64,000 nt of DNA from Candidatus Dormiibacterota bacterium (GTDB lineage Bacteria > Chloroflexota > Dormibacteria > Aeolococcales > Aeolococcaceae), in contig CAVPXI010000023.1 of the NCBI GenBank assembly GCA_963709585.1, forward strand, positions 128,001-192,000, written 5' to 3'. The translations under genes were made by a program, and so were the position numbers. Each line of letters starts with the position of its first letter. The first letter of the stretch is position 1. Below, in pieces: positions 1 to 64,000 of this stretch. The notes below the pieces were generated by a model, which worked only from the letters and a program-made list of their open reading frames with translations, was not told where the DNA came from and did not search any database.

Positions 1-357
1 ACATTCCTTGTGCACGCTCCTCGAATCGACCGGATCGAGGTGCTTCGCCACGGCCAGGTGCGCAGAGCAAAGCTCTTCTATCTCCGCGAGAAGGTCGGCC
101 GTCACGCGCGCATCCGGGAGCGCCGCCAACCGATCGGCGGCTCCGCGATGACGCTGCAACGCGCCGAGCTCGAGGTGCCAACCGACTCCGACGTCGAGCC
201 GGAAGAGCTGGACGAAGCGCCGGACGACCAGGAGATCGAGGGCTCGGAGCTCACCGAGGTGGCCGCGGAGACAGACGACGCCGCCACCGAGGTGGCCGCG
301 GAGACCGACGACGCCGAGGTTGCCGCCGCAGCCTCGGAGAGCGACGGCGGAGCGTAG
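1..357 (+). CDS. rplS: 50S ribosomal protein L19, 5'-truncated by the window, with a long acidic C-terminal tail
   Basis: The L19 signature [21 protein letters not shown] is present and is followed by a D/E/A-rich extension. The gene lies upstream of yraN as usual. Confidence 0.95.
253..330 (+). repeat. In-frame tandem repeat of about 30-33 bp ([10 protein letters not shown] x2 plus a partial copy) in the L19 tail
   Basis: accgaggtggccgcggagac(a/c)gacgacgcc occurs at 253 and 286, followed by the partial copy gaggttgccgcc. Confidence 0.85.
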
Positions 358-763
358 CCGGGGGTCGCGAACCCCCGAACAGCTTCCTCCAGCTCGGCCC
401 CTCAAGGATCGGGTCGGTCACGCCGGCGAGGTCGCCGCCCTGTCGTACCTCAAGGAGCAGGGCTACCGCATCCTGGCGCGCGACTGGCGCAGCCGGCTCG
501 GTCAGATCGACATCGTCGCCGAGGACGGCGACACGCTCGTGGTCATCGAGGTGAAGGCGCGCCGCGGCACCGGATTCGGCACCCCCGAGGAGGCGGTCGA
601 CGAGCGTAAACGGCGGAAGCTGCGCATGCTCCTCGAGCTCTATCGCGCCCAGACGCACCGCCAGAAGCAGCCGTGCCGTATCGACGTGATCGGTCTGATG
701 ATGGACGGAGCGATGACGGTGACCAACGTCGAGCACATCAAGGACGCGGTCCAGGACGATTGA
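320..763 (+). CDS. yraN: YraN/UPF0102 family PD-(D/E)xK endonuclease (start uncertain)
   Basis: Motifs [43 protein letters not shown] and CRIDVI; rplS-yraN-comM-dprA synteny. Confidence 0.9.
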
Positions 764-772
764 GCGGCGCCC

Positions 773-802
773 TTGACACGTGACCATATGGTCACGTATC
801 CT
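773..802 (+). promoter_or_regulatory. Sigma70-type promoter with a perfect 20-bp palindromic operator, probably bound by the ArsR
   Basis: TTGACA (773-778) and TATCCT (797-802) are 18 bp apart. The palindrome ACGTGACCATATGGTCACGT (778-797) fills the spacer. GTG at 809 lies 6 nt after the -10. Confidence 0.8.
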
Positions 803-808
803 GGCGAG

Positions 809-1129
809 GTGACTGACGACGACCTCGTGTTCAAAGCACTCGCCGACCCAACCCGTCGCTTCCTCCTTGACCAACTCTTCCAACGTGACGGCCGCACGCT
901 GACCGAGCTCGAGTCGGGGCTGGAGATGACGCGGTTCGGCGTGATGAAACACCTCAGGGTCCTCGAAGACGCGGGGCTGGTCGTCGCACGCCGATCGGGA
1001 CGTGAGAAGTTGCACTTCCTCAACCCGATACCGATTCAACTGATCCACGACCGGTGGATCGGCAAGTACCGAGAGCGCTACGCGTCGGCGCTCGCAAATC
1101 TCAAAACCGAACTGGAGGACATGGCATGA
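809..1129 (+). CDS. ArsR/SmtB family transcriptional regulator
   Basis: Winged-HTH pattern VFKALADPTRRFLLDQL...GVMKHLRVLEDAGLV...GREKLHFLNP. It overlaps the SRPBCC gene (ATGA). Confidence 0.92.
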   Translation: MTDDDLVFKALADPTRRFLLDQLFQRDGRTLTELESGLEMTRFGVMKHLRVLEDAGLVVARRSGREKLHFLNPIPIQLIHDRWIGKYRERYASALANLKTELEDMA

Positions 1130-1641
1130 CCACGACAGCGACTGCGATCGGCACCACCCAGGTGTACCGGGTGTACATCAAGACAACACCCCAGGCGATC
1201 TGGGACGCGATCACCAAGCCGGAATGGACCGAACGCTACGGGTACTGCGGCCGCGTCGCCTACGACCTGCGTCCCGGCGGTACGTACACCGGGTACAGCA
1301 GCGAAGGCATGCGGGCGATGAGCGCCCCCGAGGTGGCCGTGGACGGCGAGGTCCTCGAAGCCGATCCGCCGCGCAAGCTGGTGCAGACCTTCCGCATGGT
1401 GATGGACCCCGCCATGGCGGCTCAGGGCTTCACGCGCGTCACCTACGAGATCGAGGAGCGCAAGAACGGCGTCTCCCGGCTGACCTTGACGCACGAGCTC
1501 GAGGGTGCCCCGGTGCTCGCGGTGCTCATGTCGGGTGGCATGGAAGACCAGGGCGCCGGCGGCGGCTGGAGCTGGGTGCTCAGCGGTCTCAAGACGCTGC
1601 TCGAGACCGGCCAATCCCTCGACGCCTCGGGGCACCAGTGA
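1126..1641 (+). CDS. SRPBCC/AHSA1 (START-like) ligand-binding protein
   Basis: Motifs VYIKTTPQAIWDAITKPEWT, GEVLEADPPRKLV and GGWSWVLSGLKTLLETG. This is the typical ArsR-SRPBCC pair. Confidence 0.9.
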   Translation: MTTTATAIGTTQVYRVYIKTTPQAIWDAITKPEWTERYGYCGRVAYDLRPGGTYTGYSSEGMRAMSAPEVAVDGEVLEADPPRKLVQTFRMVMDPAMAAQGFTRVTYEIEERKNGVSRLTLTHELEGAPVLAVLMSGGMEDQGAGGGWSWVLSGLKTLLETGQSLDASGHQ

Positions 1642-1733
1642 GCTGAAACCGGAGGAGGCCCCGCGCGGCGCGGCGTGCGCTGCGCTCGCGCGGGGCCCCA
1701 CCCTGGCGGCGATGCTTCCCGGCCGCTGATCCT

Positions 1734-2288
1734 TCAGAGGGCGGGGCGCGGGCTCGCTGCCAGGCTCGAGGGGGCCGGCGTGATGGTCACGACGCCTTCG
1801 GACGAGACCGCGCACGCGTACTTGCGCCCCGTTGCCCGCTTGAGAACGTCAGTGATGTGGAACCGAACGGTCTGCTCGCTGATGGCGTCGATGTACTTGT
1901 TCGGAGCACGCATCGACCATATGCCGTCGAGATTGCGAGCAACGCACAGCAGCGAGTGTGGTTCGGCCGCATCGTCGAGAACGTCGAAGCGCTCGAGCGT
2001 CTGCGCGGACCACGGTTGCTGCTCCGACAGCGAGAAGGTGCCCGCATACAACGACGTGCCGGCCTGCATCACCAGACAGCAACGAGATGCCGCCGCACCT
2101 GGGTTGGCGGCTTCGATGCGCAGGGTGCTGCCCGAACCGGCGTCAAGGGCCTGCCACTGCGGGTGCGGCATGACGGGCAATCCGAGGTCTCGACGCCGTT
2201 CGGTCCGCTCGGCCCAGATCAAGGCCGTACCAATGATTGCCACGACCAGGATTGCGATCTCGATGATCAGCGGCCAATCCCAATCCAC
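1734..2288 (-). CDS. Hypothetical protein with an N-terminal membrane anchor
   Basis: Hydrophobic N-terminus WPLIIEIAILVVAIIGTALIW. A -10-like TAACCT lies 6 nt before the GTG. No family recognised. Confidence 0.65.
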   Translation of the reverse strand: MDWDWPLIIEIAILVVAIIGTALIWAERTERRRDLGLPVMPHPQWQALDAGSGSTLRIEAANPGAAASRCCLVMQAGTSLYAGTFSLSEQQPWSAQTLERFDVLDDAAEPHSLLCVARNLDGIWSMRAPNKYIDAISEQTVRFHITDVLKRATGRKYACAVSSEGVVTITPAPSSLAASPRPAL

Positions 2289-2385
2289 AGCGCAAGGTTA
2301 GCGCCAAACAACCGTCATTAATGGAGCGCAGATATCGCGGCACCGCGCGCGGGTGGCGTGAAAGTGGAGCGACTACGATGACCCG

Positions 2386-3045
2386 ATGGCGTCTCGGTCA
2401 GACGTGGCCAGGGCGGACGGGCCGGCACCGCCGCGGCCCCGCCGAACCGCACGCGCTCGCTGGGCGCTCAGTCTCTCTGCGCTGGCGCTGGCGCTGGGGG
2501 TCACCGGCTCCAGCGCCGCCGTGACCCCGAAACCCTTGCCGATCAATGTGCGTGACGCGTGGGTCACCCGAACCCTCGACGACGGCCAGGTCTCGATCTC
2601 TGTGCCCTCGAACTGGAACGTGGGCGAACGGTGGGTCATCTCCGGTTCGTTCAGCGACCTGGTCGGCAGCTTCAGCAATCAGTTGCTGGCATCACCATGC
2701 ACCACCAGCGCGAATTCGATCGAGTGCGGTCCGCCGCTGACGACGCTGCAGCCCGGCGGAATCCTCGTCGAGGTGTTCTCAAACAGCGCCCTTAATCCGG
2801 ACTGGACGATCGGCGGCCAACCAGGGGTGCCGACCACGGTCTCAGGGCTCACCGCACAGCTCGACGTCCAGAGCGGTAGCCGGGGTGCGTGCGCTGAGTT
2901 GGGTGCTGACCGGAGTCGCACCGAGCTCATCGCCTATCCGCAGCCGCCGGAGGACTACATCGAAATCGCCGTCTGTTCACGCGGCCTGACCGATTGGGTC
3001 GGTGCCCGGGTGATGGCATCGGTGCGGGTCGTCCTGCTCGGCTGA
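2386..3045 (+). CDS. Hypothetical secreted protein
   Basis: Arg-rich N-region, hydrophobic stretch and SSA-A cleavage-like site, followed by a S/T/G-rich mature part with 4 Cys. Confidence 0.65.
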   Translation: MASRSDVARADGPAPPRPRRTARARWALSLSALALALGVTGSSAAVTPKPLPINVRDAWVTRTLDDGQVSISVPSNWNVGERWVISGSFSDLVGSFSNQLLASPCTTSANSIECGPPLTTLQPGGILVEVFSNSALNPDWTIGGQPGVPTTVSGLTAQLDVQSGSRGACAELGADRSRTELIAYPQPPEDYIEIAVCSRGLTDWVGARVMASVRVVLLG

Positions 3046-3064
3046 CAACCGGATCACGCGCGGA

Positions 3065-4243
3065 TCAGGCCCAGCGGCGGCGCGCCTTCGTGCGGCCTTC
3101 GGGTGCGCAGACCAGCCGCGCGAACAGACCGCGAATCTCCTCCGGGCTCAGCTCGAGGGTCGCGTCGCCGACGTGCAGCTCGAACTCCTGCAGCTTCGGC
3201 CCCAACGACACCCAGGGTCGAGCGAACGTCCAGATCTTCTCGGCTCGAGCGATCTCGACAACGCGTTCGCTGAGCAACTCGAGGTCCACCGAGAAGCGGA
3301 GATGCATCATCGGGCTCTGGACGGGGTCGGGGAGGACCTCGACGCCCGGGAGTCCGCGCACCGCATCGGCGATGGCTACGGAGTGCCGGTAATAGGAGGG
3401 CATGCGCGGCAGGCGCGTTCGCAGCGCCGAGAGCGCGGATGCGGCGTACGGCCACAGGCCGAAGGCCCGGCCTCCATGGCGCGTGCGCCAGACCGACAGC
3501 TCCTCGATCACGTCGGTGTCGCCGGCCACGCAGCAGCCGGCGATGCCCCCGAGTCCTTTGTAGAAGGACACGTAGACCGTGTCGAAAAGGCCGGCGACGT
3601 CCGTGAGCGATTTGCGGTGTCTCGCCGTGTAGAACGGGGATGCATCCCAGAGCCGGGCTCCGTCGAGATGGACCGCGGCGCCGCGATCGCGTGCCCACGC
3701 CACCTGAGCGGCGAGCTCCTTCCAGGAGGGCAGCGTCCCGCCGAGTGACCGTTGCGGCAACTCCAGGAGGAGCGCCGCGATCGGCTCGTGCACCTGGGCA
3801 AGGCTCGCCGATGACAGGGGCTCGTCGCGAGGTCCGACGGGCACACCGAACAGGCCGTTCAGCCGCTCGTAGCCGCGTTCCTCGTTGGTCTCCATGTGAC
3901 ATGTCGGGTGGAAGGCGACGCTGCGGCTCGAGCGTCGATCGGCGTGGACCCGGAGGGTGGCCTGCTGCGCCATCGTCCCGGTCGGAAGGAACAGCGCCGC
4001 GTCCTTCCCGAGCAGCGACGCGACCTCCTGTTCGAGCTCGGTGACCACGCCACCGATCCCGTAGTAGTCGATCTCGGTGCCCGGCGGAATCGTCGCCAGG
4101 AGCTCGTCCGCCGAGCGGCGCCCGTGGCCGACGAGGTACCGCGTACAGGACTCGGCGAGCGCCTCGAGCTTCAGGTCGCGGGAGAAAGCCGGCGGCGTTT
4201 TGGTTTTCGCGGCCGGCCGGTGCTTTCCCTTGTCCGCTGGCAT
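3065..4243 (-). CDS. ltaE: Low-specificity L-threonine aldolase family PLP enzyme
   Basis: Motifs ALFLPTGTMAQQ, VHLDGARLW and the PLP-lysine motif VSFYKGLGG. Confidence 0.88.
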   Translation of the reverse strand: MPADKGKHRPAAKTKTPPAFSRDLKLEALAESCTRYLVGHGRRSADELLATIPPGTEIDYYGIGGVVTELEQEVASLLGKDAALFLPTGTMAQQATLRVHADRRSSRSVAFHPTCHMETNEERGYERLNGLFGVPVGPRDEPLSSASLAQVHEPIAALLLELPQRSLGGTLPSWKELAAQVAWARDRGAAVHLDGARLWDASPFYTARHRKSLTDVAGLFDTVYVSFYKGLGGIAGCCVAGDTDVIEELSVWRTRHGGRAFGLWPYAASALSALRTRLPRMPSYYRHSVAIADAVRGLPGVEVLPDPVQSPMMHLRFSVDLELLSERVVEIARAEKIWTFARPWVSLGPKLQEFELHVGDATLELSPEEIRGLFARLVCAPEGRTKARRRWA

Positions 4244-4385
4244 GCCGTGACGATACGGGAGCGATTGGTGCCCGCGCCTGCTCGAGCGCCACCTCGTCTA
4301 CGACGCGTACTGCACAGGGATCTCGGTAATCGCGTGCATGGCTATCGGTGTGGAAACGGGGTGGCGCATCTGGCGTAATACACGT

Positions 4386-4820
4386 GTGAAGCGGCGAATC
4401 TCGTCACTCGTGGCGGGGACGGTGCTGACGCTTGTCGTCGGCGCCTGCGGCGCGGAAAGTCCTCCGTGGCTGGTGCGCCACTACGTCGGCCTCCCGCCGG
4501 GCGTGTCATATGCCGACGGGCCGATCGGGATGCGCGATGACGTCGTGTGGACGGCAGCCCGCCGCATGGCGGTGGTGACCTTGGGGAGCTCATCGTGCCC
4601 GGGGCTTCCCATTCAACTCGACGTCCCCGCGAGCAACCTCCTCACGGTGACGGTGCAACCGCGGTCGTCCGGCCCCTGCACAGCTGACCTCGCCGCGACC
4701 ACGAGCGTCATCAAGGTCCCCGCCGCACTCGATGTCACCGACGACGTGACTGTCACCATCATCGATAGCGGCTACGGAGCAACGGTTTCGCTCCCGCCGC
4801 GCGGGGGCGCCGGCAACTGA
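4386..4820 (+). CDS. Hypothetical lipoprotein
   Basis: Signal KRR...VLTLVVGA-C ending in a lipobox. The segment VTLGSSSCP...CTADL contains a Cys pair. Confidence 0.7.
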   Translation: MKRRISSLVAGTVLTLVVGACGAESPPWLVRHYVGLPPGVSYADGPIGMRDDVVWTAARRMAVVTLGSSSCPGLPIQLDVPASNLLTVTVQPRSSGPCTADLAATTSVIKVPAALDVTDDVTVTIIDSGYGATVSLPPRGGAGN

Positions 4821-4908
4821 CCACCACCTCACCACAGGGTCGGCCCCGTCTTATGGGGGTCGCGACGCGCTGAACGCCCGTGAGTGCCCACCTGCTACAC
4901 TTTTTTGT

Positions 4909-6405
4909 GTGATTGCCTGCGCTATAAGTTGCGCGACCAGAGGCCTCGCCGGGGTGCCGGTGCGGGTGGAGGTCGACATCTCGAACGGACTCCCGGCCTT
5001 CACGATCGTCGGGCTGACCGACCGGGCGATCCAGGAGGCGCGAGAGCGGGTCAAGCCGGCGATCCGCAACGCGGGCTTCAAATTCCCTCAGCGACGGGTC
5101 ACGGTCAACCTCGCGCCGGCCGAGCTGCCGAAGGAGGGGACCGCGTTCGACCTGGCCATCGCGATTTCGATACTCCGGGCAGAAGACCTCTCGCTCCGGC
5201 TCGACGGGTTGGCCTTTCTCGGCGAGCTCGCGCTGGACGCGTCGGTCCGCCCCGTCACGGGCGTTCTCCCGATGGCAAGATGCCTCGCGGCCGCGGGCAT
5301 CCGGCGGCTCGTCGTCCCAGTCGAGAACGCCTCTGAAGCAGCGCTCGCCGACGGCATCGAAGTACTGGGCGCTTCGTCGCTGCAGGCGTGCGTCGAGTAC
5401 CTCCGCGGTGACGGACGCCTGGTCGCCGGGGTCCGCGACGCGTCGCCGCCCGCGCCGTCGCCGGAGCCCGACCTCGCCGCCGTGCGCGGCCAGGGCCAGG
5501 CGAAGCGGGCGCTCGAGATCGCCGCGGCCGGCGGGCACAACCTGCTGATGACTGGACCACCCGGTGCCGGGAAGACGATGCTCGCCCGGACACTGCCGTC
5601 GCTGCTCCCCGACCTGCGGCCGGATGCGGCCCTCGAGGTGGCCGCGATCTACTCGCTGCGCGGCACCCTGCGCGAGCGCCCGCCGACCACGCTGCGGCCC
5701 CCGTTCCGGGCACCGCACCACAGCATCTCCCGCGCCGGGCTCGTCGGCGGCGGAACCGGCCTGGCCCAACCCGGCGAGATCAGCCTCGCGCACCATGGAG
5801 TGCTCTTTCTTGACGAGCTGTGCGAGTTCTCCCGTCAGCACCTCGAGGCGCTCCGCCAGCCACTCGAGGAGCGCTCGGTGACCGTCGCCCGGGCTCGATC
5901 CGCGGTCACGTATCCGGCCGACTTCATGTTCGTCGGCGCCTCCAATCCGTGCCCGTGCGGCCATCTTGGTGACGCCCAGGGCTGCAGCTGCGAACCCCGT
6001 CAGCTCAATGCCTACAACGGCAAGATCAGCGGACCGATCAAGGACCGCATCGACCTGGTCGTCTCGGTGCCGCGCCAGGAGTATCGCGACATCTTTGACG
6101 GCGCCGACGAGGAACGCTCCGCTGCGGTGCGCCGCCGGGTGGAGACCGCCCGCTTCCGGCGGGGCGACCGTGCCGGGCACGGCAACGCCGCGATGACCGG
6201 GCGCGAGATCCTCGCCGCCGCGCGGTCCACGGCACCCGCGCGGCGCCTGCTGGCGCTCTCGGGTGAACGTCTCCACCTCAGCGCGCGGGGCTTCTTTCGG
6301 GTGCTCCGGGTCGCCCGCACGATCTCGGACCTCGCGGGCGAGGATCGGGTGGGGGAGGACGCGCTCGCCGAAGCCCTGCACTACCGCATCGAGATGACCG
6401 GATGA
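4909..6405 (+). CDS. comM: ComM/YifB Mg-chelatase-like AAA+ helicase
   Basis: Motifs VTVNLAPAELPKEG, Walker A GPPGAGKT, PFRAPHHS, GEISLAHHGVLFLDE and NPCPCG. Confidence 0.95.
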   Translation: MIACAISCATRGLAGVPVRVEVDISNGLPAFTIVGLTDRAIQEARERVKPAIRNAGFKFPQRRVTVNLAPAELPKEGTAFDLAIAISILRAEDLSLRLDGLAFLGELALDASVRPVTGVLPMARCLAAAGIRRLVVPVENASEAALADGIEVLGASSLQACVEYLRGDGRLVAGVRDASPPAPSPEPDLAAVRGQGQAKRALEIAAAGGHNLLMTGPPGAGKTMLARTLPSLLPDLRPDAALEVAAIYSLRGTLRERPPTTLRPPFRAPHHSISRAGLVGGGTGLAQPGEISLAHHGVLFLDELCEFSRQHLEALRQPLEERSVTVARARSAVTYPADFMFVGASNPCPCGHLGDAQGCSCEPRQLNAYNGKISGPIKDRIDLVVSVPRQEYRDIFDGADEERSAAVRRRVETARFRRGDRAGHGNAAMTGREILAAARSTAPARRLLALSGERLHLSARGFFRVLRVARTISDLAGEDRVGEDALAEALHYRIEMTG

Positions 6406-7292
6406 CCGAGCCGCGCTGGGTCGATTCGTCGTCGCCCGCCTGGCCCGATCGGCTCGCCCACCTCGAGTCCCCGCCGCCCGGGTTCTGGCAGCTGGGGACC
6501 ACCGGCCCGGTGACGCCCTGCGTGGCGGTGGTCGGCTCCCGGCGCGCGACGTTCCAGGGTGTCGACATCGCCCGATCGATCGGCAGCGAGCTCGGCGCCG
6601 CGGGCATCCAGGTGGTCAGCGGCATGGCACTCGGCATCGATGCCGCGGCTCATACCGGCGCCCTCGACGCCGGCGGCTCGACGGTTGCGGTGCTCGGCTG
6701 CGGTATCGACGTCTGCTATCCGTCCCGGCACGCCGAGCTGCGCGCGCGGATCATCGCCCACGGGTGCCTGATCACCGAGGAGCCGGCCGGGACGCCGCCG
6801 TTCAAGCACAACTTCCCCAGGCGCAATCGCATCATCGCCGCACTCGCCCACGCCGTCGTGGTGGTCGAGGCCACCGAACGCAGTGGAGCCCTGAGCACCG
6901 CGCGCTGGGCCGCTGACCTCGGTCGCGAGGTGCTCGCCGTGCCCGGGTCGATCCGCTCGCGCCAGAGCAGCGGCACCAACCTGCTGATACGGGACGGCGC
7001 TCGACCATTCCTGGGAATCGGCGATCTCGTCGACGCCGTCCCCGCCCTGTGGGCGGCGGTCCCAGAGACCGCCCTCGACACCCTCCCAGGATTTGCCAAG
7101 AGTGGCCTCGAGCGTTTCAGCCCATCGCTGCGGGAGATACTGGCACGCATGGGAACGCAACCGGTCCACCCGGATCAGGTCGGGGTCTCGCTCGGCCTTT
7201 CACCGGCGCTGGTCGCCAGCCGGCTGGGTGCGCTCGAGCTTGCCGGAGCCGTAATGTCCCTGCCCGGAGGCCTCGTGGCCCGTACCGTATAA
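6402..7292 (+). CDS. dprA: DNA-processing protein DprA (short, lacks the N-terminal SAM domain)
   Basis: Motifs VAVVGSRRAT, VSGMALGIDAAAH, FPRRNRIIAAL and VVVEATERSGAL, plus a C-terminal wHTH. Confidence 0.95.
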   Translation: MTEPRWVDSSSPAWPDRLAHLESPPPGFWQLGTTGPVTPCVAVVGSRRATFQGVDIARSIGSELGAAGIQVVSGMALGIDAAAHTGALDAGGSTVAVLGCGIDVCYPSRHAELRARIIAHGCLITEEPAGTPPFKHNFPRRNRIIAALAHAVVVVEATERSGALSTARWAADLGREVLAVPGSIRSRQSSGTNLLIRDGARPFLGIGDLVDAVPALWAAVPETALDTLPGFAKSGLERFSPSLREILARMGTQPVHPDQVGVSLGLSPALVASRLGALELAGAVMSLPGGLVARTV

Positions 7293-7324
7293 CCGGCGCC
7301 CGAGCCCCATAGGAAGTCCAGAAA

Positions 7325-9642
<2,318 letters not shown>

Positions 9643-9646
<4 letters not shown>

Positions 9647-10221
9647 CCGGCGCGCACGCAACGACCGTCGTGGCGGTGCAGCGCGGCGGAACGGTTGCGG
9701 TCGCCGGCGACGGCCAGGTGACCGTCGGCGACATCGTGATGAAGGCGCGCGCCTCGAAGGTGCGCCGGCTCTTCCATGGGCAGGTCGTCTGCGGGTTCGC
9801 CGGCGCGGTCGCCGACGCCCTGACCCTGTTCGACAAGTTCGAGCAGCACCTCGACAAGCACCATGGCAATCTGGTGCGCGCCGCGATCGGCCTCAGCAAG
9901 GAGTGGCGCACCGACAAATACCTGCGCCGTCTCGAGGCGATGCTCATCGTGGCTGATGCCAACCGGATCCTGCTGCTGAGTGGCGACGGCGAGGTCATCG
10001 AACCCGACGACGGCGACGGCGTGGTCGCGATCGGCAGTGGAGGACCCTATGCGCACGCGGCCGCAGCCGCGCTGCTCGAGAGCACCGACCTCGGGGCCGA
10101 GGACATCGCCCGGCGGGCGCTGCTGATCGCGGCCCGGCTCTGTATTTACACCAACGACAACATCACCGTGGAAACCCTCGAGCTCGCCACTCCGGCGCCG
10201 GCTGCGCCCGTTCTCGCGTGA
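9643..10221 (+). CDS. hslV: ATP-dependent protease peptidase subunit HslV/ClpQ
   Basis: N-terminal Thr nucleophile (HA-TTVVAV); motifs [29 protein letters not shown] and CIYTN. Confidence 0.96.
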
Positions 10222-11672
10222 GCAGCGCCGCGGCCCTCGAGCCCGGCCCTGGCGAGAGCGACGACGCTCCCCATAACCTGATCGAGGCAGTAGCCGGGGA
10301 GACGCTCCGCCCCGCCGAGGTGGTGCGCCGGCTTGACGAATACATCATCGGTCAGCGCGAAGCGAAGCGATCGGTGGCCATCGCACTGCGCAACCGGGTT
10401 CGCCGCCGCATGCTGCCCGAGGAGATGCGCAACGAGGTATTGCCCAAGAACATCCTGATGATCGGTCCGACCGGCGTCGGCAAGACCGAGATCGCGCGAC
10501 GGGTGGCGCGGCTGACGGAGTCGCCGTTCATCAAGGTCGAGGCAACCAAGTTCACCGAGGTCGGCTATGTCGGCCGCGACGTCAAGTCGATCCTTCGCGA
10601 CCTGCTCGAGCAGACCATCACCGAGCTGCAGGAGGATCGCGTCGCCGAGATGGAGCCGCGGGCGCGCGTACTCGCCGACGCTCGGCTGGTGGAGACGCTC
10701 CACGAGGCGAGCGAGCGGCAACGCGCAGCGCGGCCCCGTCCCGGTGAGGACGCCCCCCCACCCGATCAGGCCGCGGCGGAGACTCGCCAGACGCGTGCCC
10801 GCCGGCGCCGGCTCGCGCGCCTGCTGGCGGCAGGCGACCTCGAGAACGCGACCGTCGATATCGAGGTCGAGGAGCCCTTCCAGCCGGCGTTCGAGGGCTT
10901 CACCGGGACCGGGCTCGAGGAGGTGGGCGTGTCCCTGTCCGACTTCTTCTCCCAGCTCGCTCCGCCGCGCAAGCGCAAGAAGCTCATGACGGTCGCGGAA
11001 GCCCGCGACGTCCTCATCGACGAGGAGACCGACCGGCTCATCGACATGGACCGTGTCTACGACGACGCTATTCGTCTGGTCGAGGACTCGGGCGTGGTGT
11101 TCATCGACGAGGTCGACAAGATCTGCGGTCCCGCATCCGACCGCGGTCCCGACGTCAGCGGCGAGGGGGTGCAGCGCGACCTGCTGCCGATTCTCGAGGG
11201 CTCGACGGTGCACACCCGGTACGGCCCGGTGCGCACCGACCACGTCCTCTTCATCGCCGCGGGCGCGTTCACCGCCGCGCGCCCGAGCGACCTGATCCCC
11301 GAGTTCCAGGGCCGTTTCCCGATCCGGGTGGAGCTGAAGCCGCTCAGCGAGGACGACCTCGTCCGCATCCTCACCGAGCCCGGCAACGCGCTGACCAGGC
11401 AGTACGCGGCCCTGCTCGGCACCGAGCGGGTCACCCTCGATTTCACCCCTGACGGCATCCGCGAGCTCGCGGCCCAGGCGTACCGCGTCAACGAGGAGGA
11501 CGAGAACCTCGGCGCCCGCCGCCTGTTCACGATCATGGAGAAGGTGCTCGAGGACGTCTCCTTCGGCGCCGAGGAGCTCGCCGACACCACCGTCGTCATC
11601 GACGCCGCCTACGTGGGCGGACGCCTCGGCGACCTGGTGCGGAACCAGGACCTCCGCCGCTACGTGCTTTGA
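10218..11672 (+). CDS. hslU: ATP-dependent protease ATPase subunit HslU/ClpY
   Basis: Motifs [53 protein letters not shown] and ENLGARRL. Confidence 0.97.
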
Positions 11673-11721
11673 CGCCTCGAGCGGAGGTGTAGGCAGCCGG
11701 CGGGGCTGGTACACTCCGGTC

Positions 11722-11812
11722 ATCTCACACGTCCGGTTTCACGCGGCCGGCGGGTGCCCGGTGCCCCCGGGTCGCCGCCGCGGTTCACCCCGGACGGAGG
11801 CACCACACCACA
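11722..11812 (+). ncRNA. rpsB 5' leader, putative S2 autoregulatory RNA (t44/tff-like)
   Basis: An extended -10 TGgTACACT lies at 11707-11715. CACAC-GTCCGG pairs with CCGGACG (11730-11736/11790-11796) and is followed by GGAGGC; a GGGTGC motif lies inside. The layout resembles known S2 leaders. Confidence 0.65.
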
Positions 11813-11825
11813 GGAGCGACCTACC

Positions 11826-12722
11826 ATGCCGGCAGTAACACTGCGTCAGCTGCTGGAGGCCGGAGTTCACTTCGGCCACCAGACCAGCCGGTGGAATCCC
11901 CGGATGCGCCCGTACATCTTCACGGCGCGCAACGGCATCCACATCATCGACCTCGAGCAGACCCAGAAGCAGCTCGACGTCGCCTGCGAATACCTGCGAG
12001 ACATCGTCGGGAGTGGCCAGAAGGTCCTCTTCGTCGGTACCAAGAAGCAGGCGCAGGACGTCATCGAGGAGGTCTGCCGCAACACCGGGCAGGCCTATGT
12101 CACCCACCGCTGGATGGGCGGGATGCTCACCAACTTCACGGTCATCCAGCGCCGCCTGCGCCGCCTCGCCGAGCTTCGGGTGATGCAGTCGAAGGGCGAC
12201 TTCGAGCGCATGAGCGGCAAGGAGGCCAACGACGCCCGCGACGACCTCGAGCGCCTCGAGAACAACTTCGCGGGCATGGCGGACATGAAGCGGCTTCCCG
12301 GTGCGGTCTTCGTCATCGACTGCAAGAAGGAGCGGATCGCGGTCACCGAGGCCAACAAGCTGAACATCCCGATCGTGGCGATCGTCGATACCAACTGCGA
12401 TCCTGACGACATCCAGGTGGTGATCCCCGGCAACGACGACGCGATGCGCAGCTGCCGGCTGATCGTGACCGAGATCGGCAAGGCGATCGCCGAAGGGCTG
12501 CAGCAATTCAGCGAGCGCGAGCTGCAGGAACGCCAGGAGGCCGAGAAGCGCGAGCGCGAGGCGGCGATCGCGGCCGAAGCGGCAGCGGTCGTGGCCGCCG
12601 AGCAGGCTGCAGCAGCTGCGGCGCACGCCGACGCGATCGCGGCGGAGCAGGCTGCGGCTGCGCCACCCGAGGAGCCGGCGGCAGCCGGAGCCGCCGCCGC
12701 AGCGGGGGAGGCGAAGAGCTGA
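11826..12722 (+). CDS. rpsB: 30S ribosomal protein S2 with an Ala/Glu-rich C-terminal extension
   Basis: Motifs LLEAGVHFGHQTSRWNPRM, RWMGGMLTNF, VDTNCDPD and IPGNDDA. Confidence 0.98.
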   Translation: MPAVTLRQLLEAGVHFGHQTSRWNPRMRPYIFTARNGIHIIDLEQTQKQLDVACEYLRDIVGSGQKVLFVGTKKQAQDVIEEVCRNTGQAYVTHRWMGGMLTNFTVIQRRLRRLAELRVMQSKGDFERMSGKEANDARDDLERLENNFAGMADMKRLPGAVFVIDCKKERIAVTEANKLNIPIVAIVDTNCDPDDIQVVIPGNDDAMRSCRLIVTEIGKAIAEGLQQFSERELQERQEAEKREREAAIAAEAAAVVAAEQAAAAAAHADAIAAEQAAAAPPEEPAAAGAAAAAGEAKS

Positions 12723-13375
12723 TGGCCGAGGTCACCGCGGCGATGGTCAAGGCCTTGCGGGAGCGCACCGGCGCAGGGATGATGGACTGCAAGCGCGCCC
12801 TGGTCGCTTGCGACGGCGACATGGACCGGGCCGAGGACTGGTTGCGTGCCAAGGGATTCTCCCGTGCAGCAGCGAAAGCAGGGCGCAGCACCAATGAGGG
12901 CCTCGTCGACGCGTACATCCACCACGCCGGCGGCATCGCCAAGCAGGGCGCGCTCATCGAGATCAACTGCGAATCGGACTTCGTCGCCAAGACCGACGAC
13001 TTCAAGGATCTCGCGCACACGCTCGCACTCCAGGTCGTCGGCATGGCGCCGACGTACGTCCGCCGCGAGGATGTTCCCGCGGACATCGTCGAGCGCGAGC
13101 GCGCCGTCTATCGCGAACAGGTGCAGGGCAAGCCCGAGAACATCGTGGAGAAGATCCTCACCGGCAAGCTCGATGCCTTCTACGCACAGATCTGCCTGCT
13201 CGAACAGCCCTGGATCAAGGACGACAAGAAGAAGGTCGGCGACCTCGTGACGGAAGCGATCGCCAAACTCGGCGAGAACATCTCCGTGGCCCGATTCGCA
13301 CGCTTCGCCGTCGGCGCTGAGAGCACCGAGAGCGACGGCGCGACCGCGACCGCGACCGCGTCTGTGGCCGAGTGA
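12722..13375 (+). CDS. tsf: Elongation factor Ts (short form)
   Basis: Motifs [16 protein letters not shown] and [11 protein letters not shown]; about 217 aa. Confidence 0.97.
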
Positions 13376-14160
13376 GCGTCGAAGCCATCAACATGGAACT
13401 TGCCGCGGTGGCGGGACGGGCGAGCGACGGACGCCGGCCGGTGTTCTCACGGGTGATCCTCAAACTCGGCGGCGAGGCGCTGCTCGGGACCGCCGGATAC
13501 GGCATCGACTACGGAGCCGCGCGCCAGATCGCCGAGCAGCTGACCCACATCGTCGAGCGCGGTGTTCAGGTCGCGATCGTCGTCGGTGGCGGCAACATCG
13601 TGCGCGGCACCGAGGCCGCCCAGCACGGGATCGACCGCGTCACCGCCGACTACATGGGCATGCTCGCGACGGTGATCAACGCGCTCGCGCTGCGCGACGC
13701 CATCGAGCAGTTCGGGATCGTGTGCCGGCTGCAGAGCGCGATCGCGATGCAGCAGGTGGCGGAGCCGTTCATCCCGAGGCGCGCGGTGCGGCATCTCGAA
13801 AAGGGTCGCCTGGTCCTCCTCGCCGCAGGCACCGGGAACCCGTTCTTCACGACGGACACAACCGCCGCGCTGCGCGCCGTCGAGATCGGCGCCGACGTGC
13901 TGCTCAAGGCCACAAAAGTCGACGGTATCTACAGCGCCGACCCGCACAAGGTCACCACCGCAACGCGCTTGCCGAACTTGACGTACATGGACGTGCTCAA
14001 TCGCGGCCTCGCGATCATGGACAGCACCGCGGTGACGCTGTGTATGGACAACCGCATGCCGATCATCGTCTTCGACCTCTTCACCCAGGGGAACATCGAG
14101 CGCGTCATCCTCGGTGAGCAGATCGGGACCCGCGTCGACGCCGAGGGCGACGCAGGGTGA
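13372..14160 (+). CDS. pyrH: UMP kinase
   Basis: Motifs [30 protein letters not shown] and KATKVDGIY. Confidence 0.97.
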
Positions 14161-14750
14161 CCGACCGCGACAAGCCCGACGACCCCGAGCAACAGATCGC
14201 GCAGCGGATCGCGGACGCGAACCTGCGCATGGAGAAGAGCGTCGAGGCCCTGCATCGCGAATTGATGACCGTGCGCACCGGGCGCGCGTCGCCCGCGCTG
14301 CTGGAGCGATTGCACGTCGACTACTACGGGTCGCCGACACCGCTCCAGACCATCGCCGGGATCAGCGTCCCGGAGGCCAGCATGCTGGTCATCCAGCCCT
14401 ACGACCGCACCTCGCTCAGCGCCATCGAGAAGGCGATCCAGAAGAGCGACCTCGGGCTCAACCCGAGCAACGACGGCCAGGTGATCAGAGTGGCGATCCC
14501 GCAACTCACCGAGGAGCGGCGCAAGGAGCTCGTCAAGGTGATTCATCGCAAGGCCGAGGAGGCGCGCGTTGCGGTGCGCAACATCCGCCGCGACGAGGTC
14601 GACCATCTGCGCCGCGTGGAGAAGGACGGCCACGTCAGCAAGGACGAGGTGGCCACCAAGCTCATCGATGTCCAGAAGGTCACCGATCAGTTCATCGCCA
14701 GGATCGACGACGCCATCCAGAGGAAGGAGGCTGAGATCCTCGAGGTCTGA
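14157..14750 (+). CDS. frr: Ribosome recycling factor
   Basis: Motifs [33 protein letters not shown] and VAVRNIRRD. Confidence 0.97.
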
Positions 14751-14808
14751 CGGAGACCCGCGCCGAAACGGCCGACGCCTTCGGGGCGTTCTGACCCAGA
14801 GCCCCACA

Positions 14809-15603
14809 ATGCAGCGCCCACCCGCTCCCGCCGCGATCCCGCCTCCCGCAAGGGCGGACCTGCCGCGGCACGTCGGCATCATCATGGACGGCAATGGACG
14901 CTGGGCCCGCCAGCGCCACCTCCCGCGCGTCGCCGGCCACCGAGCGGGTGTCAGGGCGATCCGTCCGGTGATGGAGGCGTGTCACCAGGCAGGTGTGCAC
15001 ATCCTCACGCTCTACGCCTTCAGCACCGAGAACTGGCAGCGGCCGCGTGGCGAGGTGACGGCGCTGATGCGGCTGTTCGGCGAGACCATCGACCGCGAGG
15101 TCGGCGAGCTGCACGAGAACGGTGTCCAGATCCGGGTACTCGGGGACCGGGCGGGGCTCAGCGAATCGCTCCAGGAGAAGGTGGCGCAAGCCGAGGCCCT
15201 CACCGCGGGCGACACATCGGCGATCCTCAACGTCGCCATCAACTACGGTGGCCGCCGCGAGATCGTCGACGCGATTCGCGAGCTGGCCGGCACCGGCGCC
15301 GACCTCACATCGCTCGACGAGCCGGCAATCAGCGACGCCCTCTACACCCGCGGTCTTCCCGATCCCGACCTCATCGTGCGCACCGCCGGCGAGCTCCGGA
15401 TCAGCAATTTCCTGCTCTGGCAGGCCGCGTATGCCGAGCTTTACGTCACCGACACGCTCTGGCCCGATTTCGGCGAGACGGCGATCCACGACGCGCTCGC
15501 CGACTTCTCAAGCCGGGAGCGCAAATTCGGGACCATCCCTGCGCCCATCGAGCGTGTCCCCGCCCACGCCGGCACCGTTCAGCACGCCACCCGGGCGGAA
15601 TGA
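14809..15603 (+). CDS. uppS: Undecaprenyl/polyprenyl diphosphate synthase
   Basis: Motifs PRHVGIIMDGNGRWA, TLYAFSTENW and RTAGELRISNFLLWQ. Confidence 0.96.
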   Translation: MQRPPAPAAIPPPARADLPRHVGIIMDGNGRWARQRHLPRVAGHRAGVRAIRPVMEACHQAGVHILTLYAFSTENWQRPRGEVTALMRLFGETIDREVGELHENGVQIRVLGDRAGLSESLQEKVAQAEALTAGDTSAILNVAINYGGRREIVDAIRELAGTGADLTSLDEPAISDALYTRGLPDPDLIVRTAGELRISNFLLWQAAYAELYVTDTLWPDFGETAIHDALADFSSRERKFGTIPAPIERVPAHAGTVQHATRAE

Positions 15604-16412
15604 ACCTCGCCGTCAGGGTGGTGTCGGGGCTGGTGCTCGTGGGGGTCATCGTCGCCGCGCTCTGGATCGGGACGGCTGCGGTCGCCGCCGTGGTCGGAGC
15701 GGGAGCGCTGATCGGCGCGTGGGAGCTGCGCGGGCTCCTCGGGCGGATCGGGCCGACCCCGCCGCCCGCGTGGTTGATCCTGCCGCTCAGCGTCTGGCTC
15801 GGGATCCGGTTCGTCCTGCCCGCGTCGGACATGGCGACGGACTGGGCCTTCGCGGCGGCCGCGGTCGTTGGCCTGCTGGCCGGCCTCGGGACACGGGAGC
15901 GTTTTAGCGGCTGGGCGCTCGCGGTCGGCGGCGCCACCTACGTCGGCCTCTGCCTCGGGTTCTGGGTGGCGATCTACCGGTGGCACACGACCGACTCGAC
16001 ACATCTGGGGTTCCGGCTCGTCATCCTCGCACTCGCGGGCGCGGTGATCGGCGACACCGCCGCCTTCCTTGTCGGGTCCGCGCTCGGGCGCCATCCCTTC
16101 TTCCACTCGATCTCTCCGCGCAAATCTGCGGAGGGTGCGGCCGCAGGAGCGATCGCCTCGATACTGGTCGGCGCCATCGCCGGCCCGTTGCTGATCGGCA
16201 TCAGCGTCCCCCTCGGCGCCGTCCTCGGCGCCCTCACCGCGGTCGCGGCTCAGGGCGGGGACCTCGTCGAGTCGGCGATCAAGCGCGAGGCCGGGGTCAA
16301 GGACTCGGGCACGCTGATCCCCGGCCATGGGGGCCTGCTCGACCGGGCAGACAGCCTTGTCCTGCTCGCGCCGGTCGTATATTGCTACCTGAAGCTGATC
16401 GCATTCCCGTAA
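15600..16412 (+). CDS. cdsA: Phosphatidate cytidylyltransferase
   Basis: Multi-TM protein with ISPRKSAEG and GDLVESAIKREAGVKDSGTLIPGHGGLLDR. Confidence 0.95.
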   Translation: MNLAVRVVSGLVLVGVIVAALWIGTAAVAAVVGAGALIGAWELRGLLGRIGPTPPPAWLILPLSVWLGIRFVLPASDMATDWAFAAAAVVGLLAGLGTRERFSGWALAVGGATYVGLCLGFWVAIYRWHTTDSTHLGFRLVILALAGAVIGDTAAFLVGSALGRHPFFHSISPRKSAEGAAAGAIASILVGAIAGPLLIGISVPLGAVLGALTAVAAQGGDLVESAIKREAGVKDSGTLIPGHGGLLDRADSLVLLAPVVYCYLKLIAFP

Positions 16413-16470
16413 CTCCGCTGAAAGCGGTGGCGTGCTCTGCTCTACTTCGAATCGAGGGATCTGCTCACAA

Positions 16471-17631
16471 GTGACCCAACCCACGCCCCGCCGACGCGTC
16501 GTCCTGCTGGGCGCGACCGGTTCGATCGGCCGTCAGGCTTGTGACGTCATCGCCAGGTTCCCCGATCGATTCGAGCTGGTCGGTGCCGTGGCGGGGAGTG
16601 ATGGCGCCGCGCTGGCGGCGGTCGCGACTCGCTTCGGGGTGACCCGCACTGCGCTCGTGCACGGCGACCCGCGGGGTTCGGCGCCCCCCGGGTGTGCGAC
16701 CGGCATCGATGCGGCATGTGAGATCGCCGCTATGGAAGCCGATGTGGTCTGCGTCGCGATCACCGGGGCCGCCGCGATCCGGCCGACACTCGCCGCGATC
16801 GATGCCGGGGCCACGGTCGCGACGGCCACCAAAGAGGTCCTGGTCATGGCCGGCGAGCTGGTCAAAGCTCGCGCCGCCGCGGCCGGGGCACGCATCATCC
16901 CGATCGACAGCGAGCACTCGGCGCTCTGGCAATGCCTGCGTGGTGAAGACCCGGCCTCGGTGTCCCGGCTGGTGCTCACCGCGAGCGGCGGGCCGTTCCT
17001 CCGGCGCCCGATCGACACGTTTGCTACGATCACACCGGCCGAGGCACTCGCTCACCCGACCTGGAACATGGGACCGAAGGTCACCATCGACTCGGCCACG
17101 ATGATGAACAAGGGGCTGGAGATCATCGAGGCGCACTTCCTCTTCGACACCGACTACCCGTCGATCGACGTCGCCATCCAGCCGACCAGCATCGTGCACA
17201 GCTGGGTCGAGTTCCAGGACGGCGCCGTGGTCGCCCAGCTGGGCGTTCCGGACATGCGTGTGCCGATCGCGCTGGCGCTGGCCGATGGCGAGCGGCTTCC
17301 CGGTGTCGGGCCGTCCCTCGACCTTCGTGACGCCTCGCCGCTCGAGTTCCTTCCCGTCGATGGGGCCCGTTTCCCGGCTGTGGCGCTCGCGCGGGCGACG
17401 GGGAAACGCGGTGGGCTCGCCCCCTGCGTCTTCAACGCCGCCAACGAGGAGGCGGTGACCGCCTTCATGGCCGGAGCGTGCCGCTTCGACGAGATCGTCC
17501 CGCTCGTTGGTGCCGCGCTGGCAGCCTTCGACGAAGGCGACGCGTCGACAGTGGACGGCGTGCTGGCCGCCGACACCTGGGCGCGCGGATTCGTCCGCGC
17601 GAGCACCGCTCCGGCGATCGCGACGCGATGA
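16471..17631 (+). CDS. dxr: 1-deoxy-D-xylulose-5-phosphate reductoisomerase
   Basis: Motifs LGATGSIG, PIDSEHSA, LTASGGPF and HPTWNMGPKVTIDSATMMNKGLE. Confidence 0.96.
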   Translation: MTQPTPRRRVVLLGATGSIGRQACDVIARFPDRFELVGAVAGSDGAALAAVATRFGVTRTALVHGDPRGSAPPGCATGIDAACEIAAMEADVVCVAITGAAAIRPTLAAIDAGATVATATKEVLVMAGELVKARAAAAGARIIPIDSEHSALWQCLRGEDPASVSRLVLTASGGPFLRRPIDTFATITPAEALAHPTWNMGPKVTIDSATMMNKGLEIIEAHFLFDTDYPSIDVAIQPTSIVHSWVEFQDGAVVAQLGVPDMRVPIALALADGERLPGVGPSLDLRDASPLEFLPVDGARFPAVALARATGKRGGLAPCVFNAANEEAVTAFMAGACRFDEIVPLVGAALAAFDEGDASTVDGVLAADTWARGFVRASTAPAIATR

Positions 17632-18902
17632 CCCAGTTCCTCATCTACGCCGGCGCCTTCATCCTCGTCCTCGTCTCGGTGATCACCGTCCACGAGTTCG
17701 GACATTTCGCGGTCGGCAAGCTTTCGGGCATCAAGGTCGAGGAATTCGCGATCGGGTTCGGTCCCAAGCTCTACTCGCGCCGGATCGGCGAGACCCTCTA
17801 CGCGATTCGAGCGATCCCCGCCGGCGGTTTCGTGCGTATGGCCGGCATGCTCGGGCTCACCGGCGAAAGTGATGCCGGGGAACGCAACTTCTACCGCGCG
17901 TCGCGTCCCCGGCGCTTCGCGACCGTGTCGGCGGGCATCGTCGTGAACTTCATCTTCGGCGGGCTGATCTTCGCGATCGTCGACATGCAGCCGACCCCGT
18001 ACAACTTTGCATCGCACGCAGCCGCGGGGAAGGCGGGGCTCGTGTCCGGCGACACCATCCTCGCGATCAATGGGCATGTGATCCGCCAGGACAACGCCGC
18101 GGATGTCACCACCGATCTGCACAACGCGACCATCGCAAGCCAGGGAAACCCGCTGACGGTTCTCTACCGCGCCTCGGACGGCAGCACCCACACGACGACG
18201 CTGACGCCAACGCTCACCATCACCAACATCGTCAGCGGCGGGACGCTGCCCGAAGGTGCACTCGCGGTGACGTCGATCAACGGAACCCCGGTCGGCAGCG
18301 GCGACCCGGCGACGCTGCTGGGCAGCGGCTCCCCGATCACGATCAGCGGCTTCCTCGAGAACGCCGACGGATCGCCATCCCGGTACTTCACGAACGTCAC
18401 CGTGTCCGGGATCAAGGACGGCTACGCGACCAACAACGCGATCCGGGCGAGCTGGATCATGGGCGTCGTCCCCGGCTTCGACGGCTTGAGCGCGCCGGCT
18501 GCGATCGCCACCGGTTTCAGCGCGATCCCGACGTTCATCTGGGCTGAGGTCACCGGGATCTACGGCCTCATCGTCCACCCGCCCCAGGGCGGGATCAACG
18601 GTCCGCAGGGCTTCACCGGGCCTGTCGGCATCGCGCAGGAGACGGCCGTCGCCACCAACAATGGATTTCTCGGACCGAACGGGCTGGTGTGGTGGATCGG
18701 GTTCATCAGCCTCAACCTCGGATTCGTCAACATGCTGCCGATCCCGTTCCTCGACGGCGGAAAACTGCTTTTCATCCTCATCGAATCGGTGCGCCGCCGC
18801 CGCCTCAACCCGAAGGTCGAGGCGGCCATCACCGCGGTCGGGCTGGCGGTGATCGTCGTCTTCGCCGTGTATGTCACCATCGGAGACGTGACCCGGCTAT
18901 GA
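17628..18902 (+). CDS. rseP: RseP/RasP site-2 intramembrane metalloprotease (M50)
   Basis: Zinc motif HEFGH, FAIGFGP, GGFVRM and NMLPIPFLDGG, plus a PDZ-like segment with an extra insert. Confidence 0.93.
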   Translation: MTQFLIYAGAFILVLVSVITVHEFGHFAVGKLSGIKVEEFAIGFGPKLYSRRIGETLYAIRAIPAGGFVRMAGMLGLTGESDAGERNFYRASRPRRFATVSAGIVVNFIFGGLIFAIVDMQPTPYNFASHAAAGKAGLVSGDTILAINGHVIRQDNAADVTTDLHNATIASQGNPLTVLYRASDGSTHTTTLTPTLTITNIVSGGTLPEGALAVTSINGTPVGSGDPATLLGSGSPITISGFLENADGSPSRYFTNVTVSGIKDGYATNNAIRASWIMGVVPGFDGLSAPAAIATGFSAIPTFIWAEVTGIYGLIVHPPQGGINGPQGFTGPVGIAQETAVATNNGFLGPNGLVWWIGFISLNLGFVNMLPIPFLDGGKLLFILIESVRRRRLNPKVEAAITAVGLAVIVVFAVYVTIGDVTRL

Positions 18903-20068
18903 CCACCCAGAACGCGCAGACCAAAGAGCGCAGGCCGACGGTTCCGGTTCGCGTCGGGACGGTCGTCATCGGTGGGGCCGCACCGATCGCGGTGCAGACC
19001 ATGACCAAGACCCAGACCGAGGACGCTGCCGCAACCATCGCCCAGATCGAGCGTGCCGCCAAGGCGGGCGCCGATGTCATCCGGGTGACGTGCGACACCC
19101 GTGATGCCGCGGCGGCGTTGCACGAGATCGTGCGCGAGTCGCCGATCCCGATCGTCGCCGACATCCACTACGACGCACCGCTCGCGCTGCTCGCGCTCGA
19201 AGCCGGGGTGCACTGCCTGCGCCTCAACCCGGGCAACATCACCGACAGCGCGAAGGTCGCCGACATCGCGCGCGAGGCGAAGGCGCGCAACGTGCCCATT
19301 CGCATCGGCGTTAACGCGGGCAGCATCCCGCAGCGCAAGGAGCTGACCCGCGGACGCGGCGGATCCATCGAGGAGACGGCACAGAACATGGTCGCCGCCG
19401 CGTTGAGCCATATCCGGGTGCTCGAGGAGCTCGACTTCCGCGACATCAAGGTCTCGCTCAAGGCGAGCGACGTGCTCACCAACCTCGCGGCCAACCGAGC
19501 CTTCGTCGCACTCGGCAACCGCTACCCGTTGCACCTCGGGCTCACCGAAGCGGGGCCGGTGGACACGGGGAGCATCAAGAGTGCTCTCGGGATCGGCCTC
19601 CTGCTCGCCGAGGGGATCGGGGACACGATCCGCGTCTCTCTGGTCGGCTCGCCCGAGGAGGAGGTGCGGGTCGCGCGTCAGATCCTCGCCAATCTCCAGG
19701 AGCGCGGCGATGGGCCGAACCTGGTCGCCTGCCCGACCTGCGGCCGGCTCGAGATCGACATGATGCCGATGGTCGCGCAGGTGTCCAAGGCACTCGAGGG
19801 CGTGAAGCGAACCATCACGGTGTCGGTGATGGGCTGCGTCGTCAACGGGCCCGGCGAGGGCATGCATGCGGACATCGGCATCGCCGGCGGCCGCCAGAAG
19901 GGCATTCTGTATCGCAATGGCAAGGTGGTCTCGACCCTGCCCGAGGGTGAGCTCGTGAGCGCGCTGCTCGATGAGTTGCACGAGATCGCCGAGGAAGATG
20001 CACGGCTGATCGCCGACGGCAAACCGCTGCCCGTCGGTCTGAGCGAGCGCGAGGCCGTCCTCACGTAG
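18899..20068 (+). CDS. ispG: HMB-PP synthase IspG/GcpE
   Basis: Motifs IVADIHY, RLNPGNI, IRIGVNAGS, GIGDTIRVSL, and Fe-S ligands ACPTCGR and MGCVVNGPGE. Confidence 0.97.
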   Translation: MTTQNAQTKERRPTVPVRVGTVVIGGAAPIAVQTMTKTQTEDAAATIAQIERAAKAGADVIRVTCDTRDAAAALHEIVRESPIPIVADIHYDAPLALLALEAGVHCLRLNPGNITDSAKVADIAREAKARNVPIRIGVNAGSIPQRKELTRGRGGSIEETAQNMVAAALSHIRVLEELDFRDIKVSLKASDVLTNLAANRAFVALGNRYPLHLGLTEAGPVDTGSIKSALGIGLLLAEGIGDTIRVSLVGSPEEEVRVARQILANLQERGDGPNLVACPTCGRLEIDMMPMVAQVSKALEGVKRTITVSVMGCVVNGPGEGMHADIGIAGGRQKGILYRNGKVVSTLPEGELVSALLDELHEIAEEDARLIADGKPLPVGLSEREAVLT

Positions 20069-20079
20069 ACTGCTCGGCC

Positions 20080-21525
20080 ATGGCCGACGAAAAGCGAATC
20101 ACCGCGCAGAGCGAGGATTTTGATCGCTGGTACACGGACGTGGTCCGTCGTGCCGAGCTCGCCGACTACTCGCCGGTGCGCGGCTGCATGGTCATCCGTC
20201 CGTATGGATATGCGCTGTGGGAGCACATCCAGCGCGCGCTCGACGACATGATCAAGCGCACCGGTCACGAGAACATGTACTTCCCGCTCTTCATCCCGGA
20301 GTCGTACCTGCAGAAGGAGGCGGATCACGTCGAGGGCTTCGACCCACAGGTGGCGTGGGTGACCCGCGGCGGCGGCAAGGATCTCGAGGAGCGGCTTGCG
20401 GTGCGGCCGACGAGCGAGACGATCATCGCCTCGATGTTCGCCGGCTGGATCCACTCGTGGCGCGACCTCCCCGTGAAGATCAACCAGTGGTGCAACGTCG
20501 TGCGCTGGGAGCATCGCACCCGGCTGTTCCTGCGCACCACCGAGTTTCTCTGGCAGGAGGGCCACACGTTCCATCAGCTCGACAGCGAAGCGGCCTACGA
20601 GGTCGACACCATGCTCGACTGCTACCGCGAGCTCACCGAGGACTGGCTGGCCATCCCCGTGATCAAAGGGCGAAAGACGGAATCAGAGACGTTTCCCGGC
20701 GCGCGCTACACGGTCAGCATCGAGGCGATGATGGGCGACGGCTGGGCGCTGCAATCGGGCACGTCCCACCACCTCGGTCAGAACTTCACCCGCGCGTACG
20801 ACGTCGCGTACAGCGACCGCGACAACCAGCGCCAGCACCCATTTGAGACGTCGTGGGGACTCTCGACGCGCACGGTCGGCGCGGTGATCATGGCCCACGG
20901 CGATGACATGGGACTGATCCTCCCGCCGAAGGTGGCTCCGGTGCAGGTTGTCGTGGTGCCGATCACACGCAGCAATGACGAGGCGGGCGCCGCGGTCGTG
21001 GAGGAGGCGGCCGCGCGTCTCGAGCGCGAGTGCCCCGCAGGGGTCCGCCTGCGAGTCGACCGTCGCGAGGGGATGCGCCCCGGCGAGAAGTACGCGCACT
21101 GGGAGTTGCGCGGCGTCCCGTTGCGCATCGTCGTCGGGGCCAAGGATCTGGCCGGCGGCAACGTCACCCTGGTGCATCGCGTCGACGGCACACAGGAGAC
21201 CGTACCCCTCACCGGGCTGGCGGCCGAACTCCCGCGCCTGCTCGAGGCATCTCAGCGGGCGATCTTCGAACGCGCTCGCAGGCGCCTCGACGAGCGCAGC
21301 GTCGACGTCTCCAGTGTCGACGAGTTGATTGCGGCATTCGCGGAGCGCCCGGTCTTCGCGACCGCGCCGATGTGCAACACCGAGGAGTGCGAGACCGCGG
21401 TCAAGAATGCGGTGCATGCGCTGACCGTGCGCGTGCTGCGTGCCGACCGGCCCGCGGACGGTGCGCCGTGCATCGCCTGTGGGAAACCCGCCGAGTTCTA
21501 CGCGCTCCTCGCCCGCTCGTACTGA
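20080..21525 (+). CDS. proS: Proline--tRNA ligase, archaeal/eukaryote-like type
   Basis: Motifs VRGCMVIRPYGY, RPTSET, RTTEFLWQEGH and GTSHHLGQNF. It has a C-terminal Cys-containing domain ending ARSY and no INS editing domain. Confidence 0.96.
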   Translation: MADEKRITAQSEDFDRWYTDVVRRAELADYSPVRGCMVIRPYGYALWEHIQRALDDMIKRTGHENMYFPLFIPESYLQKEADHVEGFDPQVAWVTRGGGKDLEERLAVRPTSETIIASMFAGWIHSWRDLPVKINQWCNVVRWEHRTRLFLRTTEFLWQEGHTFHQLDSEAAYEVDTMLDCYRELTEDWLAIPVIKGRKTESETFPGARYTVSIEAMMGDGWALQSGTSHHLGQNFTRAYDVAYSDRDNQRQHPFETSWGLSTRTVGAVIMAHGDDMGLILPPKVAPVQVVVVPITRSNDEAGAAVVEEAAARLERECPAGVRLRVDRREGMRPGEKYAHWELRGVPLRIVVGAKDLAGGNVTLVHRVDGTQETVPLTGLAAELPRLLEASQRAIFERARRRLDERSVDVSSVDELIAAFAERPVFATAPMCNTEECETAVKNAVHALTVRVLRADRPADGAPCIACGKPAEFYALLARSY

Positions 21526-21534
21526 GGCGCGTTC

Positions 21535-22458
21535 TCAGGACTGATCGACAGAGATCCGCTCGAGGTGCGCCCAGAAGGCATCGACCGCGGGAGTGTGCAG
21601 GTCGCGGCGTCGCGCCGCGGCGAACGACTGCGAAACTCCGCGCCCGGGGAGCGGGATGATCACGAGCCGTCCGGCGGCGATGTCCTGTTCGACGACCGAG
21701 CGCGGCATGGCCGCGAACCCAAGCCCGGCAAGGAGTGCCGCGTGGAGCGCGCCCTCTTCGAGCTCGAGCGTGTTCTCGGGGTCGACGTGGGCGCCGAGTG
21801 CGTGCGCGGCCAGCGCCTCGGTCGCGCTCCCGCGCTCATGGGCGAGATGGCGATGGGTCACGAGGTCGCGCACCGCGGTGCGGCTCGACGCCAGCGGATG
21901 ATGCGCGGCGACCACGGTCACCAATTGCGTGTGTTCGAGGACAACCGTCTCGACGCCGGGGACGCGCACCGACGACCCGGCGAGGATGATGTCGGCCCGA
22001 CCCTCGACGAGCATCGCGACCAGGGACCGCATCGGCGCCAGCGCGAGCCGCACGTTGATCTCGGGATGCTCGGCGACAAAGGGCGCGAGCCAGTCCGACA
22101 ATCGATGCGCGCCCATGACGCGTCCCGCCGCAACGGTCAGCTCACCACGCTCGAAGGCGAGGTACCCGGCGCGCAGCTCCTCGATCTGGCCCACATCCTC
22201 GAGGACGCGAACCGCGAGCTGGCGGAGCGCACGGCCGACGTCGGTGAGCTGCACGTTCCGACCTACGCGCTGGAGCAGCGGCAGACCGAGGGTGGCCTCG
22301 AGGCGTCGCACCACGCCGCTGACCGATCCCTGGGAGAGGCCGAGCGCCTCGGCGGCGGCGGTCACGTGCTCGCGTTCGGCGACCGCGAGAAAGGTATGCA
22401 GCTGATCGAGGGTGATCCGGGGCCGCGGGTGTCGAGGACGCGTCTGCGGCGTGCGCAT
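21535..22458 (-). CDS. LysR family regulator (CysL/CmpR-like), probably linked to sulfur metabolism
   Basis: HTH ITLDQLHTFLAVAEREHVTAAAEALGLSQ...LTDVG; co-oriented directly after cysC. Confidence 0.88.
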   Translation of the reverse strand: MRTPQTRPRHPRPRITLDQLHTFLAVAEREHVTAAAEALGLSQGSVSGVVRRLEATLGLPLLQRVGRNVQLTDVGRALRQLAVRVLEDVGQIEELRAGYLAFERGELTVAAGRVMGAHRLSDWLAPFVAEHPEINVRLALAPMRSLVAMLVEGRADIILAGSSVRVPGVETVVLEHTQLVTVVAAHHPLASSRTAVRDLVTHRHLAHERGSATEALAAHALGAHVDPENTLELEEGALHAALLAGLGFAAMPRSVVEQDIAAGRLVIIPLPGRGVSQSFAAARRRDLHTPAVDAFWAHLERISVDQS

Positions 22459-22465
22459 CGCGGCG

Positions 22466-23008
22466 TCAGCCGCGAGGCGCCGGTTCCGGGAGGAGGCCGC
22501 TGGCGTCGACTGCCGCGAGCACCGCGGCAACCGATTCGTCGACGGTCTGGGTCCCGCTGTCGACGATCACGTCGGGTGCGTCCGGGGCCTCGTACGGATC
22601 CGAGATACCCGTGAAGTGGTCGATCTCGCCGGCAAGCGCGCGCTTGTACAGCCCCTTGACGTCGCGCTCCGAGAGCACGTCGATCGAGCAGCGGACGTAG
22701 ACCTCGACGAAGCGGCCGACGCGCCTGCGCACCTCCGCGCGAGTGTCCTTGTACGGGGAGATGGCCGCGGTGATGGCGACGACGCCGTTGCGGGTGAGCA
22801 GCTCCGCGACGAACCCGATGCGCCGGATGTTGATATCGCGATCCTCTTTGCTGAACCCGAGCCCGGCACTGAGGGTCTGACGGACCTCATCGCCGTCGAG
22901 CACCTCGACGCGCAGGCCGCGGGCACGCAGCTCGGTCGCGATGCGCTGACCGATCGTCGACTTGCCGGCACCGGACAGACCGGTGAACCAGATCGTAAGA
23001 CCGCTCAT
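22466..23008 (-). CDS. cysC: Adenylyl-sulfate (APS) kinase
   Basis: Motifs IWFTGLSGAGKST, LDGDEVR, RDVKGLY and FTGISDPYEAP. Confidence 0.96.
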   Translation of the reverse strand: MSGLTIWFTGLSGAGKSTIGQRIATELRARGLRVEVLDGDEVRQTLSAGLGFSKEDRDINIRRIGFVAELLTRNGVVAITAAISPYKDTRAEVRRRVGRFVEVYVRCSIDVLSERDVKGLYKRALAGEIDHFTGISDPYEAPDAPDVIVDSGTQTVDESVAAVLAAVDASGLLPEPAPRG

Positions 23009-24207
23009 CCAGCGATCGGTGCGGCGACAGCGTAGGCCGCGCGGAGGATTTCGGCGACCTCGGGCCTGGTGAATTCGTGCGGTATCGGGTCGCCGCGGGT
23101 GAGCATCTCGCGAACCCGGGTCCCGCTCAGGATCACGCGATCGTCGGCGCCGTGCGGGCACGTCTTGGTGCTGGCCATGCTCTCGCACGCCCGGCAGTAG
23201 AAGGAGTGCTCGAACTTGTACGCCGCGAAGCCGAGACGTTCCGCACCGCCGAGCTCGTCGAAGAGCGTCTGGGCGTCGTAGGTACCGTAGTAGTTGCCGA
23301 CCCCGGCCGCGTCGCGGCCGATGATGAAGTGGGTGCAGCCGTAGTTGCGGCGCACCAGGCCGTGGTAGATCGCCTCGCGGGGTCCCGCGTAGCGCATCGC
23401 GCCCGGGAAGACCCCCAGCACCACGCGGTTCGGCGGGTAATAGCCGTCCAGCAACACGCGGTAGCACTGCATCCGGACGTCGAAGGGAACGTCGTCGCCC
23501 TTGGTGACACCCGACAGGGGGTGGAGCAACAGTCCGTCGACCTGCTCGAGCGCGACCTTCGTCAGGTACTCGTGAGCGCGATGCACGGGATTGCGAGTCT
23601 GGAATCCGACCACGGTCGACCAGCCACGATCGGCGAGCGCCGCGCGCGTCTCCGCGGGAGTTGACGGCACATCGCCGGAGGGCTGCGCCGCGACCCGCAC
23701 CGGGCCGGCGACCACCGTCGGTCCCTGCGCGAACAGGGCGGCGACACCCGGGTGCGCCTGGTCGTTGGTCCGGTACACCTCGCGTGCCTCGGCGTCGAGG
23801 TCTCGATCGTAGATCTCGGTCACCGTGAGCGAGCCGAGCAGACGATCGTCGGCGTCGCGAAGGGAGACGACCGCGCCCTCGCGGAGTTTCCGCCCGTGCT
23901 CACCGGCAGGGAGCGTGACCGGGAGCGTCCACACCGTTCCATCGCCGAGCTCGGCGTGCTCGACAACGCTCTCGTAGTCGCTGCGTCCCTGGAAGCCGTT
24001 GAGCGGCGAGTAGGCTCCGCTGCCCAGGAGCCCGAGGTCTGCGGACGCAGTCTCCGAGATACGCAGTGAGGTGAGGTCGCCGGCGCGCGCGCTGAACTCA
24101 GCAAGCTCGTCTCGGGTCATCAACAGATCGACCAGCGCTCCCCCGAGCGGTGAGACGAGGGTTGCCTCTTTCTCTGCCACTCGGGGCTCGCGTGATTCCA
24201 GGGTCAT
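23005..24207 (-). CDS. sat: Sulfate adenylyltransferase (Sat type)
   Basis: Motifs GAYSPLNGF, FQTRNPVHRAHE, MRYAGPREA and HFIIGRD. Confidence 0.96.
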   Translation of the reverse strand: MTLESREPRVAEKEATLVSPLGGALVDLLMTRDELAEFSARAGDLTSLRISETASADLGLLGSGAYSPLNGFQGRSDYESVVEHAELGDGTVWTLPVTLPAGEHGRKLREGAVVSLRDADDRLLGSLTVTEIYDRDLDAEAREVYRTNDQAHPGVAALFAQGPTVVAGPVRVAAQPSGDVPSTPAETRAALADRGWSTVVGFQTRNPVHRAHEYLTKVALEQVDGLLLHPLSGVTKGDDVPFDVRMQCYRVLLDGYYPPNRVVLGVFPGAMRYAGPREAIYHGLVRRNYGCTHFIIGRDAAGVGNYYGTYDAQTLFDELGGAERLGFAAYKFEHSFYCRACESMASTKTCPHGADDRVILSGTRVREMLTRGDPIPHEFTRPEVAEILRAAYAVAAPIAG

Positions 24208-24351
24208 CCAGGTCAGTCTACCGGGTGCACCCCTCCGCACAACCCTGCGTCCCATTGCCGCGGGCAATCAGTCGCGAGAATTCACTCGTTGGACATACTC
24301 TCGTTACATCGTGTTTGAACGAAGCAGTCTGGCCCTACACTCGTAAAGGAC

Positions 24352-26484
24352 GTGCCTATCACCGACCTCATGGCCCGTGTGGAGTACCTCCCGGTGGAGG
24401 ATCGAACGTCCATCCGGCGCGCCTTCGATGTGGCCGATCGCGCCCACGCGGGACAGTCCCGGCTCACCGGCGAGCCGTACATCGAGCATCCCCTCGCGGT
24501 GGCGGGCATCCTCGCCGACCTTCGACTCGACCCGGAGACGCTGATGGCCGCGCTCCTGCACGACACCGTCGAGGACACCGAGGTGACGCGCGAAGAGGTG
24601 CGACAACTCTTCGGCGACCAGGTCGCGAAGCTGGTCGACGGAGTGACCAAGCTCGGCAAGATCCACGTGCGCAGCGCCGAGGAGCACCAGGCCGAGAACA
24701 TCCGAAAAATGCTGGTGGCGATGGCCGAGGACGTGCGCGTCGTGCTCATCAAGCTCGGCGACCGCCTCCACAACATGCGCACGATCAGCGCGCACACCAC
24801 CGAGCGCCGGCTTCGCATCAGCCGCGAGACCCTGGACATCTATGCGCCGCTGGCACATCGCCTCGGCATCTGGGAGATCAAGGGGGAACTCGAGGACCTG
24901 GCATTCGTGCAACTCGACCCCGACAACTACCACCTGATCGAAGCCCGGTTGGCGAGCACCCGCGAGCAACGGGACGCTTTCGTACGCGATGTGACCGAGA
25001 TCCTCGGGCGCGAGTTCGCTCCGCTGGGCATGGAGGCGGAGATCGCCGGCCGTACCAAGCACACCTACAGCATCCACGAGAAGATGCTCCGCGGTCAGAA
25101 GGAATTCGGCGAGATCTACGACATTATCGCCATCCGCGTGCTCGTGGACTCCATCAAGGACTGCTACGGCGCGCTCGGAGTCGTGCATTCGCTCTGGAAG
25201 CCCCTGCCGGGCCGGTTCAAGGACTACATCGCGATGCCCAAGGGCAACGGCTATCAGTCGCTGCACACCACGGTGCTGTCCCACACCGGCGAGCCGATGG
25301 AGGTGCAGATCCGCACCCAGGACATGCACGAGACCTCGGAGTACGAAGTCGCGGCGCACTGGCGATACAAGGGCGGACAGGACGGGGCGAAAATCGACGA
25401 ACGCTTCACGTGGCTGCGCCTCCTGATGGACTGGCAGAAGGAGGTGCTCGACGCCGAGGCTTTCGTCAACACCGTCAAGGTCGACATCTTCCAGGACGAG
25501 GTGTTCGTGTTCACGCCGCGCGGCGACGTTCGCTCGCTGCCCCAGGGGTCGACCCCGGTGGACTTCGCATATCGCATCCACACCGACGTCGGGCACAGCT
25601 GTATCGGCGCGAAGGTCAATGGACGGATGGTGCCGCTCGATCATCGCCTCGAGAACGGCGAGATCGTGGAGGTGCTCACCACCAAGGCGCCGCACGGACC
25701 CTCGCGCGACTGGCTGAACTTCGTGAAGACGTCGAGCGCGCGGGAGAAGATCCGCCAGTGGTTCAAGCGCGAACGCCGCGACGAGAATATCCAGAAGGGA
25801 AGGGAGATGCTGGACAAGGAGTTCCGGCGCCTCCGCCAGATGTCACTGAGCGGCGTGAAGGACGATCAGCTCCTGGAGCTCGCACAGGAATTCAAGATCG
25901 CGACCATCGACGACTTCGTCGCCGCCATCGGGTACGGCGACATCAGCGCGCGCAGCGCCGTGCTCAAGTTCGGCGCCGACGAACAGCAGTCTGACGACGA
26001 CCGCATCCTCGGCATCCCGCTCACGAGCACCCCGGCGCCGACCGGGACGGTGCGTGTGCACGGACACGTCGACATGCTCACCACCCTGGCGCACTGCTGC
26101 AAGCCGGTGGCGGGCGATGCGATCCGCGGTTATGTCACCCGGGGGAAGGGCGTCACCGTGCACCGCGCCGACTGCGTGAACGTGCGCAACGCCGGCGACG
26201 TGGAGCGCATCGTCGACGTCGAGTGGGAGACCGGAGCGCGCCAGGTCTTCCCGGTGAGCATCAAGATCGAAGCCTGGGACCGCACCGGGCTGCTCCGCGA
26301 CATTGCCGCCGTCATCGCCGAATCGAAGATCAACCTGAGCGGCGCGGACGTGCAGGTCTACGACGACAAGACCGCGGTGATCAGCACCATCGTCGAGATC
26401 CAAAACCTCTCGCAGCTGAGCCGCCTCCTGGAGCGCCTCGAGTCGGTTCGCGACGTCCACACCGTCGCCCGCGACACGGTCTGA
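24352..26484 (+). CDS. relA: Bifunctional (p)ppGpp synthetase/hydrolase Rel
   Basis: Intact HD motif LLHDTVEDT, synthetase RFKDYIAMPKGNGYQSLHT, TGS domain, CCKPVAGD and C-terminal ACT. Confidence 0.96.
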   Translation: MPITDLMARVEYLPVEDRTSIRRAFDVADRAHAGQSRLTGEPYIEHPLAVAGILADLRLDPETLMAALLHDTVEDTEVTREEVRQLFGDQVAKLVDGVTKLGKIHVRSAEEHQAENIRKMLVAMAEDVRVVLIKLGDRLHNMRTISAHTTERRLRISRETLDIYAPLAHRLGIWEIKGELEDLAFVQLDPDNYHLIEARLASTREQRDAFVRDVTEILGREFAPLGMEAEIAGRTKHTYSIHEKMLRGQKEFGEIYDIIAIRVLVDSIKDCYGALGVVHSLWKPLPGRFKDYIAMPKGNGYQSLHTTVLSHTGEPMEVQIRTQDMHETSEYEVAAHWRYKGGQDGAKIDERFTWLRLLMDWQKEVLDAEAFVNTVKVDIFQDEVFVFTPRGDVRSLPQGSTPVDFAYRIHTDVGHSCIGAKVNGRMVPLDHRLENGEIVEVLTTKAPHGPSRDWLNFVKTSSAREKIRQWFKRERRDENIQKGREMLDKEFRRLRQMSLSGVKDDQLLELAQEFKIATIDDFVAAIGYGDISARSAVLKFGADEQQSDDDRILGIPLTSTPAPTGTVRVHGHVDMLTTLAHCCKPVAGDAIRGYVTRGKGVTVHRADCVNVRNAGDVERIVDVEWETGARQVFPVSIKIEAWDRTGLLRDIAAVIAESKINLSGADVQVYDDKTAVISTIVEIQNLSQLSRLLERLESVRDVHTVARDTV

Positions 26485-26598
26485 ACCTTTTCACGGGGGA
26501 TGCCTCGAGCGAGAGCGCTCCCGCCTGCACGGCGGTTATCGACTTACACCACAACCTGGGACTTGACCACTGCGCAGGCTTGTGGAAGATTCCGGTTG

Positions 26599-27169
26599 GT
26601 GGGCATTGCTTACAGGATCAGGGCTCTCGACAAGTCGACCTGGCCAGCGTTCGCGGCGCTCGTCGAACGCAACAACGAAGTCTTCGGCGGATGCTGGTGC
26701 ATCGGCTTCCATCCGGAGGGCGGTGGCCGGAACGCACCGGTTCTCAACCGAGAGCGCAAGCACGACCGCGTCCGCGCTGGATCCGCCCATGCGGCGCTAG
26801 TCTTCGACGGTGCCGACTGCGTCGGCTGGTGCCAGTTCGGTAGACCCAACGAAGTGCCACGGATCAAGAATCGAGCCGTTTACGAGAAGGAAGCGATCGC
26901 GTTGCCAGATTGGCGAATCGCCTGTTGCTTTGTGGGCAAAGGTCACCGGCGCCAGGGTGTCTCCGCAGCGGCTCTCTCCGGGGCCCTCGACCTCATCGCG
27001 TCCCTCGGCGGTGGAAGTGTCGAGGGCTATCCCGAAGAAGCCAGCTTCGGTACCCGCCGGCTTTCTCTTCAACGGCGCGCTGTCGACCTACGAACAGCTC
27101 GGGTTCGCGCGTGACCGCAAAATTGGCAAGCACCGCTGGGTGGTCTCCAAGGTCGTGGAAGCGTCGTAG
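26599..27169 (+). CDS. GNAT family N-acetyltransferase, frameshifted near 27045 (probably a sequencing indel)
   Basis: GGCWC...VGWCQFG...WRIACCFV...HRRQGVS lies in one frame. The continuation SVPAGFLFNGALSTYEQLGF lies in the next frame. Confidence 0.8.
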
Positions 27170-27231
27170 CTGGTTGCGGACGGGGACGGCCTCAAGTCCG
27201 ACTGGATGGAGCGCCTCCTACCTCAGAGCTT

Positions 27232-27801
27232 TCACGCCCCGCACCACAGCTCTAAAGTCGCTGCTCCCGTCGGCGCACCATTACCGTTCTGCGGCGACTT
27301 ACGACCCCGCTTCCGTGGCCGATTACGCCGCTGCTCCCACGAGGGCGCCATCCGGATGAGAAGTGCACCTTCGATCGCCATCACATCACAGGCAGCCGTG
27401 GCAGCGAGGAAGACATAGCGCATGTCGGAGGTTCCGATCAGACCATTGAACATCAGCGGGTATATCGCACATGCAGTAGCTATCAGCAGCCAGCCAAGGA
27501 CCCAGACACGCAACGGTACCGGCGATGCTGAGGCCCCCACTTCTCGGGGAACGAGGCGTCTGCGCGTCGGTGCGGCGATCAGCAGAATCGGGTAACTCGC
27601 GACAACAGCAGCGGTCAAGAGCGGCCCGTTGGTAAGCTCGAACGCGACGGTGAACCCGACGAAGAGCACCAGCACGCCCAGGAGCAGGACGTCGCCCGGC
27701 CAGTAGCGAACACCCGCGTCCCAGCGAGGGATTACTGTGCCCAGAGGGAACGAATCCCAGCGGGGTGGCCTTTGTTGCCCCAGCTTCCCAAATTCCTTCA
27801 T
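27232..27801 (-). CDS. Hypothetical membrane protein (about 4 TM), lower GC
   Basis: Four hydrophobic segments; no family recognised. Confidence 0.55.
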   Translation of the reverse strand: MKEFGKLGQQRPPRWDSFPLGTVIPRWDAGVRYWPGDVLLLGVLVLFVGFTVAFELTNGPLLTAAVVASYPILLIAAPTRRRLVPREVGASASPVPLRVWVLGWLLIATACAIYPLMFNGLIGTSDMRYVFLAATAACDVMAIEGALLIRMAPSWEQRRNRPRKRGRKSPQNGNGAPTGAATLELWCGA

Positions 27802-27959
27802 GGCCCGCTGAACGATAGCTCACCATTAGGGACGAAAAGGCTCCGAGGCGGCGTCGCCATTCGGGTACGGCACACTCGCCGGTACTGCGTCACCGTGAAG
27901 CGGCGGCCCGTTTCGGGCGCGTCACCTCAGATCCTCGCGGTGCCTTTAGGGTCGGTCAG

Positions 27960-28226
27960 ATGACCTCAGGAGAGGGGACCGCACTTCCAGATTCAGTTGC
28001 ACCCACGCCCCCGAACAGCCTGACGCCCGATGGACGGTTCTTCTTTGACGGCCATCAATGGCAGGCGGTGCCACTGCCCCCCGAGGTGACTAGGCCACGG
28101 CGCCGGATGCGATCAAAGTTACTCATCTGGGTTCTCATTGGCCTCGCAGCTATCGTGGCGGGCGCGATCGTCTCCGAAATTATCGTCACTATCGGATTGG
28201 TCGCCACTCACGAGCTCCCCCACTAG
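27960..28226 (+). CDS. Small membrane protein with a DUF2510-like aromatic motif
   Basis: LTPDGRFFFDGHQW followed by a Pro/Arg linker and one TM helix. Confidence 0.6.
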   Translation: MTSGEGTALPDSVAPTPPNSLTPDGRFFFDGHQWQAVPLPPEVTRPRRRMRSKLLIWVLIGLAAIVAGAIVSEIIVTIGLVATHELPH

Positions 28227-28384
28227 CTTCAAGTACGGCGACGATCTCCTCGAACTTCCAGACCTGATAAGCAGCGTGCCTGGAAGTGTTAGGCAGATAT
28301 GAGCGTTGTTGGGCGCCCAACGGCGATCGTACTGTTATCTATCGGCGCTGAGGGCTTCGGGCACCATCCGCTGTCGTCAGTAGC

Positions 28385-29036
28385 CTATCGCTTCGTGGTG
28401 AACCGGACGACGTTGCTGCCATTGCATACCCATGAATAGGTGGCTCCGTTCGCACTCTCTGTGCCAGTTGTGACGCTGGAATTAGATGAACCCGAACCCG
28501 AACCCGAAACCGAGACGGAAACGCCCGCGCCGTTCGCAAACCAGGCCCACACCGGGATTGCGCTGCTGCTGCCACCAGACATGCACTCGACAACTGGACC
28601 GCCGAGGAATATCAGAAGAAAGAGCGGAACGAGCCCGATCGTCAGCAGCAATCCTGGTGCTCCCACACTCTGGTCGGCGGGGATTCGACCGAGTCCCCGG
28701 CGCACAGCACGCACGGAGATGAGTATCAGCAGGATGAGGAGCAGTGGGACGGTGATAACGAACAACTCGAGAACTCGCCACGAGCAGAACGCCCGTCACG
28801 GCTGGCGCCAACCAGGGGGTTATCCGCCCGCGGCGGACCGCGATCGCGCCCCCGATCACCGTCAGCGCTACGCAGATCGCGGCGACAGCGACAACCCATA
28901 TGGGCATGATGTACGCCGGTTGTCTGGACTCGGTGCCGAGAACGACGGCTGCGAGTGCTGCGAGCGCCGTCGTGCTCGCCGCCAGCGCAACGGAGGGCCA
29001 GCGGCGGCGCCGTCGAACCACTGGACCCTGACTCAC
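28385..29036 (-). CDS. Hypothetical multi-TM protein with a Ser/Gly-rich exported tail, frameshifted near 28773
   Basis: Two overlapping hydrophobic ORFs (28482-29036 and 28385-28765) join if one base is removed at GAACTC 28771-28776. The tail contains SVSVSGSGSGSS and a Cys pair. Confidence 0.55.
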
Positions 29037-29339
29037 ATGTTCATTGTGGCTCCATGCCAGGCGATGATTGCGCCTTCAAGGGGACATTTACGGATGCTCG
29101 CGTGGGCCAGATCTCGCGCCTTGAGTGATTCCCTACGCACTGCGCGCTGCGTCCGGGAACGATCCGAGTAACCGTGAGCCTGCAGAAGTAAGAACGTCAC
29201 GCGCGCGGCGCACTCTCGGTCGGCTTCGACTCACGGATATCTCCGGGTGTCGGCGACGCAAGCCTCGCTTCGCGCGCACTCGGGACTGGCGCCACTGGCC
29301 AGGACGGCGTGCGGAGATTCCCGCGAGGCCCCGAGGCTC

Positions 29340-30611
29340 CTATCCACCAACGGCGCGGTCTGGCGCTCGGATCCAGCTGCGATGAGTCCGCGAGGGCGGT
29401 ATCGCAAGGAGTTGCCGGCGCTCGACCCGGGCCAGCTGCCAGCCACCCTCATGGACCATCCAGTGATGGCGGTAGCAGAGCAGGACCAGATTGTCCACGT
29501 CGCTCCGGCCGCCGTGGCCCCAGTGCACCACGTGATGCGCACTGGTGAACGCCACCGGGCGATCACAGCCGGGCCATTCGCATCCACCGGACCGAACCCG
29601 AAGCGCCGCTCGGGCGGCAGGGCTTGGCAACCGGAGCGCGCGGCCGACGTCGATCACCGCGGAATCAGGTCCGAGAAGGACGCGGCGGACGCGGGCATCG
29701 CAGGCGAGCCGCTGCACGGTGGCGGCTGGAACAGCGCCGGCGAATTCCAGCTCGCCGCCAGGTGCTCCCTCCAGGCCCATCACCGTCTCGACCGAGGCGG
29801 TGAGCTGGAGGTGGGTGCGCGCCCCGCCCGTGGTCGGGATCGCTCCGAGGTCAAGGGCGTGGCTCGCGACCTCGACCAGCGCGTCGGCGAGGCGGCGGGG
29901 GAGCGGCCGGTCGTCGCCTGCGCCCGTGCGTCTGCTCAGCGGGAGCACCGCGGTCTTGATCGTGGCCGCCGCAATGGGGTCGAAGAAACCACGCATCGCC
30001 ATGAAGCCGCCCTCGCAGGGAATGAACTCGCAGCGGTTGCGCTCCGCGGCGGTCACGTGTTCCTCGAGAACTGCGGCCGCGTCGTGGACGTGGCGAGCGT
30101 GGTCACAGTCACGACCGAAGCGGCCGACCGAGTGCTCCCGGGCCAGCTCCAGCAGAGGGCCCTCATCGAAGCTGGGGGCGCCGACACGCGTGGGGTCATC
30201 CGTGCCGTCAGCGCTGGAGCTGGCGCCGACGGCACGAGCAACCCCCGCCAGCAGCGAAAAATGGGCGAAACCGATGTCCCCTGCGTCGAGCGCCGTGAGA
30301 CTGGCGGGGAGACGGCTCACCTGCTCTCCAGCCGCGACCGCCCTGGCAGCGGCGTTGCCGGACATGTGGCAGTGATGGCGGATCCAGTCGATCGGGGTGA
30401 CAGAGCCCTGGGCGTGGTACTCGTCGGTCGCCGCGAACGTGGCGGCATCGGACGCGAAGGCGAGCTCGAGGAGATCGATGCCATGTCGGAGCCGAACCAC
30501 GTGGTCCCCGAGCTCCGCCGGAGTCAGCTCCAGGGTCGGCACCTCGACAAAGTGCTGGATCGCCTCAATGAGCGTCTCCAGCGGGTTACGCATCGCCTCG
30601 GCACTACACAT
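29340..30611 (-). CDS. DUF222-domain HNH endonuclease (13E12-repeat-like family)
   Basis: Motifs RRLADALVE, VQRLACDA, IDVGRALR, RSGGCEWPGC and HHVVHWGHGGRSDVDNLVLLCYRHH. Confidence 0.9.
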   Translation of the reverse strand: MCSAEAMRNPLETLIEAIQHFVEVPTLELTPAELGDHVVRLRHGIDLLELAFASDAATFAATDEYHAQGSVTPIDWIRHHCHMSGNAAARAVAAGEQVSRLPASLTALDAGDIGFAHFSLLAGVARAVGASSSADGTDDPTRVGAPSFDEGPLLELAREHSVGRFGRDCDHARHVHDAAAVLEEHVTAAERNRCEFIPCEGGFMAMRGFFDPIAAATIKTAVLPLSRRTGAGDDRPLPRRLADALVEVASHALDLGAIPTTGGARTHLQLTASVETVMGLEGAPGGELEFAGAVPAATVQRLACDARVRRVLLGPDSAVIDVGRALRLPSPAARAALRVRSGGCEWPGCDRPVAFTSAHHVVHWGHGGRSDVDNLVLLCYRHHWMVHEGGWQLARVERRQLLAIPPSRTHRSWIRAPDRAVGG

Positions 30612-30617
30612 TTCTGT

Positions 30618-30636
30618 AGTATAGAACATATGTTCG
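30618..30636 (-). promoter_or_regulatory. LexA/SOS-type box (GAAC-N4-GTTC) overlapping the -10 of the DUF222-HNH gene
   Basis: The minus strand reads CGAACATATGTTCT (30636-30623), overlapping TATACT (30623-30618). ATG follows 6 nt downstream at 30611. Confidence 0.8.
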
Positions 30637-30737
30637 CGGCGCCGTCTCGCTTCTCGGTCCTGGACGCTGTGCCTCGGCAGCGCATCACGCCGCCCTCGCG
30701 ACAGTCATCTGTCGTATCCCCGGAGCAGCGTGCGCCC

Positions 30738-31079
30738 ATGGAAGCTGACGCACGCATCCGCCTACTGGAACACGCCGCCTTCGAGTTGCTCGAATCTGAG
30801 ACCAATGGATCGCTGGTGCTCGGAGTCAGGGGAAGCGACTGCGAGCCAATCGTGATCACCGCGCTGGGATGCAGCGTTCTGGTCGGAGTCGGGCACCAAT
30901 CGTCGATTCTGATGGCGATTTCCCCGCTGAGCCACGACGGCAAGTCCGGTCCGCGAGCGCTCGCGGAGGGCTGCGATCGCACGCTCAGGATGGTGCACGA
31001 CCTCCCGTCTGAGTTCGCACCGACACTCCGCTTTACAGACCCCGTGAACGCCACGCGGTTTCCCGAATGGCTCCGCTGA
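30738..31079 (+). CDS. Hypothetical protein (113 aa)
   Basis: ATG at 30738 with GGAG upstream. It has a globular-looking composition and fills the gap before hisS. Confidence 0.5.
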   Translation: MEADARIRLLEHAAFELLESETNGSLVLGVRGSDCEPIVITALGCSVLVGVGHQSSILMAISPLSHDGKSGPRALAEGCDRTLRMVHDLPSEFAPTLRFTDPVNATRFPEWLR

Positions 31080-31131
31080 AGTCCAGCCCTCACGGGGCGC
31101 TCCAGCCGCAAGCCCGTACACTCGGACGCCA

Positions 31132-32403
31132 ATGCCCGAGATCGCAGCGCCACGAGGAACGCGCGACGTCCTGCCCGACGAGTTTGCTGCTCGCCGATGG
31201 CTGCTCGACGCCCACCGCGCGGTCGTGGAGTCCTTTGGATACCGCGCGATCGAGACGCCGATCATCGAGGCGACCGAGTTGTTCAGCCGCGGGGTCGGCA
31301 CCGACACCGACATCGTGGAGAAGCAGATGTTCACCTTCGAGGATCGCGGCGGACGCTCGCTCACGCTCCGGCCGGAGGGGACGGCGGGCTCGCTCCGCGC
31401 GGTGCTGGGCGCGCACCTCGACCAGGAGGTGCGCCCGGTGCGGGTGCACTACGCGGGGCCGTTCTTCCGTGCGGAACGCCCCCAGGCAGGACGCCAGCAT
31501 CAGTTCACGCAGGTCGGCATCGAGTGCATCGGGGAGGGCTCGCCGGCGCTGGACGCCGAGATCGTGGAGGTCGCGTGGCGCTTCTTTGCAGCGCTCGGTG
31601 TCGCCGGGATCCAACTCCAGGTCAACTCGCTGGGCGGCCCCGAGGATCGGGCTCGTTACCGCGCCGCGCTGGTCGAGTACTACACCCCACTGGAGGCGTC
31701 ACTGTGCGACGACTGCCGGCGTCGCCTGCACACCAACCCGCTCCGGCTCCTCGACTGCAAGCGCGACGCCGGGCTGGTCGCGGCCGCGCCGCTGCTCTGG
31801 GATTCCCTCGACAGCGCGAGCCGTGACCACTTCACCGCCGTGCTTCGCGATCTCGAGGCAGCCGGAATCGACGCGATCCGCAATGACCGGCTGGTGCGCG
31901 GGCTCGACTACTACAGCCACACCGTCTTCGAGTTCTGGCACGACACCCTCCAGGGAGCGCAGAGCTCCCTCGGTGGGGGAGGCCGCTACGACGGTCTTGC
32001 CGAGCTGCTCGGCTTCCCGGCAACGCCGGCGACCGGCTACGCCCTCGGGGTCGAGCGGATCCTGATGGTTGCCCGCACTCTGGGAACCGTTCCCGGGGTT
32101 GAGCCCGCCGCCGAGGTGCTGGTCTGCTCGGTGGAACCCGGTCAGGCGGCAGTGGCTGCGGCCATTGCGCGCCTGCTCCGCGACGCCAAGGCACGCACCA
32201 TCCTCGACGTGTCCGACCGGAGACTCGATCGCAAGTTACGCGGCGCAAGCCGCGTCGGCGCGCGGGTTGCGGTCATCATTGGCGAGAACGAAGTGGCCGG
32301 CGAGAGCGCCGTGGTGCGCGACCTCGACGGCCGCAGCCAGCAGACGGTCCCGACCACCGAGCTCGCCGCCACCGTCACACGCATCCTCGAAGGCGGGTCG
32401 TGA
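31132..32403 (+). CDS. hisS: Histidine--tRNA ligase
   Basis: Motifs PRGTRD, LRPEGTAG, FRAERPQAGR, LVRGLDYY and GGGRYDGL. Confidence 0.97.
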   Translation: MPEIAAPRGTRDVLPDEFAARRWLLDAHRAVVESFGYRAIETPIIEATELFSRGVGTDTDIVEKQMFTFEDRGGRSLTLRPEGTAGSLRAVLGAHLDQEVRPVRVHYAGPFFRAERPQAGRQHQFTQVGIECIGEGSPALDAEIVEVAWRFFAALGVAGIQLQVNSLGGPEDRARYRAALVEYYTPLEASLCDDCRRRLHTNPLRLLDCKRDAGLVAAAPLLWDSLDSASRDHFTAVLRDLEAAGIDAIRNDRLVRGLDYYSHTVFEFWHDTLQGAQSSLGGGGRYDGLAELLGFPATPATGYALGVERILMVARTLGTVPGVEPAAEVLVCSVEPGQAAVAAAIARLLRDAKARTILDVSDRRLDRKLRGASRVGARVAVIIGENEVAGESAVVRDLDGRSQQTVPTTELAATVTRILEGGS

Positions 32404-34184
32404 GCACCGCTCGCACCTATTGCGGCACGCCGCGCGCCGGCGACGCGGGAACGCTCGCGACCGCGTTCGGCTGGGTGGACCGGCGGCGCGACCAGGGCGG
32501 CCTCGTCTTCATTGATCTTCGCGACCACACTGGCATCCTGCAGGTCGTGATCGACGCCAACGACGCGCCCGAGGCGCACCGGGCTGCGCGCGACGCGCGC
32601 CTCGAGTGGGTACTCCGGTTCGACGGCGAGATCCGCTTGCGCGCTCCCGAGAACGTGAATCCCAAACGCGAGACCGGCGAGGTCGAGTTGCGTGCGAGCG
32701 CCTGCACGGTGCTCGCGATCGCCAAGACTCCGCCGTTTCCGGTCAACGAGGATTCGGAGGTCGACGAGCAGTTGCGCCTCCGCCATCGATATCTCGATCT
32801 GCGCCGGGTGCACCTGCAGCGCAACCTGCGCGCCCGGGCGAAATTCTGCACCGAGCTGCGCCGTGCGATGGGCGAGATCGGCTTCCTGGAGATCGAGACC
32901 CCGGTGATGATCCGGGCAACGCCGGAGGGCGCTCGAGATTACCTCGTGCCGAGCAGGCTGTTCCCCGGGAGCTTCTATGCGCTGCCGCAATCGCCGCAAC
33001 TCTACAAACAGCTCTCCATGGTCGCCGGCTTCGACCGGTACTTCCAGCTCGCTCACTGCATGCGCGACGAGGACCTGCGCGCCGATCGCCAGCCGGAATT
33101 CACCCAGCTCGACATCGAGATGTCCTTCATCGACGAGGACGACGTGTTCGCCGCGCTCGAGCATGCCATCCCGAGTGCCTGGGAGGCGTGCGATTTCCGC
33201 GGCGGCCGGCTGGATGTGCCCTTCCCGCGCATGACCTGGCGGCAGGCGATGGACAGCTACGGTGTCGACAAACCCGACACGCGCTTCGAGTTGTTGCTGC
33301 ACGACCTCACCGCCATCGTCCGGACCTCGGGATTCCGCGTCTTCGCCGAAGCTGTGGCGGCGGGCGGCGTCGTCAAGGGGATCTGCGTCAAGGGCGGCGA
33401 CGACCTCACCCGCAGCGATATCGAAGGTCAGCTGACCGAGGTCGCGCGCGGCGCCCGAGCCCGTGGGCTCGCGTACCTGTGGGATCGGGCCGACGGCTGG
33501 CAGGGGGGCATCGCGAAGTTCTTCACCCCCGCCGAGCTCGATGCGATCGCCGCCGCAACGGGCGCCGAGATCGGGGACTGCATCCTGATGGTGGCCGACC
33601 GTCCCGGTGTGGTCAACGCCGCCCTCGCCGCCGTCCGCAACCACCTTGGGCGGGCGCGCGGCCTGTACGACGAGCAGCGCATCGACATGCTCTGGGTGAC
33701 CGAGTTTCCGATGTTCGAGCGCAGCGACGAGACCGGCGAGATCGGCGCGGCGCATCACCCCTTCACCATGATCCACGCCGACGATCTCGACCTGCTCGAG
33801 TCGGATCCGCTCGCCGTGCGATCGCGCGCCTACGACCTCGTCGTGAACGGACGCGAGATCGGTAGCGGCAGCATCCGGATCACCGACCCCGCCATCCAGC
33901 AGCGAGTGCTGGCCGCGCTGGGCATCGACGCCGAGGAGGCGCATCGCAAGTTCGGCTTTCTGCTCGAGGCCTTCGAATACGGCGTGCCGCCGCACGGTGG
34001 CTGGGCCGGCGGCATCGATCGCATGGTCATGGAGGGGCTCGGCACCGACAACATCCGCGACGTGATCGCCTTTCCCAAGAACCAGCAGGGACAGGAGCCG
34101 ATGACCGATGCGCCGGCCCCCGTCGAACCCGCCCAGCTTCGCGAGCTGGGCATTGGGATTCTCCCGACCACCCCCAGACCGTGA
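32400..34184 (+). CDS. aspS: Aspartate--tRNA ligase
   Basis: Motifs GGLVFIDLRD, TPEGARDYLVPSR, ALPQSPQ, RDEDLRADRQPEFTQLD and PPHGG. Confidence 0.97.
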   Translation: MSTARTYCGTPRAGDAGTLATAFGWVDRRRDQGGLVFIDLRDHTGILQVVIDANDAPEAHRAARDARLEWVLRFDGEIRLRAPENVNPKRETGEVELRASACTVLAIAKTPPFPVNEDSEVDEQLRLRHRYLDLRRVHLQRNLRARAKFCTELRRAMGEIGFLEIETPVMIRATPEGARDYLVPSRLFPGSFYALPQSPQLYKQLSMVAGFDRYFQLAHCMRDEDLRADRQPEFTQLDIEMSFIDEDDVFAALEHAIPSAWEACDFRGGRLDVPFPRMTWRQAMDSYGVDKPDTRFELLLHDLTAIVRTSGFRVFAEAVAAGGVVKGICVKGGDDLTRSDIEGQLTEVARGARARGLAYLWDRADGWQGGIAKFFTPAELDAIAAATGAEIGDCILMVADRPGVVNAALAAVRNHLGRARGLYDEQRIDMLWVTEFPMFERSDETGEIGAAHHPFTMIHADDLDLLESDPLAVRSRAYDLVVNGREIGSGSIRITDPAIQQRVLAALGIDAEEAHRKFGFLLEAFEYGVPPHGGWAGGIDRMVMEGLGTDNIRDVIAFPKNQQGQEPMTDAPAPVEPAQLRELGIGILPTTPRP

Positions 34185-34444
34185 GCCCGGGGCTCGGCCT
34201 CGCGATCCTCTTCGTACTCATCGGTTCCACCCTGTCCACGCTGGTGATGCCCCGGCGCGGCTCGTTTCCGCTCGCGTTGCTTCTCGCTGCCGCCGGCGTG
34301 GTCGCAGGCGAGCTCGTCGCCATCGCCACCCGAACCGGAGGCCCGCAGCTCGGCGCGCTCCACCCGGTTGCGGACGCGGTCGGCGTCGCGCTCTTCGAGG
34401 TGACCGGCGCGGTGCTCGCGCCGGCGCGCCGCCGAGGGCCATAA
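34181..34444 (+). CDS. Small hypothetical membrane protein (about 3 TM)
   Basis: The start overlaps the aspS stop (GTGA); three hydrophobic helices. Confidence 0.6.
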   Translation: MSPGLGLAILFVLIGSTLSTLVMPRRGSFPLALLLAAAGVVAGELVAIATRTGGPQLGALHPVADAVGVALFEVTGAVLAPARRRGP

Positions 34445-34476
34445 TCACCGGGTCGGCAATTCGGGAGGCTCGTGGA

Positions 34477-34683
34477 ATGCGCGTACCGTTCGGTAAGAAA
34501 GGGCTTGTGGCGACAGGCGCGGCCATCACCGGTGCGATGTTCTTCTGGCGCGTTCGCGCACGCCGTCGGGAGGAGGCCGAAGCCCGCGAGTGGGAAGCCG
34601 AGATCGCCGGAGCGGTCGATGAGGGTCGCGCCGCCGGCTCGGCGGCGTCGTCGACGCCCTCGTCCGAGCCGTCCAGCGTCTAG
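34477..34683 (+). CDS. Small membrane-anchored protein (68 aa)
   Basis: GGAGG RBS before the ATG; TM segment GLVATGAAITGAMFFW followed by a charged helix. Confidence 0.6.
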   Translation: MRVPFGKKGLVATGAAITGAMFFWRVRARRREEAEAREWEAEIAGAVDEGRAAGSAASSTPSSEPSSV

Positions 34684-34725
34684 GCCTCAGGCCCTGACTG
34701 TTTCGGCGCTCTCGCGCAGGGGTAT

Positions 34726-35172
34726 GTGAACAGCGCGATGGGAACCGTTTCGGAGATCCGGCTGCCGGCTGATCGCGAGCACATCCTCGTCGCCAAGCGG
34801 GCCGCGGGAGCGTTCGGGTCGCTCGCCGGGTTCGACATGGACGCGATCGACGACCTCACGATCGCCGTCGCTCAGGCCTGCGACAACGCCATCCGTTGCC
34901 TCGAGCACTCCGGTTCGATCGCCGGTCAGGTCCGCATCGTCTTCAAGATGAGCGACACCGGCCTCGAGGTCACGGTCCGAAGCACGGTCAATCGTGAGGC
35001 TGAGCTCAGAGCCCGCGCGGAGCAGGCCGGCTTCGGACGCGAGGGAGAGCTCGTCGCCGCAAGCGACCTGGCGCTCCGGCTCATGGGCCTCTTCGTCGAC
35101 GACAGCACGTACCGGGTCGATGAGCGAACTGGGAGCCTGCGCGTCCGGCTGACCAAATACAAGGCATCGTGA
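34726..35172 (+). CDS. RsbW/SpoIIAB-like anti-sigma factor with degenerate ATP-binding motifs
   Basis: IRLPA...GFDMDAIDDLTIAVAQACDNAI matches the HATPase_c-like fold. It overlaps the downstream sigma gene. Confidence 0.8.
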   Translation: MNSAMGTVSEIRLPADREHILVAKRAAGAFGSLAGFDMDAIDDLTIAVAQACDNAIRCLEHSGSIAGQVRIVFKMSDTGLEVTVRSTVNREAELRARAEQAGFGREGELVAASDLALRLMGLFVDDSTYRVDERTGSLRVRLTKYKAS

Positions 35173-35987
35173 CCCCCGCGCCGGGGCGCGGCGAGGGTGT
35201 GGCGACCCGCGAGCGAACCATCGCGAAGCCGGCAGAGACGGCGGAGCGGGCCGAGATGCGGCGCCTGCTCCGCGAGTTCAACAAGACCCGAGATCCACGG
35301 ATCCGGGAGCGGCTCGTCGAGCTCAACAGCGACCTCGTCCATTACATCGCGCGCCGTTTCGCCAATCGCGGCGAACCCCTCGAGGACATCGAGCAGGTCG
35401 GATTTCTCGGCCTCATCCAGGCGATCGAGCGATTCGATCCGTCCCTCGAGAACGAGTTCAGCACCTTTGCGACACCGACCATCGCGGGCGAGATCCGGCG
35501 TCACTTCCGCGACCGCTCCTGGGCTGTCAGGGTCCCTCGCCGTCTCCAGGAGAACCTCGCCAAGGTGAATGCCGCAACCCAGCAGCTCCAGAACGAGCTG
35601 GGCAGGTCGCCGTCGGTCGCAGAGATCGGGGCGCGGGTCGGGCTCGACCCCGACCAGGTCCTCGCCGCGATGGAAGTCGCGCCGGCCCAGCACACCATCT
35701 CCCTGGACGGCCCGGTCGGCGGCGGCGACGAGCCGCTCACCCTCGGCGACCGCCTCGGACTCTCGGACGACAACCTCGAACGCGTCGAGATGCAGGAGGT
35801 CCTCGAGCAGGTGATGGCGCACCTCACGCCGCGCGAGCGCAAGATTCTCGCGCTGCGCTTCGTCGAGCAATTGCCGCAGACCGAGGTCGCAAAACGACTC
35901 GGCATTTCGCAAATGCACGTCTCACGATTGCAGCGCGCGGCAGTCGAGCACCTTCGCAAGGAGTTCGGGTCCGAGGCGCCCGTGTAG
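35169..35987 (+). CDS. SigB/SigF/SigG family RNA polymerase sigma factor
   Basis: IARRFANRGEPLEDIEQVG, FSTFATPTIAGEIRRHFRD..WAVRVPRRLQE and region 4 QTEVAKRLGISQMHVSRL. Confidence 0.93.
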   Translation: MTPAPGRGEGVATRERTIAKPAETAERAEMRRLLREFNKTRDPRIRERLVELNSDLVHYIARRFANRGEPLEDIEQVGFLGLIQAIERFDPSLENEFSTFATPTIAGEIRRHFRDRSWAVRVPRRLQENLAKVNAATQQLQNELGRSPSVAEIGARVGLDPDQVLAAMEVAPAQHTISLDGPVGGGDEPLTLGDRLGLSDDNLERVEMQEVLEQVMAHLTPRERKILALRFVEQLPQTEVAKRLGISQMHVSRLQRAAVEHLRKEFGSEAPV

Positions 35988-35988
35988 A

Positions 35989-36016
35989 ATTCGACAAGTT
36001 GCTGTCGAATACTTTT
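35989..36016 (+). terminator. Hairpin after the sigma gene (possible terminator or regulatory stem before alaS)
   Basis: An 8-bp stem ATTCGACA/TGTCGAAT is followed by ACTTTT. Confidence 0.4.
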
Positions 36017-36020
36017 GCAC

Positions 36021-38627
36021 GTGCTCAGCTCTGAGATCCGGGAGCGATTTCTTCGCTTCTTCGAGGAGCGCGGGCATTACCGGCTCGCGAGCTTTCCGCT
36101 CATTCCCCACGACGATCCGTCGCTCCTCTTCACTGTGGCCGGAATGGTGCCGCTCAAGCCCTGGATCACCGGTCAGCGCACGCCACCGTCACGCGACCTC
36201 GTCTCCTGTCAGAAATGCTTTCGGGGCGCGGGCCTCAAGTACGACGACATGGCCTCCGTTGGTGACCCCACGCACCACACGTTTTTCGAGATGCTCGGCA
36301 ACTGGTCGATCGGTCATTACTTCAAAGAGGGCGCTATCGATTACGCGTGGGAGTTCTCCACCGAGGTCCTCGGTCTCGACCCCGCCCGGCTCTGGCCGAG
36401 CATCTACCCCGGCGACACCGAGTTGGAGCGCCTCTGGGTCGAGAAGATCGGCGTGCCCAGGGAGCGCATCTCGCGGCTGACCGAGAACTGGTGGGCGGCC
36501 GGGCCGACCGGTCCGTGCGGGTATGACAGCGAGCTCTACTTCGACTGGGGCGGCCCATGCTCATGCGGGCGGAGCGACTGCACGCCCCAGGACGAATGCG
36601 GCGGCGATCGCTTCGAGGAGTACTGGAACCTCGTGTTCATGGAGTTCGACCAGCAGCCCGACGGGTCACGGCCGCTGCTGCCCAATCCGACGGTCGACAC
36701 CGGGCTCGGCTTCGACCGGATCGTGGCGATCGTGCAGGGCGACCGCACCGGGTACGGCACCGATCACTTCGCCCCGATGGTCGACGGCTTCAGGTCTCGC
36801 GCAGCCGGCGCGGGCTCCGACCCGGCCTTGGTGCGGTCCTTCTACGTTCTCGCCGACCACCTTCGCGGAGCCGGTTTCCTGATCGCGGCGGGCGTGCTCC
36901 CGGCAAATGAGGGTCGTGGCTACGTGCTCCGCCGGCTGATCCGCCGTGCCGCCGTGCACGCGCGTCGTGTGGGGCTGCGGGGCGGCCTCGCGGCCGGCAC
37001 CGCCGACCTCGTCGGCGTCATGGGCCCGGTCTACCCGGAGCTCGTCGAGTTCCGCGGACTGATCGAGTTGACGCTGCGCATCGAGGAGGAGGCGTTCGCC
37101 CGAACCCTGGACGCCGGCACCGAACGGCTGGCGGGGCTGCTGTCGAGAAATCCGACCGGGATCGATGGCGCTGACGCATTCCGTCTCTATGACACCTTCG
37201 GGCTCCCGATCGAGTTAACGATCGAGATGGCAGCGGAGCGAGGGGCGACCGTCGATCTCGAAGGATTCGAATCGGCGATGCGCGAGCAGCGAGAGCGCGG
37301 GCAGGCGTCAGCGCGCCGTGTCGGCTTCGCGGGGGCCGACACCCTGCCGCCGACCCAGTTCATCGGCTACGACTCCCTGGAAACCGATACCACCGTGGTT
37401 CGCATCGGACTCGACAGCGAGACGCAGGTTCTCGGCGCCGGGGAGAGCGGCCCGGTGCTGCTCGACGTGTCGCCCTTCTACGCGGAAGCCGGCGGCCAGG
37501 TCGGCGATACCGGGACGCTCACGTGGCCCGGCGGGAGCGCACTCGTGCGCGACACGCAGCCGGTCGCCGGCAGCGATGCCCGCGCCCACGATGTGCTCGT
37601 GCAGGCCGGGGAGCTCCGTCCGGGGCAGCAGGTCCGCGCAGCGGTCGACGCCTACCGGCGAGGCCGGATCGCGCGTCATCACAGTGCGACCCACCTGCTC
37701 AATCGCGCGCTTCGCGAGGTCCTCGGCGACGCGGTGGTGCAGCGGGGCGCGTTCGTCGGACCGGACCACACGACCTTCGATTTTGCCTTCTCGAGGGCGC
37801 TCACCCCGGAGGAACTGGCCGACATCGAGCACCGCGTCAACGACGGTATCCGGCGCAACCTGGAGCGGACGGTCGCGCTCATGCCGCTCGCGGATGCGCG
37901 CGCAAGCGGAGCGATCGCGCTGATCGATGAGGCGTACTCGCCGGACGTCCGCGTGGTCGACTTCGGGGGATGGTCGCGCGAGCTGTGCGGCGGCACCCAT
38001 GTCACCCGCAGCGGCGACCTCGGCGCGGCGATCATCGTCTCCGAGAGCAGCATCGGCCAGGGCATCAGGCGCATCGAGATGGTTGCCGGGGAGAGCGCCG
38101 AGGAGCGCTGGCGGCGCACCGGCGCGGCGCTCCAGGCGACCGCACGCGCACTGAAGACGCGTCCGGAGGAGGTCCCGGAGCGGGTGGCCGCACTCCAGGA
38201 CCAGGTCCGCAAGCTCACTCGCGAGGTCACCCAGGCTCGCCAGGCCGGCCCCTCGAGCGTGCCGACCGACGCCGCGGTGGTCGAGGATGCCGGAGGCGTC
38301 CCCTTCGCTCACCTCCTGCTCGACGGCGACGTCGACGCCGACGGTGTCTCCGAGGCCGGCGACCGCCTCCTGGCCGACCGGCTCCAGGGTGATGGCGTCG
38401 CTGCTGTGCTCGGCCCAGCCACGCTCGTGGTCAAAGTCGGTGGACGCGCCCTTCAGGCAGGCATCCACGCGGGCACGCTGGTGACCGGCGCCGCCGAGAT
38501 CACCGGCGGCAGGGGCGGTGGACGCCCGGATCTCGGCCGGGGCAAGGTCGGCGATCCGGCCAAACGCGAGGCAGCCGTCTCCCTGCTGCGCAACGCCATC
38601 ACCGAGACGGTGGGGCACGCCGCCTGA
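36021..38627 (+). CDS. alaS: Alanine--tRNA ligase
   Basis: Motifs DPSLLFTVAGM, HHTFFEMLGNWS, GPTGPCG, editing HHSATH and ELCGGTH, and C-Ala GRGGG. Confidence 0.97.
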   Translation: MLSSEIRERFLRFFEERGHYRLASFPLIPHDDPSLLFTVAGMVPLKPWITGQRTPPSRDLVSCQKCFRGAGLKYDDMASVGDPTHHTFFEMLGNWSIGHYFKEGAIDYAWEFSTEVLGLDPARLWPSIYPGDTELERLWVEKIGVPRERISRLTENWWAAGPTGPCGYDSELYFDWGGPCSCGRSDCTPQDECGGDRFEEYWNLVFMEFDQQPDGSRPLLPNPTVDTGLGFDRIVAIVQGDRTGYGTDHFAPMVDGFRSRAAGAGSDPALVRSFYVLADHLRGAGFLIAAGVLPANEGRGYVLRRLIRRAAVHARRVGLRGGLAAGTADLVGVMGPVYPELVEFRGLIELTLRIEEEAFARTLDAGTERLAGLLSRNPTGIDGADAFRLYDTFGLPIELTIEMAAERGATVDLEGFESAMREQRERGQASARRVGFAGADTLPPTQFIGYDSLETDTTVVRIGLDSETQVLGAGESGPVLLDVSPFYAEAGGQVGDTGTLTWPGGSALVRDTQPVAGSDARAHDVLVQAGELRPGQQVRAAVDAYRRGRIARHHSATHLLNRALREVLGDAVVQRGAFVGPDHTTFDFAFSRALTPEELADIEHRVNDGIRRNLERTVALMPLADARASGAIALIDEAYSPDVRVVDFGGWSRELCGGTHVTRSGDLGAAIIVSESSIGQGIRRIEMVAGESAEERWRRTGAALQATARALKTRPEEVPERVAALQDQVRKLTREVTQARQAGPSSVPTDAAVVEDAGGVPFAHLLLDGDVDADGVSEAGDRLLADRLQGDGVAAVLGPATLVVKVGGRALQAGIHAGTLVTGAAEITGGRGGGRPDLGRGKVGDPAKREAAVSLLRNAITETVGHAA

Positions 38628-39892
38628 TGCCCAAGCGAAAGTTCGCGCTCCTCAAGCGGCGCGAGGAGTTCCAGAGCCACTACACCGTGCTCGACATCGG
38701 CACCGAATTCGTCAAGGCGTTGATCGTCAAGCGGGAGAACGACAAGGGCATCGTCCTCGGGGTCGGCAAGGTCCGTCAGGCGCAGACGCACATGCAGGCG
38801 GGCGCGGTCGCCGACCTCCAGGCGGTCATCGACAACTGCGACCGCGCACTGACCGAAGCCGAGGACATGTGCGAGACGATCCCCGGTCAGGCGGTCATCG
38901 GCATCGCCGGCGAGCAGGTGCGCGGCTTCAGCACGACCATGACCGTGCCGAGGCCGCAGCCACAGGCGCGTATCACCCAAGCAGATCTCGCCACCGCGTT
39001 GCAGGCCGTGCAGCGACGGGCGCTCCGGGAAGCGGTCCGCCAGATGTCCCACGATCTCGGCGTCCAGGAGGTCAACGTCAAGCTGGTCCACAGCACGATC
39101 ACCTCGGTGCGCATCGACGGCTACGCGGTCAGCAATCCTGTGGACTTCCAGGGGCACGTCGTCGAGATCACCGTGTTCAACACCTTCGCTCCGCTCACCC
39201 ACATCGGGGCGCTGCAGGCGATCGCTCAGGAGCTGGACCTCGAGCTCGTGGCCACGGTCGCCGAGCCGTACGCCCTGGCACGCGGCTGCGCGTCCGCCGA
39301 GTTCCACGAGCTGGGCGCCATCTTCGTTGACGTCGGCGGCGGGACCACGGACATCGCCGTGGTCCGGCGCGGCGGCATCGAAGCGACCCGGATGTTCGCC
39401 CTCGGAGGACGGTCGTTCACCAAGCGACTCGCCACAGATCTCTCGATGGACCTCGACGAGGCGGAGCGATTCAAGGTCGCGCACGCCGAGGGCCACCTTG
39501 CCGCCGAGCAGAGCGCCATGGCCCGCCGAGCCCTGACCCCGACTGCCGAGGTCCTCGCCCAGGGCGTCGCGCTGACCCTCGAGGAGCTCGCCGGACCGGA
39601 CCCGCTGCCGGGGTCGATCTGCCTTGCCGGTGGCGGCGCGGCGCTGCCCGAGGTCGCCGAGCAGCTTCGCATCCTCGACTGGTCGGACACGGTGCCGTTC
39701 ACCCGCCCGCCGACGGTCAAGGTCCTCGGTCCGAGTGACGTCACCGGCGTGTACGACACGACCGGGCTCCTGGTCGGCAGTCAGGACGTCACCCCGATGG
39801 GGCTTGCGCGACACGCCGTGACGCTGGAAGATGACGCGGACGAGCCCCTGGGCGGGCTCATGCGCCGCGTTTTGAAGACGATGAAGGTATAG
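38627..39892 (+). CDS. Orphan FtsA-like actin-fold ATPase
   Basis: Phosphate-1 VLDIGTEFVK, phosphate-2 VDVGGGTTD and adenosine LAGGGAALP. It has an FtsA-type 1C/SHS2-like insert (IDGYAVSNPVDFQG) and an amphipathic C-terminus LGGLMRRVLKTMKV. Confidence 0.85.
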   Translation: MPKRKFALLKRREEFQSHYTVLDIGTEFVKALIVKRENDKGIVLGVGKVRQAQTHMQAGAVADLQAVIDNCDRALTEAEDMCETIPGQAVIGIAGEQVRGFSTTMTVPRPQPQARITQADLATALQAVQRRALREAVRQMSHDLGVQEVNVKLVHSTITSVRIDGYAVSNPVDFQGHVVEITVFNTFAPLTHIGALQAIAQELDLELVATVAEPYALARGCASAEFHELGAIFVDVGGGTTDIAVVRRGGIEATRMFALGGRSFTKRLATDLSMDLDEAERFKVAHAEGHLAAEQSAMARRALTPTAEVLAQGVALTLEELAGPDPLPGSICLAGGGAALPEVAEQLRILDWSDTVPFTRPPTVKVLGPSDVTGVYDTTGLLVGSQDVTPMGLARHAVTLEDDADEPLGGLMRRVLKTMKV

Positions 39893-39898
39893 GCGCCG

Positions 39899-41616
39899 AT
39901 GCCGGCTGTTGTCATTGCCAGGGCGGACGATGAGATCGTCGATCTCATCGATCGAGTTCGCTCGTCCGCAGACCCGGATGTGGGCCTGGTCGTGCCCACC
40001 TCCAGCCGTGCCTTGCAGACCCCGCTGAACGTCCGGCTGCTCGCCCAGTTCAGCCACCAATCGGGCCGGCGCACTTCGATCGTGACCGAGGATCCGCGCG
40101 TCCAGCAGCTCGCGCGCGCCAACGGGCTTCAGGTCTACGGATCCGTCCCGGCCTACGAGCGGGGCATCGAACTGGGCGGCCCGCGGGTGAGCGCGGGCCT
40201 GGGGCGAGGCCTCGCCGGTGCCGGTGCAGGTGGTATGGCTGCCGCCGCGGTGCTTGAGCCGCCTCCCTTGCCGCCGCCGGCGCCACCGCCCGTCGGTCCG
40301 CCCGCACAGGCGACGGCACGGCTCGAGCCGCGGCGGGTCATCACCCAGCTCCGCCGGCGCGACCCCCTCGCGGATGGGACCGGCGTCGCTTCCTCTATGT
40401 CGCAGGTGCTGCGGTCGCGATCATCGGCATCGTGCTGTTCATGGCCCTTGCCCCGTCGGCAAGGATCACCATCACGATCGCCGCGACGCCGCTCTCAGTC
40501 AACTCGACCATTCAGGGGAGTACCAGTGCCACCTCGGCCACCCTGCCCGATCACGTGCTCACCGGCGTGGTCACGGCCACGAGGAACCAGCAGTTTCAGG
40601 CAACTCCGACCGGAACCACGACAGTTCCGGCGGTGGCGGCGAAGGTCATCCTCCTGTTCTCGACCGATTCGCCCACCGACATCGGGTTCAACCTGCCGCC
40701 GAACAGCACCAGCTCGTATGTCCAGACCGCTGACCAATCCAGCACGTTCGCGCCCACCCGGAACACGTTCATCTGCATCGGTCCGGTCAATCCGCCGCCA
40801 GCCGGAGCCTGCGCGGGGCACTCCTACAATGCGACGGCGCCGTACGCCGACCAGACGGCGGGGGCGAATGGGAATGTGGCCACCGGTAGCCTGACATCCT
40901 GGCAGGGCGATCCCTGCCCGGACCCCATCCAGTGCCCGGGGACCCACATCAGCGTGACCAACGACAGCGGCGCCTCAGGCGGGTCCGATTCCAAACAGGT
41001 CACCGCGGCGAGCGCGACCGACGTTGCCAACTGGACGGCCCAGGTGACCCAGATCATGGGTGCGCTGACCGCGCAGCTCCAGACCGACCTCCAGGCGAAG
41101 GCGGCAGGCAAGGTATTCGCCAAGGATCCGACCGGCGGCGGGGCGCTCACGTCCTACTCCCAGAGCCCGACGAAGCTCCCGGCAGCCGGCGCGCCTTTCA
41201 CGGCGACCACAATCAGCGTATCCGCCGCAGCTGAAGCGGCCATCTACGACCCGATCGCTGTCCGCAACGACGTCATCGCCGACCTCGACAAGCTGGTCAA
41301 GCCCGGCGACCAGCTGGCTCCCGGCAAGCTGACCACGCCGCCATGCGCGGTGACCCAGGCAAATACCAACGGCACGGTGATTCTCGCCTGCTCGGCGACC
41401 GACTTCAGCCAGCCCACCGTCAACCTGAACACCCTGAAGGCGCAGCTCACCGGGCGGAACCCGGGGAACGCGCAGAGCATCGTCGAGCGCAACATCGCCA
41501 AGGTCCAGAACGTCCATGTCTCCGAATCGCCCTTCCAGCTCTTCTATCTGCCGCTGCGCGCATCGCAGATCGCGATCGACGAGAACTTCGTCGTCACCTC
41601 GATCAAGTCGCCGTGA
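39899..41616 (+). CDS. Bitopic membrane protein with an extracytoplasmic baseplate-J/gp47-like region, frameshifted near 40350
   Basis: The N-terminal domain and Pro-rich linker lie in one frame. TM FLYVAGAAVAIIGIVLFMAL and the T/S-rich outer part (GANGNVATGSL...VTNDSGASGGSD) lie in the adjacent frame. Adding one base joins them into about 572 aa. Confidence 0.7.
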
Positions 41617-42074
41617 CCTCGGCCGGGGACAGTTCCGGTCGCACGCGCGTCCTCGGGATCGACGTCGGCTCGGTGCGGATCGGGATCGCCGTCTCCGACG
41701 AGACGTGCATCCTCGCGTCGCCCGTCGCCACCATCGCCAACGACCCTCGGACCCTGTGGACACGCATCGCGCGTGAGATCGAAGATCGCCAGGTGGAACG
41801 AGTGGTGATCGGGTTGCCTCGCCGCCTCGACGGCAGCGAGGGCGACGCAGCCGAGAACGCGCGGACATTCGCGGCCGAGCTCGGGCGACGCACGTCGGCG
41901 GCGATCGAGCTGTGGGACGAACGGTTCACCACGACCATCGCCGAGCGATCGCTCATCGAAAGTGGCGTGCGCAGAAAGCGGCGGCGCGAGGTGATCGACT
42001 CGGTGGCCGCGGCAGTGCTGCTGCAGAGCTGGATCGACGCACGCCGGATCGCCGCGGCGCGCGCCGCGCGGTGA
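41613..42074 (+). CDS. ruvX: YqgF/RuvX family pre-16S rRNA nuclease
   Basis: Motifs VLGIDVGSVRIGIAVSD, VVIGLP, WDERFTT and IDSVAAAVLLQ. Confidence 0.95.
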   Translation: MTSAGDSSGRTRVLGIDVGSVRIGIAVSDETCILASPVATIANDPRTLWTRIAREIEDRQVERVVIGLPRRLDGSEGDAAENARTFAAELGRRTSAAIELWDERFTTTIAERSLIESGVRRKRRREVIDSVAAAVLLQSWIDARRIAAARAAR

Positions 42075-42907
42075 GCACGCTGCCGCTGCGGCTGTGCCTC
42101 GTCGGCGCCGGGATCGCCCGCTCGCCGAGCCCGGTCATCCACCAGGCTGCGATGCAGTCCTCGGGTGTCGAGGGCACCTACGTGCTTCGCGACCTTGTAC
42201 CCGATGACATCGAAGGCTTCGTCGCGGAGTTACGCAAGGGACGCTACACCGGGTGCAACGTCACCGCCCCCTACAAGGGCGTGATGGCAGCGCGATGCGA
42301 CCGCCTCGAAGGTGACGCCGAGTCGCTCGGGGTCGTGAACACGATCACCGTTCGTGGAGGACGCCTGGTCGGCGTCACCACCGATGCCGACGGCTTCGAG
42401 CTCGCCCTGAGCCTGGGGTCGATGTGGCCGCGTCAGGGGGCGACAGCGCTCGTGCTCGGGGCGGGTGGCGCGGCCGCCGCGGTCGCGCTGGCGCTCACCC
42501 GGGTACCGCTCCTTCGTCTTCGCATCGCGGCTCGGCGGGAGGTCTCCGCCGGCGCGCTCGCCGACCGGCTTCGCGGCTCCGGCGATATCGCGACCGTGCC
42601 ATGGGATCGCGACGCCATCGCCGCGACCTGTGCGCATTCTTCGATCGTCATCAACGCGACGCCGGCGGGGTTGGACGCGCTCCCATTCGACCCGCGAGCC
42701 ATCCCCGCCGCGTGCACCGTCGTCGACCTGCGCTACGGCCCGCGCCCCGTGGACGTCGTTGCCGCGGCGCTCGAAACCGGACACCGAGCGAGCGACGGCC
42801 TCGAGATGCTCCTGCAGCAGGGATTGTTGAGCTTTGAGATCTGGACCGGAATGGTCGCGCCTGTGGCCGCGGTGCGCAACGCGCTGCACCGGGCAGTCGA
42901 GGCGTGA
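42071..42907 (+). CDS. aroE: Shikimate dehydrogenase
   Basis: Motifs SPSPVIH, GCNVTAPYK, VNTI, TTDADGF, LGAGGAA and DGLEMLLQQG. Confidence 0.92.
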   Translation: MSTLPLRLCLVGAGIARSPSPVIHQAAMQSSGVEGTYVLRDLVPDDIEGFVAELRKGRYTGCNVTAPYKGVMAARCDRLEGDAESLGVVNTITVRGGRLVGVTTDADGFELALSLGSMWPRQGATALVLGAGGAAAAVALALTRVPLLRLRIAARREVSAGALADRLRGSGDIATVPWDRDAIAATCAHSSIVINATPAGLDALPFDPRAIPAACTVVDLRYGPRPVDVVAAALETGHRASDGLEMLLQQGLLSFEIWTGMVAPVAAVRNALHRAVEA

Positions 42908-43659
42908 ATGCTCCGCTGGTCATCGCCGGGGTCACGGTCGCCGGCGGTCTGGTCGGGCTGGGATCCGGCTGGCTCGCGGTCGCGCTGGAGAAGGTCGAGA
43001 AGCTCGAGGAGGAGGAACGCCAGGAGCGCCTCGAGTACGAACGGGATGTCGCCGAGGAGCTGACCAGGGCCGCAGCAGCGGGGGAGGAGCCGGCGGCAGC
43101 TCGCCCGTGGGTCGGCGAACGTTATGGCTGGACCTGGCTGGAACGCTGGCTCTCTCCGGCGCTCGGAGCGATCGGCTTCGGCGCTTTCGCCGCGCACGAG
43201 GATTTCGGATCCGAACTGCTCATCCACGTGCTCTGGATCGCGATCTTCGTGCACGTGGTCGACTTCGACCTCAAGCACAAGCTCATCCTCAACGTGATCA
43301 CCTACCCGAGCATCCTGGCCGCGCTGGTGCTGAGCACATGGTCGCCGGGGCTGACCCTGACCAGCGCGATCATCGGCGCCGTCGGGGTGGCGGCCTTCTT
43401 CTTCGTGCAGAACCTGGTGTCGAGAGGGAGCATCGGACTAGGCGACGCGAAGCTCGGTGCGCTGGTGGGCGCGGTGTCCGGCGCGGGTCCGACTTCGACC
43501 CACCTGGGCGCGGTCTACGCCGTGGTCGCGGGGGTGTTCATCGGCGGCGCGACCGCGCTGGTTCTTTTGGTCACTCGCGTTCGCGGGCTCAAAGACCCGA
43601 TACCCTATGGTCCGTTCCTCTGTGCGGGCGCAGCGCTCATCCTGTACCTCGGTCCTTGA
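42904..43659 (+). CDS. A24 family prepilin peptidase without the N-terminal Zn/Cys domain
   Basis: Catalytic-type Asp motifs VDFDLKHK and IGLGDAKL, C-terminal IPYGPFLC, and multiple TMs. Confidence 0.85.
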   Translation: MNAPLVIAGVTVAGGLVGLGSGWLAVALEKVEKLEEEERQERLEYERDVAEELTRAAAAGEEPAAARPWVGERYGWTWLERWLSPALGAIGFGAFAAHEDFGSELLIHVLWIAIFVHVVDFDLKHKLILNVITYPSILAALVLSTWSPGLTLTSAIIGAVGVAAFFFVQNLVSRGSIGLGDAKLGALVGAVSGAGPTSTHLGAVYAVVAGVFIGGATALVLLVTRVRGLKDPIPYGPFLCAGAALILYLGP

Positions 43660-43694
43660 CCCGCACCAGTCCAGGGGTTCGATGAGGTGAGGCA

Positions 43695-44219
43695 ATGCCG
43701 ACGCAGCTGATGCCGGGCGAGCGGTCGATCGCGCTGGTCCGCCAGCACTGGTCGGTGCTCGCCGGTCACGTGCTGGGAGCGATCGTGGTGATCGTCGTGG
43801 CGATCATCCTGAACGCGAAGCTGCCGTCGACGGTCGGCTCGGTCTCGATCACCACCGTGAAGACGGTCGTCGTGCTCGTCCTGGTGATCGGGTCGCTGCT
43901 CTGGGCGGGCATTCGAATCCTGCGCTGGCGCTTCGCCACGTATCACCTCACCGACCGGCGGATCGTCATGGAGGGCGGGGTCCTCTCGAGGACCGCGGAG
44001 ACGATTCCACTCGACCGGATCCAGAACACGGTGATCCACCGGCCGCTCGGCGACCGCCTGATCGGCGCCGGGGACATCGAGATCGAGTCCGCGGGGCGGG
44101 ATGGCGTGGAGGTGCTCCACCGTATCCCCAAAGCCGAGACGTTCTACAACGAACTGCTCGCCACTATGAATGCGCCGCCCACTTCCGCGGGAGGGCCACC
44201 GCGCCCCACCGGTCTCTGA
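43695..44219 (+). CDS. Bacterial PH-domain (bPH_2/YdbS-like) membrane protein
   Basis: Two TMs followed by YHLTDRRIVMEGGVLSR..IPLDRIQN...GDIEIESAG. Confidence 0.85.
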   Translation: MPTQLMPGERSIALVRQHWSVLAGHVLGAIVVIVVAIILNAKLPSTVGSVSITTVKTVVVLVLVIGSLLWAGIRILRWRFATYHLTDRRIVMEGGVLSRTAETIPLDRIQNTVIHRPLGDRLIGAGDIEIESAGRDGVEVLHRIPKAETFYNELLATMNAPPTSAGGPPRPTGL

Positions 44220-44238
44220 GCCAGGACCCCGCGAGCGG

Positions 44239-44421
44239 CTAACCCCGCCGGGCCAGGGCGGCGATCCGGAGCAGCGCCTCGGTGGCCGCGGCCTCGGGGC
44301 CCGCCCGCATCACCTCGCGGTACGCGCAGATCGCCCCGATCACATCGCCATGGGCGTCGAGGAGCCGGGCGATGCGCAGGTGCTCGTGAGCGCTCGTTCG
44401 CGTGCGCGGCTCTTCCCTCAT
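44239..44421 (-). CDS. Small helical, TPR-like protein (60 aa)
   Basis: A GGAG RBS lies a few nt before the ATG. HLRIARLLDAHGDVIGAICAYREV resembles one TPR unit. Confidence 0.5.
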   Translation of the reverse strand: MREEPRTRTSAHEHLRIARLLDAHGDVIGAICAYREVMRAGPEAAATEALLRIAALARRG

Positions 44422-44527
44422 GGTCTCCAGTCTTGGAGGCCAAACCAGACCGGGCACGGACAAACTGGAACCGCATTCGACGGCGCGTACGGGGGAAATC
44501 GGCGCTCGCCAATACAATCCGTTGCAG

Positions 44528-45686
44528 ATGCTTCGATTTCTCACGGCCGGCGAATCGCACGGGCCACAGCTCACGGTCATCGTCGAGGGCTTGCCCGGCC
44601 GGCGTGTCGCTCGACGCCGCCCGCGACATCGACCCCGACCTCCGCCGCCGTCAGGGGGGACACGGGCGGGGTAAACGCCAGCAGATCGAGCACGACACGG
44701 CCCGGATCGTCAGCGGCGTCCGCGGTGGCAGGACTCTCGGCTCGCCGATCACGCTCGTCATCGAGAACCGCGACTGGGAGAACTGGAAGGGACCGATGCA
44801 GGTGGAGGCGCGGGGATTCACATCGAAGCGGGTCACCCGGGTCCGCCCCGGTCACGCCGACCTCGCGGGGGTCCTGAAGTATGGATTCGGCGACGCCCGC
44901 GATGTCCTCGAGCGCGCCAGTGCGCGCGAGACCGCGGCCAGGGTGGCCGCCGGCGCGGTGGGCCGGACGCTGATCGCGGCGATCGGTGTCGCCGTCCACT
45001 CGTGCGTGCTCCGGATCGGCGCCGTTCACGTGCCCGCGCCCGACGGTGAAATTTCGTGGGACGCGGTCGAGCGCTCCGCGGTCCGCTGCCCTGACGAGGA
45101 GGCATCAGCGCGGATGGTCGCCGCCATCGACGCGGCGCGCGAACATGGCGACACGCTCGGGGGCACCGCATACGTCGCGGCCTCGAATGTTCCGGCCGGA
45201 CTTGGCAGTTACGTGCAGTGGGACCGGCGACTCGACGGGCTCATCGCCCAGGCGATGTGCAGCATCCCGTCGGTCAAGGGCGTGGAGCTTGGCGCCGCCG
45301 CGCTCGCGGCACAGTCGCCCGGGTCGGAGGTCCACGACGAGCCGCGCTGGGATGCCGAGCGCGGCTTCCACCACCTCACCAACCGGCAGGGCGGTCTCGC
45401 CGGCGGCGTGAGCGACGGCGAGCCGGTCTGGGCGCTGGTCCACTTCAAGCCAATCTCGACGCTCCTCCATCCGCTGCGCAGCGTCGACATCCGGAGCGGG
45501 GCGGAGATCAACGCCCACTACGAGCGCAGCGACATCTGCGTCGTCCCTGCCGGTGCCGTCGTCGCCGAGGCAATGCTGGCGTGGGTCCTCGCCGCCGCCG
45601 CGATGGAGAAATTCGGCGGCGACAACCTCGGCGAGATGCGCCGGGCCGCTGCCGCCCATCGCCGCGCGGTCAGGCGGCTGCGATGA
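44528..45686 (+). CDS. aroC: Chorismate synthase, frameshifted near 44595 (probably a sequencing indel)
   Basis: MLRFLTAGESHG lies in one frame. RRQGGHGRG, RPGHAD, ERASARETAARVAAG and ERSD lie in the next. Confidence 0.93.
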
Positions 45687-47264
45687 GCGCGGTTCGCCGT
45701 GTCGCCCTGGTCGGCCTGCCGGGATCGGGCAAGAGCACAGTCGCCCCCCTGGTCGCGGAACAACTCGGGTGGACGGCCGTCGACCTTGACGGCGAGATTG
45801 CGTCGAGCACGGGACGCTCGCCGGCGGCGATCATCGCAGCGGACGGCGAACCTCACTTCCGCGACCTGGAGCTCACCGCGCTCGAGGACGCGCTCCGACG
45901 CCCTGGTCCCGTGGTCATCGCCTGCGGTGGAGGCCTGATCACCCAGCCGGCCGCCCGCCGTCTCCTGACCGAGCTCTGCACGGTGGTGTGGCTCGACGCA
46001 CCCGACGACGTGCTCCTCAGCCGGGTCGGCGATGGCGCCGGCCGTCCCATGCTCGGCGACTCCGCCGCGGCGGGCATCCCGCACCTTCGTGCCGGCCGCG
46101 CCCGAGCCCACCAGGCGTCGCACCTGCGCATCAGCGCCGGCGAGGCGCCGGAGGCGGTCGCATCGCGCGTGGCCGCCGCCGTCGAGGGCGCGATCCGCAT
46201 CGACCTCTCCGAACGCGCCTACCACGTCGAGGTACGCGCCGGCGCGCTCGATGATGTGGTCCTGCACGTCCCGGCGGGCGCGACCCGGATGGCGTTGCTT
46301 GCGGATCGAGCGGTGCACCCGACCACTGAGCGCCTGGTCGCCGCGTTGCGCAGTGCCGGCATCGCCACGACGGTGCTCGAGGTCGATGGGGGCGAGTCGC
46401 TCAAGACATGGACCACCGCCGGTCGGATGCTCGCGCGTCTCGGGACTGCCCGGCCTGCAGCGCAACGACTGCCTGATCGCGCTCGGCGGCGGCACCGTCG
46501 GGGACCTCACCGGGTTTGTGGCCGCCACCTACCTGCGCGGGATCGCCTGGCTGAACGTGCCCACCACTCTGCTCGCCATGGTCGACAGCGCGATCGGCGG
46601 CAAGACCGGGGTCAACCTGACCCGGGGAAAGAACCTGGCGGGGGCGATCTGGCAGCCGAGCGCGGTGGTCTGCGACCCGGATCTTCTCGCGACCCAGGAC
46701 GACCGTTCATTTCGTTCGGCGTTCGCGGAGATCGTGAAGTACTCGATGGTTGTGGAGACGGCGCTCGCCACCGATCTCGACGATCACCTCGATCGCCTTC
46801 TTCATCGCGACTCGGACGCGCTGACCGAGACCATCCGCGAGTGCTGCTCGATCAAAGCCCGGATCGTGTCGAGCGATGAGCGCGAGGGCGCGGGTCGCGC
46901 CGTGCTCAACTACGGCCACACCGTCGGCCACGCCCTCGAGGCGGCGGCCGGGCTCGGCAACCGGTTGCTCCACGGCGAAGCGGTGGCGGTCGGGATGCGC
47001 GCGGCGGGCCTGCTCAGCATCCGCATCCTCGGGTGCCCACCCGGGGACATCGGATGGCAGGATGAGATGATCGTCCGGTGCGGGCTCGCCACGGCGCTGG
47101 TGTTTGACCCCGAGCGCGTGCTCGGCTACATGCGCGCGGACAAGAAGACCATCGGCGAACGTCTCGGCTGGGTCCTCCTCGAATCCAGGGGACACCCCCG
47201 CACCGGCCGGAGCGTTCCGGAGGTCGAGGTCCGCGGTGCCCTCGACTTGGTGCTCGCTCGATGA
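45683..47264 (+). CDS. aroKB: Bifunctional shikimate kinase / 3-dehydroquinate synthase (AroK-AroB fusion), frameshifted near 46450
   Basis: GLPGSGKST and ACGGG are followed by the AroB N-terminus (GESLKT) in the same frame. GGGTVGD, PTTLLAMVDSAIGGKTG and LNYGHTVGHA lie in the next frame. Confidence 0.88.
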
Positions 47265-47722
47265 CTGCGATCCTGCTCCTGAACGGGCCGAACCTCGCGA
47301 GCCTCGGTGAGCGAGAGCCCGACGTCTACGGAGCGGTCACCCTCGCCGAGATCGAGGCCGCGGTGCGCGACCGCGCTGCCGCGCTGGGGCTCGTGGTTCG
47401 GTGCGAGCAGACCAACCACGAGGGCGCGATGGTGGACATCCTCGAAGCGGAGCGCGGGCGCGCCGCGGGTTGCATCGTCAACCCCGGCGGGCTGACCCAT
47501 ACGAGCGTGGTCCTCGCCGACGCGCTCCGCGCCTTCACCGGTCCGGTCGTGGAGGTGCACCTCTCGAACATCCTCGCCCGCGAGCCCTACCGGCGGGTCT
47601 CGCTCTCAGCGGAGGCGGCGGTGGCGGTGATCGCGGGCCTGGGAGTGGAGGGCTACGTCCTCGCCGTCGAGGGACTGGCTAAGCTGCTCGCAGACCGTTC
47701 AACGACTGGGAGCACCGCATGA
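47261..47722 (+). CDS. aroQ: Type II 3-dehydroquinate dehydratase
   Basis: Motifs LLNGPNL..LGEREPDVYG, NPGGLTHTS and EVHLSN. Confidence 0.96.
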   Translation: MTAILLLNGPNLASLGEREPDVYGAVTLAEIEAAVRDRAAALGLVVRCEQTNHEGAMVDILEAERGRAAGCIVNPGGLTHTSVVLADALRAFTGPVVEVHLSNILAREPYRRVSLSAEAAVAVIAGLGVEGYVLAVEGLAKLLADRSTTGSTA

Positions 47723-48276
47723 TCACCGCCTCCGACCTGCGCCCGGGCGCGACCGTCGAACGCGACGGCGACCTTTTCGAGGTCATCGACTTCTCGCACA
47801 TGAAGCAGGGTCGCGGCACCGCCGTCATTCGCGCCAAGTTGCGCAACGTGACAACCGGCGCGGTCACCGACGAGACGTTCCGCCCCGAGGAGAAGTTCGG
47901 TCGCGTCCGCATCGAGCGCAGCGAGGCTCAGCTGCTCTACAAGGACGGCGAGAATTACGTGGTGATGGACAACACGACGTTCGACCAGGTCACGCTCAGC
48001 CCGGAGCAACTCGGGAGTGGCGTCGACTACCTCAAGGAGAATGACACCCTCTTTCTCCTGCGTTTCGACGATCGCATCCTCGGCGTCGACCTTCCCACCT
48101 CGGTGGTGCTCGAGGTCACCGAGAGCGAGCCCGGGTTCAAGGGTGACACCGCAAATGCGTCGTTCAAGCCCGCAGTCGTCGAGACCGGTCTCGCCGTGGA
48201 TGTGCCGCTGTTCGTGAACCAGGGCGATCTGATCCGGGTCGACACACGCACCGGTCGGTACCTGGAGCGCGCGTGA
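47719..48276 (+). CDS. efp: Elongation factor P
   Basis: Loop HMKQGRG, PGFKGDT, KPAVVETG and VPLFVNQGDLIRVDTRTGRY. Confidence 0.97.
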   Translation: MITASDLRPGATVERDGDLFEVIDFSHMKQGRGTAVIRAKLRNVTTGAVTDETFRPEEKFGRVRIERSEAQLLYKDGENYVVMDNTTFDQVTLSPEQLGSGVDYLKENDTLFLLRFDDRILGVDLPTSVVLEVTESEPGFKGDTANASFKPAVVETGLAVDVPLFVNQGDLIRVDTRTGRYLERA

Positions 48277-48663
48277 CCGACGTCGAGGAGCCGGAGCGCC
48301 TTCAACTGAGTCCGACCATGAACGGCCGCCGCCAGCTCGGCACGACTCGGGTGGCCAATGAGGTCGTCGCATCCATCGCGGCTTTCTCGGCGCTGCAGGT
48401 GCCGGGGATCCACTCGATGTACCACCCCGGGGGCCAGCAGTTCGACCGGATCGTCCGCCGATCGCACGCGCATCGAGGCGTCCGCGTGGAGATGCGTGAC
48501 GACGCGTTGCATCTGAGCCTCTACGTGGTGATGGAGTTCGGGCGGCAACGTTCCGGTGGTCGGCGCCGAGGTGCAGCGGCGCGTCGCCGACGCGATCGAT
48601 CGCATGCTCGCGCTGCGCGTCGAGGAGGTCAACGTCTTCGTCAGCGAGGTCGCCTTCGCGTGA
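48273..48663 (+). CDS. Asp23/Gls24 family protein, frameshifted near 48537
   Basis: LGTTRVANEVVASIA...RGVRVE lies in one frame; NVPVVGAEVQRRVADAIDRMLALRVEEVNVFV in the next. efp-asp23-nusB synteny supports the call. Confidence 0.85.
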
Positions 48664-49085
48664 GTCCTGCCGTGTCAGGCACGGGACGTCGACGGCGCGG
48701 TCGCGAGCTCGCGCTTCGCGTGCTCTTCGAGATCGAGGGAACCGCGAAGGATCCCGACGTCGCGCTGCGCTATCAGGGCGAGGACCTTCGCGCCACGGCC
48801 GATGTCCGCGCCTTCGCGCGCAGCATCGTGGTCGGCTGTGTCGATCATCTCGACAGTATCGATGCCGCGCTGGTCGCCGCGATGGAGCACTGGTCGCTGG
48901 TCGACCTCGGGAAGGTGGAGCGCGCGGTGCTTCGGCTGGGGACGTTCGAATTGCTCTACACGGAGACGACGCCCGTCGCTGTGGTGATCGACGAATCCAT
49001 CGAGCTGGCGCGCGCATACGCGGGCGACGAGGCGGCGCAGTTCGTCAACGGTGTCCTCGGCCACGTGGCGCGGGAGCGGGTGTGA
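48660..49085 (+). CDS. nusB: Transcription antitermination factor NusB
   Basis: Motifs RRRGRELAL, VERAVLRLG, VVIDESIELAR and FVNGVLG. Confidence 0.95.
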   Translation: MSPAVSGTGRRRRGRELALRVLFEIEGTAKDPDVALRYQGEDLRATADVRAFARSIVVGCVDHLDSIDAALVAAMEHWSLVDLGKVERAVLRLGTFELLYTETTPVAVVIDESIELARAYAGDEAAQFVNGVLGHVARERV

Positions 49086-50407
49086 CCGCGGCCGTCTGCA
49101 CGGTCAGCGACCTGACCGTGCTGGTTCGGGACGCGCTCGCGGCGCGTCCCGAGCTGGAAGATCTGCTCGTCGAGGGCGAGGTGAGCAACCTCAAGGCGCA
49201 CGTGTCCGGGCACCTCTACTTCACGCTCAAGGACGCGCACGCCGCGGTCTCCTGCGTGTGCTTTCGCGCCAATGCCCTGCAGATCCCCTTCCGTCCCGAC
49301 AACGGCATGACCGTGATCGCGCACGGATCGGTGCAGGTGTACGGACAGCAGGGACGCTACCAGCTCTACGTCGACCGGCTCGAGCCCAGCGGAGTCGGCG
49401 CACTCGCCCTCGGTGTCGAACAACTCAAGCAACAGCTGAGCGCCGAGGGGCTGTTCGACGAGCGGCGTAAGCGCCCGTTGCCGTTGCTGCCGCGACGAGT
49501 CGTCGTGGTCACATCGCGGAGCGGCGCCGCGTTGCGCGATGTCTGCACCGTGATCGCACGCCGCGCGCCCTGCATCGGCGTGGTGCTGTCACCCGCGACC
49601 GTACAGGGTGACGGAGCGGTGGATACACTGATCCGCGCGCTGCAACGCGCGGATCGGGTTCGCGACGCCGATGTGATCCTGCTGGTGCGCGGCGGCGGTT
49701 CGCTGGAAGACCTGATCGCGTTCAACAGCGAGTCGCTCGCGCGCGCGATCCGGGCGACGCGACTCCCGGTCGTGACCGGCGTCGGGCACGAGACCGACAC
49801 GACGGTCGCCGACCTGACTGCGGACCGCCGCGCGGCAACCCCGTCGGCCGCGGCCGAGCTGGTCGCGCCGAACGTCGCCATATTGGGCGATGACGTCGCC
49901 GCACGCCACGCGCGCCTCGGACTCGCCATCGTCGGGCTGGTCAGCGTGCGCCGTGATCGTGTGCACATCGCCTCACTCCGTCTGCGTCAGGCATTGATGC
50001 AGGAGACCTCGCTGAAGCGGCGCGCCCTCGACCAGCAGACATCGCGCTTCGCCGTCGCTCATCCTTCCCGCCGCGTCGAGGTCGAGCGGCTCCGCCTGCA
50101 ACGAGCCTCCGAACGTCTTCAGGAGGCGAGCGTTCGCGTGACCGTGGCGCGTCGCGCGGCCTTGACGACGCGTGCGGCGCGGCTTGCCACGCTGTCACCG
50201 AGACGCACGCTCGAGCGCGGGTACTCGATCACCTCCGACGCGGATGGGCGCGTGCTCACCGACGCGGCCACCGTGCCCGCCGGCGCGCGGCTGCGCACGG
50301 TCCTCGGCCACGGCAGCCTGGAGAGCACCGTGGATCGAATCGATCCTGACTCTCCAGCCGAGAGCGAACGGATGTACGATGCCAACACAGAATCGGGCGG
50401 CGCATGA
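49082..50407 (+). CDS. xseA: Exodeoxyribonuclease VII large subunit
   Basis: Motifs VEGEVSN, SGHLYFTLKD, RGGGSLEDL, GVGHETD, TPSAAAE and TLERGYSI. Confidence 0.96.
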   Translation: MTAAVCTVSDLTVLVRDALAARPELEDLLVEGEVSNLKAHVSGHLYFTLKDAHAAVSCVCFRANALQIPFRPDNGMTVIAHGSVQVYGQQGRYQLYVDRLEPSGVGALALGVEQLKQQLSAEGLFDERRKRPLPLLPRRVVVVTSRSGAALRDVCTVIARRAPCIGVVLSPATVQGDGAVDTLIRALQRADRVRDADVILLVRGGGSLEDLIAFNSESLARAIRATRLPVVTGVGHETDTTVADLTADRRAATPSAAAELVAPNVAILGDDVAARHARLGLAIVGLVSVRRDRVHIASLRLRQALMQETSLKRRALDQQTSRFAVAHPSRRVEVERLRLQRASERLQEASVRVTVARRAALTTRAARLATLSPRRTLERGYSITSDADGRVLTDAATVPAGARLRTVLGHGSLESTVDRIDPDSPAESERMYDANTESGGA

Positions 50408-50745
50408 CGCTCAATCCAGCGGAGGACATCACGGCCCTGACCTATGAGGCGGCCCTGGCCGAGCTCGACACCCTGATCATCAAACTCGAGGGCGGCAGCA
50501 TCGCGCTCGAGGAGGCGATCGGCGCCTACGAGCGAGGAGTCGTGCTGGCGCAGCACTGCGCCGAGCTGCTGGCGCGCACCGAGCAACGGGTGAATCAGCT
50601 CGTGGTCAGCGCCAGCGGCGCCATCGGCGAGCGCCCTCTGGAGGCGCCCGGCGCACCGTCACCCGAGGTCCGGGGGGCGTCCGTCGCCGGCACGCCGGTG
50701 CGGGCGGCGCAGCCACGGATCGATCCCGACGACGTCCCTTTCTGA
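50404..50745 (+). CDS. xseB: Exodeoxyribonuclease VII small subunit with a C-terminal extension
   Basis: LTYEAALAELD..LEGGSIALEEAIGAYERG; the tail ends IDPDDVPF. Confidence 0.93.
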   Translation: MTLNPAEDITALTYEAALAELDTLIIKLEGGSIALEEAIGAYERGVVLAQHCAELLARTEQRVNQLVVSASGAIGERPLEAPGAPSPEVRGASVAGTPVRAAQPRIDPDDVPF

Positions 50746-50774
50746 CAGCGCGAATACACATAGATGTGGTATAG

Positions 50775-51563
50775 ATGGGGACCATGACAGCGGTGTCCGA
50801 ACCCCGACGGGTTGACCTCGAGCTCGTCGCTCGCGGGTTTGCACCAAGTCGTGAGCGCGCCCAGGCGCTTGTCGCCGCCGGGCTCGTCGAACTCGACGGC
50901 GTCCGGGCCACGAGTGCCGACCAGCGCGTCGGCGCCACCACCGCCATCCGCCTGCTCGGCCGCGATCACCCGTGGGCGAGCAGGGGAGGGCTCAAGCTGG
51001 CTCCGGCGCTCGATACGTTCGGCGTCGACTGCAGTGGTCGGGTGTGCCTGGATGCCGGAGCGTCGACCGGTGGCTTCACCGACGTGCTCTTGAGCCGCGG
51101 GGCGGCGCTCGTCTACGCCGTCGATGTCGGACGGGGGCAGCTCGATCCGCGTCTCGCCACCGATCCGCGCGTGCGCGTCATGGACCGGACCAACCTGCGC
51201 TCGCTGACATCGCTCCCCGGCCCCGAGCCGGACCTCGTGACCCTCGACCTATCGTTCATCTCGTTGCGCCTGGTGATTCCGGCGGTGGTGCGACTGATCG
51301 CCCCGGGTGGCGCTGATCTCGTCGCGCTGTTCAAGCCGCAGTTCGAGCTGGGTCGCGAGGCGATCGGAAAGGGCGGCATCGTCCGCGACGCCGACGCCGC
51401 CGAACGCGCCGCCGGCGAGTTTGCCGGGTGGCTCGAGTCCGCGTTCGGCGCCGTCGCCCGCATCCCGATGGCTTCGCCGGTTCGCGGGGCCAAGGGCAAC
51501 CAGGAATGGCTGGTCGGCGCGCGGGTCGCGCGTCTCGACCCTGCCGGCCCGAGCGAATCATGA
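50775..51563 (+). CDS. tlyA: TlyA family rRNA 2'-O-methyltransferase
   Basis: S4 domain; motifs SRGGLKL, LDAGASTGGFTD, DLSFISL, KPQFE and GAKGNQE. Confidence 0.95.
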   Translation: MGTMTAVSEPRRVDLELVARGFAPSRERAQALVAAGLVELDGVRATSADQRVGATTAIRLLGRDHPWASRGGLKLAPALDTFGVDCSGRVCLDAGASTGGFTDVLLSRGAALVYAVDVGRGQLDPRLATDPRVRVMDRTNLRSLTSLPGPEPDLVTLDLSFISLRLVIPAVVRLIAPGGADLVALFKPQFELGREAIGKGGIVRDADAAERAAGEFAGWLESAFGAVARIPMASPVRGAKGNQEWLVGARVARLDPAGPSES

Positions 51564-52456
51564 GCGCCGAATCGAGCATCGGATTCCTGCTCCATCCTGG
51601 CGAGCAGGTTGTCGTACAGTCCGCGATCGCCCGTGCTCAGGCCTGCGGCTTCGTGGCGTGGACGGCGCTCGAGGATCCCGAGGCGGCGATGCGCGAGCAC
51701 CGCTCGAGCACGGCGCTGCTGGTCACCCTCGGCGGGGACGGCACATTTCTCTATGGGGCTCGCCTGGCTGCCCCGCTCGGGATCCCCGTGGTCGGGGTCA
51801 ATCGCGGCCGCCTCGGATTCCTCAACGACGTCGAGATCGACGCGCTGCCCGAGGCGATCAGCCGCTTTGCCAGTGGCGACTACACGACCCAGCGTCGTGC
51901 CCTGCTCGAGATCGCCATCGACGATACGGACGAGCCCGTGCTGGCCATCAACGAAATCGTCGTGCGGGCGCGCGACGTCAATGTCGTCCGGCTTCGGGTC
52001 GACGTCGATGGTGATCTGCTCGGAGCATTCGACGCCGACGGCATTGTTGTGGCCACGGCCACCGGGTCGACCGCATACGCGTTGAGCGCGGGAGGCCCTC
52101 CTGTCGATCCAAGGGTCCGAGCCGTTATCGTTGTGCCCCTCGCCGCCCACGCCGTGATCAGCCGGCCGGTGGTGATCCCGGAGAACCTCGACGTTCGGGT
52201 GACCGTCGAGCGCGGGCGCGTCTTCGTTGCCGCCGATGGGCGTTCGGTCGCCTGGCTCGCCGACGGCGGGAGCATCGTCGTCAGACCAGGTCCGGAGCTC
52301 GAGGTGGTTCGCTTCGCCAACTCGCCGTCGTTCAACTCGAGACTCCGACAGAAGTTCCGCTATGGGATTCCGCACAAGGACCTGTTGCTCGAGCCGATCG
52401 AGGACGACACGCCCGACGCGGCCGGCGCACAGGGGGAGCTCCGTGGCACTTCGTGA
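51560..52456 (+). CDS. nadK: NAD kinase
   Basis: Motifs LGGDGTFL, GVNRGRLGFL, AINE and ADGIVVATATGSTAYALSAGGP. Confidence 0.95.
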   Translation: MSAESSIGFLLHPGEQVVVQSAIARAQACGFVAWTALEDPEAAMREHRSSTALLVTLGGDGTFLYGARLAAPLGIPVVGVNRGRLGFLNDVEIDALPEAISRFASGDYTTQRRALLEIAIDDTDEPVLAINEIVVRARDVNVVRLRVDVDGDLLGAFDADGIVVATATGSTAYALSAGGPPVDPRVRAVIVVPLAAHAVISRPVVIPENLDVRVTVERGRVFVAADGRSVAWLADGGSIVVRPGPELEVVRFANSPSFNSRLRQKFRYGIPHKDLLLEPIEDDTPDAAGAQGELRGTS

Positions 52457-54176
52457 GCTTCGGGTCAGCAACCTCGCCGTCATCGAGGAGGCCCGCCTGG
52501 CATTCGACGATGGCTTCACCGTTTTGACCGGTGAGACGGGCTCGGGGAAGTCGATGTGCGTCAACGCGCTGCGCGCCGCGCTCGGTGGCCGGCTCGAACC
52601 CGACGCTGTGCGTTCCGGTGCGGCAGCCGCGCGCGTCGCGGCTGTGTTCGACGATCCGAGTCCGCGCCTGCGTGCGCGCCGCGCCGAGCTCGGGATTCCC
52701 GACGACGACCTGATTACGCTCTCACGCGAGATGCCGGCATCGGGGCGAGCCACGTGCCGGATCGACGGCGCGCTGGTCTCGCAGGCAGTGCTTCGCGAGC
52801 TGGGCGAGCTGTGCGTTGACGTGACCGCTCAGGGGACGAGCCACCGCATGCTGCGACGCAGCTGGCAGCGCGAGCTGCTCAACTCCTTCGGTGGGCGGGA
52901 GTGCACCGGCGCGCGGGCGGCCACCGCCGCCGCGGTGCAATCGTGGCGTGCCGCCGTGGACGCCGTCGCCTCCGCCGAGCGGGCCGCGAGCACCGGCGCC
53001 GCGGAGCTGCAGCGAGCCCGCGACCTCGTCGATGACCTCGGACCGCTGGGGATCCGTCCGGGTGAGGACGCCGAGCTGCAAACCGAACGGCTCCTTCTGC
53101 GGCACGCGGCTCGGATCGCCGAGTCCGCCCTGTCGCTTGCCGAGGCGACTGGTGGTGACGAGCAGTCCGCCGCCGACCGGGTCGCCGAGGCGATTGCTCG
53201 CGGCGCTGACCTGGCCGCGGTCGACCCCGGGCTGTCGACACTGCTCGAGGACGCCGATGCGCTCGTCGACCGGCTTCGTGAGCTCGCGCTTGACGCCCGC
53301 CGCCATGCCGGGGAGATCATCGTTGACGACGCGCGGTTGACCGCTATCGAGGAACGGCTCGACACGCTCGCACACATCACCCGGCGACACGGCTCGCTGG
53401 AGGTCGCCCTCGAGGAGCTCGATCGGGCGTCTGCTCTGGTCAGCAGTGTCGACGGCGAGGCGGGCGCGATCGGCAGCCTCGAAGCCGCAGCCGAGGAGCG
53501 CCGCTCGGAGGCCGCGACCGCGGCGGCGACGCTCAGCACCGCCCGGACGTCCGCGGCGCGCCGCCTCGAACGGGCGGTGACCGCCGAGCTCCGGTCGCTG
53601 GAACTCCCCCATGCCCGCTTCCGGGTTGTGCTGACCCGCACCCTGGAGGTCGGCGGGGTGGATACCGGCGACGGCACTCCGGTGCGTTGCGGCCTCTCCG
53701 GGATCGACGAGGTCGACTTTCGGCTCGCACCCAATCGCGATTCCGTGCCGATGCCACTCGACGAAGGACCCTCCGGAGGCGAGCTCGGCCGCCTCGCGCT
53801 CGCCCTGAGCGCCGTGGTCAGTGAGGACGATGCGCCGGTGCTCGTGCTCGACGAGGTGGACACGGGCATCGGCGGCGAAACCGCGGCACGGGTCGGAGAC
53901 GTGCTCGCGCGGATCGGGCGGACCCGGCAGGTGATCGCTATCACCCACCGTCCCGAGATCGCGGCTCGCGCCGTCGCCCACCTGACCATCACGAAGCTCG
54001 AGCGAACCGGAGGACCGGCGGCGACGGCTGCCGCGGTGTCCGGTCCGGAGCGCGTCCGCGAGATCGCACGATTGATGTCGGGCAGGACAACTCAGGCTGC
54101 TCTGACGCGAGCTGAGGAGCTCCTCGAAGAGGGTGCGAGCGGCGATCGGGGTACCCCCGGCGTCCGTACCATGTAG
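52443..54176 (+). CDS. recN: DNA repair protein RecN
   Basis: Walker A LTGETGSGKS, coiled coil, SGGE signature, Walker B LVLDEVDTGIGG and QVIAITH. Confidence 0.93.
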   Translation: MALRELRVSNLAVIEEARLAFDDGFTVLTGETGSGKSMCVNALRAALGGRLEPDAVRSGAAAARVAAVFDDPSPRLRARRAELGIPDDDLITLSREMPASGRATCRIDGALVSQAVLRELGELCVDVTAQGTSHRMLRRSWQRELLNSFGGRECTGARAATAAAVQSWRAAVDAVASAERAASTGAAELQRARDLVDDLGPLGIRPGEDAELQTERLLLRHAARIAESALSLAEATGGDEQSAADRVAEAIARGADLAAVDPGLSTLLEDADALVDRLRELALDARRHAGEIIVDDARLTAIEERLDTLAHITRRHGSLEVALEELDRASALVSSVDGEAGAIGSLEAAAEERRSEAATAAATLSTARTSAARRLERAVTAELRSLELPHARFRVVLTRTLEVGGVDTGDGTPVRCGLSGIDEVDFRLAPNRDSVPMPLDEGPSGGELGRLALALSAVVSEDDAPVLVLDEVDTGIGGETAARVGDVLARIGRTRQVIAITHRPEIAARAVAHLTITKLERTGGPAATAAAVSGPERVREIARLMSGRTTQAALTRAEELLEEGASGDRGTPGVRTM

Positions 54177-54178
54177 CG

Positions 54179-54902
54179 ATGCAGCGGGAGGAATCGGGCG
54201 CCGGCGCGATCATCGTGGACGCACCGGGATTCCACGGGAGCCTCGAGGAGCTCGTCGCCCGAGCGAATCGCGGCGACCTCGACCTGGCCGAGATGTCGGT
54301 CAGCAGCGTCGTTGACGACGCGCGGAACGCGCTCGAGAGCCCGGAGCGCCAGGGGGATCTTCGTGCCGTCTCCGACGCGTTGACCCTGCTCGCCCGGCTG
54401 GTCGCACTCAAGGCGGCGGCGGTGCTGCCCGACCAGGACACCACCGTGATCGAGCCCGAGGACGACCAGTCCACCGACGCGGGCAGGCGGCTCGCGGAGT
54501 ACCGGCTCTTCAAGGCCGCGGCCGAGGCGCTCCTGGCCGAAGCGGCGACCGAAGGAGCCCGGAGCTTCCTCGGCCTCGTCTCCACCGAGGTGATCCCCGT
54601 CGAACGGCTCCGCATCGCGCCGGAGCGCCTTGCGGCGGCATTTCGGGCGGTGCTCGAGCGCCTCAGCGACGCCGAGCCACTTCCGGTGGCGATCACGTAC
54701 TCGGTGGAGGACAAGGTCCGGCTGCTTCGCGATCGACCTCATGCTCGGACCGCTCGAGTTCGAGGAGGTCTTCGCCGGGGTACGCAGCCGCCTCGAGGCG
54801 GTTGCCTGCTTCCTGGCGCTGCTCGAGATGTTGAAGCGGGGCGAGGCGACGGTGGAGCAACGCGACGCGTTCGGCCCGATCACGGTGACCGGCAGTGGAT
54901 GA
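54179..54902 (+). CDS. scpA: Segregation and condensation protein A, frameshifted near 54737
   Basis: N-terminal GFHGSLEEL...RLAEYRLFK; C-terminal SRLEAVACFLALLEMLKRG...Q.DAFGPI in the next frame; upstream of scpB. Confidence 0.85.
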
Positions 54903-55485
54903 GGTGCTCGTGCTCGACGTCTTCGGCCGGGCGACGGTCCCCGAGGGAACGGCCGATGCCGAGCCGGAGGACCTGGCGCCGGCGCTCGAGGCGCTCTGCT
55001 TCGCGCTCGGCCGTGAGGTGAGCATCGCGGAGGCGGCCGCGATCCTGGAGCGCAGTCCAGCCGCCGTGGCCCGGTCGGCCGGGGTGCTGGCGATGGACCT
55101 CCGCGGCCGCGGGCTGATGCTCCAGCGCTCCGAACACGCCATCCAGCTGGTCACCCGCCCCGAGATGGCCTGGGCGGTGCAGCGAGCGCTCCACCCCGAG
55201 CGCCCGTCGCGCCTGAGCCGGGCGGCGATGGAGACGCTCGCGATCATCGCCTACCGCCAGCCGGTGACCAAAGCCGTGATCGAGTCGATTCGTGGCGTCG
55301 ACTGCGAAGCCGTGCTCGAACACCTCGTCGAGCGGCGCCTGGTCGCCGAGGTCGCGCGCCAGGAAACCCCCGGGCATCCGCGCCTGTTCGGTACCACGCT
55401 TCGATTCCTCCAGCTGGTGGGCCTCGAGCAGATTGAAGACCTGCCCCCGGTCTCCGAGAGCGCCGCGCTCCCCACCTTCGAATGA
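54895..55485 (+). CDS. scpB: Segregation and condensation protein B
   Basis: Motifs LSRAAMETLAIIAYRQPVT, IRGVD and FGTTLRFL. Confidence 0.95.
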   Translation: MDEVLVLDVFGRATVPEGTADAEPEDLAPALEALCFALGREVSIAEAAAILERSPAAVARSAGVLAMDLRGRGLMLQRSEHAIQLVTRPEMAWAVQRALHPERPSRLSRAAMETLAIIAYRQPVTKAVIESIRGVDCEAVLEHLVERRLVAEVARQETPGHPRLFGTTLRFLQLVGLEQIEDLPPVSESAALPTFE

Positions 55486-56237
55486 CCGCCGCTTCGCCGG
55501 AGCGGCTGAATCGATTTCTTGCCCGTCGAGGCGTCTCCTCCCGGCGCGGCGCCGACGAGCTCATCGCCGCCGGACGGGTCACGATCAACGGTGAGGTGAG
55601 CCGCCTCGGGGCTGTCGTCGACCCGTCGTTGGACCGGGTGATCGTCGACGGACACCGGATCCCCTCTCGTGCAGTTTCCATCACGATTGTCCTCAACAAG
55701 CCGGCCGGCGTGGTCACCACGCGCAGCGATCCGTATCAGCGCCGCACCGTCATGGATCTCATCGAACCCGTCCCCGGCCTGGTCCCGATCGGACGGCTCG
55801 ACGCCGACAGCCGCGGGCTGCTCGTGCTCACCACCGACGGCGACCTCGCGCACGCCGTGTCGCATCCACGCCACGGCGTCACCAAACGGTATCTGGCGAC
55901 CCTCGATCGCGCGATCTCGGCTGATCAACTCGAGCAGCTCACCGCCGGTGTGGATCTCGAAGACGGTCCGGCTCGAGCCGTCGCGGCCCGCCGTTCCGGC
56001 TCCGACTCGGTCGTCGAGGTGGTCATGGCGGAGGGCCGCAAGCGCGAGGTGCGGCGTCTGTTTGCCGCGGTCGGAATCGAGGTTCGCGACCTGGTTCGGA
56101 TCGCTGTCGGCCCCCTGGAACTGGGAGCGCTTCCCGAAGGCGAGGCTCGGGCGCTGCGCCCCGGCGAGCTTTCTTCGCTTCGAGCGGCCGCGGGCATGAC
56201 TGCGCCCGCCCGCCCGCCAGCCCGGCGGCCGCGGTGA
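55482..56237 (+). CDS. rluB: RsuA/RluB family pseudouridine synthase
   Basis: S4 domain RLNRFLA..G..SRR; motifs LNKPAG, GRLDADSRGLL and EGRKREVRR. Confidence 0.9.
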   Translation: MTAASPERLNRFLARRGVSSRRGADELIAAGRVTINGEVSRLGAVVDPSLDRVIVDGHRIPSRAVSITIVLNKPAGVVTTRSDPYQRRTVMDLIEPVPGLVPIGRLDADSRGLLVLTTDGDLAHAVSHPRHGVTKRYLATLDRAISADQLEQLTAGVDLEDGPARAVAARRSGSDSVVEVVMAEGRKREVRRLFAAVGIEVRDLVRIAVGPLELGALPEGEARALRPGELSSLRAAAGMTAPARPPARRPR

Positions 56238-56920
56238 CGCCCACGGTCATCACCATCGACGGTCCCGCGGGGAGCGGCAAGACGACCCTCGGCCGCCGCC
56301 TGGCGGCGACCCTCGGGCTCCCGCTGGTCGACACCGGCCTCTTCTACCGCGGTGTCATGGTTGCTGCAGCCCGAGCCGGGATCGACCCCTACGACCGCGA
56401 GGCCCTGATCGATTGCGCGCGGCGGACGGTCGTGGTCATCGATACCGACCCCACCCACGACGACGCGGACCATGCCGCGAGCGTCGACGGTATCGCCGCC
56501 GGTCCCGCGTTGCGCGATCCCGCGAACGCGCCCCTGCTCGCGTCGATGAGCAGCATTCCCGGAGTCCGCGCGGTGTTGCTCGACCGGCAGCGAAGGCTTG
56601 CCCGCGACGGCGCGGTTGCCGTCGGCCGGGACTGCGGCACCGTGGTGTTCCCCGAAGCGCAGCTCAAGCTCTATCTCGACGCGTCGGAACCGGTGCGCGC
56701 ACAACGTCGCGCCACCCAGCTGCGAGCGGGCGCGAACGCGAACAGCGCTCTCATGCGCGGCGAGGTGGGCGCTCGTGATCGGCTCGACGCCTCGCGCAGC
56801 GCTGCACCCATGCAGCCCGCCTCCGACGCGCATGTGCTCGACACCGGCGTGCTCGGGATTGACGAAGTGGCCCAGACCGCGCTCGAGCTGTGGGCTGCAC
56901 TGGCCGGCGCGCGCGGGTGA
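56234..56920 (+). CDS. cmk: Cytidylate kinase
   Basis: Motifs ITIDGPAGSGKTT, DTGLFYR, GRDCGTVVFP and RDRLD. Confidence 0.95.
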   Translation: MTPTVITIDGPAGSGKTTLGRRLAATLGLPLVDTGLFYRGVMVAAARAGIDPYDREALIDCARRTVVVIDTDPTHDDADHAASVDGIAAGPALRDPANAPLLASMSSIPGVRAVLLDRQRRLARDGAVAVGRDCGTVVFPEAQLKLYLDASEPVRAQRRATQLRAGANANSALMRGEVGARDRLDASRSAAPMQPASDAHVLDTGVLGIDEVAQTALELWAALAGARG

Positions 56921-56942
56921 TCCGGCGGAGCTCTCCGCCGGC

Positions 56943-59732
56943 GTGACCAGCGGCTTCTCGCAGCCGGACCATGTGGTCGCCTTCGACCTCGAGACCACCG
57001 GGCTCTCGCCCAGGAGCGACCGGATCCTCGAGATCGGCGCGGTCCGCTACGACAGCGCGCTGTGTCCGATCGACGAGCTCCAGGTCATTGTCGATCCGCA
57101 GATTCCGATCCCGCTCGCCATCCAGCGGCTGGTCGGCCTGACCGACGAGGACGTTCTGGGAGCACCGCCGCCGGCCGAGGGAGCAGCTCGACTTGCCGGA
57201 TTCTGCGGCGACGCGGCGCTGATCGCCCACGGCGGGACGTTCGATCTGCTCTTCCTGCGCGCGCTCCTCTCCGAGACGTTCGGATCTCGGTTGATCTACG
57301 ACACGCTCGACCTCGCGCGGATCCTGCTGCCGACCTACGAGAGCCACAGCCTTCCGCTGCTGAGCCGGCGGCTCGGGATCAGCCATGATCGCCCGCATCG
57401 CGCCCTGAGTGATGCTCGCGCCACCGGGGACCTGTTTCGCGTCCTGGTCGGCGCCGGACGGGAACTGCCGGTCGCGACCCTGGTCGAGATGCGCCGGGTC
57501 GCATCCCAAGCGCCGGGACCACTCGACGCCTTCCTCAGTGACGTCATGCTCCGCCCGGCGGTGGATGCAGCCGCTCCGGTCGACCACGCGGCGGTGTCCA
57601 CAGCGCCACCGTCGTACCGACCCACCGGCGAGCCGGGGGCCGCGTCGAACGGCGGCAGCGTCGGCGAGGCCGCAGCCGCGCTCCTCGGCCCCGACGGTCC
57701 GCTCGCGGCACAGGCGGGCTACGAATACCGCGAGGCCCAGCTTCAGATGGCGATGGCGATCGGTCAGACGCTCGAGCGCAAACGGCGTCTCATGGTGGAG
57801 GCCGGGACCGGGGTGGGCAAGTCACTCGCCTATCTGACGCCGCTCGCGCTGTGGGCGGCGCGAACCGGCAAGCGGGCCGTCGTGGCCACGCACACCGTCA
57901 ATCTCCAGGAACAGCTCGCCGACCGCGACCTGCCGACCGTCGCCGGACTGCTCGACCAACCGGTGTCCGTCGCGGTCCTCAAGGGGCGCAACCACTATCT
58001 GAGCCTTCGCCGATGGCGGCGATTCCTCGCCACCTCCGACGTGGTGGGGCACGAGCCCGACGTCGTGTCGATCCGCTTCAAGTTGAAGATCCTCGCGTGG
58101 CTCGCGACCACCACCACCGGGGACCGTGCGGAGGTCTACCTCGCCGGTGACGAGGAACAACTCTGGCGCCGGGTCGCGTCCGACGCGACCGATTGCCTCG
58201 GCCCTGCGTGTGCCAACTGGCCCAACGCGCGCTGTCACATGGTGGCGGCGCGTCGAAGCGCGGCAGATGCAGCCATTATTGTCACGAACCACGCGCTCCT
58301 CCTCGCCGGAAATGAGCGCCAGGGCCAGGTGCTCGGACCCTACGAGGCGCTGGTCATCGACGAGGCCCATCACCTCGAGTCGGTCGCGACCGAGCAGCTC
58401 GGTATAGCGGTGCGCCTCGCGGATCTCACGCTCGTCCTCGATCGCCTGCCGGCGCCGCCCGGTACGCCGCTCGGCATCGACCTTGAACGATGCCGCGAGG
58501 CAGGGCAGCGTTTGTTCGGCGACGCCAAGGGATTCATGTCCGCGAAACTCGGCGGTGAGCACGCCGCCAACGGACGGGTCGGTTTGTCCGAGGGGATTCG
58601 CGGCGACCCGGGCTTCGGGTTCGTGGAGCGCTCCGCAGTCCACGCCTCGGGCGTGCTCCAGCGGACCGCGAGCGTGCTCGCCTCGGGTGAGTCGGCGGGC
58701 GTGCAGGCGGAGCTGCTGCCCCAACCGGACCGCATGGACGATGAGCTCGAGCACGCTGCCGTGGCGCTGACCGAACTCGCGGCGGCCATCGACCACGTGA
58801 TCCTGCGACCACGCCCGGGCATGGTCACGTGGATCGAGATGCGCGGCGAGCAGGCGGAGCTGCACGAGGCACCCGTCGACGTGTCCATCCCCCTCGCCGA
58901 GACTGTCTTCGATCCCGCCGAGTCCGTCGTGCTCACCTCGGCCACGCTTTCGGTCGCGGGCGGATTCGATTTCATCCGCAATCGCATCGGAATCGGCGCG
59001 ACCGCGGAGGAGTTGATGCTCCCGTCGCCGTTCGACTATCTCCGTCAGGCGGTCTGCATCCTTCCCGAGGACGCAACCGCCTACGACGACCCCGTGCACG
59101 ATCTGCAGATGACGGAGCTCATCGACGCCATCGCGGCGCGCCTCGACGGGCACACGCTCGTGCTGTTCACGAGCTATGGGCCGCTCAAGCGCATCTGGGC
59201 GCTCCTCCAGGAACGTCTCGACGCACGCGGCATCGCGAGTCTCGCGCAGGGGCTCGACGGCACCAGGCGGCAGATCCTGCAGAGCTTTCTCGCCGACCCA
59301 CGTACCGTGCTCCTGGCGACCAGCAGCTTCTGGGAGGGGATCGACATCCCCGGTGATCGCCTGCGCTGCGTGGTGATCGACAAGCTGCCCTTCCCGGTGC
59401 CGACCGATCCCCTGGTACGCGCCCGCTCCGAGCGGCTGCGCGACCCGTTCGGCGAATACATTCTCCCAGTGGCGATCATCCGGCTTCGGCAGGGGTTCGG
59501 GCGCCTCATCAGGAGCGCATCCGATCGCGGCGCCGTGGTCCTTTGCGACCCGCGCCTGCGCACCCGCCAGTACGGGCTCGGATTCCTCCGCGCGCTGCCT
59601 CCGGCGCCGATGGTGGTCACCGCACTCGATCGGGTGCCGGCGATGGTTGATGAGTTCGTGAACTCGGGGGCGCTGCCTGAGACCGTGGGAGAATCAGGAG
59701 GATGGTCCTCGAACGATCTCGATCCGGCGTGA
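56943..59732 (+). CDS. dinG: DnaQ-type 3'-5' exonuclease fused to a DinG family helicase
   Basis: Exonuclease motifs FDLETTG and HRALSDA. Helicase motifs EAGTGVGKS, IDEAHH, TSATL, FWEGIDIPGD and QGFGRLIRS..DRG. Confidence 0.92.
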   Translation: MTSGFSQPDHVVAFDLETTGLSPRSDRILEIGAVRYDSALCPIDELQVIVDPQIPIPLAIQRLVGLTDEDVLGAPPPAEGAARLAGFCGDAALIAHGGTFDLLFLRALLSETFGSRLIYDTLDLARILLPTYESHSLPLLSRRLGISHDRPHRALSDARATGDLFRVLVGAGRELPVATLVEMRRVASQAPGPLDAFLSDVMLRPAVDAAAPVDHAAVSTAPPSYRPTGEPGAASNGGSVGEAAAALLGPDGPLAAQAGYEYREAQLQMAMAIGQTLERKRRLMVEAGTGVGKSLAYLTPLALWAARTGKRAVVATHTVNLQEQLADRDLPTVAGLLDQPVSVAVLKGRNHYLSLRRWRRFLATSDVVGHEPDVVSIRFKLKILAWLATTTTGDRAEVYLAGDEEQLWRRVASDATDCLGPACANWPNARCHMVAARRSAADAAIIVTNHALLLAGNERQGQVLGPYEALVIDEAHHLESVATEQLGIAVRLADLTLVLDRLPAPPGTPLGIDLERCREAGQRLFGDAKGFMSAKLGGEHAANGRVGLSEGIRGDPGFGFVERSAVHASGVLQRTASVLASGESAGVQAELLPQPDRMDDELEHAAVALTELAAAIDHVILRPRPGMVTWIEMRGEQAELHEAPVDVSIPLAETVFDPAESVVLTSATLSVAGGFDFIRNRIGIGATAEELMLPSPFDYLRQAVCILPEDATAYDDPVHDLQMTELIDAIAARLDGHTLVLFTSYGPLKRIWALLQERLDARGIASLAQGLDGTRRQILQSFLADPRTVLLATSSFWEGIDIPGDRLRCVVIDKLPFPVPTDPLVRARSERLRDPFGEYILPVAIIRLRQGFGRLIRSASDRGAVVLCDPRLRTRQYGLGFLRALPPAPMVVTALDRVPAMVDEFVNSGALPETVGESGGWSSNDLDPA

Positions 59733-60691
59733 TCCCAACTTCGGCGGGCGTGCCCGAGAGGCTGCGCGATGCGCCCGGAACGGCACCCGACGTCACCCCC
59801 GATCCGGCCGGGTCGGTGAGCATCGCGCTCGCCCAGTTCTACCCGCGGCTCGGCGACGTCGCGGCAAATCTCGCCGCCCATCTCACCACCGTCGCCGGCG
59901 CGGCTGCCGAGGGCGCCGGCCTGGTCGTGTTCCCCGAGCTCTCACTCACCGGGTACTTCCTGAAGGACCAGGTGAGTGAGGTGGCGCTGACCATCAACTC
60001 CCCCGAGGTGGGCACCCTCCGCGACGCGTCCCGCGACGGCGGCATCGACATCGTGGCCGGGCTGATCCTCGAGAGCGACCGGCATCGATTCCACAACGCC
60101 GCGCTCTACGTCAGTGGTGGCGAAGTGGTACACGTTCACCGCAAGGTCTATCTGCCGACGTACGGGCTGTTCGATGAGCAGCGATATGTCGCGTCCGGTG
60201 ATCGATTCCGCGCATTCGACGCGCCCCTCGGCCGCCGCACCCAACATCATTGGCGTGCGGGGATTCTCATCTGCGAGGACCTCTGGCATCCGTCGGCCCC
60301 CGCGCTCCTCGCGCGCCAGGGCGTGGACCTGATCATCTGCCCGTCGGCGTCGCCGGGGCGCGGCGTGCTCCAGGGGGACGCAGTCGGCACCGCGAGCAGC
60401 TACGACGTCATGACCCGCACATATGCCCAACTGCTCACCACGTACGTCCTGTACTGCAACCGATCCGGGTTCGAGGACGGCGTGGGCTTCTGGGGCGGGT
60501 CACGCGTGGTCGACCCGGTGGGCAGCGTGGTCGCCGAGCTCCACGGCGCCCAGGAATCCGTGCTCTTCCACAAACTCGAGCGCAGCGCGGTCCGTCGCGC
60601 GCGGGTCGCCTATCCGCTCCTGCGCGACGAACGAAACGATGTCAACGACGCCGAGACCGATCGCCTCCGACGCCGACGCGCTCGCGGTTGA
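59729..60691 (+). CDS. Nitrilase-family amidohydrolase, likely the glutaminase subunit of NAD synthetase
   Basis: E-K-C triad in [26 protein letters not shown] and ICEDLW. It overlaps nadE. Confidence 0.85.
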
Positions 60692-61493
60692 CGCCGCCTT
60701 CGTCACCGAGCTGCTCCGCGGCTTCATCGCCGACGGAGTGCGCAAGGTGGGGTTCGAGCGCGTCATCGTCGGGCTCTCCGGTGGCGTCGATTCCTCGCTG
60801 GTGACCGCGCTCGCGGTGTCATCGCTGGGAACGGACAACGTGGTCGCCGTGTTCATGCCGTATCGGAGCAGCGATCCGCAGTCGCAGATCGACGCTCTGG
60901 CGGTGTGCGACAGCCTCGGCATCGCCGTCGAGATCGTCGACATCACGCCCCAGGTGGATGCCTACTTCGCGCGCTTTCCCGATGCGGATCGCACCCGCAG
61001 GGGGAACAAGATGGCGCGCGAACGCATGTCGATTCTCTATGACCACTCGATGGCGGAGCGCGCCTTGGTGCTCGGCACCTCCAACAAGACCGAGTTGCTG
61101 CTCGGGTACGGCACGCTCTTCGGCGACATGGCGAGCGCGCTCAACCCGATCGGCGACCTGTACAAGACACAGGTGTATGCGCTTGCTCGCGCGCTGGGGC
61201 TACCGCACAGCGTGCTCACCAAACCGCCGAGCGCCGATCTCTGGGCCGGGCAGTCTGACGAAGACGAGTTGGGGATGCGCTACGCGGTGGTCGACGCCGT
61301 GCTCCATCTGCTCGTCGACGAGCGGCGCAGCCGGGCGGAAGTGATCGCGCTCGGATTCGACGCCGCCGATGTCGACGCCATCGTCGCGCGGGTGCGGGGC
61401 AGCCAGTACAAGCGCCGGCCACCGGTGATCGCGAAGTTGAGCAACCGCACGATCGACCGGGAGTTCCGCTATCCGCGGGACTGGGGTCGATGA
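60639..61493 (+). CDS. nadE: NAD+ synthetase, synthetase subunit
   Basis: Motifs [44 protein letters not shown] and PPSADL. Confidence 0.95.
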
Positions 61494-62174
61494 GCGATCA
61501 GACCGGAACCCTCGCGGTGATCGCGACCCCGATCGGAAACCTGGAGGACATCACCCTGCGCGCGCTGCGCGTCCTCGGCGAGTGCGACGCGGTGATCGCC
61601 GAGGATTCACGGCGCACGAGGGCGCTGCTCAACGCGCACGGCGTGCGCAAACCGGTGCTGTCGCTGCCCGCCTTCGACGAGCGACGCCGCGTCCCGCATT
61701 TGATCGAGCGACTCGAACGCGGAGAGATGCTCGCCCTCTGCACGGATGCGGGCACGCCGGCGCTGAGCGATCCTGGCGCCATCCTAGTACGCGCTGCACT
61801 CGACGGCGGACATCATGTCACCCCGATTCCCGGCGCGTCGGCACTCACCGCGGCGCTCGCGTCGAGCGGCTTTCCGGCGAGCGCGTTCTGCTTTCTCGGC
61901 TTTCTCCCGCGCACCGCGGGCAAGCTCATCCGCGTGCTCGAGGAGGCGATGCGCGAGGATCGCACCATCGCCTTTTTCGAAGTCGCCGATGCGGATCACC
62001 AAGACGCTTCGACTTGCCACGCCCGTGCTCGGCGATCGCCCCGTCGTGGTCGCCCGGGAGCTGACCAAGCTGCACGAAACCTTGCACCGCGGGACGGCGG
62101 CGACACTCGTCGAGGAGTTCACGGCGCGGCCGCCCCGCGGCGAATGCACCGTGGTCGTCGGGGCTCGCCCGTGA
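61490..62174 (+). CDS. rsmI: 16S rRNA C1402 2'-O-methyltransferase, frameshifted near 61980
   Basis: [26 protein letters not shown] and FLGFLPR lie in one frame. SP..I...[12 protein letters not shown] lies in the next. Confidence 0.9.
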
Positions 62175-62989
62175 GCGGGGCGCTGCCGGCGCTCGTCGAC
62201 ACGCACTGTCACCTCGTGCTGCTCGAGGAGCGTGGCCTGCTCGACCAGGCGCTCGACGGCGCCGCCGCCGCCGGAGTGGACGAGATCATCTCCGTCGGTC
62301 TCAACCTCGAGGACTCGGATCGCAACCGGCAGATCGCGGAGCGCCACCCCGGTGTTTACTTCACGTGCGGATGGCATCCGCACGAGCCGGCAGCGCCCGA
62401 CGCACGCGAGCTCGAGGCGCTCGCCGAGCTGCTCGGCCACCCCAAGGCCGTCGCGGTGGGGGAGGTGGGACTCGATCTGTTCTTCCGGCCGGGGTACCAC
62501 GAGGTGCCGCTCGACATCCAGCAGCGTTCGTTTCAAGCGATGCTCGAGCTCGCCAGCGCCGCGGGAAAACCGGTGCTCATCCACGACCGCGACGCGCACG
62601 AGGAGGTGCTCGCAGCCGTGAGCGCTGTCCCCGGCAGCCGGGGCATCATGCACTGCTTCAGCGGCGACGCCGCGTTCGCTCGACGCTGTGCCGACCGAGG
62701 TCTGATCGCCTCGTTCTCCGGCATCGTCACGTTTCCTCGCGCCGAGGGCATCCAGGACGCGGCGCGCACGGTCGCGCCGGGCGGATTCGTGGTCGAGACC
62801 AACTCGCCGTTTCTCAGCCCGGTGCCGGAACGGGGCAAAGCGAATCTTCCCGAGCGCGTGGCCATCACCGCGGCAGCGGTCGCACGCCTGCGCGGAGAGA
62901 CAGTGGAGGAGGTGCGCGCCGTGACCACCCGCACCGCCCATCGTGTGCTCGGGATTGCAACCGCCCGAGCGGCCGCAGCGCGTGCCTGA
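62171..62989 (+). CDS. tatD: TatD family nuclease
   Basis: Motifs LVDTHCHL, GWHPH, AVGEVGLD, IHDRDA, MHCFSG and ET(N)SPFL. Confidence 0.93.
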   Translation: MSGALPALVDTHCHLVLLEERGLLDQALDGAAAAGVDEIISVGLNLEDSDRNRQIAERHPGVYFTCGWHPHEPAAPDARELEALAELLGHPKAVAVGEVGLDLFFRPGYHEVPLDIQQRSFQAMLELASAAGKPVLIHDRDAHEEVLAAVSAVPGSRGIMHCFSGDAAFARRCADRGLIASFSGIVTFPRAEGIQDAARTVAPGGFVVETNSPFLSPVPERGKANLPERVAITAAAVARLRGETVEEVRAVTTRTAHRVLGIATARAAAARA

Positions 62990-63866
62990 GGACGCGCGCG
63001 CCGAGCGCGCACGCCATCCGCTCGATCTGACCGATCCCAGGACGCTCACGGCAGTGGCGCGGCGCGTCGGGCTCCGACGGGACACGAGCCTCGGCCAGCA
63101 TTTCCTCGTCGATCGCGACGTGCTGGACGCCATTGTCGAGGCGCTCGGACCGGGACCCGACAGCGAGGTGCTCGAGATCGGTTGCGGGCTCGGTACGCTC
63201 ACCGGCGCGCTGGCGGCGCGAGCCCGCCGGGTGGTCGCCATCGACATCGACCCGGCGTGCGTTGCGGGGACCGAGATCACGCAGCGGGCGCATCCCAACG
63301 TCACCGTGCTCGAAGCCGACGCCCGGACACTCGATCCGGCCGCGCTCGGCTTCACCGCCGGCTGGCTCGCGACGGGCAACCTTCCGTACCAGCTCACCGG
63401 CCTTGTCTTGATGCGCCTCGTCGAGGCCGAGCAGCCACCCGCTCGCGCCGTCGTGCTCGTGCAGCGTGAGGTGGCGGCGAGGCTCGCCGCCGGGCCCGGG
63501 GACTGGAGCCTTGCGACCGTCGCGATTCGATCGCTCGCCGGCGTCGAGCGCATCCTCGACGTGCCGCCGAGCGCCTTCGATCCGCCCCCGGCGGTGCACT
63601 CGTCGATCATCAGGATCGTGCCGGCGGCCAAGGCGGACCCGGCGATTCGAGCCTCGATGCTGGCGCTTGCCAAACCACTCTTCCAGTCGCGGCGCAAGAC
63701 CCTTCGCAACGGCGTGTCGCGGGTGCTCGGCGGCGACCTCGCCGGCGCCGGGGTCGCGCTGGCGGACGCGGGCATCGATCCGGGGCGCCGGCCCGGTACG
63801 CTTCGCCTTGATGAGTGGGAACTCCTCGCGCGCGCGGTCGCGGAGGTGAGGTTGGTGAGGCGATGA
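62982..63866 (+). CDS. rsmA: 16S rRNA dimethyladenosine transferase
   Basis: Motifs LGQHFL, VLEIGCGLGTLT, GNLPYQ, QREVAARL, FDPPPAVHS and FQSRRKTL. Confidence 0.95.
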   Translation: MPEDARAERARHPLDLTDPRTLTAVARRVGLRRDTSLGQHFLVDRDVLDAIVEALGPGPDSEVLEIGCGLGTLTGALAARARRVVAIDIDPACVAGTEITQRAHPNVTVLEADARTLDPAALGFTAGWLATGNLPYQLTGLVLMRLVEAEQPPARAVVLVQREVAARLAAGPGDWSLATVAIRSLAGVERILDVPPSAFDPPPAVHSSIIRIVPAAKADPAIRASMLALAKPLFQSRRKTLRNGVSRVLGGDLAGAGVALADAGIDPGRRPGTLRLDEWELLARAVAEVRLVRR

Positions 63867-64000
63867 GGCGGCAGCCCATCACCAGCCCCCCAAGCGAGCC
63901 CGAGGAGGACGGTGTGGTCGCGCCCCTCCACGCCTCGCGCCCCGCGATCGGGGCAGCTTCCGAACAGCGCCAGGGATTCGCCGCCGTCCTGCGCCGCCGC
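63863..64000 (+). CDS. Start of a further CDS truncated by the window end (function not assignable)
   Basis: The ATG overlaps the rsmA stop (ATGA) and the frame is open to the window end. Confidence 0.45.
   Translation, partial: MRRQPITSPPSEPEEDGVVAPLHASRPAIGAASEQRQGFAAVLRRR

Follow-up and report, generated by a model that had tools for sequence, protein, structure and literature searches.

The 1C region of FtsA binds FtsN, which carries a short peptide and a SPOR domain, and the cytoplasmic domain of RodZ is a helix-turn-helix. PASTA kinases (PknB/PrkC/StkP) combine a cytoplasmic kinase and a TM helix with a wall-binding ectodomain. FcmB of filamentous cyanobacteria is reported to derive from plasmid-partition actins (PMC12645912); this bacterial actin-like protein needs the membrane-associated partner FcmC and affects cell shape.

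Here, we analyzed a stretch of 64,000 nucleotides (the window) from a soil bacterium, in which two genes between alaS and ruvX encode an FtsA-family actin-fold ATPase (gene 1) and a single-pass membrane protein (gene 2). No description of this gene pair was found in the literature. Most likely, the pair constitutes one envelope-spanning module of cell-wall growth or morphogenesis, a reading to which we give about an even chance, and it probably couples the inside of the cell to the growth of its wall.

By analogy, such a module would resemble FtsA with FtsN, or MreB with RodZ. As in the first of these systems, gene 1 exhibits an actin fold with ATP motifs, aligns with FtsA through the 1C region and ends in an amphipathic tail, and it is paired with a single-pass membrane protein with a cytoplasmic N-terminus. 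Unlike FtsA, however, gene 1 lies below the equivalog cut-off, forms a separate clade, is unlinked to ftsZ and coexists with canonical FtsA, and gene 2 differs from FtsN in its folded 90-aa cytoplasmic domain and baseplate-like ectodomain. The likeness to MreB–RodZ resides in an actin-family protein predicted to lie at the membrane, in a bitopic protein whose cytoplasmic domain is small and folded, and in linkage of the pair to mltG, mreB, mreC and pbp2 in low-GC contigs (those whose gene 1 matches Patescibacteria). Nevertheless, gene 1 is FtsA-like and was rejected as an MreB (TIGR00904 score of 27.9 bits versus 365.75), MreB coexists with the pair in many loci, and the gene 2 N-domain is alpha/beta, not helix-turn-helix. 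The ectodomain superposes on baseplate J / gp47 / gp6 proteins (PF04865), but gene 2 is membrane-anchored and predicted to be exported, carries a cytoplasmic domain and belongs to a housekeeping block (alaS, ruvX, mltG, aroE, mreBC-pbp2) with no tail or contractile-injection genes. The layout of PASTA-type Hanks kinases recurs as Pkinase–TM–ectodomain among paralogues of the ectodomain in five Chloroflexota genomes, although the ectodomain is unrelated to PASTA and gene 2 itself has no kinase domain. Finally, the pair shares with FcmB–FcmC the combination of a further bacterial actin-like protein with a membrane-associated partner, whereas gene 1 is sister to FtsA, and FcmC and gene 2 are unrelated.

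Layout of the alaS–ruvX locus

The gene order in the window is alaS–gene 1–gene 2–ruvX (Table 1), and both genes lie at the coordinates given in the original prediction. The tight packing that it described was read directly from the junctions: the alaS stop codon TGA (38625–38627) and the gene 1 ATG (38627–38629) overlap by one base, a 6-nt gap separates the gene 1 stop (39892) from the gene 2 ATG (39899), and the gene 2 stop overlaps the GTG of ruvX as GTGA (41613–41616). ruvX also overlaps aroE by GTGA, and this position of aroE directly after ruvX signifies that mltG is missing from its usual place, in agreement with the earlier statement that no mltG was recognizable at the locus; the order ruvX–mltG–aroE is present in 44 of 62 loci of relatives. 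Immediately upstream of alaS are an rsbW-like gene (34726–35172) and a sigma factor gene (35169–35987), which no STAS gene separates, and a prepilin-peptidase-family gene (42904–43659) is located 1.3 kb downstream.

Table 1. Coordinates of the features at the alaS–ruvX locus (window positions).
Feature	Position	Strand	Remarks
alaS (alanine-tRNA ligase)	36015..38627	+	Pfam tRNA-synt_2c, 505.8 bits; anchors the conserved block on its upstream side
Gene 1, FtsA-family actin-fold ATPase paralogue, 421 aa, C-terminal amphipathic tail	38627..39892	+	Intact
Gene 2, bitopic membrane protein, ~574 aa if read through	39899..41616	+	Two frames here
Gene 2 cytoplasmic N-domain, residues 1–90, alpha/beta, STAS-like fold	39899..40168	+	From model; STAS likeness tentative
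Missing-base site (frameshift) in gene 2	40350..40351	+	
Gene 2 transmembrane helix FLYVAGAAVAIIGIVLFMALAP	40390..40455	+	Helix 164–185 in P0121 model; sequence from frame B
Gene 2 ectodomain	40456..41613	+	Core residues 243–371 (about 40618–41004), baseplate-J/gp47 wedge barrel fold
ruvX (YqgF)	41613..42074	+	PF03652, 145.4 bits; downstream anchor
aroE	42071..42907	+	Shikimate_dh_N, 73.2 bits; directly after ruvX

Gene 1 as a paralogue of FtsA

All three of the actin-fold ATP motifs predicted for gene 1 (DIGT, DVGGGTTD and GGGA) are present, and they are invariant across 12 orthologues. The protein matches PF14450 (53.1 bits, cut-off 31.8), and its best PDB match is FtsA 7q6g (E = 3.5e-12). 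The alignment to 7q6g (residues 13–262) and the contiguous alignment to TIGR01174, the FtsA equivalog (positions 3–261), both run through the 1C region, bearing out the FtsA-type 1C-like insert that had been noted. The scores themselves, 108.3 bits for TIGR01174 (106.8 bits in the comparison with the canonical ftsA) and 15.4 bits for SHS2_FTSA, fall below the cut-offs of the two models (175.85 bits for TIGR01174). The C-terminal amphipathic helix was likewise recovered: the tail, PLGGLMRRVLKTMKV, is conserved, basic-hydrophobic and amphipathic, the hydrophobic moment of the last 14 residues (0.57) ranks 13th of 407 sequence windows, and the segment is predicted to act as a membrane-targeting helix.

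Whether gene 1 is the only ftsA of the genome had been set beforehand as a check. It is not; a canonical ftsA (TIGR01174, 400.9 bits) lies beside ftsZ on another contig (C4), and three tiers of FtsA-model score were observed in five other genomes. In the phylogenetic tree, which also answers the earlier call for a comparison with FtsA, 13 alaS-locus copies form one clade (98/98), with the 6 canonical FtsA sequences apart (97/96); the gene 1 clade is sister to FtsA, and gene 1 falls outside the clade of shorter actin-like proteins. The separate canonical ftsA–ftsZ, the clade of its own, the lack of ftsZ at the locus and the score below the equivalog cut-off together rule out gene 1 as the FtsA of this genome. 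The identity of gene 1 across Chloroflexota classes is 44–50%, versus 42–46% for FtsA in the same genome pairs, and comparison with a Patescibacteria-like copy gives 46% for gene 1, 34% for alaS and 22% for gene 2. Judged by these sequence comparisons, gene 1 is a distinct, strongly constrained paralogue, under strong purifying selection.

The membrane protein encoded by gene 2

The loss of a single base after position 40350 splits gene 2 into two frames in the window: a relative of 95% identity has an intact 575-aa ORF, with CAGCT-CCGCC in the window corresponding to CAGCTGCCGCC in that relative (L048). In short-read contigs of a near-identical strain, taken from two public sequencing runs, a G is restored after 40350 at 12.7/12.7 (X1) and 3.1/3.1 (X15) depth, confirming the 1-nt indel proposed originally. 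Intact homologues contain 565–601 aa. The structural model (mean pLDDT 76.9, >90 across most of the ectodomain) reproduces the predicted order of N-domain, linker, one TM helix and about 390 aa outside the membrane, with residues 1–90, 94–163 (disordered), 164–185 and 389 aa, respectively.

Modeled alone, the N-domain (pLDDT 93.3) is alpha/beta, and its top folds are STAS, anti-sigma antagonist (including RsbS) and SLC26 STAS domains, with Z scores of 6.5–8.0 over 86–88 residues, values that unrelated alpha/beta domains also commonly reach. Neither Pfam nor the PDB returned a sequence match for the N-domain, whether to STAS or to anything else. Residue 41 is Ser/Thr in 15 of 17 diverse N-domains. 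The N-domain is retained in genomes where gene 2 occurs without gene 1, so binding to gene 1 cannot be its sole purpose.

The description of gene 2 as baseplate-J-like stands by fold, and not by Pfam for the protein of the window: PF04865 did not exceed its gathering score in the gene 2 pieces of the window or in five intact Dormibacteria homologues, and did exceed it in 7 of 21 distant family members. Foldseek matched the ectodomain to six baseplate chains with E values from 2.5e-6 to 6e-4; the PDB matches include 8kea_d (E = 2.5e-6), 9gb2_G and 9ki1_H (Mu baseplate). VIA Z scores against baseplate proteins are 9.4–12.3, with the core superposing on the barrel at an rmsd of 2.2–3.0 over 92–102 residues and longer alignments extending to residue 570, and BFVD returned 32 matches at E ≤ 0.001, mostly named baseplate J. 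GlxA (5lxz) gives a Z score of 9.1. By fold, the baseplate wedge proteins of phages and contractile-injection systems are the only clear relatives of the ectodomain. Six Cys residues are conserved in the ectodomain, which showed neither a catalytic motif nor any known motif for ligand binding. Of 15 extra paralogues in the five Chloroflexota genomes, 10 start with a Hanks kinase and continue through a TM helix into this ectodomain. This fusion to Hanks Ser/Thr kinases argues for a wall-sensing or wall-binding role and, by analogy, suggests that the ectodomain is a modular outside sensor or binding module.

Conservation of the gene pair and its candidate function

The order alaS–gene 1–gene 2–ruvX(–mltG) is kept across Dormibacteria, other Chloroflexota and low-GC, Patescibacteria-like contigs, in line with the similar pairs that the original prediction placed in Chloroflexota and CPR genomes. 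Among the 80 loci retrieved with gene 1, 76 have gene 2 as the very next gene, and contig ends truncate three of the four exceptions; of the 68 informative loci retrieved with gene 2, 66 have gene 1 immediately upstream. These and the other neighborhood and co-occurrence counts come from related genomes and are not independent observations. Occurrence is nested: among 201 Chloroflexota genomes, gene 1 is present in 61 and gene 2 in at least 138 (a lower bound from a stricter first look), all 61 fall within the 138 when the two genome lists are matched by eye, and 77 of the 138 contain gene 2 without gene 1.

In the low-GC loci, ruvX is the next gene in 49 of 58 and mltG lies downstream in 45 of 58; among 39 such loci, 21 have MreB and 17 have pbp2 downstream. 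Locus L140 reads SLT–alaS–...–gene 1–gene 2–ruvX–mltG–mreB–mreC–pbp2, and genome G111 has alaS–gene 1–gene 2–ruvX–mltG–bacA. The label 'orphan' given to the ATPase therefore has to be corrected: in the 64-kb window the pair has no ftsZ, ftsQ, mur, mreCD or pilN gene as a neighbor, but most relatives have ruvX–mltG after the pair and low-GC contigs often have mreB–mreC–pbp2 next. With such neighbors, the context favors wall growth over surface attachment, one of the options named originally. Neither MltG nor RodZ_C was found in this genome and genus, nor PBP2 over its cut-off, and MreB occurs there only as a divergent MreB-like gene; as the pair is kept nonetheless, the module is independent of those partners. 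Gene 2 is present in 1 of 23 MltG-less Chloroflexota genomes (this one), which represent a few small-genome lineages, versus 137 of 178 MltG-positive genomes. Its coexistence with MltG in the latter, usually at the same locus, led us to reject gene 2 as an MltG substitute.

In the proposed wall-growth module, gene 1 would be an ATP-binding actin homologue, held at the inner membrane face by its C-terminal amphipathic helix, and would partner gene 2 from the cytoplasmic side. The role of gene 2 would be that of an adaptor or sensor crossing the membrane once: its STAS-like domain would lie in the cytoplasm on a long flexible linker, and its ectodomain would contact a target in the wall, probably peptidoglycan or its synthetic machinery. 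The two proteins may bind each other, gene 1 may polymerize, and wall material may be the ectodomain ligand; the filament, ring or scaffold named in the original prediction is likewise hypothetical. Taken jointly, these elements could amount to a further conserved cytoskeletal system of the actin family in Chloroflexota and Patescibacteria, the third after FtsA and MreB. In it, a bitopic protein would connect a membrane FtsA-like polymer to a wedge domain exapted from phage baseplates, which would grip or sense peptidoglycan, steer wall synthesis and also have been recruited as the sensor of a Ser/Thr kinase family. This joint reading is doubtful, though a possibility to be entertained; if true, it concerns a large share of bacterial diversity.

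FtsA is the nearest family of gene 1 by every measure, including the 1C region, PDB 7q6i is among the PDB matches listed for gene 1, and the predicted membrane-targeting tail resembles that of FtsA. Gene 1 might alternatively serve at the septum as a second FtsA, bound to FtsZ or to the canonical FtsA, with gene 2 as a late bitopic division protein like FtsN or FtsQ/DivIB. We consider such a divisome accessory unlikely, as gene 1 is never beside ftsZ or dcw genes in the examined loci, the canonical ftsA–ftsZ pair is kept in 193 of the 201 Chloroflexota genomes, and the conserved neighbors mltG and mreB–mreC–pbp2 belong to elongation. To be regarded with equal skepticism is a device mainly for signaling, in which gene 2 would monitor the condition of the wall and use its STAS-like domain for output, for example by partner switching with the upstream RsbW-like kinase and sigma factor or by Hanks kinase phosphorylation, with gene 1 as regulated target or scaffold. 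The best folds of the N-domain, the Ser/Thr at residue 41 (a putative counterpart of the phospho-serine of SpoIIAA/RsbV), the fusion of the same ectodomain to Ser/Thr kinases and the rsbW-like and sigma factor genes without an intervening STAS gene are all consistent with it, and 49 of 53 Dormibacteria loci keep the rsbW-like gene upstream. The likeness to STAS is weak, however (Z under 8, with no sequence counterpart), and none of the 32 low-GC loci with the pair has the rsbW/sigma linkage, which therefore cannot account for the whole module.

A platform that builds a surface structure or anchors surface proteins, of the PilM/PilN or GspL type or a sortase scaffold, is suggested by the bitopic topology of gene 2 (cf. 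PilN or GspL), by a weak PilM_2 match of gene 1 (35.1 bits) and by the downstream prepilin-peptidase-family gene; it is improbable. Gene 1 was rejected as a PilM (TIGR01175, 34 bits versus a cut-off of 133), the annotated loci showed no pilN/O/P/Q, secretin or sortase gene next to the pair, and none of 268 family proteins is a fusion of actin fold, TM helix and baseplate-like domain. That the pair is a domesticated or decaying phage remnant, or a defense gene, without a core cellular role is highly improbable, despite the ancestry that the fold relatives of the ectodomain might imply: no other phage genes were seen near the pair in the annotated loci, including the window, its position within a housekeeping block is fixed across phyla, gene 2 carries a TM anchor and a cytoplasmic domain, gene 1 is under strong purifying selection, and the gene 2 family comprises 2853 representative clusters.

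Organization of the locus and the reading frame of gene 2

In the window (G+C 64–72%), alaS and ruvX are separated by two tightly packed genes, gene 1 encoding the FtsA-family ATPase and gene 2 the single-pass membrane protein. The packing described in the original prediction was found at all three junctions: the alaS stop shares one base with the gene-1 ATG (TGATG), six bases lie between the two genes, and the gene-2 stop overlaps the ruvX GTG (GTGA), the same kind of overlap recurring between ruvX and aroE.

Gene 2 occupies two frames, and the single-nucleotide indel suspected initially was located precisely: comparison with a 95%-identical relative (locus L048; 575-aa ORF) places the one missing base between 40350 and 40351. 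Intact homologues are 565–601 aa long (P0121, 574 aa, 94% identity). A 1199-nt contig from public sequencing run X1 carries a G at this site (depth 12.7 of 12.7) and shows only 5 other differences, and a contig from run X15 carries the G likewise. X15 is an RNA-library run with contigs at the locus of 90–99% likeness, which are possibly DNA-derived and not a measure of expression. The ftsZ gene of the same genome (G000; C4:257447–258387, L004–L006) is broken into three segments that occupy different frames, and one segment contains an internal TGA, suggesting single-base assembly errors. As these near-identical strain contigs contain the missing G and ftsZ is also frame-split, a real pseudogene is unlikely; the break in gene 2 is most probably an assembly error and the gene was treated as intact.

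Coordinates of the locus features (window positions) and of the modelled parts of the gene-2 protein (residues)
Feature	Position	Strand	Remark
RsbW/SpoIIAB-like anti-sigma kinase gene and sigma-70-family (SigB/F-like) gene	34726–35987		directly upstream of alaS
alaS	36015–38627	+	upstream anchor of the pair
gene 1	38627–39892	+	FtsA-family actin-fold ATPase
gene 2	39899–41616	+	single-pass membrane protein
ruvX	41613–42074	+	downstream anchor of the pair
ruvX–aroE junction	42040–42110		mltG cleanly missing
genes for an A24-family (type IV leader) peptidase and for a membrane protein with a bacterial PH domain	42904–44219		between aroE and aroC
gene-2 N-domain	residues 1–90		predicted alpha/beta
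gene-2 linker	residues 94–163		predicted disordered, Gly/Ala/Pro
gene-2 TM helix	residues 164–185		predicted, single
gene-2 ectodomain	residues 189–545		well predicted

Gene 1 and its relation to FtsA

The 421-aa gene-1 protein matches the Pfam FtsA model PF14450 at 53.1 bits (cut-off 31.8), with weaker matches to the PilM, MreB and EutA models. It misses every curated equivalog cut-off, scoring 108.3 bits against TIGR01174 ftsA (cut-off 175.85), 34 against pilM (cut-off 133) and 27.9 against mreB (cut-off 365.75). Its closest solved structure is FtsA 7q6g (E 3.5e-12), and since the alignment spans residues 22–287 it runs through the 1C region. The ATP motifs and C-terminal amphipathic helix ascribed to gene 1 at the outset are borne out: the nucleotide-binding motifs and a basic-hydrophobic C-terminal tail, which is amphipathic, are conserved in 12 orthologues.

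Whether the genome has a separate ftsA–ftsZ, a question raised with the original prediction, is settled by contig C4, where a canonical ftsA (400.9 bits) adjoins ftsZ; gene 1 as the sole FtsA is thereby ruled out. The FtsA model resolves three score tiers in five other Chloroflexota genomes, comprising canonical FtsA (349–424 bits), the alaS-locus copy (100–107 bits) and shorter actin-like proteins (26–64 bits). Maximum-likelihood analysis of 26 rows (including locus L008 from G173, a genome flagged unpublished) places the 13 alaS-locus copies in a single clade of their own (support 98/98) and not within canonical FtsA; the six canonical FtsA are its sister (97/96), and both are separate from the seven shorter actin-like proteins.

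Architecture of the gene-2 protein and its paralogues

Pfam and NCBIfam scans of the gene-2 protein returned no match. A structure model built with 20 homologues (mean pLDDT 76.9) predicts four parts, and the fold of the modelled ectodomain matches baseplate wedge (J/gp47) proteins. In the juxtamembrane stretch, R147 is invariant. Foldseek against the PDB returned six baseplate wedge chains (E 2.5e-6 to 6e-4), 32 matches at E ≤ 0.001 were obtained from BFVD, and comparison with wedge proteins in VIA gave Z 9.4–12.3, with a core at residues 243–371 (rmsd 2.2–3.0 over 92–102 residues) and longer alignments reaching residue 570. The Streptomyces GlxA barrel also matches the ectodomain (VIA, Z 9.1). 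A gene-2 family profile found 2853 representative clusters at E ≤ 0.001; when 21 distant family members were scanned, the Baseplate_J Pfam cut-off was passed by seven and the GlxA-barrel cut-off by three, with no match in five.

Modelled alone, the N-domain is predicted with a pLDDT of 93.3. Its best fold matches are to STAS, anti-sigma-antagonist and SLC26 STAS domains, and are weak (Z 6.5–8.0); Foldseek returned nothing at E ≤ 0.001 for the isolated domain, and no support for STAS membership was found at the sequence level. The alaS-locus gene 2 of a larger Chloroflexota genome, G111 (L217, G111:C1:307000–318500), encodes 893 aa, with an acidic disordered linker of ~400 aa between N-domain and TM helix.

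Large Chloroflexota genomes contain several additional copies of the ectodomain. Among 15 such paralogues (from G111, G075, G030, G147 and G129), ten combine an N-terminal Hanks Ser/Thr kinase, one TM helix and a gene-2-type ectodomain, and at least four of the other five have a STAS-like N-domain as in gene 2. The ectodomain is therefore a portable outside module placed on differing cytoplasmic outputs. PASTA kinases follow the same logic, an outside module being coupled to a cytoplasmic output. Kinase–ectodomain paralogues occur in tandem arrays at L216 (G111:C1:2332000–2351000), L219, L220, L221 and L222.

Occurrence of the pair and its possible role

Homologues that carry taxon names assign the window to Candidatus Dormibacteria, which is ranked as a class of Chloroflexota in the genome collection used. 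All 11 Dormibacteria loci fetched by gene 2 read gene1-gene2-ruvX; the 12 from other Chloroflexota classes comprise six with both genes, five with alaS-gene2-ruvX and no gene 1, and one rearranged. When 80 named loci were fetched by gene 1, gene 2 was directly next in 76; of the remaining four loci, three break off no more than 170 nt from gene 1. We also retrieved 80 metagenome loci, whose gene 1 resembles Patescibacteria copies, with a low-GC branch of the gene-2 family. Here gene 1 lies directly upstream of gene 2 in 66 of 68 informative loci, ruvX is next downstream in 49 of 58, and mltG (45/58), MreB (21/39) and pbp2 (17/39) follow downstream. One such contig reads SLT-alaS-...-gene1-gene2-ruvX-mltG-mreB-mreC-pbp2-greA, and close relatives of its gene 1 are named from Patescibacteria and Berkelbacteria; relatives in the Atlas are from Saccharimonadota, Minisyncoccota and Uhriibacteriota. 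The window's gene 1 and a Patescibacteria-like copy share 46% identity. The statement in the original prediction that similar pairs occur in Chloroflexota and CPR genomes proved sound, the pair being found across Chloroflexota and Patescibacteria-like low-GC loci. No actin-fold/baseplate fusion was present among 268 gene-2 family proteins or in the top Atlas clusters. The G111 block (L217) runs on as ruvX-mltG-bacA, the last encoding undecaprenyl-diphosphatase.

Across 201 Chloroflexota genomes (G173, G038 and G145, flagged unpublished, are included; the conclusions are the same without them), canonical FtsA exceeds its cut-off in 193 and MltG is present in 178. Gene 2 is found in at least 138, a lower bound since its search began with a more stringent filter. 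Gene 1 (E ≤ 1e-50) is found in 61, every one among the 138, and of the 23 genomes lacking MltG only G000 has gene 2 (both sets of lists compared by eye; related genomes are non-independent observations). Among 62 informative Dormibacteria loci (from L048–L127), 44 read ruvX-mltG-aroE and 18 lack mltG; 17 of the 18 are close kin of the window (gene 1 ≥97% identical), and the loss of mltG is lineage-specific. No YceG domain was detected in G000 (88.8% complete) or in G230, of the same genus. Replacement of MltG by gene 2 was rejected, as 56 of 61 Dormibacteria possess MltG, mostly at this same locus directly after ruvX. The sole MreB-like gene of G000 (C14:408353–409318; L212) is divergent, scores below cut-offs (192–212 bits) and adjoins murA. 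Neither a RodZ_C domain nor a PBP2 above its cut-off was found in G000, where the best PBP2-like match falls in the C4 dcw region.

The anatomy of the pair, its strict adjacency, nested occurrence, link to mltG, mreBC-pbp2 and bacA, absence from MltG-less lineages and kinase fusions make a module that spans the envelope and serves wall growth or morphogenesis its most likely identity, at about an even chance of being correct. Gene 2 would act as adaptor or sensor, with gene 1 as its putative actin-like cytoplasmic partner. However, gene 2 is frequently present without gene 1, and the window's genus retains the pair without MltG, canonical MreB, RodZ_C or PBP2, both of which speak against so simple a picture.

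A role in division is improbable. Public records name the pair no further than 'cell division FtsA domain-containing protein' and 'hypothetical protein', and the numerous 'cell division protein FtsA' labels on gene-1 orthologues are probably misleading. Equally doubtful is a signalling role, perhaps with the upstream RsbW-like kinase and sigma factor. No STAS antagonist gene lies between those two genes, which is noteworthy because the gene-2 N-domain looks STAS-like; an rsbW-like gene stands 5' of alaS at 49 of 53 Dormibacteria loci versus 0 of 32 low-GC loci. A platform for a surface structure is less probable still. Least credible, and very improbable, is a phage remnant, despite the baseplate-like fold; gene 1 is 44–50% identical between genomes versus 42–46% for FtsA in the same genome pairs, and is therefore constrained at least as much.

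Full-text literature searches returned no description of the pair, and the main text of PMC10633639 contains neither 'FtsA' nor 'baseplate'. If the wall-growth reading is true, many uncultured soil bacteria and ultra-small Patescibacteria would rely for the organization of wall growth on an actin-like protein paired with a membrane adaptor, a combination not known from any model organism. The FtsA/MreB story would gain a new branch, and the ectodomain would be a clear example of a phage structural domain becoming part of the cellular envelope, as well as a candidate sensor domain for a Ser/Thr kinase family. The cell biology of Chloroflexota and Patescibacteria, still poorly understood, would gain candidates that can be tested.

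Finally, the A24 peptidase and PH-domain genes downstream of aroE are probably unrelated to the pair; a similar arrangement occurs in the actinobacterial shikimate cluster.
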